Notes: a model not told the origin generated them from the sequence alone. A stretch of DNA of 64,000 nt from Candidatus Bathyarchaeota archaeon (GCA_963768425.1 CAVYHV010000010.1:1-64000); one strand, 5' to 3'; shown: positions 1-64,000, counted from the first letter of the stretch. Made by a program: numbers and translations.

Positions 1-213
1 TACGTTGATATTTACCTCAGAACCCGTTCACCATTCACGATTGGACTGGTAATTTTCGCATTCGTCTTTCTTGTAAGAGACTTAACTTCGAGTCCATTCA
101 TAACTTCGATGTACGGCTTTCGAGCTTATGGACTTGGACCATTCGCGTTCTTGCCGAGTCTCTTTGAGCTTGTCGCGTTGTCTGTGCTGCTGTACCTTAG
201 CGTGAAATATTAG
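1..213 (+). CDS. 3' end of small membrane protein (partial, starts before window)
   Basis: Frame 1 is open from base 1 (YVDIYLRTRSPFTIGLVIFAFVFLV...LSVLLYLSVKY) to TAG at 211-213; hydrophobic. Confidence 0.7.
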   Translation, partial: YVDIYLRTRSPFTIGLVIFAFVFLVRDLTSSPFITSMYGFRAYGLGPFAFLPSLFELVALSVLLYLSVKY

Positions 214-333
214 AAGAAGAACACAATCTAACGGTAGGTCGCCATACAGCACAAGTTTCAGCCGTAGCTTAGGGTGAATGTGGAAAAAACTATTAACCAG
301 TCAAGCGCAGATAGAAAAACGAGAAGATAAATA

Positions 334-968
334 ATGAGTCAAAACAATAGTTCTGACGTTTTACCCTTGCCTCCGCCGCCTTCTGCCGACAAAAGAAACA
401 TGAAAGTTGTCGCTTTAACGGTTGTCTGCATTATTCTGGCTGCCAGCTTGGTTGGTGTGCTTGTGGTTTATCCGCCGAATAATTCGAAAGCGCAGTTAAA
501 CGACAAAGAAAACTTGATCACCTCGTTGCAAACCCAAGTAGCGAATCTGACGAGCCAGTTGTCGTCTGCGAACACTGATAAGACAGCTGATGAAAACCAG
601 ATTACGTCGTTGAACACTGAGTTGACGAATTTGACTACCCAAATAAATTCCGCTTCAGTCATCATGACAATGCAGGCAACTCAAACTCTGGTTAGCTCAA
701 CTTCGGTAACTGCAACAAACTTCACTGATGTATTCGACAAGTCCCTTCCTTATCCTGGGTACGTAGCCGTACAAGCAACCTCGAACTCTACTACAGCTTA
801 CATACAAACAATTTATAGCTTATCCGGAGTTAACTACAACCAAAACGTTACCGTAGGAAAAACGGAACCGCTGCATTTCCAGTGCTACCAACCACCGTCG
901 AAATAAGGATAGGAAGCACTGACAAGACCGCATTCAACGCCACAGTAACAATAACTTACTACTACTAA
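334..968 (+). CDS. Membrane-anchored coiled-coil surface protein (frameshift near 866)
   Basis: N-terminal TM helix and heptad LQTQVANL/QITSLN repeats; an alternative frame continues GTAAFPVLPTTVEIRIG...TITYYY to TAA at 968. Confidence 0.7.
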
Positions 969-1122
969 CCCTTTCTTTTTTGATTAAAGACCACGACTTA
1001 TCCTCCGTAATCAATTCGGAGCAAAATCAGTTCCGACTATTGGAGCAGGGCAAGAAATAAATCGTCAATCAAACAAGTTTTCTTGGCTCTCGCGCGATCA
1101 AGATAGGGAAATTGCAGAATAG

Positions 1123-2070
1123 ATGCGACCTGAGAAAAACAGACTCCTAACAGTAATCCTCATAGCCGTAGCGCTAAATGTATTCACATTCGCCCTTGCT
1201 TTTCCAATAGCGTTCCAACTGCCGAAAGATTCGGTTTACGCAAGAGATTTTTCAGCCTACTACATAGGCGAATGGCGGCTCTTTCATAACCCAACTCAGA
1301 TTTATTATGGAGGCATCATACCGCATGATTTTCAAATTCTTCCCAGACCACAAACTTTCAAGTACACGCCTTCATTTTTAATTCTTTTCGCGCCTTTCCT
1401 CTCATTAAGCTACCCGAACGCCCTTGCCACCTTTGACATATTACAGTTCGCACTAATACCAGCCTTAGCTTTCTGCGTCTACAAATTGGTAAAAGACAAA
1501 AACATCATACTTGCCGCCGTCGCCTCAGTCATTATCGTGATAGAGCCTCTTCCTGCGTTTTCCATCAGCGACTCAACACTTAACCTTCTGGGAGTCCGCG
1601 TGGGAAGCTTGAATGCTCAATCTTTCTCGCCTAGCTACTTCAGCGGATACATGATGGGAAACGCTCATGTGCTCCAGACAACTCTTCTGGTAGCCGCGTT
1701 GTATTTTGGTTACACAAAGAAACCGTGGCTGTCAGCTTTGCTGTTCACTTTCGGCGCGTTTGACCCACGAGCTGCCCTCCTGGCGTTGCCGCTGCTAATT
1801 TGGTACAACAGACAAGTACTTACAAGATTTGCTGCAGGAACAGCGATTTTTCTCACAGCTTCAAATCTACCATTCTTCTTTTACCATGGCATAGGCTTCA
1901 ACTTCTTGCATGCAGAATTGAGCGGGAACATTCCCTACCAGATGTACCCGTACGACTGGATTCCCATCTACTCAATGGGTATTTTGACGATAATCGAAGC
2001 AGCAACAGTGTTAAGCAGCCGAGGAATTCACCTTAGGTTCCGGTTCACTCAAAATGGCAAAAACCCTTGA
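1123..2070 (+). CDS. GT-C type multi-TM glycosyltransferase (DUF2029/GT87-like)
   Basis: RDFSAYY motif after first TM, FKYTPSFLILFAP motif, many TM helices. Confidence 0.7.
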   Translation: MRPEKNRLLTVILIAVALNVFTFALAFPIAFQLPKDSVYARDFSAYYIGEWRLFHNPTQIYYGGIIPHDFQILPRPQTFKYTPSFLILFAPFLSLSYPNALATFDILQFALIPALAFCVYKLVKDKNIILAAVASVIIVIEPLPAFSISDSTLNLLGVRVGSLNAQSFSPSYFSGYMMGNAHVLQTTLLVAALYFGYTKKPWLSALLFTFGAFDPRAALLALPLLIWYNRQVLTRFAAGTAIFLTASNLPFFFYHGIGFNFLHAELSGNIPYQMYPYDWIPIYSMGILTIIEAATVLSSRGIHLRFRFTQNGKNP

Positions 2071-2155
2071 AAAATACAGACTAACACATGAGAAGTCTGA
2101 GAAAACAAAACATAGCGAATCTTTTCCTATTTCTCTTGGTTTCTTGCGACCAGTA

Positions 2156-3358
2156 TCATTCTTTGCGTATTACTTCGAAGCTGTGAGGGTTACCTTTTAG
2201 AATCCCTATGAGGTGAACAAAAGTATTCAATGTCACAGTGACGTAACTTAACAAGGCGCCAATTAGGCCCTGTTTCCACCCCATGGCTGTCCCGATTATG
2301 TAGGCTCTCATTCCAAGCCAGATAAATAGTGTAGAAACTATTAATGGGTAGAAAATAGACGGCAAAGCGATTATCCTCAAGTAGGTCAGAGGCAAGCCTA
2401 ACATCCCGATAAAATAAAGCCACAAACCTGAAAACCCTAAGACGCCTAACCTCAGCCTGTTTGGCAACGGAAGCATTTTATCTCTTAAAAGCGTCCATTC
2501 GCCCCAGAACCATCGTCGCCTCTGTTTCACTGCATCGCCCATGGATAACGGTGGAAGTATGATTACTCTTTCTTCGGAGTTGTAGATGTTAAAACCTAAG
2601 GCGAATGCTTTGTGGAAGTAAAATGCGTCTTCACTGCTTATCAGCTTCTCCTTTGGATTTTTAACAAAACTGCTGATGTCATAAGAAACGTTCTGGTCGA
2701 CTTTGCTGCTTATAACCGTTCCTTCACCGTGAGCCCAGAGCGGTTGTCCTAAATTAGTGAAGAAGTTGCAGAAGATTCCGCAAGCAACGCAACGTTCGTA
2801 ATCGATGATCGTGCTCCAAACTCCACCTACTTTGGGAGTGATAGTTCCGATTGAGATGTCGGCGTTAACCGTTAGGCCCTCTATTACGAAGCCAAGTGTG
2901 GGCACTGCGTCGTCGTCACCCTGAAGCAACATATAGTTGGAACTCAACTCGCCGTCAGCAACCATCTTCACGCGCAACCTGCGGGCATACTCCAAAGCCC
3001 GTGCTTTGTAGAGATCTTCGCATTCAAAGTCTTCCGGAACTACAACAACCCTATCGCAGACGTACTCGTCCTTATGGGTATCATATTCTTCAATAACCGC
3101 CCATGTCTCCACAGGAGCGGGAAGACTGTAGCCTTTAACAGTTTCAAAAGCCTTATTCACTGAGCGAAAATTCCCAATTGTCGGAATCTGAAAGATAATC
3201 TTCTCAATTTTCTTGTCAACTGACCCCTTCTCCTCAATAAGACGTCTTCTCCGCTGAATCTTAAAAAATTTCCCGAACAATAAAACCAAGAGGTATAAAA
3301 TTGGTGAAAGCCAAACCACCGAGATTACGTAAACGAGTATTTGCATTCCGCTCTTCAA
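2156..3358 (-). CDS. Membrane GT2 glycosyltransferase, Egghead/Bre-3-like
   Basis: YKARALEY, GDDD, SED and QRRRW motifs with flanking TMs. Confidence 0.8.
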   Translation of the reverse strand: MKSGMQILVYVISVVWLSPILYLLVLLFGKFFKIQRRRRLIEEKGSVDKKIEKIIFQIPTIGNFRSVNKAFETVKGYSLPAPVETWAVIEEYDTHKDEYVCDRVVVVPEDFECEDLYKARALEYARRLRVKMVADGELSSNYMLLQGDDDAVPTLGFVIEGLTVNADISIGTITPKVGGVWSTIIDYERCVACGIFCNFFTNLGQPLWAHGEGTVISSKVDQNVSYDISSFVKNPKEKLISSEDAFYFHKAFALGFNIYNSEERVIILPPLSMGDAVKQRRRWFWGEWTLLRDKMLPLPNRLRLGVLGFSGLWLYFIGMLGLPLTYLRIIALPSIFYPLIVSTLFIWLGMRAYIIGTAMGWKQGLIGALLSYVTVTLNTFVHLIGILKGNPHSFEVIRKE

Positions 3359-3737
3359 TCCTTAATTTGAATTCCGGCGGCTTCAAAGAAGGCTGCTGAC
3401 CTTTTCCTGAAGTAGGGTTGATTAGGTAAGCTACGCGAAGGCAATCGAGCATCTGCATACACCATCCAAACAACCCCGCTATTGTTTACATCCAGATTCT
3501 TTATAAGCCAATCGGATGGATACCAAGAAATGTTCTGAGCACTTGAGCAACCGCTGAAGAAGCGGACCGAGCCATAACTAGAAAAACATACTGTCAGCCT
3601 AAATCTACCCCAACTATACTGTCAATTAGCGTTCATTCCAGAATAAGTTAAAAACCTTATTCAGACTTTCACCCAAATTCATGCCAAACTTCAGAAAATA
3701 ATCAATACTAAGCGGCACAATAATTTAAGAACGAAGG

Positions 3738-3754
3738 GGCGCCGGGAATGGGAT
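3738..3754 (-). repeat. 17-bp copy of tRNA-Ser 3' end (att-like direct repeat)
   Basis: ggcgccgggaatgggat is identical to 4808-4824; a second degenerate copy (17/23) lies at 3876-3898. Confidence 0.8.
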
Positions 3755-3924
3755 CCTATCCCCAATTTACCAGTAAAACCTGTCGAGCCACAATTTGTCG
3801 AGGGGTTGGACCGGATTTATTGTCAAATTATTCATGAACTACATCTAAGCCCAAGAGTAAGTGCTCTTTCTAGAACTGGGAGTGTCAATTGAACCCATAT
3901 TTAATAGAATTGCGAATGTTAAGG

Positions 3925-4314
3925 TTATTTCAACAGAACTGCATTCGCTACATTTTTAAAGTGCAGATCGCCTGTTAGTATTTTTGACTTCATTTTATTT
4001 GCTGTCGCTAGTACGTAGGAATCGGCAAGCCCAAAATCCTTTTCCGTTTTTCGCATTTCAGCATGAAGTAACCCTGCATTTTTTGAAAGTTCTTCATCGG
4101 CATCTATGATCTGGGAATTGCTCAAGAGTAATGAATAGGCCACTTCAGCATCTTTTCCTTCTCTGGCTACTTTACTGACTAATTCTGCCAACGTTACGGC
4201 GCATGTGTAAACTTCCGTAGTTTCGTCCTCGAGAATTTCCTCAAGTTTGGCTCCTTTCTCACTGCCAATCATGTATTCTAGCCATGCCCATGCATCAACG
4301 ACGTAACTATTCAA
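3925..4314 (-). CDS. vapC: VapC PIN-domain toxin
   Basis: YVVDAWAWLEY, TLAE, GLADSYVLA and LTGDLHF PIN motifs; overlaps the antitoxin stop. Confidence 0.9.
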   Translation of the reverse strand: MNSYVVDAWAWLEYMIGSEKGAKLEEILEDETTEVYTCAVTLAELVSKVAREGKDAEVAYSLLLSNSQIIDADEELSKNAGLLHAEMRKTEKDFGLADSYVLATANKMKSKILTGDLHFKNVANAVLLK

Positions 4315-4507
4315 GCGCTTTCAACTCATCTTCGACGGTGAATGGCGTCATGCCTTTGAGTGCTCCAAAACCTTTCTTTCGACATTTCTTGACACTGATT
4401 TCCAAAAACTCATTTTCCTTAATTTTTTGCGTCTCCACTAATTCCTTCGGTAACGTCACAATGAGGGAACCGCCAACTCGGCGCGTCCTTGTTAAACACT
4501 TGGCCAT
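4307..4507 (-). CDS. vapB: AbrB/MazE-type antitoxin (VapB)
   Basis: RRVGGSLIVTLPKELV AbrB motif, directly upstream of PIN gene. Confidence 0.85.
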   Translation of the reverse strand: MAKCLTRTRRVGGSLIVTLPKELVETQKIKENEFLEISVKKCRKKGFGALKGMTPFTVEDELKALE

Positions 4508-4809
4508 ATTTTATCAGTGTAGAATTAAATTATACATTAGTTATACTTAGATGTTGCGTTAAAAGTTGGCAGGGAGGCAATATTAATCGGCTTCTGAGAC
4601 TTTGTTTAATTTGGCTTCTTCGATGCTAAAGACTTTTCACTCTCAAGCCGTAAAATATGTTAAACTTACTTTATATCGGTTGATACCTCCGAACTCGACC
4701 AAATCCACGCTTTTTTTCATTTATATTATCCATGTTTGGGAGACTCTGCGTTCCCCTTAAGAATTTGTTTTCTGCTATTTGCGATCACAAGCTGGCGCTA
4801 GTAAAAAGG

Positions 4810-4894
4810 CGCCGGGAATGGGATTCGAACCCATGCGGACCTTACGATCCACGGGCTCTCAAGGCCCGCGCGTTAACCACTCTGCCATCCCGGC
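4810..4894 (-). tRNA. tRNA-Ser(TGA)
   Basis: GCCGGGA...TCCCGGC-G acceptor, anticodon arm CGGGC-CTTGAGA-GCCCG, long variable arm, GGTTCGAATCC. Confidence 0.95.
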
Positions 4895-5032
4895 ACTGAC
4901 AAATCAACAGTTCTATTTCTCCCGCTCTTAAAATGTTTACCCAATGCTGCACTAAACAATAGCCTGTCGTTGCAATTAACAAAATCCGTAAAAGAAGCAA
5001 AGTAATTAACTAACGCTTAGCATTTTTCAAGC

Positions 5033-5429
5033 ATGGCAGCAAAACCAACAGTCATCGAGATTCCACAGGATATATTGGAATGCATTTACGCTGGAGCCAA
5101 ACAACTTTACCCCCGCGAAAGCTTCCTGCTTCTAAGAGGCAAAAAAAGCAAGGGAGTCATCAAAATAACAGATCTGGTTTTGGCGCCTTTTGCGGCTCAC
5201 GGAAACGGATTTGCTCATTTCAATCCATACATGTTTTCAGGCGACTTCTCATTGGTCGGCACAGTGCATTCCCATCCTTCAGGCAACATTTCACCAAGCC
5301 ACGTGGACATGAACTATTTTTTTGGCAGAATCCTAATGATTGTAGGGTACCCATTTGAAGGTCAAAACTGCATTGCTGCATACGATTCCAACGCTGACAA
5401 GATTACCTATTGAGGTAACTGCGCCTTAG
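5033..5429 (+). CDS. JAMM/MPN+ (Mov34) metalloprotease; last codons frameshifted
   Basis: Catalytic E (PRES) and HSHPSG..PS..D JAMM motif; alternative frame ends LPIEVTAP* at 5429. Confidence 0.85.
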
Positions 5430-5439
5430 GAAAAGATTT

Positions 5440-5812
5440 CTAAGTAAGATCCTGGAGTAATATTGCTCTTATAACTGCCAATTCGTATTCCCGCAAGAAA
5501 TCAAGAGCGAATTTGTCAGCGTTACCTTCCGTTCCCCGATGCATCTTATCGACCCCTTTGCTGCGCAAGATGATGATAAAACTCATGGATGATAACAAAT
5601 GGATTTGCCAACATGTCGCTGTTCAAAACTGAAATGGTTTGGTTTTTTGCAGTGTAGCATCCGAACAGCTTTTATCTTGTGTCCTTTTGGCAAACCAACT
5701 TTCAGTTTGGAACATTGACTTTGTAGTTTTTCGCCAGCAATGTAAGCGCCTCTTCGGTTTTTCCGTTAAGAATAAGCCAAACAACTAGTGGTTTGAAATT
5801 ATCCTGCGTCAT
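5440..5812 (-). CDS. Small zincin-like (HExxH) protein, several frameshifts, absent from ORF track
   Basis: Manual join: MTQDNFKPLVVWLILNG...GCYTAKNQTISVL...PFVIIHEFYHHL...RGTEGNADKFALDF. Confidence 0.65.
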
Positions 5813-5874
5813 CCTGCCGTCAGCAATACAAGATGTTGTGCTGCCTAATTAAGCCATCCAAAAAAAAACATCGG

Positions 5875-7129
5875 TTATTCGCCATAGGTGCCTCTTCGAA
5901 TTTTTTCAGCTAACAAATGAATAAACTCAATCGGCCAAACATCGTCGCAAACGTCATCCGTCAATATTTTCCTCTGATGATACATCGGAATCAAATCGTT
6001 CTTTAAGCAAAAGAATCAGAAATGAATTCGTGACCATAAGTTCGTTTGAACAAGGCGTATTTACGAGCTTGCGTTTTAGTCATTTCAAAATGAGGTTCAA
6101 GTACTATTTTTCTTCCATTAAGTTTTTTCTCCAAAATAAAATCAGGAGTATAAACTTCATTATTGGGCAATGGGAAAGCTTATGGTTTCATACCCGTATG
6201 GAATGTGCATTTTCAAAAGGACAAGAGCAGTTTTTTTCTCCCATCCGCTTTTGTAGCGGCTCATTTTTTGGTAATATGCTTGGGATTGCCCAGTTATTGT
6301 TTGCATGCGTTCAAGAAAATCAAGCGCTGTTTTCAACGTGTACCGGTTGAGGGTTTTTTGTCTTAAGCCATCTGCCTAAGAGGAAAAATGGATAATCAAC
6401 CTTCGCTGGGTCCTAAGGAAAGAGCCGTTTTGCAAAATCAGTTATTTTTTGCCGCGCATCTGCAGCTGTTCGTTCATCTCGCCAAAAAGACGGCGAAGCT
6501 GTCGGTATTAAACTTAAGCTCGCGGCAACATTTGCATTTTCCTTTGTTAATGGAACATAGAGGTCTTCTGGTAAGAGATGATCATAGATTTGCAGGTCAG
6601 GCTTGGGTCGCACCATCCAACGCATGTAAATCCATGCTTTATCCACATGCGGTCCGCTGAAAGCTTTGATGTTTTTGGTGATATCATCAATGAATTCGTT
6701 AGGCTTAGTGAATTTTTGAGCATATTTGAGTAGGTTTCTTTCAGCATTAATTTTAACAAACAAGTTAACTGACGCCAAAATTTCTGACGCTGCTTTCTTG
6801 TTTGGTCCCAAATCAGGAATAAAAATCGCATTTTACGATTTCTTCTTCAAAAATATGCCCTTTTTTTATTTCGAAAAGGGTGTTTCCGAAAGCTTCATGA
6901 AGATAACCAAGCAGCATTCGGGCGTTTTCAGGGTAACCAACCACTGTATCGTCAAGTATAGAGGCGATAACAGAAAGTAGTGGGCAATGATTTTGCTTTC
7001 TTCATAATTTTGCGAGTACGGGTTAAAAAGCAACCGTGGACTCATGCGTCTGTCCCATTGAACGTCGGCGACATCAGAGTTTTTATTGATGAAATCTACA
7101 AGTAAAGATAGCACTTCGTCGGTTGCCAT
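5875..7129 (-). CDS. DUF2400/HhH-glycosylase-like domain fused to a T7 endonuclease I-like PD-(D/E)XK domain; broken by several indels and one in-frame TAG
   Basis: WIYMRWMVRPKPDL, LYVPLT, DPAKVDYPFFLLG; then RYKSGWEKKTA...IPYGYE...YTPDFIL...IVLEPH. Confidence 0.6.
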
Positions 7130-7328
7130 AGCTCTTCTTTCCGAATCCCATATATGCATCAGTTCCTTAAAACCACTATCATTACAAGCAACCATAACCA
7201 AACAAAAGAATCTGCAGTTTTTTGAACACAGGAAAATAGATTAATAGAAGCGGGAATTTCCAATTGCAGCACAGCCACTAAGACGAAGCACCTATATAGG
7301 AAAACACCGTAAAAAGATAAGCAATCGT

Positions 7329-7403
7329 GGGCCGGTCGTCTAGCCTGGTTAGGACATCTGCTTGACGTGCAGAAGGTCGCCGGTCCGAATCCGGTCCGGC
7401 CCA
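7329..7403 (+). tRNA. tRNA-Val(GAC)
   Basis: GGGCCGG...CCGGCCC-A acceptor, TCTGC-TTGACGT-GCAGA anticodon arm; T-loop reads TCCGAAT. Confidence 0.92.
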
Positions 7404-7586
7404 TTCAAATCCACTTAGGAAAAGTACGAACCCTCTAGAGAGGCTCAAACGTGGATAGGTTTATTGAGATTGTTTTTCCCCGTCCAATTTTTGCGCCTTA
7501 TCCAATGTAAGCAAAAGGCAGACAAAACGAGTTTTGAAAAGGTCGAAAATGATATAAACAGTTTTTGTCCTACTGGTTACTGTGGT

Positions 7587-8042
7587 ATGATGGCTGAAAA
7601 GCTGGATGGCGTAGATAGAAAGATTTTGAACATGCTTCAGAATGATGCGAGGGTTTCTTTTTCTCGAATAGCAGTTGAAGCTGGCGTAAGTGAAGCCACC
7701 GTTAGATACCGGGTTAAGCATCTGGAGAAAAACAATGTAATAAAGACGTACACTACGCTGTTGAACCCTGCGAAAGTTGGTTTTTCAACTACAGGCATCA
7801 TGATGGTTAAACTTGACCCGGCCATGTTTGAGCAGGCCGCCAAGCAAATAGGCGATTTAGCCGAAACATACCACGTTTTCCAGAACACGGGCGAATACGA
7901 CATCGTTTCCGTCGTGCACACTCGCGACCTTGAGCATTTGGGCGAACTCAGGAAGAAGGTACAGTCGTTTGCGGGTGTGAGGGAAGTTACTGTTTCGGCA
8001 GCTACGCGGATTGTGAAGATCAAGACTTCTTTCGACCTCTAA
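7587..8042 (+). CDS. Lrp/AsnC family transcriptional regulator
   Basis: LDGVDRKILNMLQNDARVSFSRIA...SEATVRYRVKHL; TGEYD in RAM domain. Confidence 0.92.
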   Translation: MMAEKLDGVDRKILNMLQNDARVSFSRIAVEAGVSEATVRYRVKHLEKNNVIKTYTTLLNPAKVGFSTTGIMMVKLDPAMFEQAAKQIGDLAETYHVFQNTGEYDIVSVVHTRDLEHLGELRKKVQSFAGVREVTVSAATRIVKIKTSFDL

Positions 8043-8223
8043 CCAGACTTGCGAATTTCGAGAAAAAAGATGTGTTTTTTATCGTAAACCGAAACATTTT
8101 ATAGCTGCCTTTCAGAACTGTTGTTCAGGGGTTTTCCATCCAGAACCCAAAGGAAGGAAACATATTGAACAACAACCAAAATAACAAACCAAGACTGGTA
8201 ACAGTCTGCAAGAGGAAAAGCAA

Positions 8224-8421
8224 TTGAAGTGGTATTATTGGCTTATCATAGCCATCTTAGTTGTTGTGGGAATTTCCACATTAATTCCAGCACCTGGAAG
8301 TCCAACAAACTTAATCGGGTACTCATCGGTAGATCCAGCTGCGCCGATAAGCGGATTAATACTCTGGATTATCGCAGGGGCAATCTACTGGTTTGGAAAA
8401 AGAAAGGAAAAGAAACCATAA
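8224..8421 (+). CDS. Small two-TM membrane protein
   Basis: Two hydrophobic segments and basic C-tail. Confidence 0.65.
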   Translation: MKWYYWLIIAILVVVGISTLIPAPGSPTNLIGYSSVDPAAPISGLILWIIAGAIYWFGKRKEKKP

Positions 8422-8590
8422 TTTCCCTACTTTTCAGGTATATCTCGAAAGTGTGTGTCAATTAGTGAATGATTCCAAACCGCTTGTCACAGTGCGGAAA
8501 AAAATAAAGAAGGCAGTTCAGCGCTTTACGTTTTCTATGTGTTATAAACCTAAAAAAGAAGGGGGAAAGTTGTTTTGTTCGTCTTTTTGT

Positions 8591-11291
8591 CTATGCTCTT
8601 TTTCTTGCCATCAAGATTGCGAGTACGGCTATCCCAATAATTATCACGATGATTATTGCGATGATACCGTACATGAGTGTGTTTTGCGTGGCTACTCCGC
8701 TAAGTGGTGTTGCAGTTGGTGCTGTTGTTGCTGGGGGTGAAGTAGCGTTATGTGTGCTTCTGCTGATGATGGCCAATATCCGTTTGTTCCAGCGAATACT
8801 GCGTAGATTGTGTAGTCGCCTGTTATGTCTGGTGTCCATGTGAAGCTGTAGGTTCCGCTTGCATCGGAGGTTGTTGTTCCGATTGACCGATAGTTGTGGT
8901 TACTGTCTAAGACATACAGATTTACTGGGACTCCCGTCAAGTTGCTTGGTAGCGGCTGCTGTTCGTATGCGGCTTCCATTAAGCCTCTCATGCTGTCATC
9001 GGATACGCAGGGTAGTCCGTTGGGGAAGTCTGCTTTGACTACTTCTTGAGATGCACCTGCACAGATATCGGTCACTGTGCCGCTTATCACGATTGGCGTC
9101 GCAGTTGTTACTCCAACAGAAGGCGCGCTAACGGTTGTTTGGCTTGGTCCTTGTCCATATGCGTAGATTTGTCCGTCGTAGGAGTTGAATGTGGTCAGGA
9201 TGCCGTCTGCAACTGCGGTTGCTGTGTCATCAAAGCCTAAGTTGCTCCAGACTAGTTGTCCGCTGGTTGCGTTCAAAGCTAACTGTAAAGCGCCGTGGAA
9301 TAGCGGTGGGTTATATTCGTGTCCTTCAGAGAGGTAAAGGATAGTGCCTGTTCCTGTGCCTGCCATAGCGTGGTCTGCGAAGACCCATATTGGGTATATA
9401 CCGTATGGTGATTCTGTTCCAGCGGGCCCGTTAATCTGATATGTGCTCCAAGTCCAAAGGATGTCTCCGTTAGCCAAGTTAATACCCCATACGTCTCCGC
9501 CTAAGCCCCAAACATACATTGTGTTCAACAATGGGTCTGGAATAGTGACGAGGCCGTATGCATCGTAGGTGTTCGGCATGTTGCCGTCAGCCATTCGCAC
9601 GTTCAGGTTAGTAGTCCATATTTGTTGGCCTGTCGCGTCTGAGTATGCTGCCATCTGGAATGTATTTTGGTTGGTTTCAACATAGATTCCGTTAGTTGCG
9701 CAGGGAAAGCCAGTCTAGTGTACGGTGTGTATATGCCGCCCGTCCGATTCATTATCCATTCCATCGCGCCTGTTTGTGCACTGTAGCCTGCTTCAAGCAA
9801 GTATCCTGTGGTTTCAGAGACAGAAACCGTTCCTGCTTCGAATATTAGTGTGTTTGAAGCCCATATAGTGGAGCCTAGAGCTGTACCGAGACCAGCACAG
9901 TTGGCCATTAATGGTTGGATCCATCGAAACAGCCCAGACTAATGCGTTGTTCCAGTCGTATTGGGAATTCAGCGGAATTGTCCAGTCGAATAAGCCGCTG
10001 CCGAAAGCTGACATTGCGCCTGAAGCTATGAATGCGTTGGTTAGATTGTACATTTCCAGTACGGGTCCCTTGGAAGCGGGAAAGACTACGGTTTTCGAGC
10101 CGATTAGTCCGTTACTAGTAACGGTTGGAATTTTACGGTCAGATCTGACGGTGGGGGGGAGGGTCCAAAGAAGTTTATAGTGGTGTTAGAGGCTGCTATG
10201 TAGCCGATTATGTTTCCGCCTGCGTCCTGTCCAAGGAATGAGAATGCGGGAGCGTTCGCGATTGAAGCGAGGTATTGTCCTGTCAAGCCGTCGTACATGT
10301 ACCAGGTGGCGGGTCCGAATGCGAAGAATCCTCCGCCGCTTTGGGCGAAGATGTATGGTCCAACGCAGCCGTACTGGTCAATGGTTGGGAAGTTGAGTAT
10401 CATGCCGCATCTTAGTGTGTATGTGGTGTTTATTACCCATAGGGTTTGTCCGTTGTATAGATCGATTGCCATGATTCCCTGTGAGCTGCCTGTCTGAGTT
10501 GTGTACCATTGTGAGTATTCGATGCCGTTCATGATGATTGGTGCGTATTTGGGATCGTACTGTGAGGTTGTCCAGTAGCTGCTGTATTGTTCGGTGTTGC
10601 CTAGTGGTGCTCCTGCTGCTCCTCCTACGCACCATGGTTTTGTCCACATAATGTGTGCGGAAGCGGGTGCAGTGGAGTATGGGTTGTAGTTGCCTGTGTC
10701 GTTGTATCCTCCTGTGTTGGCAAATGTGGCTGTGGAGTATCCCATCCAGCCTCCGTCTAAGGCTGCCCAGTTATAGATGTTTTCAGAGTTGACTGGAGTT
10801 TCCCAGTAGGCTGTCGGAAGCGGAGTGTTTGGTAAGCCGCCTCTCGGAGTGGTTGTTACAACTAGAATCGCTGGTTCACTTTGGCTTGGTGCATTGTAGT
10901 ATTGTTGATTGGGAGGGGCGAATTGCTGTCCAGCATAGAACAGTTGGAAGCTGTAGTTACCGACAGTTGTTGGAGTGTACGTGGTGAATGTACCTCCTGT
11001 TGTATCGGTGGTGAATGTTCCAAGTGATGAAGTTACTCCTGCTGGAGTAGTGACTTTGACTGTCATGCCCGTGGCGACTTGTTCAGAGAATAATGGTACA
11101 GCTAGCCAGAAGTCAACTGTAACTGTTTGCCCAACACCGCATGGGTTAGGAGCAACGTTGATGAAAGCGTAAGTTGGAACGTTGATGCTGCCAGCCGCTT
11201 GCGCGTGTACTGTGGCTGTTGAAGCTACGATTAAGCTTATCATAAGCATACAAAGTATTGTTGCAACAATTTTGTTTTTCAGAAATTGCAT
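8591..11291 (-). CDS. Large PQQ-like beta-propeller cell-surface protein (split by several frameshifts)
   Basis: ORF fragments are colinear with the intact paralog at 40633-43200 (PNPCGVGQ, HIMWTKP, YDGQIYAYGQGPS, DFPNGLPCVSD, C-terminal TM plus basic tail). Confidence 0.85.
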
Positions 11292-11657
11292 TTTCTTTTT
11301 TCTCCATTTATTCTTGTTTTTATTGAGCAACAAGCAGAAAAGCCCTTGCCCAATGAGTCCCTTTTTGACACACTTTATATTTAAGACTTGTGTACACCTT
11401 CATGTAGCCTCATTTTAAGATTTCAAGTCTATTTCGATCCATTTTTCACAAGAAAAGAGCAAAATCAGGTCTCTATGGAAAATGGAGTTTTTTCAAGGAT
11501 AGATACATAGATTGAAGAAACAGAACAATCTTTCAGCCCATTTGGGCAAAAAAGCACAAAGATGCCTGCCTTGACGGCTAGGTTCACAAAAACCGGAAAT
11601 GTAACAATGTTCGTTTTCGATCTTGTTAACAGAAAAATAAAAAAAGAGAAGGATTTT

Positions 11658-12422
11658 TTATTTTCTTGTCTTCTTGGTGATCGCATACGTTCCAAATGCA
11701 ACTATGACTAGTATTGCTGCGACTAAAATTGCTGCTACAGACGAGAATTCATCTACTTTTGGTGTTGCCGTTGGCGAAGTTGCTGGGCTTACGGCAGTAA
11801 AGACTGGCTGATAACTGTAGGTATTTCCGTAGCCATGATTAACGGTGTAAGGATTGTCCGTTGGCATGTCTGTGTAGGCATATACGCCGTGGTTCATGGG
11901 TGTGCCACCGATAACCCAGTGGCTAAAAGTGAATCCGCTATCTGCGGTCGCTTTCAATTCGAGATTTGTGACAGTAGATAGTGCGTATGTTCCTGGTGCA
12001 GGACTCACGGTGCCTCCGACTCCTGCCAAGATAACGACAATTGCGTCGGTACCTGTGTTTAATGTTGTGCCTGTTGGTCCTAAAAATTGTATGGGTACAA
12101 AGTTTGCTTGTATCGCGTATTCACTTTGGTTGAGCGTAAGTGAAAGCGGATTATCAGTGTCAGTGTACGATCCTGCTGCTGTGGCTATCTGCCAACCCCC
12201 AAACAAAAAGCCTGTGCCAGCGGTAGCCGTGAATGTTTCAGCCGAGCCGTCAGTGTAATTGTAGGTTCCCGGTGTAGGAATCGTTGTTCCACCTATTGAA
12301 GAAAAAACCACAACGCTATCTGTACCCGATGCTTTAACGCCTGAACTTAACCCTGCAACGAAAAGCGCCGAAGTCAACAAAAACAAGACAAGAATTTTAA
12401 AGTTCCTTGTAGTCTTTGACAA
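11658..12422 (-). CDS. Surface protein with two divergent InlB B-repeat-like domains and a PEF-CTERM-like anchor
   Basis: Signal peptide, two GGT..P.PGTY...TATA..GF.F..W repeats, VDEFS + TM + KKTRK. Confidence 0.7.
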   Translation of the reverse strand: MSKTTRNFKILVLFLLTSALFVAGLSSGVKASGTDSVVVFSSIGGTTIPTPGTYNYTDGSAETFTATAGTGFLFGGWQIATAAGSYTDTDNPLSLTLNQSEYAIQANFVPIQFLGPTGTTLNTGTDAIVVILAGVGGTVSPAPGTYALSTVTNLELKATADSGFTFSHWVIGGTPMNHGVYAYTDMPTDNPYTVNHGYGNTYSYQPVFTAVSPATSPTATPKVDEFSSVAAILVAAILVIVAFGTYAITKKTRK

Positions 12423-12677
12423 TTTTCTTTCACGCCAAAATTAGCCTGCTTGCTTGTTCTCAATTGTGCAGATTTCATTATATTTAAATATGTGATTGTG
12501 CGACGACAGCAACAAGCAAAAGTTTACGGTTCGATCGGCTTTAACATCAGTCTGAGCTGACAAAACTCTTTTTCGCTTAAGTATCAATCTATCTATTCGA
12601 TAGCAAAAGCGTTGATACAAAGTTTATAGTCAGCACCTAATATTGACTATGATGTACCGAAACGGATGTGAACTGAC

Positions 12678-13333
12678 ATGGATTTACCAGCAGAAGTTGG
12701 ATGCAATAAGGTCATCGATCAAGTTATTGCTTCCAGACGGTCAATCAGAAAGTTTAAGCAAGAAGCACCAGCAAGAGAACTGATAGTACAGATCCTTCAA
12801 GCCGGCCTTCTAGCACCGTATGCCGCTGCAAGCGTGTCAAGAGAAGATTTTAGACGATTCATTGTGATTCCAAGGGAAAGCAAAGCGACAAATCAAGTTG
12901 CTACAATATTGAAACGCAAAGCTCAATTCTGGAGCAAACAAATGGAAACGCAAATGCAACACGATGAATTCACCAAGCGGCGTGCAGGACCATTTCTGGA
13001 GCGACTCAAAATGATTGGCGAACATGGCGTTCCAAACATAGGAAAAGCACCTTATTTCATCATAGTGGCCGAACAGCGGGGAATACCCCCGGTTGAACAT
13101 CTTTCTTTGGCTCATTGTCTTCAAAATATGTGGCTGAAAGCTACAGCATCAGGTTAGGATTGCAACTTCTTTCAATAACCCAACAATTAGGAACTGACAA
13201 AGAATTCTGCGACTTGATAAAGATTCCCATGGGAGAATATGCAATTGACGATTGTTTAGTAGGTTACCCTGACATGAGCCCACCAACGCCAAAAAGGCCT
13301 AACTTAAATCAAGTTACCGAATGGATAGACTAA
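12678..13333 (+). CDS. Nitroreductase family protein (frameshift near 13150)
   Basis: IASRRSIRKF, LQNMWLKAT, then LGLQLLS...VGYP in the next frame. Confidence 0.85.
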
Positions 13334-13627
13334 TTCAAATCAAATGAGAATTGGCTCGTAGCAAATGGGACTCATACCTTGCGATGGAAGTATGTTGTGA
13401 TCAAAACAACTCAATAAACTTGCCGAAGCTAGCTCAGCTTATATACAAAACTTCACTGTCGTCCATGCGCACACTTGACGCGTCACGGAAAACAGACAGT
13501 TCGGCAGACAGATGCTTTAAAGCGAAGTTTAAAAAAGGGGTAGCCTCAAGCTCAAAGTTTAACGCAATAATTCAATCACTCTTTTATTCGCGTTCCTGTG
13601 AAAGGGCAATTAGTGAGTTGAATTAAT

Positions 13628-14278
13628 TTGGGTAACCGTTTCGTTGACAGATGGAAAAAGAAAGAGGATCAGCCAACGCTTGTGTCGAAGGTTAAAAGCG
13701 TCGTCAAGCCGCAGGAAAACCTAAAAGAACAAATTGCCTTGGTCATCCAGCGAATAGACGTACAAACCAGAACTCTAGATGCCGCTGTTCAGCGGTTTCA
13801 AAGCCGAGATGCAGACATCTTTAGCCGGGTAGTAAAAGCCTTTTCACAAAGAGACGAAGCCCGAGCCAACATCCTAGCCACTGAACTAGCCGAAATACGC
13901 AAAATCGAAAAAATGCTCACGCACGCCTCCTTAGCAATGCAAAGCGTATCGATGCGCCTCAACACAGTCTCAGAAATGGGCGACCTCGTAGCAGTCCTAA
14001 GCCCAGCAAAAAACGTCATAAACAGCGTTCGATCGGGAATGTGTGATATTCTTCCAGAAGCAAGCAATGAACTGGGGAACATCGGAAACCTCCTAAACGA
14101 CATAGTCGGGAGCACCTGCCAAACTGCAGACATACCTGTAAACAACATACGAATGGATCCTGAAACAGAAGCAATCTTAAAAGAAGCAGAGATAGCCACA
14201 GAAAGAAAACTCAAACAGCAATTACCCGAAGTGGCAGAGGATAACCCAAGAGAAAGACTAGCGAGCGTACAAGCTTAG
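13628..14278 (+). CDS. ESCRT-III (Snf7/CdvB-paralog) protein
   Basis: RANILATELAEIRKIEKML...SMRLNTVSEMGDL helical hairpin typical of archaeal CdvB/Snf7. Confidence 0.85.
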   Translation: MGNRFVDRWKKKEDQPTLVSKVKSVVKPQENLKEQIALVIQRIDVQTRTLDAAVQRFQSRDADIFSRVVKAFSQRDEARANILATELAEIRKIEKMLTHASLAMQSVSMRLNTVSEMGDLVAVLSPAKNVINSVRSGMCDILPEASNELGNIGNLLNDIVGSTCQTADIPVNNIRMDPETEAILKEAEIATERKLKQQLPEVAEDNPRERLASVQA

Positions 14279-14326
14279 CAATCTTTTCCTTTCCACTCTT
14301 TTTGTATAAGAATCAGAAGAAGAAGC

Positions 14327-14656
14327 TTAAGCGATTCTCATTATCGCTCTTTTCTTAGCAACACCCATTTTATCCGTTATCTCTTGAAATACAAAATAAT
14401 TTTCTTCCATAGGCTGCGAAAGAAAATAAACGGTTGAGTAACGGGTTCCAACTGGGATGACAAGCCTATTCTTTTCGAGGATTGTAAGGTGATGTCTTAC
14501 TGTTTTGTAGTCCACTTTGAGTTGGGTAGCCAGTTGGTTCGCGTTTCGGGGGTTGCTTTTGACGCTTTTAATTATTCTTGCGCGTGTTTTGCCGCCTTTT
14601 GTTCCTGTGATTAACCATCCGAGTAATTGTTTGAGGGGTTGATCGCTGGTTATCAT
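14327..14656 (-). CDS. ArsR-like winged HTH regulator
   Basis: GTKGGKTRARII...PRNANQLA...DYKTVRHHL..LEKN. Confidence 0.85.
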   Translation of the reverse strand: MITSDQPLKQLLGWLITGTKGGKTRARIIKSVKSNPRNANQLATQLKVDYKTVRHHLTILEKNRLVIPVGTRYSTVYFLSQPMEENYFVFQEITDKMGVAKKRAIMRIA

Positions 14657-14690
14657 GTTGGTTACCTGCAACGTTATCAATATACACTGC

Positions 14691-14707
14691 TACTATTTAA
14701 GGTAGTA
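14691..14707. promoter_or_regulatory. Putative BlaI-type operator 1 (TACTAT-N5-GTAGTA)
   Basis: Palindrome gctacta-tttaagg-tagtagc overlapping the TATA-like box of the divergent wHTH gene. Confidence 0.55.
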
Positions 14708-14868
14708 GCTGCTAAGTACTGTAACAGCTATGCCCATCGCATAGAACCAACCTTATCAGTTAGCTCAAATGCAATTGAAAAAAGCAGCGAAGAAAAATAT
14801 TAAACCCCCATTCCTCCTTGCTTTTTGCAACTAGAGAACGGATATAAGTTGGGAAAAACTTAAAGAGC

Positions 14869-14885
14869 TACTACAGATGATAGTA
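14869..14885. promoter_or_regulatory. Putative BlaI-type operator 2 (TACTAC-N5-ATAGTA)
   Basis: Same palindrome just downstream of the cttaaag TATA-like box and upstream of the blaI-like ATG at 14901. Confidence 0.55.
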
Positions 14886-14900
14886 ATGCGGTTGCATGCC

Positions 14901-15350
14901 ATGACTGAAGACAAAAAACCGGAATTCTCACAATACAACATCGACGGCAAAGCATTGGAAGCGTTCCTGGGCCCGTTGGAAGCCAACGTTATGGAATCAA
15001 TTTGGGGCTCAAGGAAAACGCCGATTACCGTAAGAGAGATCTACGAGGCCCTTAAGAAAACCCGAGGCTTAGCGTACACAACCGTTATGTCCACGATGGA
15101 CAGACTGTTTGAGAAGCATCTTCTTGACCGCAAGATAGAGAAAGGCAGAGGCGGATTGTACTATGTCTATTGGCCAGCACTTGAAAAGCAGTCCTTTCAG
15201 AAATCCGCTGTCCGCGAGGTTCTCTCCAGCCTTATTGACAACTTTGGCGATGTGGTGGCTAACTGTTTAGTCGATGAAACCAGCTTAAATGAAGAGGACC
15301 GCAAAACGCTCAAAGAGCAATTGAACAGGAACATAGCTAAGAAGAAATGA
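14901..15350 (+). CDS. BlaI/MecI/CopY family repressor
   Basis: LGPLEANVMESIW...TVREI...LAYTTVMSTMDRLFEK. Confidence 0.9.
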   Translation: MTEDKKPEFSQYNIDGKALEAFLGPLEANVMESIWGSRKTPITVREIYEALKKTRGLAYTTVMSTMDRLFEKHLLDRKIEKGRGGLYYVYWPALEKQSFQKSAVREVLSSLIDNFGDVVANCLVDETSLNEEDRKTLKEQLNRNIAKKK

Positions 15351-15369
15351 GTTGGAAGGCGTGCTTTAA

Positions 15370-16776
15370 ATGAGTTTTGAAGGCATCCTCAACCAGATTT
15401 TTCAACCATATTTCTACTACTCAGTCATATTTCTGGTCGTTTCATTTACATGCGTAAAAATCCTAACTAGATATTGCAGTTTTATTAGTCAAAGAACAAA
15501 AAGTCTCCTCTACATTTTTCCATTAGCTTTGCCCTTAGCAGTCATGCTTGCCGCTTTCCCCTCTACAAGCATCCAAACCACCATCCATCAACTCAAAACC
15601 ATCAACCTTGGGTCGGCTGGAGGTCCATTTGGACCGTTTTTTCCGCCACCAGCCCAACTAATCACGTCAACAAGTACTGTACTTTCCGTTACAGGAATAA
15701 TTTGCTACATCGGGTTGATTGCAGGAGCCCTCTTTGCACTTTCAATGATTCTTTCTGATGACCGATTAGCAAGACGGGTCCTGCGTGTAATTTTGATTTC
15801 TCCGCAAGAGCATCAATGGTTGCAGGCAAAGGTGACAGAATCATCCAAAAAATTAGGTATCGCTCCTCCAAAGATTGGGGTTGTTGAAGACCTTCGACCT
15901 AACGCGTTCACGATTGGTTTCGGTCGAAGAGCAACGATTGTTTTCTCAATTGGATTATTCAACCTGTTAAGCAGGGAAGAAGTAGTTGCCGTTGCGTCTC
16001 ATGAGTTGGCGCACGTTAAAAACAACGATTTCTTCTTCAAAACGATTTCTAACGCCTTGACTACTGTTTCTTTCTTTAATCCCTTGGCGTACATTTCTTC
16101 TTCGAACGCTCAAAGAGAAAGAGAGATGCTTGCTGATGAACGGGCAGTTGAACTTCTTGAAAAACCTTCAGCTTTGGCAAATGCACTTGCTAAAATATGC
16201 AAAGCACTCCAGAACCTGCCTAAGGAAGGCTCGCTGGCCAACTTCTCCTTGAATCTGCTCGTCTCCTCTTCAGTTCTGCACAGAGTCGGGATACTTTCAA
16301 CTCACCCGAGGTTAGATACGAGGCTCAGAAACATCTCTGCGCCGAAAACGAAACACAAGCATTGGAGTCGACGAAACACTCATTTGGCTCTTGCGCTTTC
16401 CATCTTTCTCATTGTTTCCGCGGTAGCGATAAGCTTAGCATTGGCAGATTTGCAAGTCAATTTTACGGCAGATTTCGCCGCGTCACAGGTCATGAAGATA
16501 ATTCCGACCCCTTTCATTGTGACTGGCTACCAACTTGGTCCAAGCAACCTTACAATGCTCCCTCCAGCACCGTTTAATGGCGAACAAAGCTGTAACGTAC
16601 TAATTTACAGCCCCATTCCAACCTACAGAAACATTTACACAGAAACTGGAGACAACGCCGCGCTTAACGGGCAGGAAATTGCAACAGGGGAGTTTTTCAT
16701 TGTTCATTCACAGAATTCGCCGTATCCTCCAATGCAGACAAATGACCACCTTCCCGGCAGTATATGGATGGGGTAG
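15370..16776 (+). CDS. BlaR1-like M56/M48 membrane zinc protease
   Basis: PNAFT, HELAH, EREMLAD and STHP motifs; TMs; follows the BlaI-like gene. Confidence 0.85.
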   Translation: MSFEGILNQIFQPYFYYSVIFLVVSFTCVKILTRYCSFISQRTKSLLYIFPLALPLAVMLAAFPSTSIQTTIHQLKTINLGSAGGPFGPFFPPPAQLITSTSTVLSVTGIICYIGLIAGALFALSMILSDDRLARRVLRVILISPQEHQWLQAKVTESSKKLGIAPPKIGVVEDLRPNAFTIGFGRRATIVFSIGLFNLLSREEVVAVASHELAHVKNNDFFFKTISNALTTVSFFNPLAYISSSNAQREREMLADERAVELLEKPSALANALAKICKALQNLPKEGSLANFSLNLLVSSSVLHRVGILSTHPRLDTRLRNISAPKTKHKHWSRRNTHLALALSIFLIVSAVAISLALADLQVNFTADFAASQVMKIIPTPFIVTGYQLGPSNLTMLPPAPFNGEQSCNVLIYSPIPTYRNIYTETGDNAALNGQEIATGEFFIVHSQNSPYPPMQTNDHLPGSIWMG

Positions 16777-16870
16777 AATGTGTCCTGCTCCTAACCTAAG
16801 AAGGCACAATATTTAAGCATGAACTTGCTGAACTCTGCAAGACGATGCCAGCCAGCAGATTTATCATCTT

Positions 16871-17656
16871 TTATTTTGTTGAAACGTACTTGACAGTGAA
16901 GTCTGCTCCATCTGTTGCAATATTTGAAACAGAAGCTAACTGAGTGTTGACGCTGTTAGTCATCGCTATTCTAGAAAAATAAAATGCTTGTATCGGACCT
17001 GGCTTGCTGTCCGCGCCTAGATGGCAGCCTGTGAAGGTGACGTCCCCGAAGTCAGCCAAAGTGCTAATATTGTTGCTCACCGTCGGACGCTCAAGTATCC
17101 ACTCGCCCGAAGAGCCCGTGGAGTTGTAGGCAACTGTTGTACCGAAATATTGACCCGTAGTTGAATCACTAATCTGTATGTTCCATCTGTTCACGGCTGG
17201 ATCAACTAGGCGTAAAGAAGCAACCATAACGTCCCCTGGAGAAACAACAATGGTATTTACTCTCACGGCGTATGCGGGTATGAGCTCATACCAGGAGTAA
17301 TAGAAGTCTTTCCCGCCGCTTGCGTCCTGTTCTGTTCCCGCCTGAATAAGAGTGTCATCCAGCTGGCCGCCGACCCCAACCCATATTGACGAATGTTCAT
17401 CACCTGCTGTAGTGGCAACCGAGGGAACTGTCCATGAACCGTTTATTGCGTTGACTTGAATGTTGGCGTTTGCGTCCCTTGAAATAATGTATCCAGCCCA
17501 GCTTTCGCTTGAAATTGTTTCGCCTTGAGGATCATTTTGAAAAGTTAATTGCAGAATTGCCAGGAAAGATAAGGACAACACTAGCAAAGCAATCCAGATT
17601 ATCATAAGGAAAACTATTCGATGCTGAAGTCTTATCTTTCCTATCACATTGTTCAC
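16871..17656 (-). CDS. Peptidase G1 (eqolisin/A4) glutamic peptidase, membrane anchored
   Basis: SESWAGY, WVGVGG, LIQAGTEQD and SSGEWILERP motifs. Confidence 0.88.
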   Translation of the reverse strand: MNNVIGKIRLQHRIVFLMIIWIALLVLSLSFLAILQLTFQNDPQGETISSESWAGYIISRDANANIQVNAINGSWTVPSVATTAGDEHSSIWVGVGGQLDDTLIQAGTEQDASGGKDFYYSWYELIPAYAVRVNTIVVSPGDVMVASLRLVDPAVNRWNIQISDSTTGQYFGTTVAYNSTGSSGEWILERPTVSNNISTLADFGDVTFTGCHLGADSKPGPIQAFYFSRIAMTNSVNTQLASVSNIATDGADFTVKYVSTK

Positions 17657-17929
17657 CGATCAAAAGCGACTAGCCTCCAATTTACGACATCGCTAGTCTA
17701 AAGAATAATCATTGATGCTACAAAATAAAAGTATTTGTTAAATGGAGTTGGTAATCCTAAATTAAAATGCTCTTGGTGGGATCAATTACGAAAAGTAAAT
17801 TCAGGAAGAATTTCCATGAGATTCATTATAAAGGGTTGTTAAATTTTTTCTTCGCAAAAATTATAGACGCTGAGTTAATAACTTAAATACTAAACCTTCA
17901 CAATTCCGCTTGAGTAAGCAGGGGCTTAT

Positions 17930-18373
17930 TTGAGTAGCGACATTAAAGATTCCAAAAACAACATTGAGGAACTAGGCAAAAAACTAGACCAGATTCTTCG
18001 CCGCCTTGACTTGCTAGAGGAGCTTATAGTTGAGAAGCCCGAGTTCGAGGGCTTAACAGCGGCTTTGCGGATGACTAGGGTGGGTATAGGCATGTATGGT
18101 GAACCTCTTAAAATCGCTGCGCGACTCAAAAACGCCGAGGTTTACCTCAAGCGAAACTTGATCGCTCAAGATGAAATTTCAAGATGCATAATTCAAGCCT
18201 TAGCCGTGAAAGGCGCACTAAACATCTCAGCGATTACGCGGCAGGTCACGTCTATGCGCGGGAAGGCAAGCCGGCGCATTGTACGGAAAAGAGTTATCAA
18301 ACTTCAGGATCAGGGGATTCTCTTAAAAAAAGAAGGAAAAACTCCAACGTACGATTTAACACAAAAGGACTGA
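17930..18373 (+). CDS. Hypothetical protein, N-terminal coiled coil plus C-terminal wHTH
   Basis: LNISAITRQV...ASRRIVRKRVIKL HTH-like. Confidence 0.7.
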   Translation: MSSDIKDSKNNIEELGKKLDQILRRLDLLEELIVEKPEFEGLTAALRMTRVGIGMYGEPLKIAARLKNAEVYLKRNLIAQDEISRCIIQALAVKGALNISAITRQVTSMRGKASRRIVRKRVIKLQDQGILLKKEGKTPTYDLTQKD

Positions 18374-18439
18374 CCAGGCGCGTGGTCACTTTTGCACAGA
18401 ACACCTAACTTAGGTGACCACTCCATTAATGTTTCAGAG

Positions 18440-18769
18440 ATGAAAAACATGTCCAAGGAAGAAAGAAAAGAAAAACACATGGATCCAGAAAATGTAAAAG
18501 AGCTACTCAGCGTCGTTTCAACTGAAGTTCCCACAATGATCAAAAGCATAATGAGCAGTGTTTTCTCTGAAGAAGCAGGAAAAAACATGGGTAAAGCAGC
18601 TGCTGCCTACTACAAGGAACTCAAAGCCGGCGGACTCCCGGACGAAGTTGCGGTAAAACTGACACAGGAATACATGCAGACATTCACGAACATAGGGCAA
18701 ATCTTCAGAAACGCAGGCGGAGGCAGGTTCAGCCACTTTCATCCAGAAAAAGGAGCAGAAGACGAGTAG
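18440..18769 (+). CDS. Hypothetical helical protein
   Basis: ORF in an operon-like cluster; YYKELKAGGLPDEVAVKL motif. Confidence 0.7.
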   Translation: MKNMSKEERKEKHMDPENVKELLSVVSTEVPTMIKSIMSSVFSEEAGKNMGKAAAAYYKELKAGGLPDEVAVKLTQEYMQTFTNIGQIFRNAGGGRFSHFHPEKGAEDE

Positions 18770-18798
18770 CTTCCTTTTTTCTCTTTGAGGAACTAACT

Positions 18799-19053
18799 AT
18801 GAGTGAAACTAAAACAATTGTTTCAGCGGTGGTAAAGTCAACGCCTTACATTGCCCGTTTGTCGTTGAGCTTAACGTGGATGTACTTGACGTTAGGGTAC
18901 CGAGTGCGCAAGACAAGAGGAGCATTTGAGAAACAACTCGTTGCCCAAGGCATGTCAAAGGAAAATGCGAAACTTCTCAGCGCATCCTTTGAAGATCTCA
19001 AAAACGAGATTACAGGCGGCTTAAAAAAAGCTGTAATATCAAGGAGTCAGTGA
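18799..19053 (+). CDS. Hypothetical protein
   Basis: GAGG RBS; FEKQLVAQGMSKENAKLL resembles the motif in the preceding ORF. Confidence 0.7.
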   Translation: MSETKTIVSAVVKSTPYIARLSLSLTWMYLTLGYRVRKTRGAFEKQLVAQGMSKENAKLLSASFEDLKNEITGGLKKAVISRSQ

Positions 19054-19059
19054 ACAGTC

Positions 19060-19593
19060 ATGTCAAACATTTGGTTTAAACTGATGGCTTTAGAATTCAA
19101 AATTCGAGATTCCCGTCACCCACGGGCGGACATCTTGAAAGAAGCGCAGCTAAGGCAAGGCTTTCATGTGCTAGACTACGGCTGCGGACCAGGCGGCTAC
19201 GTGTTCCCAGCATCCAAAATGATAGGCGAAACTGGCAAACTATACGCCCTTGACGTCACTCCGCTTGCAATAAAAATGGTCAAAAATATTGTTGCGAAGA
19301 ACGGTTTGACAAACGTGGAAACAATCCTTTCTGATTGCCCAACCGGATTGCCCGATCAAAGCTTAGACGCAGTGCTACTGTATGACGTCTTCCACGATTT
19401 GGAGGATCAAACGGTGGTTTTAAACGAGATTCACAGAGTGCTAAAGCAGGACGGTGTTCTTTCCTTTAGCGATCACCACCTAAAGGAGCAAGCCATCCTC
19501 TTGTCAGTGACTAACGGAGAACTATTCAAACTGTTAAGAAAACAGGAGCACACCTACACCTTTGGGAAGAACAAGAAAAATCATTCGGCATAG
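19060..19593 (+). CDS. Class I SAM-dependent methyltransferase
   Basis: VLDYGCGPG, LYALD, EIHRVLKQDG. Confidence 0.9.
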   Translation: MSNIWFKLMALEFKIRDSRHPRADILKEAQLRQGFHVLDYGCGPGGYVFPASKMIGETGKLYALDVTPLAIKMVKNIVAKNGLTNVETILSDCPTGLPDQSLDAVLLYDVFHDLEDQTVVLNEIHRVLKQDGVLSFSDHHLKEQAILLSVTNGELFKLLRKQEHTYTFGKNKKNHSA

Positions 19594-19661
19594 CACTTGT
19601 CTAAAACTTTCAACTTCGGGTTTGCTAATCCTTATTTCCTTGAGGGTGCTCTGTATTTTTT

Positions 19662-20504
19662 ATGTTCAGTGTAAAGCTGCTGATGAGCCAAGCCGATTTT
19701 GGATTTGCAACTAAACTTGCGAACACCATGAACTGGAACATGTCCGAAGAAGACTTCAAGTTTATGACAAATCTTGAACCTGAAGGCTGCTTCGTTGCTT
19801 TTCACGGCAGGGAACGAGTCGGAATAGCGACCAGCATCAGCTTCGGCAAGGTAGCATGGTTCGGGAACCTGATAGTTACTGAGAAATACAGAAACAAGGG
19901 CGCTGGGAATCTTCTCGTAAAACACGCGGTAGACTATCTTCAAGCAAGGGGCGTTGAAACTATCGGACTTTACGCTGAGCCAACGCTTAATGGCTTCTAC
20001 GCTAAATTGGGATTCAAAGCTGATGAGGACTTTTCGGTTTTGCATACGGAATTTTTAGATTCAATGCCTTCTCGAGGGTTGCCGATTATAGGAAAGCAAC
20101 AGATTGAGGAAATTGAGAGTTTTGATACTAGATTATTTGGAGGGGACAGACGGAAACTGCTTGAATCCATAATTTTGGAAGAGGGCAACTTGAGCTTCTT
20201 CAAGTCCGAGTCTAAAAGGGTTCTGGGGTACGCTGCTGCTACGGTTATAGATAAAAGGGCTTGGGTTGGACCGTTGATGTGCCAAAAAGGCAAGGTTGAC
20301 GTTGCCGCTATGCTTCTTGAAGAAGTTTTATCCAATTTGGCGGGGAAAAGTGTCTACCTTGTTCTTCCAAGAAAGGAGATAAAGCTTGCAAGCATGCTTT
20401 TCAGTGTTGGCTTTAAGGAAGATTTTTCTGTTTCAAGGATGTTTTTAGGTGAAGTTGTGGCAAAAAATTGTATATACATGGCTGAATCTTTAGAACGAGG
20501 ATAA
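19662..20504 (+). CDS. GNAT acetyltransferase (two-domain)
   Basis: LIVTEKYRNKGAG, FYAKLGF, VGPL. Confidence 0.88.
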   Translation: MFSVKLLMSQADFGFATKLANTMNWNMSEEDFKFMTNLEPEGCFVAFHGRERVGIATSISFGKVAWFGNLIVTEKYRNKGAGNLLVKHAVDYLQARGVETIGLYAEPTLNGFYAKLGFKADEDFSVLHTEFLDSMPSRGLPIIGKQQIEEIESFDTRLFGGDRRKLLESIILEEGNLSFFKSESKRVLGYAAATVIDKRAWVGPLMCQKGKVDVAAMLLEEVLSNLAGKSVYLVLPRKEIKLASMLFSVGFKEDFSVSRMFLGEVVAKNCIYMAESLERG

Positions 20505-20507
20505 ATC

Positions 20508-21875
20508 TTGATGTGTGAAGATAACAGTAAGGCGTTGGTTGAAGATTTTCTTAAAAGCTCCATGTCAGCCGTGAAGGTTTTAGTCAAGAGGCTTTCTGCT
20601 TTCAAGCTGGAAACGTGGAGCAGGCAAGTAGCTTTATTCCGTTATGTGAACGGCATAAAGGTCATCGAACAGTTTACGGGGAACAAGTTCTTTTTGAGGG
20701 GTTCTGTCGAATATACGAACCCTCATTTGACTGTTGAGGAAGTACAAGGAATTATCGGGACCCGACTGCTCGAGGCCACTGCAAACTATTTTGACATGGT
20801 CGGGCTGCATGAACCAGACCGCGACGACGTCCTTCAGATTTGCGAGCGTGTGAAAAAGCCGACTGAAGGCTATATTGTTCCTTTCTTGTTGAACACTGAT
20901 GACGTTGAAGCGGACCGCTACTCGATGAACCCGCTCAAACAATCAATCGTTGAAAGTGGACAAAGCGCGTTTCCAGCGGCTTATGTCAAAACTGACGGCC
21001 TTAAGATTGATGAAGCTTACGCGAAAAAATATGATGGATCCCTGATTTCGAAGGATGAAACAGAACTGATAAATAGCTGCCTCAAAACTTCCAACGGTTC
21101 CTACCTTGACTTTGTCGATTCAGTAAAGTACCAGCAACTTGAGCCTCTATCCAAGTTTTTCGGCATGAACCTTTCCCTGTATTCGTTGCGTATGCCTCTT
21201 TCAACCTTGAAGACCGAGGGTAAAGAGGGGTTGCTCCACCACATTATCGGCGAAAGCCACCGTGACTACGAGGCTGTCAACGAAGCATATACTTGCATGG
21301 GCAGAAGCATGGCGAACCGAACTACTCTTCTCACGATTCCTCATTCAACAAAGGGCTATGGCTCCAAACGGGCAGCCCGCGGCAAAATACATTTTGAAAA
21401 CAACAAACTCCTTGACGTAGCTGTAAAGTACAAAACCACTAAGCTTTACCCTAACGCCATGGACGAAGAAGATGTCGCAGTTGCTTATTGTGACGATAGC
21501 TTCGCAGTGCCAGGAGAAAAACTTTCAGACTACAACTTTGCAGAAACGCCTTCTTCGCCACAATTCTTCCTTTACTCAATAGGTTCCCCTGAAAACGCGG
21601 CGGTTTGGCATGGAATTGGCGCCTTCGGCTCTTCAGGTCTCCTTAACAGTTACACTTCAGCCCATCATGCTTGTAGGGAAGGCAGATTAATCAAAAATTT
21701 CAGCGAAAAATATGGAGCCAACGTCGAAGTCCCTTTACAGTTCAACCTTGCGCCAGAAGGAATGTGGAGCCACCCAATCCACCGCAACATTGACGCTAGC
21801 ATCGGAAGCATAGAGGACCTCCCAGACTTGGTCAGACGCGGAATGAAACTTGAGTACCTTTCAGCATACAAATAG
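20508..21875 (+). CDS. Hypothetical protein (455 aa, soluble)
   Basis: Long uninterrupted ORF 3 bp after the GNAT gene; no motif recognised. Confidence 0.75.
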   Translation: MMCEDNSKALVEDFLKSSMSAVKVLVKRLSAFKLETWSRQVALFRYVNGIKVIEQFTGNKFFLRGSVEYTNPHLTVEEVQGIIGTRLLEATANYFDMVGLHEPDRDDVLQICERVKKPTEGYIVPFLLNTDDVEADRYSMNPLKQSIVESGQSAFPAAYVKTDGLKIDEAYAKKYDGSLISKDETELINSCLKTSNGSYLDFVDSVKYQQLEPLSKFFGMNLSLYSLRMPLSTLKTEGKEGLLHHIIGESHRDYEAVNEAYTCMGRSMANRTTLLTIPHSTKGYGSKRAARGKIHFENNKLLDVAVKYKTTKLYPNAMDEEDVAVAYCDDSFAVPGEKLSDYNFAETPSSPQFFLYSIGSPENAAVWHGIGAFGSSGLLNSYTSAHHACREGRLIKNFSEKYGANVEVPLQFNLAPEGMWSHPIHRNIDASIGSIEDLPDLVRRGMKLEYLSAYK

Positions 21876-21977
21876 GAGTAGGCGTTTGGGGCTGAACGAA
21901 CATAGAATTAGCTGTTACCTAAGAATGGAGTGGATGAACGGCGACGATTTTTTAAGGCTTGCCAAGGCGTTCGACGT

Positions 21978-23164
21978 TCATATTCCCAGCGATTCATGAT
22001 AAATCCCAAGCATCCTTTGAGCGCACAAGTCCCACGTAAAGTTTTCAGCAACAAACTTTCTCGCGTTCGAACCCATTCTCTCGCGCAAGCCTTGTCGGAC
22101 AGCAACCTTGAAACGGCTTCAGCCAAATCATCGGTGTTTCCACGTGCAGCTAACAAACCAGTTTCTTTATCCCTTACGGCTTCGTTGACTCCGCCGATAT
22201 TGAAAGCGACGACTGGTACAGCTGACGCCTGCGCTTCAAGCAGCACTATACCTTGCCCTTCTTGGATTGACGGCAAAACAAAAACGTCAGCGCAATTGTA
22301 TACAAGGGCAAGCATGTCGTCGCTGAGGTTGCCTAGAAACTTGAAGTTGTTGGAAAGCCCCGCTGAGTCTACGGCGTTTTGAAGCTGACCTTTTGATGGT
22401 CCTTCTCCAGCAATCAGAAACTTAGTTTCCTTATGGTCTTTGATTACTTTCTCCGCTGCTTTAACTAAGAAAGTCAGGCCCTTCCGCGGTATCAAGCTGC
22501 CGACAAAAAGCACACAAGGTTCATCACCTAACCCAAACTTTAGCCTCGCTGCAGCAAGGCCTGTTTGAGGCTTAAATCTCTCAGGGTCAACCCCGTTTGG
22601 AACAATTCTAACTTTCGATGGGTCAAGTCCGTAGTGCTCTTTTATTTTTTCCAGAGAATAATTGCTTATAGTCACGACAAGAGTGGCGTTTTTGGCTGTT
22701 TCTTCTTCCAGCTTGGCGAGGCGATGCATAAAGTAGTTGGCTGCTTTACCCCTGAGCGATTGGATACTGCTTTTGCTTGCTTGCTCATATTCGTCGGCGA
22801 GCACACCGTGAATCACGTGTATAAAGGGTTTTTCGGAGCCTTGCTTTTTCAGCGTCCTCAAAAGACCGTAGCCGCTTACGGCGTGTGCCTCGTAGACGTC
22901 AGCATTTAGATCTCGAGCTTTAGATAGGCTTCGGTTAAAGAACCAGTTATCAAGCGGAAAAACCTTGTCAGTCGAGTTGCATGGAACAAAATTTACCATG
23001 TTTTTGCTGACTGGTTCTTTGAATCCTGACTTTGTGCCGCTGTAAACTGTGATGTCCGCTTGGTTTGATAGCCGCTTAGTGGTTTCGATTATGCGTCTCT
23101 CTACACCACCGAAATATAGAAGCGGTGGCTGAGTGTTTAAGACGACTAACCGAAACTTTCCCAT
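21978..23164 (-). CDS. GT4 glycosyltransferase (C-terminal frameshift near 22085)
   Basis: GGVERR, VPNGVD, FVGSLIPRKG, EGQGIVLLEA; corrected tail RERMGSNARKFVAENFTW. Confidence 0.9.
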
Positions 23165-23347
23165 TTATTTCACTTCTTAAAGGCGGTGTTCAGGCTATTG
23201 TTAACTTATTTTTGAATATAAGTTCGATTGCTGTTTGTCTCTTAAGACGTTGCTTTTTGGCTTTTACTTTAAAAGGGGAGCGGCAACCCTACGGCGTTAT
23301 GGCGCTTTATAGTTTAAATAGTCTTTTCGCTTATTTTGCGGTACGGG

Positions 23348-26300
23348 ATGAATGCTGTGACAGACGTCGAAGAAACCGAAAATGACTCGTCTAGTTTACC
23401 TACAAATTACGCTCCGTTGGCTTTAGAGAAGGAAATCCGCGAGTTCTGGCAAAAGCAGCAAATTCGCGAGAAACTCGAGTTGCTTGAGGGAACCGCTAAA
23501 GGATTGTTAGGCTACGTTGAAGGTCCGCCGACTCTGAACGGTATCCCTCATATTGGGCATGCCCGAGGACGGGTAATGAAGGATGTTCGGTACCGCTGGA
23601 AAACGATGGAAGGCTACTACATGCCGTTTTGGGCTGGATGGGACTGCCAAGGTTTGCCGGTGGAGCTGGAAGTTGAGAAGCTTCTGGGCGTTCGAAACAA
23701 GCGGGAATCCATCGAGAAATACGGGATGGAACGGTTCATTGAGGAATGCAAGAAAGCAATCATGCGGTACCATGCCATGTGGCTACTTGCTGACGGAAAT
23801 CTCGGTGTATTCATCAACCAAGAAAAGGCGTATTGGACCTACAAGGACAGCTATATAGAGCGGGAATGGCAAATCCTCAAACGCGCCTGGGATCAAGGGC
23901 TGCTTGAAGAAGGCCACTACGTTGTCGCTTACTGCCCCGGCTGCCAAACTAGCCTCAGCAGCGCCGAAGTCGGCTACGAAGGCAGCTACAAAGAAGTAGA
24001 GGACCCTTCACTTTACTTCAAGTTTAAGGTTGCAGGCAGCAAGAACGAGTTCTTCCTCGTCTGGACAACCATGCCTTTCACCATAATAACCGACACCATG
24101 CTTGCTGTTCAGCCCTCCGCCGAATACGTCAAGGTCAAAGTAGGCGAAGAAGTCTGGATCATGGTTAAGCAACGCGTTGAACCCGTCATGGCAGAGCTGC
24201 AAATCACAAAGTACCAAATCACCGAATCCATATTGGGCAAGACTTTGGAGGGAACCGGCTACGAGTACCCGCTCAAAGATATGATTCCAAAACAGGCAGA
24301 AAACGAAACCATGCATCCCTTAGTTCACAAGGTCATAGGCGAAGACTTCGTTGACGTTAACACAGCCACCGGCGTTGTCCATCTTTCGCCAGGGAACGGT
24401 GAAGACGATTTTTGGGCGGCAAAACGTAGAGGCGTCCCAATATTCGCGCCGTTTGACGACGAAGTAAAATTCACCAAAGACGCGGGATTATTCGTGGGCA
24501 TTTTCGCTCGTGACGCAGATTTCCCGGTTGTTGAGGAACTCCGCAACAGAAATGCCTTTGTCAAAGTCAGCATGGTAAAACATGAGTACCCCACTTGCTG
24601 GCGTAGCCACCATAAACTCGTTTGGCTCGCGAGAAAAGAATACTTTCTGCGAACAGACAAAATAAACAGCAAGGTGCTTGAAGCAGCAGAAAAAGTAGAG
24701 TACTTCTTTGAAGAACCAAAAAACCGTTTCTTCGGCTTCCTCAAAGAAGGAAAACCATGGTGCATCAGCCGCGAACGCATCTGGGGAACACCCCTGCCGA
24801 TTTGGACCTGCGAAAAATGCGGTGAAAAACGCTTAATCGCAAGCAAAAAAGAACTGCTTGACAACGCGCAAGAACCGGTCCCAGACAATTTCGAGCTGCA
24901 TAAGCCATGGGTAGACCGCGTCACGCTGAAATGCGGAAAATGCGGCGGAACCATGCGTAGAGAAGACTTTGTCTTGGACACATGGCATAACAGCGGCGCA
25001 TCACCCTACGCTCGCTTTACAGATGCGGAAGCAGCAAAGTTTGTTCCCACTGATTTCTTAACTGAAGGCATAGATCAAACTCGAGGCTGGGCAAACAGCC
25101 TGCTATTGGAACACGTCATCTTAACGGGGAAGCCCGAGGCGCCTTACAAGTCATTTCTGTTTCAGGGGCTCACGCAGGACGCAAAAGGCAGAAAAATGAG
25201 CAAAAGTCTCGGCAACGTTGTTGAAACCAACAAGCTTTTGGAGAAAAACTCAGCTGACCTTTGCCGTTTCTACATGCTGCGAAAATGCTCCTCAATCGAC
25301 TTTATGAATTTTGACATGCAGGAACTCACCCGCCGCCCCTATCAAGTCCTGTCGACCCTGTATCATTTAAGCAGGTTCTTCTTGCAAAACGCAACCTTCG
25401 ACGAGTTCACCCCCAGCAAATACACCCTGGAGTGGGCATCCAAAACAAACAAGCTTCAAGAAGCCGACAGATGGCTCCTCTCCAAGCTTCAAGAGAAAAT
25501 TGAGGATTACACTGCAAAGCTGCAGCGATGCGAATTCAACGCCGCCGTTGCAGTTCTGGACGACTTTGTAATTGAAACCCTAAGCAGACTCTATGTTCCG
25601 ATGATTCGTAAAGAGCTTTGGACTGATGAGCCTGAAACGTTTGAGCGCCGCCAGACCATCTACGCCCTGCTTTACCATACTTTAAAGACGGTGACGTTGC
25701 TGTTCAACCCCGTCACGCCTTTCCTTAGCGAGGCGCTTTATCAGAAAATCTACCGCGAACTTGAACCCAGATTGCCTGAATCCGTTAACATGGCTTGTTG
25801 GCCAACACCATGCACGCAGCTTCGAGACCGAGTCCTTGAGGAACAATTTGACACTCTAATGCAGACTGTTTCAATAGGGTACGCTGCGAGGCAACAGGGT
25901 AAGCTGAAGCGTCGTTGGCCCCTCAGCAAGGCAATCGTGGTGGCGCCTGAAAAAACCTTGAAAGCACTTCGGCATCTGGAAACGCTGTTCTTGGAGTTGA
26001 TAAACGTGAAAGCCGCCGAGTACTCAACATCTGTTCCTGAGTATGTTGGAGGCGAAAACTGGGTTTCATCGCAGATAGACGACGTCACTGTGTTTGTAAG
26101 TGGGCAAAGAGATGAGAAACTGCTTGGCGAAGGCATAATGCGGGATCTGGCTCGCCGTGTGCAAGCTCTGCGAAAAGAAATGGGGTTTGTGCCTACTGAA
26201 GTGTTGGAGTCCGTTCACATCGCCGAGTTAGATGCAGAAAGCATGGGTTTGCTGGAACCTTACTTGGAGGAGATGGCGGGTCTGGTGCGTGCGAGGAAAG

Positions 26301-26392
26301 TTTACCTGCACAGCAGCTGCAAAGAAGAAGTCGATGCGCAATGGCATGAATCCGAATTAGACAACAAAAAAATACACCTGTACATCCACTAA
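23348..26392 (+). CDS. ileS: Isoleucine--tRNA ligase
   Basis: GPP...HIGH, GWDCQGLPVE, WTTMP, WCISRER, EGIDQTRGW, KMSKS. Confidence 0.97.
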   Translation: MNAVTDVEETENDSSSLPTNYAPLALEKEIREFWQKQQIREKLELLEGTAKGLLGYVEGPPTLNGIPHIGHARGRVMKDVRYRWKTMEGYYMPFWAGWDCQGLPVELEVEKLLGVRNKRESIEKYGMERFIEECKKAIMRYHAMWLLADGNLGVFINQEKAYWTYKDSYIEREWQILKRAWDQGLLEEGHYVVAYCPGCQTSLSSAEVGYEGSYKEVEDPSLYFKFKVAGSKNEFFLVWTTMPFTIITDTMLAVQPSAEYVKVKVGEEVWIMVKQRVEPVMAELQITKYQITESILGKTLEGTGYEYPLKDMIPKQAENETMHPLVHKVIGEDFVDVNTATGVVHLSPGNGEDDFWAAKRRGVPIFAPFDDEVKFTKDAGLFVGIFARDADFPVVEELRNRNAFVKVSMVKHEYPTCWRSHHKLVWLARKEYFLRTDKINSKVLEAAEKVEYFFEEPKNRFFGFLKEGKPWCISRERIWGTPLPIWTCEKCGEKRLIASKKELLDNAQEPVPDNFELHKPWVDRVTLKCGKCGGTMRREDFVLDTWHNSGASPYARFTDAEAAKFVPTDFLTEGIDQTRGWANSLLLEHVILTGKPEAPYKSFLFQGLTQDAKGRKMSKSLGNVVETNKLLEKNSADLCRFYMLRKCSSIDFMNFDMQELTRRPYQVLSTLYHLSRFFLQNATFDEFTPSKYTLEWASKTNKLQEADRWLLSKLQEKIEDYTAKLQRCEFNAAVAVLDDFVIETLSRLYVPMIRKELWTDEPETFERRQTIYALLYHTLKTVTLLFNPVTPFLSEALYQKIYRELEPRLPESVNMACWPTPCTQLRDRVLEEQFDTLMQTVSIGYAARQQGKLKRRWPLSKAIVVAPEKTLKALRHLETLFLELINVKAAEYSTSVPEYVGGENWVSSQIDDVTVFVSGQRDEKLLGEGIMRDLARRVQALRKEMGFVPTEVLESVHIAELDAESMGLLEPYLEEMAGLVRARKVYLHSSCKEEVDAQWHESELDNKKIHLYIH

Positions 26393-26548
26393 GAAAGTTT
26401 GGTAAAGCAAGAGCAATGCTAAAGAGAAAAGACGCCTCTTTCCAATATCCAAGGTCTCGCCTTTCCTGTTGATTCTTGAACTCGAGAAAACACGCTGGAT
26501 TTAGCTTTGACACTGCAGATTTGTTGCATGGGGGAAATTTCGGCGGAA

Positions 26549-27445
26549 TTTTTTTGTTTGCGTTTTGGGTTGCTTTCTTGTAGAGAAGCTCGCATCAGCT
26601 GCAGGTTGATACTTTATTTGACATAATTTGACACAAATTGACATGATTTGACACAAATTTGCAATTCGAAGAATCGATCGGGAATCTTCAGAAGCATGCT
26701 CCAGTGGAAAGAGTGCAGTTATAAAAAAAATTGTTCTTGTGAAATGGGTTGGTTTTCTGGTTTGGGGCTGGAATCATCTGCAACTGGTCTCTCAAAAAAT
26801 ACCAAAACATCTCAAACATACCAAAACATACCAAAAAGTCGCAGAGGAAGAAGCGTTCAAAAGTGTGGTCCAAGTTTTTTTGTCCGGCGTTTTTGGCGGC
26901 AGATTTTTTTGTTTGCGTTTTGGGTTGCTTTTTGTTGGAGAAGCTTGAATCATCTGCAGGTTGATACTTTATTTGACTTTATTTGACCTGTTTTGACTTT
27001 ATTTGACCAAATTTGACTTCAAAAGAATTGAAGGAATAATTCGTATGCCGTTAACTCGAAAGGTAACCTTTAGAGGCAAGCTCCAGAAAGAGAAAAGATT
27101 CCAGCTGAAAAATGTTCTTTGTGTTTTGAGCTGTTTTTTCGGTTTGGGGCTTGTATCCTTTGTGACTATAATCTCAAAAAATCTCAAAACATCTTGAAAC
27201 ATCTCAAAACATCCCAAAAAATCTAGAAAAATCTCTGGCAGATGCGGTAAGAGCATATTGAGGGATAAGCTGATGATTTCCCCCCCAAATTTTTTTGGTC
27301 TTTGTGTTTTGGGTTACTTTTTGGTGGAAAAGCTTAAATCGGTTGCAGGCTCCGTCATTTAAAGTCATTAAACGTCAATAGACGTCAATTAAAGTCATTT
27401 AACGGCCTCTACCGTCAATTAAAGTCAATTGCCGTCAATTAAAGC
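26549..27445. repeat. Five tandem units: conserved ~60-bp leader + 10-bp-period repeat array (+ AbrB gene 5' fragment)
   Basis: Leaders at ~26549, 26726, 26904, 27108 and 27290 (consensus ttgt.ttgyg.tttgggttgcttt....g....gcttgaatc..ctgca). Arrays at ~26616-26659 (atttgacaca), 26790-26837 (taccaaaaca), 26971-27020 (atttgacttt), 27171-27235 (atctcaaaac) and 27352-27445 (aagtcaatta). Confidence 0.9.
27045..27107 (+). pseudogene. Truncated 5' fragment of the tandem-AbrB gene
   Basis: MPLTRKVTFRGKLQKEKRFQL aligns to MPINEKVSFKTMLQKGNRIQI and is cut by the next leader. Confidence 0.75.
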
Positions 27446-27479
27446 CAAACGTTGAATGATAGAAAACGGGGAAAACAAT

Positions 27480-27767
27480 ATGCCCATAAATGAAAAAGTC
27501 AGCTTCAAGACCATGCTTCAAAAAGGCAACAGAATCCAAATTCCAGAATTAATCCGCGGGCAATTCAAAGTCGAAACAAACCAAATGCTGAACATCGGCG
27601 TAAACGATCAAACCACACAAAGCAGCTGGCAGTTCTTTTACGCAAAAATGAAAAAAGATGGACGAATACTGATCCCGCTTCTGATAATTAAACTTCTCCA
27701 AGAAAATGAATCAAAAATTACCGGTCACATTTTAGAAGTAACGATTGAACCTGGCCAAACAGAATAA
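27480..27767 (+). CDS. Tandem (double) AbrB/SpoVT-domain DNA-binding protein
   Basis: Two AbrB-like halves: FKTMLQKGNRIQIPELIR and FYAKMKKDGRILIPLLI. Confidence 0.8.
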   Translation: MPINEKVSFKTMLQKGNRIQIPELIRGQFKVETNQMLNIGVNDQTTQSSWQFFYAKMKKDGRILIPLLIIKLLQENESKITGHILEVTIEPGQTE

Positions 27768-27861
27768 AAATGCAGACTCACAACAATTTCGTTTTCGATC
27801 GACACGTACCTAACCGAAAGCTCTAAATGCGCTCCAACCCTATTTTTCCAAAACGCCAGTT

Positions 27862-27936
27862 GGGCCGGTAGATCAGCCTGGTATGATCGCCGCGTTCGCA
27901 ACGCGGAAGCCGCGGGTTCAAATCCCGCCCGGTCCA
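27862..27936 (+). tRNA. tRNA-Ala(CGC)
   Basis: GGGCCGG/CCGGTCC acceptor with G3:U70, CCGCG-TTCGCAA-CGCGG anticodon arm. Confidence 0.95.
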
Positions 27937-27958
27937 TAACGCGGTCCGAACTCAGCAA

Positions 27959-27983
27959 GGTTCGAATCCCAGCGGCCTCGCCA
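27959..27983 (+). repeat. 3' fragment of a different tRNA (T-arm + acceptor strand + CCA; Arg-like)
   Basis: GGTTCGAATCCCAG-CGGCCTC-G-CCA; matches none of the three tRNAs in the window. Confidence 0.65.
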
Positions 27984-28073
27984 CAACTAAATTTAGTTAC
28001 CTTTGCAGATTTCGATACATGTATACAAGCATACTTATTTGTCTGTTCGACCTTTCATTATTTGGTAATAGGA

Positions 28074-28277
28074 ATGAGCACAACAATTAGAGTCTCAAAG
28101 AAAACTGCAGAAACACTTGAACATCTACGGGAAAAATTAGGCGCTCAAAGCCTTGATGAAGCAATCCAAACACTTGTCAAAAAGCAACGCAAGGCTATTT
28201 TAAAAAGAACGTTCGGTGTTGACTGCAACCGCATCAAACCTTTTACGGAGGCTGACCGCGGCGAAGATCGTGATTGA
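28074..28277 (+). CDS. vapB: VapB-type antitoxin
   Basis: MSTTIRVSKKTAETL...SLDEAIQTL; overlaps the PIN gene. Confidence 0.85.
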   Translation: MSTTIRVSKKTAETLEHLREKLGAQSLDEAIQTLVKKQRKAILKRTFGVDCNRIKPFTEADRGEDRD

Positions 28278-28668
28278 TTCATACGCTTGGATCGAGCACT
28301 TTATCGGAAGCGAGAAAGGCCGAAAAGTAGATGAGATACTAGCAGATGCAGATGAAGTGTATACGCCTGACACGGTGCTTGCTGAGATTGCTCGCAAATA
28401 TTTTCGAGAAGGCATTGATTTTAAAACAATTGATCAACGATTAAACGAAGTAGTTGAGGCATCTGATATCATCTGCATAGATGTTAAATTAGCGGGATAC
28501 GCCGCCAAATGTTATCTTGAATTGGAAGCCAACGCAAAAAAACTTAAGCTGGATCGTCCAAGCCTATTTGACGCCATAGTATTAGCAACCGGAAGGTTGT
28601 TGAAATCAAATGTCTTAACGGGCGATCAGCATTTCAAAAACTTGAAAGAAACGATTTGGGTTGAATAA
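28270..28668 (+). CDS. vapC: VapC PIN-domain toxin
   Basis: VIDSYAWIEHF, VLAE, SLFDAIVLA, LTGDQHF. Confidence 0.9.
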   Translation: MIDSYAWIEHFIGSEKGRKVDEILADADEVYTPDTVLAEIARKYFREGIDFKTIDQRLNEVVEASDIICIDVKLAGYAAKCYLELEANAKKLKLDRPSLFDAIVLATGRLLKSNVLTGDQHFKNLKETIWVE

Positions 28669-28745
28669 TCTTACGCAGGATTGTTTTGTAAACTTTCAAA
28701 TGACAAACAAAACTAGAACTACCCGGGATAGATATATGCCATTCT

Positions 28746-28768
28746 GGGCTCAAATCCCGCCCGGTCCA
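28746..28768 (+). repeat. tRNA-Ala 3'-end copy 1
   Basis: gggctcaaatcccgcccggtcca (1 mismatch), followed by the conserved tail taatccggtctgaactctgaaggttc. Confidence 0.85.
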
Positions 28769-28866
28769 TAATCCGGTCTGAACTCTGAAGGTTCCAAAAA
28801 CCATAGAGACCTATACCCTTCAGGCTCAAATTCAAGGCATGCAATGTTATCACTGGAATTTTGGTG

Positions 28867-29397
28867 TCAAAATATGCTGCTATGTAAAATAATGAAGAAT
28901 CCGAAGTTGCCAATGCCCGCGTTCAGGTTCATTGATCCCATGCAAAGCGCCACTGCGGTAATCGGAATGGCTGCGTATAGGGATGTTTTTTGCTTTATCC
29001 GAAATATTAACATGTAACTTAGAATTACTGTTGGCGCATAGTAAGCTAAAGCGCCTAAAGCTCCAAGGGGCCAGCCTAATGGGTTTATTTCTGAAGCTAC
29101 TCTCGCGATGTTTATGACGTAGAATGTCGTGGCGAGATCGAATGCCCAAAAAGCCAAAACTGCTCCTTGAAGGGAGAATAGGATACTTCCCCAGTTAGGT
29201 ATTGAGTTTATGTTCTTAGGGGCATTTCTTTCTCTGAGCCATAAGTAAATTGCACAAGTTAAGGGAATGATTAAGATGAATAAGAACATTAGGCCCAACA
29301 ATGGTTCTCCGGCTCGGATGAGCGCTGATGCACTGTAGATGCAGATTGCTGTAGCAGAGACAAAGAAGCCTCTAGCTAAGCTTTTCAATGACTTCAT
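28867..29397 (-). CDS. Membrane protein with DUF5658-like C-terminal part
   Basis: AFDLATTFY...EINPL motif, multiple TMs. Confidence 0.65.
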   Translation of the reverse strand: MKSLKSLARGFFVSATAICIYSASALIRAGEPLLGLMFLFILIIPLTCAIYLWLRERNAPKNINSIPNWGSILFSLQGAVLAFWAFDLATTFYVINIARVASEINPLGWPLGALGALAYYAPTVILSYMLIFRIKQKTSLYAAIPITAVALCMGSMNLNAGIGNFGFFIILHSSIF

Positions 29398-29686
29398 GTT
29401 CTGTTTTCACTTACACGCAATAATTGTATCGTACGATTTAATACCTTTGCTCTAAGGCTACTTGCCATTGACATAGTTCAACACAGATACACATCAGCAA
29501 TTTCATCAGCCAAGAACACTTCCCATACATTTGGCACAACACGCGCTTAGAGCGCAGGGGTTATTCACTAAAACGACGAGCGGGCTGTAGTTGGTTAATA
29601 CCGACAGCACAGCGTTATATAGCTTGCCAGTCAATAGGCTTTTGGCTATGCCATCAACCATGCCCAATAAATAAAAATTAGAAAAA

Positions 29687-32600
29687 TTGGTGAAGGACTT
29701 GGGTTTCGTTACTCTAATTCCCATTTGGATAATGGAAGGATTGATGGCTCTCTTCGCGGCATGGTCTGTCAAGAAGGGCTCGGAAATCAAGGCTCCAAGG
29801 GAAGCTTGGGTAGTGCTTTTCCTTCTCTCGATGATGGCTGAAATGGCTATCAGTATTGTAATTTACTTCTATTTTCCAACAGCTGTCTTCGAAATAATAT
29901 TGTTAAATATGTTTTTGATGATGGTCATAGCCTTCGCTTTCGGTATTTTGTATGCATTTGAGGAACCCAAGACCTTGGATGAAACCATAGCCGGCAACGT
30001 GCGGGTAAGATCCCTAATAATTGCATTGATCATCGTCATGGTTCTCCTGTCTGAGGTATTCATGGCCTGGACCTTTGCACTCATCGGTGGAACTGCATCC
30101 ACGGCTGGCGGTCTCCAAGGAATTTTCAGCACGATAACAAACTCTTCGAGTTCTTACTTGTTCATCTTCATGAACTCTGCTGAAATGGCAATCACACTTT
30201 TTTTCATCAGCAACAGAATGCCGAAGGCATTTAGCTGGCTCATTGCGTCTCAAGTTATTATAATGGTCCTTTCTCCAACCGCGATTATCAACTCCGTTTG
30301 GGCTAGCCTCTCTCTGGCTGCCGGCAGCGCCATCATGACTTTTCTGTTCATATACATCTTCAAGTTTCTGCATAATAACCAGACCTTAAGCAAAGGTATC
30401 CTGAACTATCTTCTCTTCCTCATGCTGGCCTATGCCCTAATGATGGCAGGTCAGTTCATCTGGCTTCTTAACGGCGATGCCGCAGTTTTCGTCTTATCCA
30501 TAATCGTCGAGATGGTGGTGTACTTCGGAATAGTATTAGACGAAAAGAAGCTTATTTCTTCCAAATCGGTAAGTTGGCAAGCAATGCCATATCTGGATCT
30601 TTGGCTTCCTCTTTCTCGTATTCTTGGTAGAGTTCTTCATGAGTGGGGTCATGGCCACCCAGGTGTACGGCCAAGGCTTTTTCAATGGAATCATATCTGC
30701 GTCAACAACTTGGCCACTTACACGAATATTGAGCGCAGGCTTTTACGTTGGAACGATGGCTGTCTTCACGTCATGGCTCATCAAAAAAGGCTCGGAAATC
30801 AAGACCTTAATCGAAGCTGGCATCGTACTCTTTCTCCTCTCAATGATAGCTACGACGTTCATCAGCACAGTCGTCTACCTCTACGTCCAACCATCAATTA
30901 CACTAATTGATCTGGTAGCCATTAACATGGCGGTGGCAAGCGCCACAACTGCTGTCGCCTTTTTTGGAACACGCAGCGAAAATGGTGATTTCCTGAAGAA
31001 TGAAGTGGGCAACATCAGGCTTCTTTTGATCGCGTCGATCATCGCCTTGGTCATCCTTTCTGAGGTGTTCATGGGTTGGACCTTTGCGCTGCTTGGCGGC
31101 ACGGTCTCGATTTCCAGCGGTCTACAATGGGTTTATTCAGCCCTTATTCACGCTACGAGCTCCTTCTGGTTCATCTTCATGATGTCCATCGAGATGGGAA
31201 TAACGCTTTTCTTCATAAGAGGAAGGCTGCCAAAGCCACTCGTCTGGATCATGGCATCTCAAACCATCATAATGATTATGTCTCCCACTGCGATTAGTAA
31301 CTCTCTCTGGACCAGCATCTCCCTTGTTGCAGGCAGCGCCGTCATGGTTTTTCTTTTCATTTACGTCCTTGAGTTCCTTTACAAGAATCGGACTACCAGT
31401 TCAGGCATCCTGAACTACCTGATCTTTATCATGCTCGCCTATGCGTTGATGATGGCAGGCTGTTCATCTGGCTTCTCATGGGCGACGCGACAGTCTTCGT
31501 ACTATCCATAATAGCTGAAATGGTTGTTTACTTCGGAATTGTGCTGGACCAAAGAAGACTTGTTTCATCCAAATCCGCAAGTTGGCTAGCAAAGCCGTAT
31601 TGGGTTCTCGGTTTCCTAGGGCTCCTTTTCGTGGCAGAGTTCTTCATGGGCGGAGTCTTAGACATTCAAGTGTATGGCGCAGGTTTTTTCAAAGGGATGA
31701 TGTTTGCCTCTACAGCAGGGTCCTTTGTGAATGCTCTAAGTGCGGGCTTTTTCAATTTCATAATGTTCTTCACCAGAATAACCATGTCTCCGTGGTACCT
31801 GATAATGATGGGCATAGAGATGGGCGCGCTTGTAGCCTTCAGAATCAAGTATACACGGGAGCTCGAGACTAAAGTAAGATTCCTGCTTTTGATTCTCGCT
31901 TTCAGCGTATACAGTGTACTCCTGCCCATATTCTTAATCCCGCTCGACCTCCTTAGGCAGACCCCGTGGCTAGGCTGGGCGTATGGGATAGGAAGCTCAG
32001 GTGCCATTGCTCCAACCGTATTAATGGCTTTGCTCGGCACATTTCTGATCAGCGGCATCCTTTCCTTTCTCTTTGGCAGCAGGCAACTCTGCTCAGTAAT
32101 GTGCATGGCTCCCCTCATGTACCAGGGAACGACTCTGGATGCCATGAACTCATTTAGTGGAACTTCCAGGCTTGCGTGCAGGCTGCGCACGAACAAGATA
32201 TCATCTCCCTATAAGGTAGTTGTATCGGCGGTGTGGATCTCGCTGCTGGCTGCAGCTTTACTGTCCTACTTGACTTCTGTAGGAATTTTAGGTATCTCCG
32301 TCTTCGGCATGGATCCCGCCTACTTCCTGTACATGTTTTACTTCGGCTTTCTTTGGTACGTTATCTGGATGATGATTCCCTTTGTAGGGACTTACGGCTG
32401 CGTTTCAACTGGCATGTGCGGCTGGGGCTCTTTCAACCAGCTTATTTCCCGAGTTGGGTTGTTTAGGCTAAAGGTGAAGGACGAGGCGCTTTGCAGCAAC
32501 TGTACAACAAAGGACTGCTCGAAAGTCTGCCCCCTGGGGCTTACAGGTCTGCCGGCGGCATTCGCTGCTAAGGGCGAGTTCAGAAACTACAAATGTATTG

Positions 32601-32692
32601 GCGACGGGAACTGCGTTTCGGCCTGCCCACACAGAAATATATCCTTCTACGATGTGAGACATTGGCTAAGAGAAAGGTTCCGAAATAGATGA
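29687..32692 (+). CDS. Polytopic membrane 4Fe-4S protein (NapH/FixG-like C-terminus) with duplicated N-terminal membrane module; two frameshifts
   Basis: Three overlapping ORFs are colinear; CSVMC, CVSTGMCGWG, CSNCTTKDCSKVCP, CIGDGNCVSACP. Confidence 0.8.
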
Positions 32693-32780
32693 AGCGTGTT
32701 TTGTTAATTGTGGGAAAGTAGGTTTTTTCTTCAGACAATCTTTATATCGATTGATTATTGTTTAACTAATGTGTATCGAT

Positions 32781-32990
32781 ATGGTTAAGGTAAAACTTTC
32801 GTCTAAGTTTCAGGTTGTAATTCCTCGAGAAGTCCGAGAAAAGCTAAACTTGAAGCCTGGCGAAGAAATCGTGATGATAGAAAAATCAGGTGTAATACGT
32901 TTAGTGCCGCAAAAACCCATAAAGCAAATGCGCGGTTTCGTCAAAGGTGGAGATACTCAAAATATCCGCGAAGAGGAAGATCGCTTTTGA
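32781..32990 (+). CDS. vapB: AbrB/MazE-type antitoxin
   Basis: KLSSKFQVVIPREVREKLNLKPGE. Confidence 0.9.
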   Translation: MVKVKLSSKFQVVIPREVREKLNLKPGEEIVMIEKSGVIRLVPQKPIKQMRGFVKGGDTQNIREEEDRF

Positions 32991-33367
32991 TACTCATCGA
33001 CTCCTACGGATGGCTAGAGTATTTCCTTGATGGGCGACTTGCCGAAAAATACGCAAAGTACGTAGAAGACGCAAATGAGGAAAACTACGTAACTCCAACC
33101 ATTGTGGTTTATGAAGTTTATAAGAGAATTAGAAGTATTCAAGGCGAGCAAAGTGGACTAGAAGCTTATTCGCAGATAAATAGAACTAAGGTGGTGGAAT
33201 TAAATTCGCAGATTGCGCTAGAGGCGGCAGAAATAAGCTTGTCGACAAATTTGGGAATGGCTGACTCATTGATCGTTGCAACAGCAAAAGCCTACGACGC
33301 GCAAATAGTAACAAGTGACAAACACCTTAAAGGTCTCAAAGAAACCAAATTCATATCGACACAATAA
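32987..33367 (+). CDS. vapC: VapC PIN-domain toxin
   Basis: LIDSYGWLEYF, VVYEV, LGMADSLIVATA, VTSDKH. Confidence 0.9.
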   Translation: MILIDSYGWLEYFLDGRLAEKYAKYVEDANEENYVTPTIVVYEVYKRIRSIQGEQSGLEAYSQINRTKVVELNSQIALEAAEISLSTNLGMADSLIVATAKAYDAQIVTSDKHLKGLKETKFISTQ

Positions 33368-33604
33368 GTAGGCAGGTTGGCTTTCAACCCTTCTCTTGAG
33401 ACTAATTTTCGTCAAACGTTTGAATTGTTTATTGTCAGCACGCCCACAATTCCCATAGTCATAATCAAAAGCTTAACAGCTTCCTTTTTCGTCTTTGAGG
33501 TAATCAAAAACAAATGGAAAATAATGTTTTTAAATTAGTCCCCTAGAACATTTCAATATAACTGAGAAAAAGAAAGCAAATCTCCCACGGGATAGAAGTC
33601 GATT

Positions 33605-33639
33605 GGAATCTGCGGGTTCAAATCCCGCCCGGTCCACCA
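33605..33639 (+). repeat. tRNA-Ala 3'-end copy 2, ending in CCA
   Basis: ggaatctgcgggttcaaatcccgcccggtcca-cca. Confidence 0.85.
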
Positions 33640-33656
33640 GTTTAGCTCGGTTTTGC

Positions 33657-34091
33657 CTATTCTGGGTCTTCCAAGAAAAGTAAAGTGATGTCAAATGATT
33701 TTTTTCCCATTTCGTCTGCCAACTCTTGCTCTTGGCGGGCAAAAAGGGCGTTGCCAGCAATTTTATGTGCCAATGACAAAATGAAGCAGTCTGGAAGCGA
33801 CATTGCTCTTTGGCATTTGATTTTGGCCGCTTCGTTGAATAATTGTGAGGTGTCTTCAACCGTAAAATATCCTGAATCGAGGAGTTTGTCTACTCTTTCT
33901 TTTGATTGTTGCCAGCCAAGTTTTCTGCATAAAACATATCGTAGCTCCGTTATGGCTAACTCTGTGGTATAGGCTTCAATCATGTCGGTTTCGAGAGCTT
34001 TTTTGAGCTTTTGTCCCAAGCTATCGCAGTATATTAACTCAATTAGTGCGCTTGTGTCTATGGCTAATTTTCCTTTCAAGTCTTTCATCAT
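33657..34091 (-). CDS. vapC: VapC PIN-domain toxin
   Basis: LAIDTSALIE, AITELRY, SLPDCFILSLA. Confidence 0.88.
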   Translation of the reverse strand: MMKDLKGKLAIDTSALIELIYCDSLGQKLKKALETDMIEAYTTELAITELRYVLCRKLGWQQSKERVDKLLDSGYFTVEDTSQLFNEAAKIKCQRAMSLPDCFILSLAHKIAGNALFARQEQELADEMGKKSFDITLLFLEDPE

Positions 34092-34308
34092 CAATCTTCC
34101 GTTCTGTCTCCAATTCTTCGAGTGCCTCTTCAACTCCTATTGTTGGGCTGCATGCTTCTTTCAGCAACCGAGGGTTTTTCTCCCGGTGATCCACCAAGAA
34201 ACGAAGGGCGTCATTTAGGTCAACTCGGCGCCCCGTCTTGATTTGAAGTTCGGAGGCAACCTTCAAGAGTTTTTCTTTAACGTCCTCAGTTACAGATATC
34301 GTAGTCAT
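34039..34308 (-). CDS. vapB: VapB-type (RHH-like) antitoxin
   Basis: MTTISVTEDVKEKL...VDLNDALRFL; overlaps the PIN gene. Confidence 0.82.
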   Translation of the reverse strand: MTTISVTEDVKEKLLKVASELQIKTGRRVDLNDALRFLVDHREKNPRLLKEACSPTIGVEEALEELETERKIDDERLERKISHRHKRTN

Positions 34309-34388
34309 AGAGATCACATTAGCTATAGCAGCCATAGTAGATATAACTATCTAGTTGTATCTGCGAGAATTAATCCATTAACGGGTTA

Positions 34389-34445
34389 GGTATGATCTTC
34401 GAGGTCGCAACGCGGAAGCCGCGGGTTCAAATCCCGCCCGGTCCA
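34389..34445 (+). repeat. tRNA-Ala 3' copy 3 (attR-like)
   Basis: 41-bp identity from the anticodon loop, plus ggtatgatc D-arm match at the same spacing; conserved tail follows. Confidence 0.9.
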
Positions 34446-34575
34446 TAAGGCGGTGTGAACTCTGAAAGGTTCAAAGACCTTAGAGATACAATCCCTGTGG
34501 TGTTCGGGCCTTTGGTGGTAGAGACTTTTTCTAATAACTTGCGTTTTTCAACTTTACACCATTCGGGCAGATCTG

Positions 34576-34746
34576 CTACTCCATTTTTCCGCCGCACATG
34601 GGGCATTCTATTGGCAATTTCTTCTGGATACTCATTAATTCATAAGAGCACAAAAAGCAGAAGTAGATTTGGCATTTCGGGCAGTAATGGAAGCCGCCGC
34701 CGATCATCTTGCCGCATGCATCGCAAGGTCTGGACAAATCGGGCAT
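34576..34746 (-). CDS. Small Cys-rich zinc-finger protein
   Basis: CDAC, CPKC, CFLC, CPMC. Confidence 0.75.
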   Translation of the reverse strand: MPDLSRPCDACGKMIGGGFHYCPKCQIYFCFLCSYELMSIQKKLPIECPMCGGKME

Positions 34747-34787
34747 AAAGAAGCAGGCAGTCAAAACGCCTTAAAAGCCAAGTGCCG

Positions 34788-34929
34788 GAGCGACGTTTTG
34801 GCGCAGTGGAGAGTACACTGAAAGAAACCTTAGGGAGAAGTCCTTGTCGGGTCTGCCTCTCGAAGGATTGCCCGTGCTTTTGCTCGACGCCTGCCGTCTT
34901 TGCCTTGGCCTAAGTTTTCCACCCCGCTC
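34788..34929 (-). ncRNA. Candidate structured 5' leader RNA
   Basis: Nested complementary segments GTGGA/TCCAC, CTTAGG/CCTAAG, GACG/CGTC and CGGG/CCCG; TATA-like gatataata upstream. Confidence 0.35.
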
Positions 34930-35312
34930 AAACTTGTTACAATAATGCGCTTTGTCTATTATATCTTACGAATCAATTATATTAGGCAAGAATGAAGAAA
35001 AATTGCTGGCCACAAAAACCTGCGACCGCAGTCACGGCATATGGAGTTCAAATTTGCCAAGTTCGTGTGCCTCAGAATTTGTTAACTGACATCATCAATA
35101 GGACTAACCAATCCTTTCTCCGACTAACGTGTTTTTCTTCACAGGCAACATGCTCTAATGCAAGCTGTTAAATAAAAATAATCACGCACGTTGCACCATA
35201 AAAGGATCAGACAATTGGATGAGAGAATAATATGTGCATGTTTGTGTTCTCATTGCAACTGTTTTTTTAAGCTAAAATAAGAAAAAAGAAAATGCAAACT
35301 CTTCTATTGCAG

Positions 35313-35503
35313 CTATATTGAATTTAACCAGAGAGTTGTTGTATAATATTCTGTGTAACTGCCCTCGACTTTTGGTTTGCTTATTACTATTTTGTCGCCC
35401 CTGATTTCTAAAATCCTTCAACGCAAGGCTTAAGACCTATCGCATCCCTTAATTGCTTACGAATGACTACCTGACTTTTTTGTCCAATGTTTTTGCGAGC
35501 CAT
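35313..35503 (-). pseudogene. Orphan, degenerate AbrB/MazE antitoxin
   Basis: MARKNIGQKSQVVIRKQLRDAIGLKP, frameshift, LEIRGDKIVISKPK; no toxin downstream. Confidence 0.7.
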
Positions 35504-35621
35504 ATTGGATTCCGATCTGTATTACTTGAATTTGTACTTTTCCACCAATTAGTGGTACCAGTTGCTTGTTGTAGCAAGATACAATCACAAACCGATAAAT
35601 TGACTGTTTAATCAACTTGAA

Positions 35622-36365
35622 ATGCATATGAATGAAAATCGTACGGTTAATAAAAAACCATTTTTATATTCAAAATTAGTGCCTGTTATCTTTCTAGTAA
35701 TGATCGTGCTCTTTTTCTTATTGGTCATTTTACTTGTCAAAGAAGCGACTGCTAAAACTTATTTATTATCGGTGATAGCGGTCTCTCAAACGACTGATCA
35801 ATTGAATCTTTCAAGTTTAATTCAGGTCCTTAGTGCGATAAGTTCTATTGCTGTAATTCTGGGTGTTGTGTTCATTGTAGTTCAGCTAAGACAGAACACC
35901 AAGTTAATTGACTTAAATACGAAGTTAACGGATGCAACTTTCCAAGAAGTAAAATCAAACATCTCCTTTGAATTACTGGAGAAATTGACGGACGAATCAT
36001 TTGCTAGGCGCAGAAGCTTCATGTGGCATACGGTCAAGAAGTACCAAGCTTCTAATTGGGAAGGCTTTGACGACAGCGCGGATGATTTTGAAGTGCGAAA
36101 CTTCGCATTCATGTACGACCTTTTCGGTCAACTGGCAAAAGACGGCTTAATTGATCTTGAGACCCTTGCTAAAACATTCAAGTACCTTGTAGCGTTGGAT
36201 TGGCAAGCTTTCGAACCCGCTTCAAAACATATCCAGAAACGCTATAACCTTGAACGAAACGAGATATTTTCAAATTTTCAGTGGCTGGCTAATGAAACTG
36301 AACGAATATTGAAGCAAAAAGGAAGCCAGATCCCGAAAATTACGCAAACAGAGAGAAAAGATTAA
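35622..36365 (+). CDS. DUF4760-like membrane-anchored protein (true start may be later)
   Basis: TM + QLRQN, then VRNFAFMYDLFGQLAKDGLID...F.NFQWLA. Confidence 0.7.
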   Translation: MHMNENRTVNKKPFLYSKLVPVIFLVMIVLFFLLVILLVKEATAKTYLLSVIAVSQTTDQLNLSSLIQVLSAISSIAVILGVVFIVVQLRQNTKLIDLNTKLTDATFQEVKSNISFELLEKLTDESFARRRSFMWHTVKKYQASNWEGFDDSADDFEVRNFAFMYDLFGQLAKDGLIDLETLAKTFKYLVALDWQAFEPASKHIQKRYNLERNEIFSNFQWLANETERILKQKGSQIPKITQTERKD

Positions 36366-36636
36366 TTTTGTGGTTCCAACTCGCTGCGGGTTCAAACCCA
36401 TAGGCGCGCTTCGGTCCTATTCGTTTTTACCAAATGTCCTTGCATATGCTGATTACATTAAGCTGCCTGATTTGAGGCTCTTCCATTTCTAACAGAGTAA
36501 TCTATCTCCCAAGTGCGAGGCTGGCAAACTAACCCTTTGTGCGGGCGTAATCCTCCGCTTACTTCGGAAGATTCAAATGTGATGTTGGGAAAAAGCGATG
36601 TTGTATTCGAATAACTTTAAGCAGGAAAGCTATCGC

Positions 36637-37287
36637 ATGCTCAGGCGGAACAACATCAATGCAACGAGAACAATAGCATCAACAATGGGAGTTTTAACGG
36701 GAATATCAGGGATCACCCACGGATTTTTTGAAGCCCTCCAAGGAAACCACCAAACAAACGGCTTCGTAATATTTGCCGTCGGCAAAGGCAGCATCTTGAC
36801 CAGATGGACCAACGGCAGCGAAGGCGCATTTACATTACTCCCAAACTTTCTGATAACTGGCATTTTCGCCGTAATTACTGGTTTGGCGCTAGCTGTTTGG
36901 TCTGCCCGTTTTATCCACGCAAAAAGGGGCAGTTCAGTTTTTCTTCTAATTGGAATAATCTTATTTTTGGTAGGCGGAGGCGTCGCTCAAGTACCCTTTA
37001 TCATCTTAACTTGGGCCGTTGCAACCCGTATAAACAAACCGCTAAGATGGTGGAAAGCACAAATATCAAGGAACTTCCGCCCAAAACTTGCAAAAGCGTG
37101 GTTATGGCTTCTAATCGTCTCCTCGGCGATGTTCGTACTTGCGCTTGAAATCGCAATTTTTGGATTTTTGCCCGGTGTGAGCGACCTGAACTTACTTCTT
37201 ATTGTTGACTGGTCTGTTCTGAGCTTTGCTACCGCAGTTCTTCTTGTATCGATCGTTGGAGGATTTGCCCATGATATTGAGAATTAA
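36637..37287 (+). CDS. Multi-TM membrane protein
   Basis: HGFFEALQGN, EGAFTLLPNF; about 6 TMs. Confidence 0.75.
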   Translation: MLRRNNINATRTIASTMGVLTGISGITHGFFEALQGNHQTNGFVIFAVGKGSILTRWTNGSEGAFTLLPNFLITGIFAVITGLALAVWSARFIHAKRGSSVFLLIGIILFLVGGGVAQVPFIILTWAVATRINKPLRWWKAQISRNFRPKLAKAWLWLLIVSSAMFVLALEIAIFGFLPGVSDLNLLLIVDWSVLSFATAVLLVSIVGGFAHDIEN

Positions 37288-37346
37288 AAAGACCTTCGCA
37301 TTCGTTTGGGGTAAGTCCGGTGCGGCCCACTCCCAGCCTCTGCAAT

Positions 37347-38297
37347 TTACTTCATTAAGAGCGCTTTACCCTTTTCAAAAACGTATGCGAATTCTGCGTA
37401 TATTCTGAGGTAGTAGGCCCAGTATCCTTTCCATTTACCGTATTTCTCGGCTATTTGGCATACTTCTTCGTTGTTCATTTGTTCATCTTTTCCTTTATAG
37501 ATTTTGGCGGCGTCGAAAGCAAGCCGGGGTTCCACGTTTGACAGCTCCTCCATTCGTCCCAGTCCCCGTATCAACACAAAGTTGGCTGACCAATCTCCAA
37601 TGCCTTTGATGTCCGTTAACCAATCATGAACCTCATCATAAGGTGCTACTCTAAGCCATTGCTCATCAACCGAAGAGAATGCCTCAGCCACGGATGACAA
37701 GTACTCTGCTTTTCTCTTATTTGGCACCATCTCAGGCAACTCCGCGGTTGCAGCAACCAGATCAGACGGCTCGGGAAATGAATAATATTCTACACCTTTG
37801 ATTTTGATTTGACCGCCGACTTTGTTGACAATATTTTCTTTCATTTTGTGAGCCACGCTCATTGGTATTCTTTGGTTCAGGATCGCCCAGCATGCAATTT
37901 CGAAAGGCGTCAGGAATTTTACTTGTTTGTGGCCGTAAAATTGTTTGATTGCAGGTTGAATGCACTCGTCTTTTTTGGCTATTTCGTAAAACTCTTTTAG
38001 GTTGTCTTGGAGGCTTAGAAAGAAGTTTATCCGGTCGGCGAGCAGCTCCTTGTCTTCGTCAGTGAACTTTGCTTTTGAGTAAGCCGTGAACTTCAACTTG
38101 GGGTTTTCAATGGTTCCTTCGTCGGCTACTTCGAATGCGATTGTTTTACCCTTTACTTGGACAGCTTTTGTGACAGTGCCGCTTTTTACTTCTTGCTCAT
38201 TTCGCATTGGACTAAAGTCAGATAAAAACTCGAGAGATTTATAGAAATCAAAAGGGGCAACAGGTTTCAATGCACCCTCAAAAGAATAAAGACTCAA
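37347..38297 (-). CDS. alkA: DNA-3-methyladenine glycosylase II (AlkA family)
   Basis: PFEIACWAILNQ, FPEP, HhH LTDIKGIGDWSANFVL. Confidence 0.85.
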   Translation of the reverse strand: MSLYSFEGALKPVAPFDFYKSLEFLSDFSPMRNEQEVKSGTVTKAVQVKGKTIAFEVADEGTIENPKLKFTAYSKAKFTDEDKELLADRINFFLSLQDNLKEFYEIAKKDECIQPAIKQFYGHKQVKFLTPFEIACWAILNQRIPMSVAHKMKENIVNKVGGQIKIKGVEYYSFPEPSDLVAATAELPEMVPNKRKAEYLSSVAEAFSSVDEQWLRVAPYDEVHDWLTDIKGIGDWSANFVLIRGLGRMEELSNVEPRLAFDAAKIYKGKDEQMNNEEVCQIAEKYGKWKGYWAYYLRIYAEFAYVFEKGKALLMK

Positions 38298-38749
38298 GAA
38301 AACAACACCTAATTTATTGTTACTAACCTGCTATTTTAAACGAATCGTTAATGCAACGTTAAGGATTAGTCTGTTTTCCGCCGTTTCAAACAAAAAGAAA
38401 AAGATGAACTGAATGACAGATATGCAAGTGCTCGCATGAGCGTCAAATGCTCACCTCTTTGCTCAATATTGAAGGGTTCGAAATTTTTTCAAACAGGTCT
38501 CCATGATATATTTCCTATGACACCCCTAAACCGGAAAATCGGTATTAGTATCCCCGGTAGCTTCGGAAGAATTCAAACTGGCATTCGTTCTGCTAAGGTT
38601 TGCAAGAGCATGAATTCTTAATCTTTCAGGGGTAAGAGAAAGACTTGTAAAGCCCGAAAGGAGGCGGTTGTTGTTTCCTCATACAATCACATGTCTTGAA
38701 ATATCCAGCGATAGTATTTTCAACAGCATAACAAAGCAGGAGAGTTGGT

Positions 38750-39348
38750 ATGAGAAATCTAGTTGTATCAACTTTTGTGACACTCGATGGCATCATGCAG
38801 GCTCCCGGCGGACCCCAGGAGGATACCAGTGGATATTTCAAATATGGTGGATGGTCAGTTGGTTACTGGGACGATTTCTTGGGAAAGGTCATGGAGAAAC
38901 AAATGGCAAAACCATTTGATCTGTTGCTTGGTCGCAAAACCTACGAGATATTCGCGGCTTACTGGCCTAACGCAAAAGAACCGGGAGCCGACAAACTCAA
39001 TGCAGCCAAGAAATATGTTGTCTCTACAACACTTGGAAAACTCTTGTGGAATAATTCCACTCTGATTGCAGGCAACGTTACCAAAGAAGTCAAGAAACTC
39101 AAGAACCGTGATGGGCCGAGATACAGGTTCATGGCAGTTCCAACCTTATCCAAACAATACTGAAGAATGATCTTGTTGATGAGTTCCGTTTGAAGATATT
39201 TCCAGTCACGATTGGATCAGGTAAACGCCTTTTTGGAGACGGCGCTATACCAGCCTCGTTCAAACTCCTTGAAAGCCAAACTTCTACTACTGGCGTAATA
39301 GTTGCTACATTCGTGCGGGACGGGGAAATAAAAATGGGTTCGTTCTAA
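38750..39348 (+). CDS. Dihydrofolate reductase/RibD C-terminal family protein (frameshift near 39115)
   Basis: FVTLDGIMQAPGG, LLLGRKTYE; next frame HGSSNLIQTILKNDLVDE...GSGKRLF. Confidence 0.85.
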
Positions 39349-39434
39349 CAACGTTTTAATGAATACTTCTATGGCATGAAAAAATTGTCTTCAAAAACGC
39401 TTAAATATTGCTTATTTTTAACCATTTTTAAGGT

Positions 39435-39884
39435 GTGAAAATGAATAACAAACCACTTTTTGAAATACCTAAAAACGATGTTAATAAAGTCCATAAGGAA
39501 ATCGCAGTCGAGTTTTTTAATTTAGTTAGCTTAGGAAGACCGATGGATGGACTAGGTTTTTTCGGACCTGAATGTAAAACTCACAATCCATATACTGCCG
39601 GCGGCATGAAGGAATTAATTGAGACAATGATTGAAGTGCAAAAACAAGGTGCACAAGGAATAAGACAGGGGTCAATGGCTGATTTTAAACTCATTATCAG
39701 GCAGGTCCTTGCTGAGGGTGATCTGGTTGCAGTACATACTCAAATCTCTGCTTCTAATCCAAGTTCTGGAGGCTTAAGGCAGGTTCATCTTTTCCGTTTC
39801 AGTGGAGACAAAATTGTAGAGTATTGGGATATTACACAAATGGTTCCTGAGAACGCACCTAACGCAGCTGGAGCGTTTTCTTAA
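39435..39884 (+). CDS. SnoaL-like/NTF2 family protein
   Basis: THNP, AEGDLVAVH, FRFSGDKIVEYWD. Confidence 0.85.
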   Translation: MKMNNKPLFEIPKNDVNKVHKEIAVEFFNLVSLGRPMDGLGFFGPECKTHNPYTAGGMKELIETMIEVQKQGAQGIRQGSMADFKLIIRQVLAEGDLVAVHTQISASNPSSGGLRQVHLFRFSGDKIVEYWDITQMVPENAPNAAGAFS

Positions 39885-40187
39885 AAGAATTCTTCAAAAG
39901 TTAAGAAACTCTCTTTCGTGTCTTTGACGTTTCCTCATACAACTCGGCGGACTTGAAGCACCCGACCATTAAGTAATCAAAACTGCATTGAACCCACATA
40001 ATGCTATACAAGTCGTAGTCTATTTGACCAAGCAGTTACCTGCCGTTTTTTCCGCATAATCGATTTGCCTGTATTTTTCCCAAGTTTAATCCTACGTTGG
40101 TAGAATGGTCAGGCTAGACAATACTATTCAGAGTTAGCACCAGTTAATTTATATTGCATGCTGGCACATGAAGCGTCTGAAATTCAA

Positions 40188-40343
40188 ATGTCAAAAAAGA
40201 ATCCGCTGGAAAAACTTTGCCCTGAATGCGAAGAAGACATGAATCCTGTATATGACAAAAACAAGGTACTCGTTTGTTGGGAATGTACCGAGTGCGGTAC
40301 AGTTGTTTCAGCAGCAAAAGAAGTCAGAAAAGAAAAACCTTAG
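40188..40343 (+). CDS. Small zinc-ribbon protein
   Basis: CPEC...WECTECG. Confidence 0.65.
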   Translation: MSKKNPLEKLCPECEEDMNPVYDKNKVLVCWECTECGTVVSAAKEVRKEKP

Positions 40344-40632
40344 CCCAGAACATCAGAAACAAGCTTTCGGAAAGGCTAACTGGTTCTGTTTCGACCCGAG
40401 CGTTTGAACATCAGCATTTTACTAGTGCTTCAGTATTTTTCTACATAGAATAGTTTCTGAAGGGCTGCTTATTTCATGGGTGACGAGACCAAAAGTAATG
40501 ACACGACGTAAATTATGCAGTGGGCTATAAGCCTTAAGTCAATATGAGAGTTTCATGCGGTCTGATTACTGTTCAAAGCCAATAGATAGTGTTGTTAGGT
40601 TTTTAAAAAAAGGAAATGGAGGTTTTGTTTTC

Positions 40633-43200
40633 TTATGGTTTCTTTCTTAGTATTAGTAGTCCGACTATGGCGATTGCGATAACGACAGCGATTACTGCAC
40701 CGGTCATATACATCATGAGGTCTGATGGCGTGGCGAAGTTTTCTGTTACTGGCGCAGGAGTTATTGTCGTTTGTGCTGCGTTGGCGCAGAATGCGGCATT
40801 GGCAGAAGATCCGTAGTACGATTGTGTGCCCCCGAAGGTTGCTGTGACCGTGAAGTTTCCAGATATAGTTGGGGTCCATGAGAGGCTATAGAATCCTGTT
40901 GGGTCGGTGGTGGCAGTGCCTATGTTATAATGGTTGCCGTTTGAATCGGTGACAGATATCGTGACTGGAACTCCTGTAACGTTGGTCGGCATTGGCTGCT
41001 GCTCATAAACGTATTGCATCCACTGAGACATGCTTGCATCCGAGACACATGGTAAACCGTTGGGGAAGTCAGATGCAACTGCATTCTGTGATGCACCGGC
41101 TGATATGTCAGTGACTGTTCCGCTTATCGTTATAGGTGCGGAGGTTGTTACGCCAACGTCAGGTGCAGTGACTGTTGTCTTGCTGGGACCCATTCCGAAT
41201 GCGTAGATTTGGTTGTCATAGCCGTTGTATCCTACGAGTTCACCGTTTGCTACTGCCATTGACACGTAAACTGCTGGAAGGCTCCACATCAATTTGCCTG
41301 TTGTAGCGTTTATAGCGTATAAGTCATATCCGCGGTACATGGGTGTAGGTGGCGTGTGCTCTGAAGGTCCGTAGTAAATGATGCCGTTTGCGATTGTTAC
41401 TCCTCCAAAGGTAGGCCAGCTTCCGAATGGAGTTTGGACTCCGCTATTGCCCTCGCTGAAAGTCCAAACGCTTGCTCCCGTTTTTACATTGAAAGCGCAG
41501 ACATCTCCTGAGTAGCCAGTGGTGTAAAGCATTCCGTAAGCTATCTGGCCAGCCCAGTCATAGTAGGACCAGTCATTTCCAGTTACGGTGTTTAGCGGTG
41601 GTGTTACGCCTGTTTCGAGTCCGGTCTTAATGTTAATGATGTGCCACTCCAGAGTTTCTCTTTGGAAGAATGCATAGTACCCGTCTCCGTATGCGTCGCC
41701 GAAGGTTAGCAGTCCAGGTATAGCTGGTCCGCCTTGTCCCCATCCAACGTTTGTCCGGTTTTCAACCCATAGTTGCGCACCTGTTGTAAGGCTGTATCCT
41801 GCATCGACAAAGACTGGGTTCGCTGTGTTTGTGTTTACTTGTCCCTCAGCAACCATTACACCATCTGGATAGTCATAGATTGACGCAGAGGGGGAGCCTA
41901 TAACTGGTGGGATAGTAACGTTCCATTGGATTCCGTTTGCCCAAGGTCGAGAAGCAACCGAGGAAGGCTCATAACTTTGCGAGTTTGCGGCAGAGATTGG
42001 ATATTGAACAGCTAAAGTTGAGTTCCACATAGCAAACCAGCCAGCCGCCTCGTTTAGGTCGTAAACCAGTATTTCACCGCTCGGACCATAAACTGGACTT
42101 AAAGCAAGCGCGCTGGGGCCGAACATTCCCATTGAAGAGATGACATTTGTGTACTTTGTTATCATTGTTCCAGTTAAAGCGTCGTACTGATACCATGTAG
42201 ACCCATCAGGTGAGACGGTCCATAGGAACGCTTGTGTCCCTGACATTAGACCAGCATCGATCGTGTAGACTTGAGCGCAAGTTATTTGTGGCATAGTAAG
42301 GTTTTGCCAGACTAGTTGTCCAGTGCGCAAGTTTACGCAGTCTACTCCTGGTAAACCTCTTACAAACATACTGCTAGGCGGGTTTATGTCGTAATACATG
42401 TAACCGTTAATTATCCATTCTGCAAGTTTGTTTTCGTAGAGGAGTCCTGTGTAGTAGTTCAATCCATAAGTGTTTCCAGCTCGTAGTGCAGATCCATTAA
42501 TTGTTCCTCCGCTTAGACCGCCGAAGGATATTGGTTTTGTCCACAATATGTGACTTGTGTTGGGTCCTTCATTCGTAGTCGGGCTACCACCATTGTAAAC
42601 TCCAGAGTTTACCCAGTTACCTGCCAAAACATACCAGTTGTCGTTTGTAGAGTATATTGGGGTTGTCCAATAACTTGTCGGAAGAGGTGTTTGGGGCCAT
42701 GGGAGCACTTGATTTGTTGTTACGTTTAGCTTCTGAACGGTACTTTGGCTTGAGTCATATGAGTAATTGCCTGGAGGCGTGCCGAAGCCTGAGAAAGCTT
42801 GTTGGTTTATCGTTAAGGCTTCGAAGTTGGCTTGGAACGAATACATGCCAGTCGTGGTGGGCGTGTAAGATATGTAAGTGTACCCGGTTGGAAGAGTTTC
42901 TGGAAGTTTTAATGTGGTTGATGTCCCTCTTGGGTCAGTTACGGTTAGAGTCATGTTCCATCCGTAAAAGGTATTTCCTGTTTGAAAAGGTGCAAGGCTT
43001 AGCCAGACAAATGCAGTGACAGGTTGATTAACCCCTACAGGGTTTGGTGAAAGATTCATGAAAGTTTCGGTTGGAAAGGTTCGTTGAATTCCAGCGGCAT
43101 TGGCAGACGGCGCAAGCATTACTGAAGCTCCTATTGATAACGTTAATATTGCTGCAATCAAAATTGCCATAGCTTTACTTTTTGGCTTTTGTATTTTCAT
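40633..43200 (-). CDS. Large PQQ-like beta-propeller cell-surface protein (intact)
   Basis: Signal peptide, repeated xxTGxxxW blades, C-terminal Ig-like region, TM + LRKKP. Confidence 0.9.
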   Translation of the reverse strand: MKIQKPKSKAMAILIAAILTLSIGASVMLAPSANAAGIQRTFPTETFMNLSPNPVGVNQPVTAFVWLSLAPFQTGNTFYGWNMTLTVTDPRGTSTTLKLPETLPTGYTYISYTPTTTGMYSFQANFEALTINQQAFSGFGTPPGNYSYDSSQSTVQKLNVTTNQVLPWPQTPLPTSYWTTPIYSTNDNWYVLAGNWVNSGVYNGGSPTTNEGPNTSHILWTKPISFGGLSGGTINGSALRAGNTYGLNYYTGLLYENKLAEWIINGYMYYDINPPSSMFVRGLPGVDCVNLRTGQLVWQNLTMPQITCAQVYTIDAGLMSGTQAFLWTVSPDGSTWYQYDALTGTMITKYTNVISSMGMFGPSALALSPVYGPSGEILVYDLNEAAGWFAMWNSTLAVQYPISAANSQSYEPSSVASRPWANGIQWNVTIPPVIGSPSASIYDYPDGVMVAEGQVNTNTANPVFVDAGYSLTTGAQLWVENRTNVGWGQGGPAIPGLLTFGDAYGDGYYAFFQRETLEWHIINIKTGLETGVTPPLNTVTGNDWSYYDWAGQIAYGMLYTTGYSGDVCAFNVKTGASVWTFSEGNSGVQTPFGSWPTFGGVTIANGIIYYGPSEHTPPTPMYRGYDLYAINATTGKLMWSLPAVYVSMAVANGELVGYNGYDNQIYAFGMGPSKTTVTAPDVGVTTSAPITISGTVTDISAGASQNAVASDFPNGLPCVSDASMSQWMQYVYEQQPMPTNVTGVPVTISVTDSNGNHYNIGTATTDPTGFYSLSWTPTISGNFTVTATFGGTQSYYGSSANAAFCANAAQTTITPAPVTENFATPSDLMMYMTGAVIAVVIAIAIVGLLILRKKP

Positions 43201-43694
43201 TTGCTTTTTTCTCCTTTTTTCTGTAAGCAGCGATTCTTTCAAGTAAGGTATTAAGCGTTTGTTAGTAGCACCTCTACTTACATTTTACAAAAATTAACAA
43301 GCGCTTTGCCATCAAAAGACTAATAGGAAGCTTGAATCGGCAAGTTGTTCTCATGCCTTGTAGCTTTCTTTTCCGATATATCGATTTTCGATATATATCG
43401 AGAAATAAAACACTGCTTTATATTAAGACTCCCTACACTGAGTTGTAGAAGAGTGTAACACATGAACAGCACAACACAAATACAAAAAAGCCAAACCGCA
43501 GATCTGTCAGATAGTCTGCCAGTATGTTTAATTTACCTCCTCAAAGGCGATAAGACTAAGACAAAAAACCGAGCGGTAAGAAATTGCGAATCCCTCAATC
43601 AAATGTGCCCTAAACGGGTTACTTTCGGTTTTTTGCATCGAGATTGTTATTAAGACCTATTTTCACTTACTTCCAACATCGCAGAGGGAGGAAA

Positions 43695-44216
43695 ATGGAA
43701 AAAATAAAGTTGCTGACACCTACAGTGCTGGCTGTGTTAATGTTGTGTGTGTTGAGTTTTTCTCCCGTGTTCGCGACTGACACGACAAAATTCAACCTTG
43801 CTTTAGAGTCAAACCAGATTCAGTACATGATACCAGCAGGAACCGTCTTCAATGGTTCAATAGCAACCACCGGCATGGTTCGCTTCTGGGTCACTGCTCC
43901 CAACGGCGCACAAATCGTCAACCTGGGCATAATAGACAAAACCAGCAGTTTCAGTTTTGACGCCCAACAGAACGGAACCTACACATTCAACTTCGAAAAC
44001 GACCTGCCCAACACGATTACCGTAACCTTCTCTTACACGTCAAACCCCCAACTCCCAAACAACACCACAAGTACACCTCCAAGCTTCATCCTAACAATAA
44101 TCACAGTAGCCGTTGTCGGAAGCTTGCTAATATTTTTCAGCATAAGACGCAAAACCAAAAAGGCAATGGCCGCCCACCAAAAAGCAGAGCTGCAAAGAAA
44201 CAATCCAGATAAGTAA
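43695..44216 (+). CDS. emp24/GOLD-like domain type I membrane protein
   Basis: Signal peptide, VRFWVTAPNG...FSFDAQQNGTYTFNFEN, TM, basic tail. Confidence 0.65.
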   Translation: MEKIKLLTPTVLAVLMLCVLSFSPVFATDTTKFNLALESNQIQYMIPAGTVFNGSIATTGMVRFWVTAPNGAQIVNLGIIDKTSSFSFDAQQNGTYTFNFENDLPNTITVTFSYTSNPQLPNNTTSTPPSFILTIITVAVVGSLLIFFSIRRKTKKAMAAHQKAELQRNNPDK

Positions 44217-44290
44217 AACATGCGCAGGTACTCCATAAGACCAACGTGAGAAAACCCGATTGGATGAAGGAAGCTTCCTGGCTTAAACGG

Positions 44291-45680
44291 TTAGAGTTTG
44301 TTTAGTTCTTGTCTCTTGCGGTGTATGGCTGCGACTGTTGCGTTGACGTTCTTTTCCTCAACTACAAGTATGATTTGGGATGTATGCGGTGCGAAAACAC
44401 CTCTTTTGATGTTAATTCCTGAAAGCGAGCTGATTGCCATGGATGCAACGCCAGGAGAATCCTTCATCCTGTCCCCAATCAGTGTAACCACGCCTAACCC
44501 ATATTCAAACCGCATTTTCTCGTCAAACCGCTTCAATTTCTCTTCCGTCTTGCGGAGGAAATCGGCGTCCAAGAAAAGGAAATCGCGTATCCGCTCCCCT
44601 GTCTCAAGGGCTTCGGCACCCAAATCTAAAAAGTCGTTTCTCCTTTCCCAAATTCGAAGCAAATCCTCAAGCGACCGGCTCTTGTCATCGTTCATTGTCA
44701 AGATTGCGCATCCTGATTTGCCTGTTAAGCATTTGACTACTTCGCCGCCGCTGGTTTCTGCTTCAATAGTCGAGAACATTTCAGGTTCATCGATCGGCAC
44801 CACCTTTAATGGTTGCTTAAATCGTCTGGCCATGGCTATAGCTGGGCTCTGCACGATTTTCATGCCCATCATCGAGGCTTTATGAGCCTCATTGTAAGTG
44901 AGAGCTGTAACGTGCTCGGTTTTTTGTCCTCGAACCACTTTGGGGTCGGCGCTTTGCAAGGGCACGTCTTTGTAAAGCAGAGTTTGAGTTCTGTAAAGGT
45001 CTTTAAGCAGGCAAGAGATGAAAACCGCCGTTAAATCCGAACCCCCTCTTCCCAGAATGGTTTCAAGCCCATCGGATGTGGCGCCTAAAAAGCCCGCTAA
45101 ACAAAGGATTTTTCCGTCCTCCAACGGCTCGAGCAGGGTGTGGAGTCTCTTTTTGCTTGAAAGGTAGTGGGGCAAAGCGTCCTCAAAATTGTCATCCGTG
45201 ACAATTGGCCACTCTTCCATCGAAACGTGACAAGAATCTAAACTGTTGCTCTTCAAAATGTAATCCGCTCAGAGTAGCCATGGCAACTTCCCCTCCTAAA
45301 GTCAATATTCTGGCTTTGACGTTGCCACTGAAACGTTTATTTACAGAGTCAAGCGTCGCCTGCGTTAACGCCTCATAATTCGCCAGCTCCTCCAACGCCT
45401 GCTTTTGCCATTCAACGCTAACATAAGCCTTTGCCAGCTTCCTATAAACTTCGAAAACTGGTTCAAGAGGCATCGAGCAAGACTGCGCATAGGATTCCCC
45501 TATACTTATGAGGGAATCAGTCGTGCCCATCGGTGCCGAAAAAACAATTATTGGGCCAAACCCGTCTTTTTCACGGATTTCCTTTATTCGTTTGATGATT
45601 TTAGGAATTCCTTTGCCTTCAAGATCTAAAAGGCTGCCGCCGAACTTTGCCACTGAAAGAGACTTAAAACCGCATTCCAC
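44291..45680 (-). CDS. lysC: Aspartate kinase (frameshift near 45270)
   Basis: VAKFGGS, LGRGGSDLTA, ADPK, ACT-like C-terminus. Confidence 0.88.
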
Positions 45681-45954
45681 CTATTAGCAAAAAGCAACTG
45701 AACTCTAGCTTTAATAATTTTCCTACATTACTCTAAATTGCTTGTTTATCATCAGGGTTTTTTATTTTGAGTGTTTTCGTTTGTATGTGCAAAAGTGCGG
45801 ATAGGTAGGCAAAGGATGTACACTTTGACGGTACAGAGAAGATATCGCCCCATGGACCAAAGCAGAAAAGGATTCAAGTGAGGGCTAAATCTTGGTTTGG
45901 AAGGAAAAAAGTAATAAATGCCGGCGATTCCAATTGGTAGAGGTTTGACTGATT

Positions 45955-46359
45955 ATGTATGATGGATACGTGTTTTTCTGCGATAAGTCTTCTTTGCAGC
46001 AATGTATTAGCAATAAACGTTACACTTGCGTAGGCGAGAAAGCCAAGCCTGAGGAACTAAAGGAGGGCTCGGTGGTTTTTCTCTATAACGCTGAAGATAA
46101 GAGTCTGCTTGGACCATTCACGACTTTGAGTGAAGGCGATGAACTGGATGCAGGCACCTGGGTTGAAAATGAAGAACACCAATACCCCTACGACGACATC
46201 AAAGTGACATGGGAAGAACTCCACGTCATCCAAAACGCGCCTGAAATGCTCCCGTTCTTAACCGATCCTAAAACATGCAAACTGTCAACTGGTCAAACGC
46301 AGCGGACTTTGGATCTTCTCAGAAAGGGGCAGCCTTACATTTCGGAAAAAAGCAGGTAG
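45955..46359 (+). CDS. Stand-alone DCD (PUA/EVE-like) domain protein
   Basis: GYVFFC...QQC...LKEGSVVFLYN...LLGPF...LDAGTW matches the DCD pattern. Confidence 0.7.
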   Translation: MYDGYVFFCDKSSLQQCISNKRYTCVGEKAKPEELKEGSVVFLYNAEDKSLLGPFTTLSEGDELDAGTWVENEEHQYPYDDIKVTWEELHVIQNAPEMLPFLTDPKTCKLSTGQTQRTLDLLRKGQPYISEKSR

Positions 46360-46373
46360 GCGCAGGCTAAGGC

Positions 46374-46571
46374 TTAGGGGTCAACAAGCTTTTTGGCGTC
46401 TAAGCACAAGATTTTATGGCAGTTAGGGCAGCGAGTGAAAGTCAACTCAAAACCATTTAGCACGTCAAAGAACCTTTCCGTGTAGAGCTCGCGGTCTTTG
46501 TGGCTGCAATTTAACTTGCTTTCACTAACTAGCCCTTCTTTATCCAATTCTCCTTTCTCCAATCTAGGCAT
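46374..46571 (-). CDS. Small zinc-binding protein
   Basis: CSH...RCPNCHK. Confidence 0.6.
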   Translation of the reverse strand: MPRLEKGELDKEGLVSESKLNCSHKDRELYTERFFDVLNGFELTFTRCPNCHKILCLDAKKLVDP

Positions 46572-46705
46572 GCCGAAAACACGTTATAACCTTTATGGAA
46601 AACATCACCAACTTGTCTATTCGTTGATGCAGCAACCGAACTTCAAGAAGCAACGGTGAAATGTGAAGCGTTAAATAGAATAATTCAGCATGAATTAATC
46701 ATATC

Positions 46706-47788
46706 TTGGAGAAGCAAGACATGAAGGAAAAAGGTCCCTTATTCATTGTACCTTGGCGATGCACCTTCGAATGCGACAATAACTGCGTACACTGCACTTC
46801 ATCGGGGAAATCGGCGGTCCCAAACGAACTTAACACTGAAGATGCATTGAAAATGGTCGATCAAGTTGCAGATTTTGGTGCGAGTTTCTTCGGAATTACT
46901 GGTGGGCAACCTTTTCTGCGAAAAGATCTTTTCCAAGTTATAGCTCATGCTCGAGAGCTTGGTTTGAACGCAAGCATCATAACCGATGGACGCCGAATGG
47001 ACAAGGCAGTCTTCGACAGCCTCGTCAAGTACCAAGTTAAGATTTCAATAAGCATCGACGGCGCAAAAAAGACCAACGATGCGATCCGCGGAATTGGCGC
47101 TTACGCTGCCGCTGTTTCAGCGATAAAAAAGTTTTCAAAGGAGAAACTCCTGAACTGCCTAGTCTATACGTTTGCGAACGCTGGATCTGTTACGAACGCC
47201 AATGTAGAAGATATGCGTCACGTTCTTGATTTAGCCCGCAAATATGACGCACGCTGGGTTGTTTTCCACGGTTTGATTCCCTACAGTAAGGAAAAAGAAA
47301 ACCTGAAAGCCGACTTGACGCCGCAGCAGTACGAATGGGTATGCAATCAACTCTACGACTTGACTCTGGAGTATGGTGGCAAACCCGGAATTAACATTTA
47401 CATTCCCTTCTATGCCCGAGTGGCGAAGCAGCGAGGCATGCCTGACTTTGAAAAATGGTATAACAACTTCTTCTTAGGCAGATGTTTCTTCGGCAAATTC
47501 TTCAGTGTTGCGGAAAACGGCGACGCCATACCCTGCAGCTACAACGACGCGTACAGGCTGGGAAACGTCAAAGATATGTCGCTTAAGCAGATTTGGGATA
47601 ACATGCAAAGCAGCGAGTTCTTCGCCGAAGTCAAAGACAAAAGCAAAATCAAGGGCAAATGCGGTGTCTGCGAATACAAGGAACTCTGCGGTGGCTGCCG
47701 ATCAGCGGCGCTTTACTACTCGGGAGATATTTTAGGCTCTGACCTGCGATGCGCCTATATTCCGATTGCTTTAAGGCCAAAGAAATAG
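46706..47788 (+). CDS. Radical SAM protein with SPASM domain
   Basis: CDNNCVHC (CxxxCxxC), TGGQP, CFFG...PC...CGVCEYKELCGGCR. Confidence 0.92.
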   Translation: MEKQDMKEKGPLFIVPWRCTFECDNNCVHCTSSGKSAVPNELNTEDALKMVDQVADFGASFFGITGGQPFLRKDLFQVIAHARELGLNASIITDGRRMDKAVFDSLVKYQVKISISIDGAKKTNDAIRGIGAYAAAVSAIKKFSKEKLLNCLVYTFANAGSVTNANVEDMRHVLDLARKYDARWVVFHGLIPYSKEKENLKADLTPQQYEWVCNQLYDLTLEYGGKPGINIYIPFYARVAKQRGMPDFEKWYNNFFLGRCFFGKFFSVAENGDAIPCSYNDAYRLGNVKDMSLKQIWDNMQSSEFFAEVKDKSKIKGKCGVCEYKELCGGCRSAALYYSGDILGSDLRCAYIPIALRPKK

Positions 47789-48026
47789 CGTAAACACTCT
47801 CACTTGGGTAAAAGAGAGGCAAAAGGAACCGCTCTTCTTTCATATTTAGCATTGCATGTTTTTAGCCGGCTGATTATTCGGCAACCTGAAATCAAGATAT
47901 CAACAACAACATCAACAACAACCAAAAACGCATTGCTGTTGACTAAGTTAATAGGAGTGGCGTGCACCCAAAAAATTAAGGAAGAGAGAGGGGATAAAAG
48001 GAATCATCTGGATGCACGTCACACGT

Positions 48027-48299
48027 TTATGAACTTCTCAAGTGTTGCCGGAAAAGGGCGCCGTAAGTTCTTCTTGACTTGTTAAAGTTTGACTGCGCGT
48101 TCGCTTTTTGGTGGAGCGATTTCTGTGAGTCTTTTCTAGTGATGAAAACTGATCCGCCGTTTTTCAGGTGTTTTTTTACTTGGAAGAAATCCACTTGGTT
48201 AGCTTCTCGAACTTCTACGTCGTCGCTAGCGTCGTTATCCAGCAAGAGGACTTGAAACATTGGTGTCTTCGTTTTTTTGTTTTCAGAAGAATTTTTCAA
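48027..48299 (-). CDS. Hypothetical protein
   Basis: ORF downstream of the trm1-proC-HAD cluster, same strand. Confidence 0.6.
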   Translation of the reverse strand: MKNSSENKKTKTPMFQVLLLDNDASDDVEVREANQVDFFQVKKHLKNGGSVFITRKDSQKSLHQKANAQSNFNKSRRTYGALFRQHLRSS

Positions 48300-48405
48300 A
48301 TAACGTCACTTTCTCCAGATTTGAGAGTAATTATTCTTTAGTTTGATAAATTCTTAAGTCTATGTGACTGTGAAGTAACAACCACAAGCCTGAATTTTGC
48401 GCGGA

Positions 48406-49065
48406 TTATTGATGAAGGATGTAGGTGGCTACTCGCTTGTCCTCTAAAGTCTGAACGATCAGATCAGGTTTCTCTAATTCAAGCTCCTGCCTGGAATAAA
48501 CGCCTGTAAGAACTGCGACGCAGCCCATTTTGGCCGATTTAGCAGCTTTAACACCGAACAATGAGTCCTCAACAACGACGCAACATTCAGGTTTTGCGCC
48601 AAGCTTGTTCGCCGTTTTCAGGAAAATTTCTGGGTTAGGCTTTGAATGTGAAATGGAGTCAGCGGTTAGAACAACGCTAAAGTATTTTTCCAGATCTTTG
48701 GCTTTCACCAGATGGCTTATGACAGAGTAATTATTCATCGATGCCAAGCCTATCTTGATCTTGCCAAGCAACGTGTCGAGAAGCTGTCTGGCGCCTGGGA
48801 ACAGGGTTACTTGGTTGGTAAGTTCGATTTCAAGCTCGCTCTTGCGTTCAACGAGCCGTTGGACAATTTTTTCGTCATAAGTCGTTTGGGCTGACTGTAG
48901 AATGTCTCTGAAAGTTTCTGCTGCACCAATGCCGATTCTGCGTTCAATGTATTCGTCACTGACTTTAACGTTGATTTCGTCCAGCGCCTTCTGAAACGAA
49001 ACTACGATTACTTTGCGTGTGTCGCCTAAGGTGCCGTCCCAATCAAAAATGGCTGCTTCAAACAT
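48406..49065 (-). CDS. HAD family phosphatase
   Basis: FDWDGTL, KPNPEIF, EDS. Confidence 0.92.
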   Translation of the reverse strand: MFEAAIFDWDGTLGDTRKVIVVSFQKALDEINVKVSDEYIERRIGIGAAETFRDILQSAQTTYDEKIVQRLVERKSELEIELTNQVTLFPGARQLLDTLLGKIKIGLASMNNYSVISHLVKAKDLEKYFSVVLTADSISHSKPNPEIFLKTANKLGAKPECCVVVEDSLFGVKAAKSAKMGCVAVLTGVYSRQELELEKPDLIVQTLEDKRVATYILHQ

Positions 49066-49076
49066 GGCGGCTCAAA

Positions 49077-49883
49077 CTAGTTCAGGTTCAGTTTTTCCCT
49101 GATTTCTTGGCTTTTCTTTGTGGCTTCTTCGATAGCGCGGATCATTGCTGGGCGGATTTGGCTTTGCTCAATCTGGTAGATGGCTTCAATGGTTGTTCCG
49201 CCAGGCGTTGTGGTCATGTCCTTGATTTTGGATGGTTCCTCATGCAGGTCCAAGACTAGTTTGCCTGTTGCCATGACGGTTTGGGCAGCGCAGGTTAACG
49301 CGATGTTGCGGGGTAGCCCCACCTTTAAGCCGGCGTAGGTCAATGCCTCGACGATAATGGACATGTAGCCTGGACCGCTTCCGCTCAAAGCTGTTATTGC
49401 ATCCAAATATTTCTCGTCCAGCTCGTCACATATGCCGAACATGTTAAGTAAAGTTTTGACTTTTTCTTTGTCTGCCGCTGTAACGTTGGGTTCGCAACAG
49501 TAAGCCGTGTAGGCAGCTTGCACCATGGCGCCAAGGTTAGGCATGATTCTTACGATTCGTGCTTCAGGCGCGTTCTTTCTCAGGAACTTCAGCGGAACCG
49601 TGGCAGCAACAGAAATCAGCAATTTATCTTTAATTTCTGCGCTGATCTCCTTGAGAACCTTAGCCACATCGCCGGGCTTAACTATGATGAAAATAATGTC
49701 GGCTTGAGCAGCGGACTTCACGTTTTCAGTTGAAGTTTTGACGCCGAGGATTTCAAACTCTTTAAGTCTGTCTAAGGCAATGTCAACAGCCGTCAATTTG
49801 CCTTTGTAGCCGCCTTTAACCAGACTTTTGATTATGGCTCCACCCATCATTCCAGAGCCGATTACCGCGATTTTATCGTCCAT
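49077..49883 (-). CDS. proC: Pyrroline-5-carboxylate reductase
   Basis: IGSGMMG, VKP, RIMPN, ALSGSGPGY, TTPGGTT. Confidence 0.95.
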   Translation of the reverse strand: MDDKIAVIGSGMMGGAIIKSLVKGGYKGKLTAVDIALDRLKEFEILGVKTSTENVKSAAQADIIFIIVKPGDVAKVLKEISAEIKDKLLISVAATVPLKFLRKNAPEARIVRIMPNLGAMVQAAYTAYCCEPNVTAADKEKVKTLLNMFGICDELDEKYLDAITALSGSGPGYMSIIVEALTYAGLKVGLPRNIALTCAAQTVMATGKLVLDLHEEPSKIKDMTTTPGGTTIEAIYQIEQSQIRPAMIRAIEEATKKSQEIREKLNLN

Positions 49884-49956
49884 AACTGTCTACCTTGCTG
49901 TTTTAAGGACAGTAACTTCACCCTTTAAACTTTTGTCACTTAAACAAGTTCAAAAT

Positions 49957-51168
49957 TTAAGTGCCTATCATTTCCTTGAGCAGCTTATGCATGGTTAACA
50001 CGGAAGCGTTTGTTCTAATTCCTCGAGTGTTAAAATGGGTTGGCACAGCTTGGTAGCCACCGTTGTGCAACGCGTTTGAGAAAGCTTGTGTTGAAGGCGA
50101 TGGTAAACTAAGTTTTCCGCTGAGCTTGTCAAGCAAGTAGTATGTTATCGGCGCCAAAGCCTCTTGTTTAGTTAGAGAAAGAAGTTTGGAAATTCTTGCG
50201 TTGCTTTTGAAAGCTACGGTCTTGTTTTCTTTAATCATTAATTCAATGAATTGCTGATCGAAGATGCTTCCCAACCAAAGTGGCCCTGCATAATCCATTT
50301 TTGAGCCGCATTCGGGACAGCTCAGGTTGCCGAAGGGTTGACGGGTGGTTTCCCTGTGTAGGCAGTTGAAGCAGTGCAGGATGTATCCGAGGGTTTTGAC
50401 GCTTTCGTCGGCTTTTGATGCGCCGTAGGCAATTTGGGCGTATAGCCTAATGTAGTGTTCGCTGCTGTGGCTAAAGACAACGTGAATCCCAATGTCGTGT
50501 TTTGCGGCCAATACAGCGGTGCAGCCTGCCAGAAGCCGAACTGCAAGTTCATGGCAATACTCTGTCCGCAAAGGTTTCCCGCCGTATTTTCGTATGCAGG
50601 CTTTTGAGTGTACCCCGCAGAGCGGCGCCAAGTCGGTGGCTGTTGAAGCAAGCAAACCATGGTTGCGAAGCGCTCTTAAGGCTGAACTTAAGAGGGGGGC
50701 AGGCGTGCCGAATGGATCTATGTCGACTATGTCAAAGCGTTTCTTTGGCGAGGCGTTGCAGCTTAAAACGCAGTTCGCATCCCTATGCCTTACCGTTATA
50801 ATCTTCTCGAGCCCGTTAAGTTGCACGTTGTGTTTTGCGACCTTGAAAGCCTGTTCGTTGATGTCACTGATTAAGACTCGTTTTACGCCTGCGATTTCAG
50901 CAGCGAACCGAATGCCTCGGATTCCTTGGCTAGTTAAAGGTTCACATATGCTGATTTCCCTGTTTAGTATGCGTTGATAGGCTTGGAATGAGAGAACAGT
51001 TAGGTCTCTGTTGAACTCCATGACTGGGTTGTAGAAGACTGGGGCTTTGGAAGGCGCATAATCCGAGGGAGTTACGCCGTAAGCTTCAAGTTTAGGCACT
51101 AGGACTTGCACTTTGCCTTCTCTGATTATTTCGCTTGGAAAATCTGGCGTGTAAACGGCATCGGTCAT
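49957..51168 (-). CDS. trm1: tRNA (guanine-26 N2)-dimethyltransferase
   Basis: PVFYNPVMEFNRD, GIRGIR, DIDPFGTP, TATD, HELAVRLL, GPLWLG. Confidence 0.95.
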   Translation of the reverse strand: MTDAVYTPDFPSEIIREGKVQVLVPKLEAYGVTPSDYAPSKAPVFYNPVMEFNRDLTVLSFQAYQRILNREISICEPLTSQGIRGIRFAAEIAGVKRVLISDINEQAFKVAKHNVQLNGLEKIITVRHRDANCVLSCNASPKKRFDIVDIDPFGTPAPLLSSALRALRNHGLLASTATDLAPLCGVHSKACIRKYGGKPLRTEYCHELAVRLLAGCTAVLAAKHDIGIHVVFSHSSEHYIRLYAQIAYGASKADESVKTLGYILHCFNCLHRETTRQPFGNLSCPECGSKMDYAGPLWLGSIFDQQFIELMIKENKTVAFKSNARISKLLSLTKQEALAPITYYLLDKLSGKLSLPSPSTQAFSNALHNGGYQAVPTHFNTRGIRTNASVLTMHKLLKEMIGT

Positions 51169-51240
51169 TTGGTTGCTTCCAGTTGGATTTGCTTATCAAA
51201 AGAATTTTATCTGCATATTAGACTTCTGGTTTAGGTAGGT

Positions 51241-51795
51241 GTGAAGCTGTTGAAGAAGCGGGTTTTGCTTTTGACTGGTGTTCCTGGCGTGGGGAAAACA
51301 ACAGTGCTGATCAAAACGGTGGAAGCCCTTAAAACGCGAGGCGTAAGCGTTGGCGGCATGATTAGTCGTGAAGCAAGAGAAGGTGGCGAGCGGGTGGGTT
51401 TTGAAATACTTGATTTAACCAACGGCAAGCGTGGGTGGCTGGCGCATGTAAACCAGAAGATTGGCCCGCAAGTCGGAAAGTACCATGTGAACCTTTGCGA
51501 TCTTGAATCAATAGGTTCAGAAGCCATTTTGGAAGCTTCGGAAAAATGCGCTTTAGTGGCAATTGATGAAATTGGTCCTATGGAGCTTTATTCACCGAAG
51601 TTCAAGCAAACCGTAAAGCAAGCGTTTGTAAGCGGTAAGCTTGTGTTAGCGGTGGTTCATGCGAAAGCCAAAGACCCGCTGATAGCTGAAGCAAAACAAA
51701 GAGAAGACGCTGAAATTATCCAGGTAACTAAAGAGAATCGAGACGCTTTGCCCGAAACACTAAGAAAACTATTGCAGCTATCTATTGAGACCTAA
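51241..51795 (+). CDS. THEP1-type NTPase
   Basis: TGVPGVGKTT, RVGF, VGKYHV, IDEIGPME. Confidence 0.92.
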   Translation: MKLLKKRVLLLTGVPGVGKTTVLIKTVEALKTRGVSVGGMISREAREGGERVGFEILDLTNGKRGWLAHVNQKIGPQVGKYHVNLCDLESIGSEAILEASEKCALVAIDEIGPMELYSPKFKQTVKQAFVSGKLVLAVVHAKAKDPLIAEAKQREDAEIIQVTKENRDALPETLRKLLQLSIET

Positions 51796-52163
51796 CAAGT
51801 TACGTGAATTAACGCGACAAATTTTCTTTGTTCTTCCTCGATTTTTTTAATTACTTCGGGGGTAGGAAGGATTGTCGTGTCATATTTGTTCAATATTTCA
51901 GTAGCCTTCGGCGTTATGGGCAACGCGGCTTCGTGACCTATCCCAACATAAACTGCTTCGAATTGTTCCTTTGAAAGAAAATCAAGTTCCCGTTCAGAAA
52001 GGGGCGTGTGACCGAATTCCGATTTTAGTTCTTTGGATTTCTTTTTCTCCCTTTTTGTTATGGATCCATCTGAATGGATTATGATGTCTTTTTCATATTT
52101 TTCACTGTTGACATCGATCCAGCCGAACTCTGATTTAATGGATTTGATTTTCATAGACTCCAC
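51792..52163 (-). CDS. Mth938/DUF498-like protein
   Basis: FGWIDV..YEKDIII, GHTPL, VGIG, C-terminal HVTC. Confidence 0.8.
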   Translation of the reverse strand: MESMKIKSIKSEFGWIDVNSEKYEKDIIIHSDGSITKREKKKSKELKSEFGHTPLSERELDFLSKEQFEAVYVGIGHEAALPITPKATEILNKYDTTILPTPEVIKKIEEEQRKFVALIHVTC

Positions 52164-52185
52164 CTAAAATAGTAATGACCCAAGG

Positions 52186-52488
52186 TTATTTTGGTTTCTT
52201 GCCGGGTGCTTTGTTGTTTTTCGAGTTAGCCTTGCGTTTTGATGCTTCTGGTTTTTCCGGTTCATCCCAATACTTATCGAACTCTTCTGGCGACATGATA
52301 TTGAGGCTTTGAAGTTGCTGGCTAAAAGCATCAAGGGCACATCGGTTGTTGAGGTGAGCATGATAGACTTCGATGAGAAGATTGACAGCCATCGACTTTG
52401 AAATCGGTTTTTTAGCCATGAAACTTAATTCTTCAGCTGCTTTCGCCAATTCATCATCGATTTTATCAGGCAAAACAAACGTTTTCAT
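52186..52488 (-). CDS. Hypothetical protein (RHH-like N-terminus)
   Basis: MKTFVLPDKIDDEL...ISKSMAVNLLI. Confidence 0.65.
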   Translation of the reverse strand: MKTFVLPDKIDDELAKAAEELSFMAKKPISKSMAVNLLIEVYHAHLNNRCALDAFSQQLQSLNIMSPEEFDKYWDEPEKPEASKRKANSKNNKAPGKKPK

Positions 52489-52492
52489 GTTA

Positions 52493-53041
52493 TCAACTCA
52501 GGTCTTTGGCTATTTGCTCTGCGTTCCTTTTAACCTTCGCCAAATCATCCGCCGTGGGCTTCCCTCGGATATCGCCCAGCCTGCCAAGTGTGCTGTTGTC
52601 TTCTCTTCCATGAAACTCGCCTACAATGTACCATTCGCCGACTATTGTGAAGCCGAAATGCTCAAAGTACTGCCGCATCGTTTTGCCCGCAGGCACCGCC
52701 TCATCAATTCCAGTGTGAGGTCCCGAGTAAGTGACGAAAACCAGTGCGTTTTTGCCTGCCACTTTTGGGGCGCAGGGCTTGATTTTCCCCTGACTTCGGT
52801 AAAGGTTCAGCTTAGACTTCAGAAGGTCAGCAACCGGCTTCGCTGGCTGCCACTCAATAGATGGCGAACCGACACACACCAAATCGTAAGCGTAAAAGTC
52901 CAAGTTAGCTGCTTCCTGAGGCTTCTTCAATTCTACATGGAATCCTCCTGCCTCTAAGCCAACTTGGATTGCGTAAGCAACTTTCTGGGTGTTTCCAGTG
53001 CTTGACCAATAAACTATTAACGCTGACTTCAAACTTGGCAC
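52493..53041 (-). CDS. Flavodoxin family protein
   Basis: IVYWSSTGNTQKVA, VGSP. Confidence 0.88.
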   Translation of the reverse strand: MPSLKSALIVYWSSTGNTQKVAYAIQVGLEAGGFHVELKKPQEAANLDFYAYDLVCVGSPSIEWQPAKPVADLLKSKLNLYRSQGKIKPCAPKVAGKNALVFVTYSGPHTGIDEAVPAGKTMRQYFEHFGFTIVGEWYIVGEFHGREDNSTLGRLGDIRGKPTADDLAKVKRNAEQIAKDLS

Positions 53042-53368
53042 TCTCTATTCTCTTACTGCACGGCAAGAGTATTTTAGACTTATCCGCCTGAGAACTACTT
53101 CACGAGAATCGACCCGAAAAATCAATGCGACCTGCAAACACCTCAAAAATCCCTATCACTCACTTATTTTTGAGGTATAAATTTAATCTGTGGTGTAAGT
53201 CAGCCGCGCTGTCTTGTCCCGAAATCACATTTTGAAGTAATGCGCTTAGGAGGTCCAGAAATGTAGACTTAAGTTTGGTAAATTGACCCGGTCGAGGTTT
53301 ATTTCTTGTCTTGGTCTAATAACGAGGTATTAAATATCAAAGTAAACATATGTTTTTCGAGGAAGCGA

Positions 53369-54463
53369 ATGTCTATGGTCGCTGACGTTATCGATCAAGA
53401 CCGTCGGCGGGCCGAGGTTTTTGACGCTCTTAGTCATCCGACCCGCATAATGATTCTAAAAGCCTTAAGCGATGAAGCTGTGGGTTTTGCTGACCTAAAG
53501 AAGAAACTTGGCATCGAGAGCAGCGGGCATCTCCAGCATCACCTGAACAAACTCAATGACCTAGTGAAAACGGACGAATATGGAAAATACACGCTTTCAG
53601 ACCAAGGAAAAGATGCACTACTCAGCGTTCAAACTGTGGAAAGAACGGCCAAAATAGAGACAAAACAAAACGGAAAAGTCCAAAGGCCTAAAAAGAACAT
53701 TGTTTTGCTATCCGTAGTCATAGCACTTGCTTTCCTGCTAGTGGTAAGCTCAACTCTTGCAGCAGTTGAATATACGACCCTCGGCAACCAGAAATCGTCT
53801 TACCAGAGTGAATTGACTAAACGAAACACAGCAGTTACCCAGCTTGACACAGCCCTGAACTTTTCGCAAGCAGTAATCAGTATAAAGCAGCCTACTGAAT
53901 CTCAATACCTAACAACCCTTCCCGACAGCAATCGTGAGGGAACCCCCACAAAAATCCTTCTTCTTTCAACAAACATAGGTTACTTCTACGGTCCCAACTT
54001 ATTGCCGCTTAGTGAGTCGCTCAGAGATGCCTTAACAGTACCAACAAATAACGGGTCGCTGAACTTGCCCGATTTCGGTTGGCAATATGCGCCTGGAAAT
54101 TACAGCTGGTCATTTATGAGTGGAGGACCGTACCTTATGATAGGTGCCACGGTTAGAAACGATTATACATCCGCGGATGCTGGAAACGGCAATAATCCTA
54201 CCACGCCAATTGGGAATGTTCGGGGTTCATATCTTTCGTATCTAAGCTTGACCGTTAGGCTTTACAGTCAAGATGACCGCATTGTGCAAACGACATATCT
54301 TAACGTTACTTATGCACCAAATAATACGGCGTTGGGAGGTCAAAAATTCATTTCAGAAAGTGGCTCAACGACACAGGTTCTCTTCTATCTTTCTCCTTCC
54401 AGCTTAAACATTGGCCATTACGAAATCTATGTCTCTTCCCTATCTGCGCTTCCGCAACCTTGA
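53369..54463 (+). CDS. ArsR wHTH - TM - extracellular domain one-component regulator
   Basis: FDALSHPTRIMIL...SSGHLQHHL; single TM; S/T/N-rich C-domain. Confidence 0.82.
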   Translation: MSMVADVIDQDRRRAEVFDALSHPTRIMILKALSDEAVGFADLKKKLGIESSGHLQHHLNKLNDLVKTDEYGKYTLSDQGKDALLSVQTVERTAKIETKQNGKVQRPKKNIVLLSVVIALAFLLVVSSTLAAVEYTTLGNQKSSYQSELTKRNTAVTQLDTALNFSQAVISIKQPTESQYLTTLPDSNREGTPTKILLLSTNIGYFYGPNLLPLSESLRDALTVPTNNGSLNLPDFGWQYAPGNYSWSFMSGGPYLMIGATVRNDYTSADAGNGNNPTTPIGNVRGSYLSYLSLTVRLYSQDDRIVQTTYLNVTYAPNNTALGGQKFISESGSTTQVLFYLSPSSLNIGHYEIYVSSLSALPQP

Positions 54464-54571
54464 ATGAAATTAACTCGTTAGCAACTCGATTCGCTTTTCA
54501 TGTTTTCTCATTTTATTCCAATAGAACTCGATAATTGACCCAACAACTCGCTGACGCCTCAGATGACATTT

Positions 54572-55144
54572 TCAATCGCCCCGCTTTTCAGCAACAGCTA
54601 CAAGTTGCCGACCAGAAAAATCTTTCCTGAAAGCAAAGAACTTTAACGCTACTAGCGCAAGAAAGCTATGTTTAGTATCATCATATGTATAAGCAAACAC
54701 TTTGAACCTGCGAAAACCAACTCTACGCATTAAATTATCTAACTCAAGCCGTCCCCAAGCACTCACATGGTCATTATGTGGAACATAAAAACCATGCAGT
54801 AATGTGTGCAATATAACCGTGATGTTCAGAATGTTAGGAGTTCCAAGAATTAACCTACCATCGTTAGTCATTACTCTCTTAATTTCTTTTAAAACCCTGC
54901 ATGGAGAATCAACATGTTCAATAACATCGAACATGGTTACCTGCGCAAATAAATTATCTGTGAAAGGAAGGAAAGTTGCATCACATCTTACGAAAGGCTT
55001 GTCTGACTTGCAAACATGCTTTCCAATGTCAATGTTTACGTCACCAAGGCAAATCAAACCAAAATGTTCAGAACCAGAGCCAACATCTAAAGACAGTTCA
55101 TCTGCCTTTAACTTTTTGAATAAGAATGTTGGGAAAGTTTTCAC
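54572..55144 (-). CDS. Class I SAM-dependent methyltransferase
   Basis: LDVGSGS, CDATFLPF, DVIEHV, TPN. Confidence 0.85.
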   Translation of the reverse strand: MKTFPTFLFKKLKADELSLDVGSGSEHFGLICLGDVNIDIGKHVCKSDKPFVRCDATFLPFTDNLFAQVTMFDVIEHVDSPCRVLKEIKRVMTNDGRLILGTPNILNITVILHTLLHGFYVPHNDHVSAWGRLELDNLMRRVGFRRFKVFAYTYDDTKHSFLALVALKFFAFRKDFSGRQLVAVAEKRGD

Positions 55145-55150
55145 CTTTCA

Positions 55151-55474
55151 TTACACCGCCCCGATGCTTTCGAGTTGCTTATAGATTTCAACATCACCAG
55201 ATTTATCCGAGTTAGTTCGCAGAGCAACATAAAAATTTTCGCAAGAAGAACAGGGCTCGCTTAAGCCACAAATTCTAGGCCAAAATGATGCTTGAAGTAA
55301 AAGCGATTTTTTATTCTTTCGTTTAGCGTTCATAAAAGATACACAAGCAGAATTAAAAATCTTGTCAAATTTCAGTTGAGTTGGAAATGTCAGGTTTATT
55401 TTCAAAAGCTGACTTAACCTTACATTAGAGTAATCATGAAAGTCAACGTACAATCTCTGACTTACAGTACCCAT
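55151..55474 (-). CDS. Hypothetical protein
   Basis: ORF ending 6 bp before the methyltransferase start. Confidence 0.45.
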   Translation of the reverse strand: MGTVSQRLYVDFHDYSNVRLSQLLKINLTFPTQLKFDKIFNSACVSFMNAKRKNKKSLLLQASFWPRICGLSEPCSSCENFYVALRTNSDKSGDVEIYKQLESIGAV

Positions 55475-55589
55475 AACCAGTCAACTTCAATTGGAATAAT
55501 CAACTGATCTAATTAATTGTTAAGACTTTCGCTTTGTAACAAGACGGCTCGGCAGAAAACGTGAATGATTTTGCAGGACAAGTACTGGC

Positions 55590-56030
55590 TTATTGTTGTT
55601 CTGCTTGTTGCTTCAGCGCCTTATTCATTTCCTCAAATCCCCTTTGAGTATCGCGCAGCAGGCTGCGAGTGAAGGGGACTAACAGACCAGTGAACTTCTC
55701 AAGCTGGATAAACTTGACAGAATTTTCACTTGAAGATTCAATTATTAGAGCATGTTCGCCATCGAACAACCAAGGCAAATACAATCGCCCCAACCAGCGC
55801 AGTTCATGGTTTGGGTCAACTTTCAGCACTTTGGGTCGAAAGGTCATGCCTTTAGTTCCAGAAGGTTGAATGAATACTTCGAGTCTTGCACCCGTTTTGA
55901 TTTCTCCGGTTGCCCGACGTATGAGTGGGTTCCAGCGCGGAAAATCCTCAAAATCGGTGATTACTGCCCATAATCGTTTGGCAGACGAATTAATCACTAT
56001 TTCATTCGAAATTTGCTTCGAGAATACCAG
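55590..56030 (-). CDS. SRPBCC/polyketide cyclase family protein (start uncertain)
   Basis: LWAVITDFEDFPRWNP, ELRWLG, LFDGEH, GFEEMNKALK. Confidence 0.85.
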   Translation of the reverse strand: MVFSKQISNEIVINSSAKRLWAVITDFEDFPRWNPLIRRATGEIKTGARLEVFIQPSGTKGMTFRPKVLKVDPNHELRWLGRLYLPWLFDGEHALIIESSSENSVKFIQLEKFTGLLVPFTRSLLRDTQRGFEEMNKALKQQAEQQ

Positions 56031-56466
56031 CGAAAACCACCACTTGGTATTGACCTGCTTAACTATAAAAACTTGGGGTGCGCTCAAGACATGAGCAGCT
56101 GCCCGTTGACAAAAAGCTTTCAATGTCGATGCGCTTTCCTCAAATACTTCAATAGTTAATTTCGGGACAAGGCAGGTTGCTATTTCTTAATTCTAAGAAA
56201 CAGACATCAAGCAAAAAATAAAGCTCAAAGAGTGTAAGAACGAGGGGAAAAGGACATCGGTGAGTTCGGGACCAACGTCTTCATTTCGACGCTAAATGAG
56301 TATTTTGAGTCATGCATTGAAATTTCACGAATACGAGTTGGTGAACCTATGATTTTGCGATATATTCCGATTCTGGAAATATCCTTCTTAAGCTACATAA
56401 ACGACTTCTTGTTTGAGGAGAAAGGAGAGCTTCTCACTTAAGAAAAATCCTATTGAGGTTATACGT

Positions 56467-56577
56467 ATGTATGTAGATATCTCTGAAGAAATCTTTGAAG
56501 CAATGTTAGACAGCCTAGATGGCGACTACATTATTGAAGCCCAAGTTCTTGCAAGCATGAAACCTACTGGCTGGTAA
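56467..56577 (+). CDS. Very small acidic hypothetical protein
   Basis: MYVDISEEIFEAMLDSLDGDYIIEAQVLASMKPTGW with GAGGT upstream. Confidence 0.35.
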   Translation: MYVDISEEIFEAMLDSLDGDYIIEAQVLASMKPTGW

Positions 56578-56832
56578 TGCTTGGTTGGCGCCCTTACGAA
56601 GCAAGAAAGCGTAAAGCCCAAAAATGAAAACAAGAGCTAATTTTCTCACTATTGATTCATATTCTTGATTCATAAGGCTTATTTCCTTTAAACCTCAAAG
56701 AGTTAACAAAGACCCGCAAAAAACTGGAACACAAAGCCATGTTTTACAAGCTTCCGTCAAGAGAGAACTAAATGAAAAACCAAAAGAAACGTCAAATGGA
56801 ACGGCGCAAAAAAATTTTAGAAAGTGCTTAAA

Positions 56833-56955
56833 ATGAAATCTAATGATAAATGTCCTTCTTGTAGTTCAGCTGAGACAGAAATCGTCTATGAAAGCGAAAC
56901 AGTGTTTAGTGTTTGCAAAGGTTGCAGAGAAATACGGTCAAAAAGCTGGTTTTGA
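56833..56955 (+). CDS. 40-aa zinc-ribbon microprotein
   Basis: MKSNDKCPSCSS...VCKGCREIRSKSWF. Confidence 0.55.
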   Translation: MKSNDKCPSCSSAETEIVYESETVFSVCKGCREIRSKSWF

Positions 56956-57176
56956 AAAATTCTCGCCTAAACATATGTGACTGGATTAGCGTCTAATTCA
57001 ACCAACCAAAAGCCATTAATAAAATAAGATTTCGACTAAACCTTCTTTAGAAACAAAAAAAGGAAAAAATATTTCAAATAACAACTTTGCTGAAACGCTT
57101 GTTTTTAAGCAAGACATAAAAAGAAATCTCGCTTCATATACAATCAGTGAAGGCTTAGTTTAGAGGAGAACTTGTA

Positions 57177-59009
57177 ATGAGAGCACAAAAGGTTGTCAGC
57201 AGGAAGACTGCTTTAGGGTCAATAGGGTTATGTATTGTTCTGTCAGTTGTCGTGATTGGCTTTCTGGTGCAGGATTCTAATGTTAGTCTTCTTAATCAAG
57301 CGACGTCGAAAGATTTGATTATCAAATCCTTGAACTCGACTGTCAGCACGCTAAATGCGACTGTAATCCAGGATAATTCAACGATTGACTCTTTGAATGC
57401 TCAAATAGCAAGCCTTCAAAAACAAGTTAAATCTGAGAGCTTGGCCAACTCAGCTCTTCAGACTCAAGCCAAGTCGACAACTTCTCAGCTTAATAGTGAA
57501 ACCAATGAAGTAAACTCGCTTCAAAAGGAGATTAATGACAACCAGATTTCAACCGAGCAAGTGCAAATGGCGAACCTGCAAAGCCAGGTCGCTTCGGACC
57601 AATCAACAATAGCGTCGTTGAACTCGAACGTCGCAAATTTAGAGACAACGATGGCGAACTGGGAAGCTCCTGTCACCAACGGATTCAGTTTAATCCAGAT
57701 TACCGATACGCAATACCTAAGCGAGACAAACCCTCAGTTATTTAATACTTTGACCAGCTGGATAGTAAACAACACCAACGCCCTAAACGTATCAATGGTT
57801 GTTCACACAGGTGATATTGTGAATGTTGCCAATTCCCCGGCTCAATGGAGCAATGCAAACGACGCCATGATGACTCTTTACAACAATGGGATACCTTACT
57901 GTTGGGACGCCGGAAACCACGATCAACTTAACAGTACTGCCCAAGGCGGCGGAGGAGACCCAAACGGCGCATGGTTGGGAGGATACTACCCTGCATTCAA
58001 CGTAACTTTGATGCAGCAAGAACCATACTGGGTAAGCAGCATTTTCGACGGCGCAAACACTGCAGTAAGATTTTCTTTCGGCAGCCACCAGTTCATGGTT
58101 ATCAACATAGAATATGACGCTAACCAAACGGTTTTAAACTGGATGGAAACCCTAATCACTGCTAACCCCGCCATCAACGTGATTGTCGCCACGCATAATT
58201 TCCTTAACGGAGATGGCGGATACGGCTACACTTTAGTTTCTGCATCTGGCGAGTGGGCTGCAAACTTCGAAAACATATTGAACAATTATCCCAACGTGAT
58301 TCTGACGCTGAATGGACACGACGTCAACGATGGAGGAACAGCATACAATCGAAAAGTTGGAAACAGAGAAGAAATCTTCTTCAACAGACAAGAAGTAAAC
58401 GGAAAAACGGGGGCGGCGGCCGCGCGAATCTACACGTTCAATATGAGTAATCCGGCGCAGCCAGCTGTAAACGTCTACACATACCAGGCATACTCAAACG
58501 GCGCAGAAGGACCCCAGTATTTAACTGACCCAATGGACCAGTTCAGTTTTTCAGTGAACCTTTCAGCTTATTCGCCTCAGACAGTTAACTTTACCGGCAG
58601 CACTGACTTTCTGGGGGCAAGCGGCTACAGCGTAAGCTTCGCAAATCCAGTAACCATGTCTCCTGTCGTGCAAAATGTTGAAGGAACGTACCTACTCAAC
58701 TTGTGGGCATGTTACAACCAGACAGGTGACTTACTGACATTCTACAATTTGACTTTCAATGGCGTAACATCCAACGTGACACTCAGCTCAGTCGGATCTA
58801 ACATAGTAATGGACAACTACAACTCAACCAGCATAACATACTCGGTTAACGGAGGCATTGGCATTCAAACCTTCTTGACGAACGCAATTCCAACATCGGT
58901 AACCGTTGACAACACAACACAAGCCACTCCAGGCATCAACTGGACGTACCAAAACGGGGTAGTCACAGTTATCGGCGCGACCCAATCAGTGACCATAAAC
59001 TTTACCTGA
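57177..59009 (+). CDS. Membrane-anchored coiled-coil + metallophosphoesterase surface protein
   Basis: TM, heptads, then ITDTQ, HTGD, GNHD, ATH and NGH motifs. Confidence 0.88.
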   Translation: MRAQKVVSRKTALGSIGLCIVLSVVVIGFLVQDSNVSLLNQATSKDLIIKSLNSTVSTLNATVIQDNSTIDSLNAQIASLQKQVKSESLANSALQTQAKSTTSQLNSETNEVNSLQKEINDNQISTEQVQMANLQSQVASDQSTIASLNSNVANLETTMANWEAPVTNGFSLIQITDTQYLSETNPQLFNTLTSWIVNNTNALNVSMVVHTGDIVNVANSPAQWSNANDAMMTLYNNGIPYCWDAGNHDQLNSTAQGGGGDPNGAWLGGYYPAFNVTLMQQEPYWVSSIFDGANTAVRFSFGSHQFMVINIEYDANQTVLNWMETLITANPAINVIVATHNFLNGDGGYGYTLVSASGEWAANFENILNNYPNVILTLNGHDVNDGGTAYNRKVGNREEIFFNRQEVNGKTGAAAARIYTFNMSNPAQPAVNVYTYQAYSNGAEGPQYLTDPMDQFSFSVNLSAYSPQTVNFTGSTDFLGASGYSVSFANPVTMSPVVQNVEGTYLLNLWACYNQTGDLLTFYNLTFNGVTSNVTLSSVGSNIVMDNYNSTSITYSVNGGIGIQTFLTNAIPTSVTVDNTTQATPGINWTYQNGVVTVIGATQSVTINFT

Positions 59010-59268
59010 GTCACCAAAAGAAATAACACACAAAAAACATTTAGATGCGAAGTGTGAGACTCCAAAATCTTCATGGGAGATTTCACAATGTTGTTTTTCT
59101 GAGCGACTACGACTAAGGTCAACGATTATTTCGCCAATGTTGCTTTTGTTGAATAATGGTTGAAAAAATAAGAACATTCGTGGTCAACCGAATGCAAGTT
59201 TAGCAGAGGCGCGAGGTCACAGAGCAAAGAGGTCTTAAGACATCTACCTTCTTTTTTCGCGCGCACTT

Positions 59269-60098
59269 TCAAAAGTAACTGAAGATTGCTGATGCCAGCA
59301 AATTGGCGCCTATTAGAATGAGAGTTAGGTCAGCGAAAAAGCCGAAACTAAACTGAACATTATTACTGCCTGAAGAGTACATTTGAACGAATCCAAAGCG
59401 AATAATCAAAGTTGAGAAAAGTCCAATCGCGACCCCCATCATTATGATGGATGCCCTTAATGATGTGTTAAATTTCCTTGCAAAAGCCCCAAACATGATT
59501 CCTCCCACTGCATAAATCAGTAACCCTATTCCAAAAGAACATGAAACCATTCTAAACTTTCATGCACCGAAGCGAACATTTGAAAAAACGGAATACTTAC
59601 AGCGACGACCACGAGTAATAAACCCGTCGCTAAGTTGGTCAATTTTGCTTTACTCGAAAAGTCGCCCAAAAAAGCACCAAACAATTTATAAATTCCAATT
59701 ATGAGCATGGCAACGCTGAATATAGCAGCCCAGTGAAAAGCAATTTCAATTCCTGTGTAAATTCCAAAAAATCTACCCGGATACAACAAGACAAAACCCA
59801 ATATCAGGGCTTACAGCCCGATCAGCCCTCCTGCTAAGTTGAAAACAAAAGGAAGTTTCGATTTTTCTGGGGGCTTGTTTTTGGCAAGATAGTTAAGTCC
59901 CACCGAAACAGCCAGTATCCCAAAAATTAACAGCGAAAGCCCAATAAAATAATCCGCATCGTTTACCGCAATATAGCCTGTTTCTGTGTTGGCAGCACTT
60001 ATGATTGGTTTAGTGAAAAGCCAAAGGTAAGTAGCTGATGCCAGAAGGAAGCCTCCGAACGAAGTTAAAGCAACGCCAAATTTTCTGCTTTTGCTCAC
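59269..60098 (-). CDS. Multi-TM membrane protein (probably one gene split into three ORFs)
   Basis: Three abutting or overlapping hydrophobic ORFs that read through in shifted frames. Confidence 0.55.
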
Positions 60099-60360
60099 TT
60101 AAATCCCAATACTAATTTGAGTATTTTGTTTTTAATTTTTTTGTTTGTTGTCTGTTCTCGTGTGGTGCGGTGTGCCGTTTGGTGTGGTGCTGTGCAGTTG
60201 TGGTTGTTGTTGTGGGTGTTGAGGATTTATGAGGAGGAGAGAGGCAAGTAGATTATGAGTTTTAGGATTGGGAGAAAGACTAAAATTTCGTTTTTCTCCC
60301 TCTCGTTTTTCAAAAACAGGCGCTTTCCACTTATGTTCTCCAATGAATGTAAAAGCTTAA

Positions 60361-61062
60361 CTACGTTCTTTCTAACATCATGCGTTTCAAAATTTCGGCG
60401 CCGTGTCTAATGCCAAGTTTCTTCACACCTAATCTTTCCCGATATTGAATAGGGATCTCCGCAATGCCAAAACCTTCTCCATCCACATGTAGATTAAGCT
60501 CAATCTCAAAATCAAAACCCTTAGAACGTACCCGCCAATTTTTAAGAATTTGCGTCCGCACCACCCGCAACCCAGTTAACGGATCAGCCAATTGAATCCC
60601 ATTCAGAAAGTTATGGATAAACGAAATAAATCTGTTACCAAAGTAAAAAATCCCATTCAAACCCTTCAAATCTAAATAGCCACTAAACCGGTTTCCGCAA
60701 ACCATTCCTACATCGGGATTTTTCTCAAGTATTTCAAACATCTTCGGAACATATTCGGCAGGGTATGTGTAATCGGCATCAGTAAGAATAATATAATCAA
60801 CATTCAGGTCTGCATGCTTTAGACCCTTGGCCAAGGCATCGCCTTTTCCGAAGCCATCTTGGAAAATAACCTTTGCACCAAACGCCTTAGCTATCTCAAC
60901 TGTGCGATCATAGCTTTTACCGTCAACCACCAAAACTTCAAGATCAACCAAAGCATCTTTCATTTCTGCAATAGTAAGCCCAATCCCTGGCTCTTCATTA
61001 AGCGCCGCAATGATCAACTGCGCAGAATACCCAATTCTTATCTCTTGAAAAAGAATCGCCAA
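60361..61062 (-). CDS. GT2 glycosyltransferase (DPM1-like)
   Basis: ALNEE, VVDGKSYD, GKGDA, DADYTY, GFDFEIE. Confidence 0.9.
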   Translation of the reverse strand: MAILFQEIRIGYSAQLIIAALNEEPGIGLTIAEMKDALVDLEVLVVDGKSYDRTVEIAKAFGAKVIFQDGFGKGDALAKGLKHADLNVDYIILTDADYTYPAEYVPKMFEILEKNPDVGMVCGNRFSGYLDLKGLNGIFYFGNRFISFIHNFLNGIQLADPLTGLRVVRTQILKNWRVRSKGFDFEIELNLHVDGEGFGIAEIPIQYRERLGVKKLGIRHGAEILKRMMLERT

Positions 61063-61376
61063 ACCCTCAATAGATGAAGCTTTTTTCCAATATCGTCTGT
61101 TCTCATTTCTCTCTTTCTCTTTCTGAATTTAGAATCATCTTCTAACATAATCTTTTTATAGTTTTTTGAAACACGAAATCACGTTAATTGTCAACTTGAG
61201 CGAAGCTTTGCAAAGCCAGCTTAGCAAAGCTTGTCAAGTTTAGTTTATCAGTTCCAATAAAACTTTGCGAAATATGTGGTCTGCACCGCTGTAACAAGCG
61301 GAAGAACTGCTAACTTGAAGCAATCGCTGGGGCTGAGCCGACATTTATTTAACTCTATGTACAAACAAGTAATCGA

Positions 61377-61670
61377 ATGGGTGAAAAAGAAGTGAGCAAG
61401 CTTGAGAGCGAGTTAAAAGAAAAGATTGATGAAATAATCAGGCAGAAGGCAGAATCATCTGAAACAGATGAGCTTTCAAACGCAGAACACGGGTACGTGG
61501 ATGCTCTAATATGGCTAAAAGAAGGCTCAATCCAGCTAACTAATGAAGGCATTGAAAAAGAAACAGTGGAGCAAACATATGCGGACCCAGACCAAAGCAA
61601 AGAATACTACAATGGCTACGACTCTGCACTTAAACTAGTGTTAAAAATGCTAATTGAATTGAAAAAATAG
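61377..61670 (+). CDS. Hypothetical protein with internal repeat
   Basis: HGYVDALIWL and NGYDSALKLV. Confidence 0.65.
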   Translation: MGEKEVSKLESELKEKIDEIIRQKAESSETDELSNAEHGYVDALIWLKEGSIQLTNEGIEKETVEQTYADPDQSKEYYNGYDSALKLVLKMLIELKK

Positions 61671-61931
61671 TATTTTTCTAGACGAATAGTTTCCTTACGA
61701 AAGGAAAAAATGGATGAGCCTCAGAAACTTATCCAACGTTAAGCCAAAGAATCAAAAGGATTGACAGAGCAGAAATCCAGTCAACTATTGATGGGGCTAT
61801 ATGTTTCTAACAAAGGATTACCCAGACTTGCCGGAAGAGGAACTAAGCCATGTTGAAAAGTACTATTTCTAAAAAACCGTGCGATTTGAAAGTATAAATA
61901 TCGTATCAGCTCTATGTTAGTTAAGTTTTAG

Positions 61932-63179
61932 GTGACAACCTTGAGAATAGGCTTCTTTGTTTATGAATATCCGCCACAAACCGCAGGCGGCCTAGGCACT
62001 TACGCTGAATACATCACTCATGAATACGTCGATATTGGACATGACGTTTCAGTTTTCACGCTCAACAATAATGGTTTAAAGACAAGAGAAATCCTGCGCG
62101 GCGTAGAAGTGCACCGACCTCAGATAGCGGATGCAAGCAATATTTGGCCGTTCTTTGTGGTTGACGACCTCAAGAAATGGGGCACCAACATCAAATTCTT
62201 CAACGACATCTTCATATATAACATTCTAAGCTCAACCAAATTCATAAACGGGTTGATTAAAAAAGAAAAATACAATTTTGACGTCGTCTGCGTCCACGAC
62301 TGGCTCAGCAGCATCGCTGGTTTAATAATCAAAAATGAAACCAAAATTCCTGTGGTTTTCCACACTCACAGCACTGAGTGGGGGAGAAGCGGCGGAGGAG
62401 GATCCGAAGTTGTTTCTCATTTAGAGCGGGCAATGGCGCAGAGCTCAGACAAAATAGTAACTGTCAGCTACGCTATGCAGGAAGACCTCGTAAAACACGG
62501 GTGGACGCCGTCGAAGATAAGCGTGGTTTGGAATGGAGTTGACCCGGAGATGTATAATCCTGCGCATGTGAGTAAGGAAGAGATCGATGGAATCAGGGCT
62601 AAATATGGGATTCCCGACGGATGGAACATGCTGCTATTCGTCGGAAGGTTAACTTGGATCAAAGGAGTCCACAACCTTCTGCAAGCGATGCCTCTTGTCT
62701 TGAAAGAGAACCCCAACACTAAACTTGTCATATTGGGCATGGGCGATGAACAAACCGATATCACTGAAACCGCTGAACGCCTGAGAATTCAAGATAAAGT
62801 CGTTTACCGATTCGACTTCGTTTGTGAGGAAGAACGGATTTTGCATTATGCCGCCTCTGATGTCTGTATTTTTCCCTCTACTTACGAGCCTTTTGGTATC
62901 GTGAGTTTGGAGGCGATGTCTATGGAGAAGCCTGTGGTTGTGGGTGCAAGAGGCGTGGTGGGCTTCAGAGAGCAAGTGGTGAATAGCGGAACTGACCAAA
63001 ACGGCGTGCACATCAACGGTGAAGACCCTGCGGATATAGCTTGGGGGATAAACGAAACACTGCGTGACCCTGAACGAGCTAGGAATTGGGGCGAAAACGG
63101 CAGACGAAGAGTACTGGAATATTTTACCTGGCGTAAAGTCGCTGAACAAACGAGCAAAATCTACGAGTCGCTAATATAA
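61932..63179 (+). CDS. GT4 glycosyltransferase (glycogen-synthase-like)
   Basis: YEYPP..AGGLG, HDW, HSTEWGR, YEPFGIVSLEA. Confidence 0.9.
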   Translation: MTTLRIGFFVYEYPPQTAGGLGTYAEYITHEYVDIGHDVSVFTLNNNGLKTREILRGVEVHRPQIADASNIWPFFVVDDLKKWGTNIKFFNDIFIYNILSSTKFINGLIKKEKYNFDVVCVHDWLSSIAGLIIKNETKIPVVFHTHSTEWGRSGGGGSEVVSHLERAMAQSSDKIVTVSYAMQEDLVKHGWTPSKISVVWNGVDPEMYNPAHVSKEEIDGIRAKYGIPDGWNMLLFVGRLTWIKGVHNLLQAMPLVLKENPNTKLVILGMGDEQTDITETAERLRIQDKVVYRFDFVCEEERILHYAASDVCIFPSTYEPFGIVSLEAMSMEKPVVVGARGVVGFREQVVNSGTDQNGVHINGEDPADIAWGINETLRDPERARNWGENGRRRVLEYFTWRKVAEQTSKIYESLI

Positions 63180-63201
63180 AACCCAAAAAAGAAAAGCAGG
63201 C

Positions 63202-64000
63202 TTATGTAGCCAGCATATCTGCGACTTCAAGCAACCTCAAATCAATCGGCTTTCTTTCCTTAGCAGCTTTCTCCAACGCGTAACCCATTATCTCACCGTC
63301 CTGCAAACCAACCGCCATGTTGCCTTTTCCTTGACAGATCATCTCGACCGCCTTTTCAGCAAACATACTAGCCAGCAATCGGCTCCGTGCAGTTGGGCTT
63401 CCACCACGCTGAGCGTACCCAAGAATTGACAAACGCACTTCAGCTTCTGTCTGCTGCTGCATATCAGAAGCCAGTTTATGTGAATTTCCGCAGCCTTCCG
63501 CCGCCACTATGATCCCTGCTCGTTTGCCCTTTTTCTTATTTTCATCCATAACCTTGACGATGTCGGCAAGACTCAAAGGTCGCTCGGGAACCAAGATGAC
63601 TTCTGCGCCAACGCATATGCCTACCTCCAGCGCTAAGAAGCCTCTTTTGCGACCCATCACTTCAACGATGAATACGCGCTCATGGGAAATCGCGGTGTCC
63701 CTGATTTTGTCGATCGAGCCCACCGCTGTATTTACAGCAGTGTCAAAGCCGATGGTTTCATCGGTTCCATAAACGTCGTTATCGATTGTAGCGGGTATGC
63801 CAACCATTAACGCATCGCTTTGCTTGCTTAGATCCAGAGCTCCCCTGAATGACCCATCGCCGCCGATAACAACTAACCCGTCGACGTCGTTTACTAAGAG
63901 GGTTTCAGCACCTTTTTCTACACCGCCTTCTTCCTCAAAGCCTATGCAACGCAAAGTGTGAAGTATGGTTCCGCCCAATTGTATGATGCCGCCGACGCTT
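63202..64000 (-). CDS. pfkA: ATP-dependent 6-phosphofructokinase (partial, starts beyond window)
   Basis: GGTIL, IGGDGS, PATIDND, GFDTA, VEVMGR, LGYAQRGGSP. Confidence 0.93.
   Translation of the reverse strand, partial: SVGGIIQLGGTILHTLRCIGFEEEGGVEKGAETLLVNDVDGLVVIGGDGSFRGALDLSKQSDALMVGIPATIDNDVYGTDETIGFDTAVNTAVGSIDKIRDTAISHERVFIVEVMGRKRGFLALEVGICVGAEVILVPERPLSLADIVKVMDENKKKGKRAGIIVAAEGCGNSHKLASDMQQQTEAEVRLSILGYAQRGGSPTARSRLLASMFAEKAVEMICQGKGNMAVGLQDGEIMGYALEKAAKERKPIDLRLLEVADMLAT

Follow-up and report, generated by a model that had tools for sequence, protein, structure and literature searches.

Toxin-antitoxin cassettes between tRNA fragments: a probable accretion array at tRNA-Ala(CGC) in a Candidatus Bathyarchaeota archaeon

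Introduction

Few prokaryotic genes are as mobile as toxin-antitoxin (TA) pairs, yet it is rarely obvious by what means a module of only two genes is moved. For the TA locus reported here, the closest known concept is that of the cis-mobilizable element (CIME) with tandem accretion at tRNA genes, not that of the integron. In those passages of PMC5704250 that deal with CIMEs and accretion in the ICESt1-type islands of streptococci, such elements possess attL and attR sites derived from a tRNA 3' end, lack integrase and transfer genes, lie in tandem at one site, are believed to depend on another element's integrase for their movement, and are regarded as having arisen from ICEs or IMEs by decay. 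Chromosomal integrons, whose TA cassettes are treated in PMC13108822, are arrays of small mobile cassettes which frequently contain TA pairs in either orientation, these pairs having their own promoters and being thought to stabilise the array. For archaeal integrated elements, excerpts of the descriptions from Thaumarchaeota (iMGE; PMC6563490), Sulfolobales (PMC3718332, PMC3119797) and, with regard to tRNA fragments, Thermococcaceae (PMC9897764) report a tRNA target, a partial tRNA copy at the far end, successive arrays, and vapBC pairs among the horizontally moved genes.

The present locus resembles CIMEs, integrons and archaeal integrated elements in the respects just listed, its promoters being putative, apart from a decay origin, for which no parent of cassettes A or C was seen, and differs from each of them in others. 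Unlike the streptococcal CIMEs, its units are archaeal, measure 0.75-1.1 kb and contain nothing except a TA pair; several of them are stacked in an array without an integrase-bearing partner, while the same cassettes recur, permuted, across species. Unlike integrons, it displays no intI, attI, Pc or attC, its sites are direct copies of tRNA ends (20-57 nt), and several platforms (five tRNAs) as well as at least two att classes are involved. By definition, the cryptic integrated elements of PMC6563490 carry an integrase, and they measure at least 2.6 kb; the tRNA fragments in PMC9897764 bound elements of 9-23 kb, and vapBC loci of S. islandicus are tied to degenerate IS copies and not to tRNA fragments. 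No description of integrase-less archaeal TA cassettes bounded by tRNA fragments was found in the openly searchable literature.

Anatomy of the array

The window, i.e., the whole 64,000-nt stretch analysed, contains an intact tRNA-Ala(CGC) gene at 27861-27937 (+), identified by ARAGORN and by Rfam (RF00005, 63.3 bits), which constitutes the attB/attL site. Its 3' end recurs as three direct copies downstream on the + strand, starting at 28746, 33605 and 34389/34405. Copy 1 (28746-28809, +) consists of the tRNA-Ala 3' end at 28746-28769, of which 20 nt are exact and 23 nt match with one change, followed by an arm designated D-box D1; copy 2 (33605-33639, +) comprises the tRNA 3' end at 33605-33636 (25 nt exact, 32 nt at 94%) and then CCA, the D-box being absent; and copy 3 (34389-34486, +) extends over the tRNA from the D-loop onward (34389-34446; 57 nt at 89%, with 42 nt exact from 34405) and is followed by D-box D3. 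With E values of 2e-7, 2e-10 and 2e-14 in a 12-kb search space, these matches, far in excess of chance, substantiate the initial annotation, in which direct repeats had been placed at 28746, 33605 and 34405. The inter-copy segments A, B and C, each bounded by the tRNA or by a direct-orientation copy of its 3' end, measure 808, 4836 and 752 nt (0.81, 4.84 and 0.75 kb), in agreement with the lengths of ~0.8, ~4.8 and ~0.8 kb first given.

The copies are genuine, yet the repeat is not restricted to the tRNA 3' end, as had been assumed: it forms a 64-nt composite of the tRNA 3' end, the motif TAAnGCGGTCyGAACTC and a T-arm-like hairpin, which is present after the tRNA, copy 1 and copy 3 and missing after copy 2. 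The arm adjoining the tRNA (27938-27985, +) contains the D-box (TAACGCGGTCCGAACTCAGCAAGG) and a nested 3' fragment of a second tRNA type, whose T-loop, acceptor strand and CCA (27959-27985) were recognised in a T-arm scan and form the left end of cassette A. The D-box itself is a non-tRNA arm kept beside the att of unrelated elements, at five sites in the genome. A second instance of the arrangement lies elsewhere in the window (3738-4894, -), where tRNA-Ser(TGA) (4808-4894) is accompanied by a MazE/AbrB antitoxin gene (4307-4507), a PIN gene (3925-4314) and a short repeat of its own 3' end (17 nt, 3738-3754; E 6e-6).

Toxin-antitoxin modules and cargo

Each of the three segments possesses one PIN (VapC) gene with a small ORF upstream. 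Cassette A (27959-28745, +) encodes a vapB of the RHH type (28062-28277; Pfam RHH_1 at 1e-4) and a vapC whose start overlaps the vapB stop (28270-28668; the Pfam PIN match covers 28216/28270-28668 on the + strand at 1e-13, and the NCBIfam VapC match is weak). In segment B, the vapBC-2 module (32723-33385, +) combines a MazE/AbrB antitoxin gene (32769-32990) with a PIN gene (32987-33367; both by Pfam, PIN at 1e-18). Cassette C (33637-34388, -) is inverted and carries a vapC (33657-34133; Pfam PIN at 8e-14), the relatives of which start at MMKDLKGK, together with an upstream 98-aa putative antitoxin (34039-34335, -) that returned no family in Pfam or NCBIfam. The initial view of one VapBC pair per segment, with differing antitoxins and one pair inverted, is hence retained for the PIN genes, their upstream ORFs and the RHH and MazE/AbrB families, the third ORF being without a family. 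All three pairs show the organisation of VapBC type II modules, a PIN gene adjoining a small overlapping ORF, from which their toxin and antitoxin roles are predicted; as in such modules, the PIN gene follows a small RHH or AbrB/MazE-type gene, and apart from the unmatched third antitoxin the genes are otherwise ordinary.

Each cassette forms a two-gene operon preceded by 100-200 nt of DNA. Segments A and C contain no further ORF of substance, which confirms them as TA-only with one amendment, namely that A begins with the fragment of the second tRNA type. Segment B, by contrast, is not a minimal cassette. Its cargo (28810-32722) consists of a 176-aa membrane ORF (28867-29397, -) and a membrane/4Fe-4S gene (Pfam Fer4) of ~1000 aa with three ~1009-nt internal repeats, which is broken here into three ORFs (29687-30910, 30624-31511 and 31478-32692, +); in relatives, with 86-91% nucleotide identity, it is present as a single ORF of at least 910 aa (G009) or as two ORFs (G016). 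The vapBC-2 module furthermore has boundaries of its own in related populations, as evidenced by loose ends at 32722/32723 (X2, X10) and a joint at 33385 (X2), and it has no tRNA fragment on its left side, a point against accretion.

Recombinases

No recombinase had been seen in the window, and this holds for the whole 179-kb contig (C10): PF00589 (tyrosine) and PF00239 (serine) matches are absent, and a tblastn search with an integrase query returned nothing at E<=10. The archaeal SSV-type element with a split integrase was considered and rejected, as int halves bordering the elements are absent, with no int(N)/int(C) signal on C10 by PF00589 or tblastn. The 0.75-0.8-kb cassettes have no room beyond their two TA genes.

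The listing of tyrosine recombinases that had been suggested yielded seven PF00589 matches on five other contigs of this genome (C30, C14, C28, C8 and C3). In the congeneric genome G008, tRNA-Ala(CGC) and a 25-nt copy of the tRNA end enclose a 4.9-kb element with a PF00589 integrase (4e-22), three full-length homologues of which (30-34% identity) are encoded on C30 and C14 of the genome studied here (G000). None of the integrase genes of the latter adjoins a tRNA-Ala-type att or could be tied to the att sites of the array, which counts against accretion.

Genome-wide pattern

The association of vapBC with tRNA ends that had been expected was found in this genome: of its 16 PIN genes, 9 are located no more than 6.5 kb downstream of a tRNA gene (five such genes in all), in a zone representing 7% of the genome (P 3e-7), and the enrichment persists when clusters are counted (5 of 12, P 9e-4). 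One of the five sites, tRNA-Ser(CGA), harbours a four-cassette array. Across 34 tRNAs, 17 copies of tRNA ends occur within 12 kb downstream as opposed to one upstream. The inter-repeat segments (n=17) comprise eight of <=1.2 kb and nine larger ones. Six of the eight short segments contain one toxin gene (five PIN, one ParE) with a small upstream ORF and nothing else, this ORF having a Pfam family in three of the six (RHH, MazE/AbrB and DUF2683); the remaining two carry an MNT gene only or are empty, while three of the nine larger segments contain a PIN pair with cargo. The same expectation failed in two closed congeneric genomes, where the DNA downstream of tRNAs shows no excess of PIN genes (1 of 18 in G003, 2 of 7 in G014), an observation against accretion.

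Proposed origin of the array

It is probable, though by no means certain, that the locus arose by accretion and is an array of CIME-like TA cassettes at tRNA-Ala(CGC), which have att flanks but no integrase and are moved in trans. As in CIMEs, A, B and C have att flanks of the kind derived from site-specific integration, and no integration or transfer genes of their own, only TA genes (and cargo in B); the suggestion that small elements without a recombinase are stacked here, with the tRNA fragments acting as their att sites, is thereby upheld. Each element would have brought a copy of the 3' part of the tRNA as its attachment site, and each integration would have rebuilt the tRNA gene and displaced the previous 3' end downstream, thus generating direct repeats between elements. 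Elements A and C (0.75-0.8 kb), and likewise the similar units at four other tRNAs of the genome, would be minimal cassettes composed of an att-type fragment and a VapBC pair with its putative promoter region. By analogy with the cis-mobilizable elements of bacteria, the most likely movers would be tyrosine integrases acting in trans, from other integrated elements or from an incoming element; integrase catalysis and circular intermediates are both inferred. TA pairs may dominate the arrays because addiction would guard them against loss while other cargo is purged.

Comparison with related genomes

The cassette C unit (740-860 nt, 83-92% nucleotide identity) was found at nine genome_contigs loci and in G016, G020 and G021. 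In tRNA-Ala arrays it is first in L037, second in L034, and last in the window and in G021; it also occurs between two tRNA fragments with no tRNA within 3.9 kb (L038) and beside a tRNA-Cys/AbrB-PIN/HicAB array (L033). In G020, G021, L038, L039 and L041 it is preceded by a copy-2-type fragment and (CCA)GTTTAGCTCGG. The cassette A unit (750-810 nt, 87-89% identity) is present in other contexts in G023:C8, L042/L043 and L044, its homology starting at 27959/27968, and in L042/L043 and G023:C8 it lies between fragments of another tRNA type. Because the same pairs recur in other orders and places in related genomes, the data suggest that they travel as tiny cassettes without an integrase of their own. 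Cassette copies differ by 8-17% between genomes, and exchange therefore need not be recent.

Pure decay, in which the segments would be the last remnants of larger integrase-bearing elements and the TA genes, whose deletion would be lethal, would be kept in immobile cassettes, is unlikely in light of these findings. Integration remnants are common at archaeal tRNA genes according to parts of PMC3718332, PMC3119797 and PMC9897764, a full element occupies the same tRNA in G008, the segment B cargo is broken, several tRNA fragments are degenerate, and the distal fragment of cassette C is undetectable in G016 and G021, the last of these being also an argument against accretion. Decay does not, however, account for same-ended 0.75-0.85-kb units at different array positions and at other tRNA types, for the opposite order of cassette C and the DUF433/DUF5615 pair in L034 and L037, or for a cassette identity of 87-90% between genomes whose ileS genes share 73-75%; cassette content and order thus point to shuffling beyond mere decay. 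Moreover, in the 49 loci (384 kb) that cover all contexts of cassettes A and C, an integrase is present only at the G008 locus, whose element is unrelated and, in a Pfam scan of four of its ORFs, revealed no TA pair; an integrase-bearing ICE or IME parent of either cassette was not found among these loci.

Other observations weigh against accretion: 12 of 18 congeneric tRNA-Ala(CGC) loci are without insertion in the sequence at hand, viral contigs yielded no relative of either VapC, and public-run contigs, with no run containing more than 22% of the words, revealed no excised circle or empty site of the same population. So does homologous recombination, in which, following DNA uptake, double crossovers through tRNA sequences or their partial copies would, without any site-specific recombinase, yield products indistinguishable from those observed. 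In its favour, identity between the repeats extends over 20-57 nt, conservation of the tRNA within the genus is 94-100%, and the arrays have no linked integrase. We nevertheless consider this explanation quite improbable, since the repeats fall into two length classes, of 19-25 nt with a start at the T-arm and of 42-59 nt with a start close to the anticodon stem, the D-box is conserved beside the att of unrelated elements, and some repeats measure merely 13-17 nt. The length of the right-hand fragment goes with cassette identity: it is long (42-59 nt) after cassette C in all four arrays where this fragment is present (window, L034, L037 and L038), where it measures 51-59 nt, and after the DUF433 pair in both cases. 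A short fragment (19-25 nt) follows cassette A, as well as the MNT/HepT cassette found in G023 and the integrase-bearing element in G008. Integrases reportedly use particular sublocations within tRNA genes (attributed to Williams, 2002), and the two repeat classes start as such sublocations do.

An integron in the proper sense was rejected, as C10 has no intI, no attC or attI was found, and the cassettes are two-gene units lying in both orientations, with putative promoter regions of their own; the integron likeness initially proposed finds no support in integron features. A strictly integron-like system, in which one specialised recombinase would capture and reorder cassettes in a regulated manner at a tRNA platform, is very unlikely: arrays of up to four cassettes at five tRNAs of one genome, a cassette order permuted between genomes and back-joints, albeit ambiguous, in contigs of a related population would suit it, yet no array is adjoined by a recombinase, the cassettes have their own putative regulatory regions, the pattern is missing from the two closed congeners, and at least two att classes with several tRNA targets imply several enzymes. 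An assembly artefact, with mixed-strain contigs joined at repeated tRNA ends, has a negligible probability in spite of the short repeats and the 4.75% estimated contamination of this MAG, given that independent assemblies show like arrays at this tRNA, within contigs ranging from 89 kb to 954 kb, and that the junctions 27500-27909 and 34261-35000, as well as most of the segments, are covered by public-run contigs.

Implications

Going beyond the accretion array at this locus, we tentatively propose, as a possibility on the doubtful side, that Bathyarchaeia possess a tRNA-anchored cassette system in which TA, and possibly other small, modules, each with a tRNA-derived att, would be captured, stacked, reordered and exchanged between several tRNA platforms and species by tyrosine recombinases acting in trans. 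For annotators, short tRNA fragments in archaeal MAGs can mark the boundaries of cassettes of <1 kb, far below the usual search size for integrated elements. The TA modules described here have their own attachment sites and occupy several positions and tRNAs across species, which renders the question of their mobility testable. If true, such a tRNA-anchored system would be an archaeal functional counterpart of the integron, and it would explain in concrete terms how TA pairs can move on their own.

Anatomy of the tRNA-Ala(CGC) array

The tRNA-Ala(CGC) gene, identified by ARAGORN and Rfam at 27861-27937 on the forward strand of a MAG of 2.96 Mb (33 contigs, 91% completeness, 4.75% contamination), is followed by three direct copies of its own 3' end. 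Copy 1 lies at 28746-28769 (exact over 20 nt; E 2e-7), copy 2 at 33605-33636 (exact over 25 nt and 94% identical over 32 nt, then CCA; E 2e-10) and copy 3 at 34389-34446 (exact over 42 nt from 34405 on and 89% identical over 57 nt; E 2e-14), E-values being those for a 12-kb target. The inter-copy segments, A, B and C, measure 808, 4836 and 752 nt, and Pfam places one PIN (VapC) toxin gene in each: at 28216/28270-28668 (forward) with an RHH_1 ORF at 28062-28277, at 32987-33367 (forward) with a MazE/AbrB ORF at 32769-32990, and at 33657-34133 (reverse) with a family-less upstream ORF, a putative antitoxin, at 34039-34335 (reverse). Neither a tyrosine nor a serine recombinase was found on the contig, C10, of which the window is positions 1-64000. 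The initial annotation had described three direct tRNA-end copies, a VapBC pair in each segment and no recombinase, and this description holds, as borne out by alignment and Pfam.

The repeat at this array is a 64-nt composite, in which the tRNA end runs into a 'TAAnGCGGTCyGAACTC' box followed by a T-arm-like hairpin; this composite stands behind the tRNA, copy 1 and copy 3, is missing behind copy 2, and occurs twice more on contig C17. At its left end, segment A carries a nested fragment from the 3' side of a second type of tRNA (27959-27985). A retro-derived origin of CCA-ending fragments was ruled out, since many congeneric tRNA-Ala genes encode CCA themselves, and a 'GGGATAG' motif upstream of copies 1 and 2 was dropped as it is not general in relatives. 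The array may extend to a T-arm-like site at 36383-36399, beyond a DUF4760 gene (35622-36365).

Segments A and C each represent a small toxin-antitoxin (TA) cassette, and segment B carries, besides its AbrB/PIN module (vapBC-2, 32723-33385; no attachment site of its own on the left side), a 176-aa membrane ORF and a large membrane/4Fe-4S gene with three internal repeats of ~1009 nt. The latter gene (29687-32692) comprises three overlapping ORFs in the window and two in genome G016, and is a single ORF of at least 910 aa in genome G009. In contigs from related strains, indels of a single nucleotide lie at 30591/30592 and 31461, close to its frame changes, so the split may reflect either genuine frameshifts or errors in the consensus.

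The flanks of the array hold further repeats. Between ileS and tRNA-Ala, 26548-27349 contains direct repeats of ~355-389 nt, and short 10-bp-periodic repeats occupy 27171-27240 ('ATCTCAAAAC'-like) and 27343-27457 ('CGTCAATTAAAGTCA'-like), the latter run stopping where an ORF at 27456-27767 starts. Parts of this block (~26520-27140) have 82-93% copies on C1, C9, C10:125760 and C14 of the same genome, the C8 copy being 71%. Directly past copy 3, a 62-aa double zinc-ribbon ORF (34576-34764, reverse) has DNA matches of 73-82%, several per relative genome (e.g., three in G003). Pfam and NCBIfam returned no family for this ORF, the 176-aa membrane ORF, or the ORFs at 34039-34335 and 27456-27767. Finally, a non-coding block of ~230 nt (35062-35296), which in each of at least seven congeners matches one place on an unrelated contig at 78-86% identity, is possibly a small RNA gene; the stretch 35068-35147 (reverse) within it has weak similarity to a C/D-box snoRNA (29.9 bits, under the gathering score).

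Recurrence of the pattern in the genome

The last 32 nt of each of the 34 ARAGORN tRNAs (Rfam returned 35 matches, roughly the same set) were searched against their own 12-kb flanks, yielding 17 direct copies downstream, at nine tRNAs, versus a single upstream copy across all 34. The genome encodes 16 PIN genes (17 matches, one gene being frameshifted), nine of which are found downstream of five tRNAs (Ala-CGC, Ser-TGA, Ser-CGA, Ser-GGA and Thr-GGT) at distances of up to 6.5 kb, in a zone representing 7% of the genome (binomial P 3e-7); counted by cluster, 5/12 fall in this zone (P 9e-4). A genome-wide association of vapBC with tRNA fragments, as the initial annotation envisaged, is thus present in this genome. 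Such PIN enrichment is absent in two closed congeners, G003 (1/18) and G014 (2/7).

Eight of the 17 inter-repeat segments are no longer than 1.2 kb, and six of these eight consist of one toxin gene (five PIN, one ParE) plus a small upstream ORF, assigned to a Pfam family in three of the six, and nothing else; the other two hold an MNT gene alone and no gene at all (0.28 kb). Among the nine larger segments, three combine a PIN pair with other genes, while six, screened for PIN among the TA families, carry ordinary cargo without a PIN gene. For example, the tRNA-Ser(CGA) array on C24 comprises a DUF2683/ParE pair followed by a 13-nt tRNA-end copy, an antitoxin/PIN pair followed by a fragment of another tRNA-Ser type, an antitoxin/PIN pair followed by another fragment, and an AbrB/PIN pair. 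The window itself contains a second instance, in which tRNA-Ser(TGA) (4808-4894, reverse) is followed by an AbrB/PIN pair and a 17-nt end copy (3738-3754). The feature is real, and the pattern is more general than the initial annotation had noticed.

On contig C17 (10058-26450; locus L065), two 140-nt repeats of 83% identity, each composed of a tRNA-Ala-like 3' end and a D-box (a non-tRNA arm adjoining tRNA-end copies), enclose a 16-kb stretch lacking a tRNA gene and an integrase. The ORFs of this stretch include one resembling an AbrB-PIN fusion, one that is PIN-like, and two adjacent small ones (97 and 126 aa).

Cassettes in related genomes

Eighteen congeneric tRNA-Ala(CGC) loci were fetched, three of which end at contig ends; in the sequence available, 12 of the 18 lack an insertion. 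Elsewhere, the content varies: G023 has a 0.8-kb MNT/HepT pair between tRNA-Ala and a 19-nt end copy; G008 has, between tRNA-Ala and a 25-nt copy, a 4.9-kb element with four ORFs, among them a PF00589 integrase (4e-22) and an AbiJ-like gene; G022 has a 1.3-kb segment without TA genes; in G021, two or three fragments are present and cassette C takes the last position; and in G016, a homologue of cassette C (73% identity) directly adjoins tRNA-Ala, with no detectable distal fragment.

A scan using one genome per species identified cassette C at nine further loci (83-92% nucleotide identity over 610-860 nt). In L037 the order is tRNA, C, 54-nt fragment, DUF433/DUF5615 pair and 53-nt fragment, while in L034 it is tRNA, DUF433 with a broken DUF5615 and a 182-aa ORF, 44-nt fragment, C and 59-nt fragment. 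Since C precedes the DUF433 pair in the former and trails DUF433 in the latter, cassette order is swapped between these loci, and the shuffling presupposed by the initial annotation is indeed seen. In L038, C lies between 23-nt and 51-nt fragments with no tRNA within 3.9 kb, and in L033 it is located 2.4 kb past a unit of tRNA-Cys, AbrB-PIN and tRNA-Cys fragment, adjoining a HicB-like gene and a sequence that matches HicA weakly. In L039 (3930-3980) and L041 (2680-2725), an inverted T-arm copy precedes the fragment left of cassette C and, together with it, forms a near-perfect hairpin ('GTGGTTTGAACCC', 5 nt, 'GGGTTCAAATCC'); loose ends occur at 33614/33615 of the window in sequencing runs X1 and X10.

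Cassette A recurs at 87-89% identity in G023 (contig C8), two near-identical metagenome contigs (L042/L043) and L044, its left end being the T-loop of the nested fragment in all of these occurrences. Both flanks are 3' fragments of a non-Ala tRNA type in L042/L043 and G023. Distant homologues (L045-L054, 67-76%) are uninformative on boundaries, as the coding part alone matches. In the same genome pairs, ileS is 73-75% identical, compared with 87-90% for the cassettes. No relative of the VapC of cassette A or C was found among viral contigs.

Contigs of related populations

The best public run matched 0.22 of the sampled words, the data being Logan contigs throughout; uncovered parts of the window and the habitats of small-share runs were excluded from the evidence. 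Related strains living in peat and soil communities are the source of most contigs matching at 90% or more. In run X2, one joint (34486->28818, 125 nt each side) leads from the right end of cassette C, the att copy and D-box to the start of segment B, a second (32686->34538) runs from the end of the large gene to 34538, apparently bypassing vapBC-2 and cassette C, and a third leads from 33385 back to 28830. The left edge of vapBC-2 is marked by loose ends at 32722/32723 (X2, X10). The X2 joints stem from other strains or species, the contigs being 90-95% like the window, and are hints only; they agree with relatives having this cargo amid differently arranged cassettes, a circle and a different array being indistinguishable, and no circle was shown in these contigs. 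The joint 30554->31563 is internal and reflects the 1009-nt gene repeat, while 27886->33612 (X1, X4; side 26), which most likely arose where the aligner split the tRNA of a relative, was not used.

Candidate enzymes and proposed mechanism

Successive site-specific integrations into the tRNA gene would produce this anatomy: each would rebuild the tRNA and displace the earlier 3' end, such that the sequence behind each copy would belong to the element on its right. Homologous recombination through tRNA sequence would yield the same products. A recombinase is favored over chance or simple homology by three observations. Firstly, tRNA fragments form two length classes, short from the T-arm (19-25 nt) and long from near the anticodon stem (42-59 nt). 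Secondly, the class tracks the cassette on the left, being long behind C in 4/4 arrays and behind the DUF433 pair in 2/2, and short behind A, MNT/HepT and the G008 integrase element. Thirdly, the non-tRNA D-box is conserved beside the att sites of unrelated elements. A split (SSV-type) integrase was ruled out, there being no integrase signal on the contig.

Among the 49 fetched loci (384 kb), only that of G008 encodes an integrase. As the initial annotation supposed, tyrosine recombinases do exist elsewhere in the genome, namely three full-length homologues of the G008 integrase (C30:110302-111147, C30:105944-106789 and C14:260427-261278; 30-34% identity), a broken homologue on C8 and two further PF00589 genes; the resident tyrosine recombinases include loci on C28 and at C30:143455-143958. 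No serine recombinase was found in this 91%-complete genome. These tyrosine integrases are candidate enzymes that may act on the cassettes; no resident integrase could be tied to the att sites of the array. The two 282-aa integrase genes at C30:105944-111330 lie 4.4 kb apart and resemble each other in the DNA preceding their 5' ends, a hint at two related tandem elements, away from any tRNA gene. Counting against mobility in trans are the lack of PIN enrichment in the two closed congeners, the mostly empty congeneric tRNA-Ala sites, the missing left-hand att of vapBC-2, the absence of a distal fragment from some cassettes, and the failure to find circles or a viral carrier in the contigs searched.

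Relation to known elements

Passages in PMC9897764, PMC6563490, PMC3718332 and PMC3119797 establish that partial tRNA copies mark integration and that re-use of a site leads to arrays. TA cassettes are a known component of chromosomal integrons (PMC13108822). The array shares none of the defining features of an integron. Cis-mobilizable elements (CIMEs), as outlined in PMC5704250, retain attL and attR, have lost integrase and transfer genes, and move by accretion with another element; the array displays two of four defining features, namely attL/attR flanks and absence of integration and transfer genes. The cryptic integrated elements of Thaumarchaeota (PMC6563490) carry an integrase by definition and measure at least 2.6 kb. 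In contrast to known elements, the present cassettes are of 0.75-1.1 kb, TA-only and archaeal, are stacked without an integrase-bearing partner, and recur across species in permuted order at different tRNA types. A literature search, with supplements and subscription journals outside its reach, found no published account of such cassettes.

The dominance of TA pairs among the small cassettes may reflect addiction, in that an integrase-less element that kills its losers would outlast other cargo; stabilization of variable regions by vapBC pairs is an idea discussed for Sulfolobales in PMC3119797. The feature probably behaves as an array of cassettes on which recombinases act in trans, and is not an integron.
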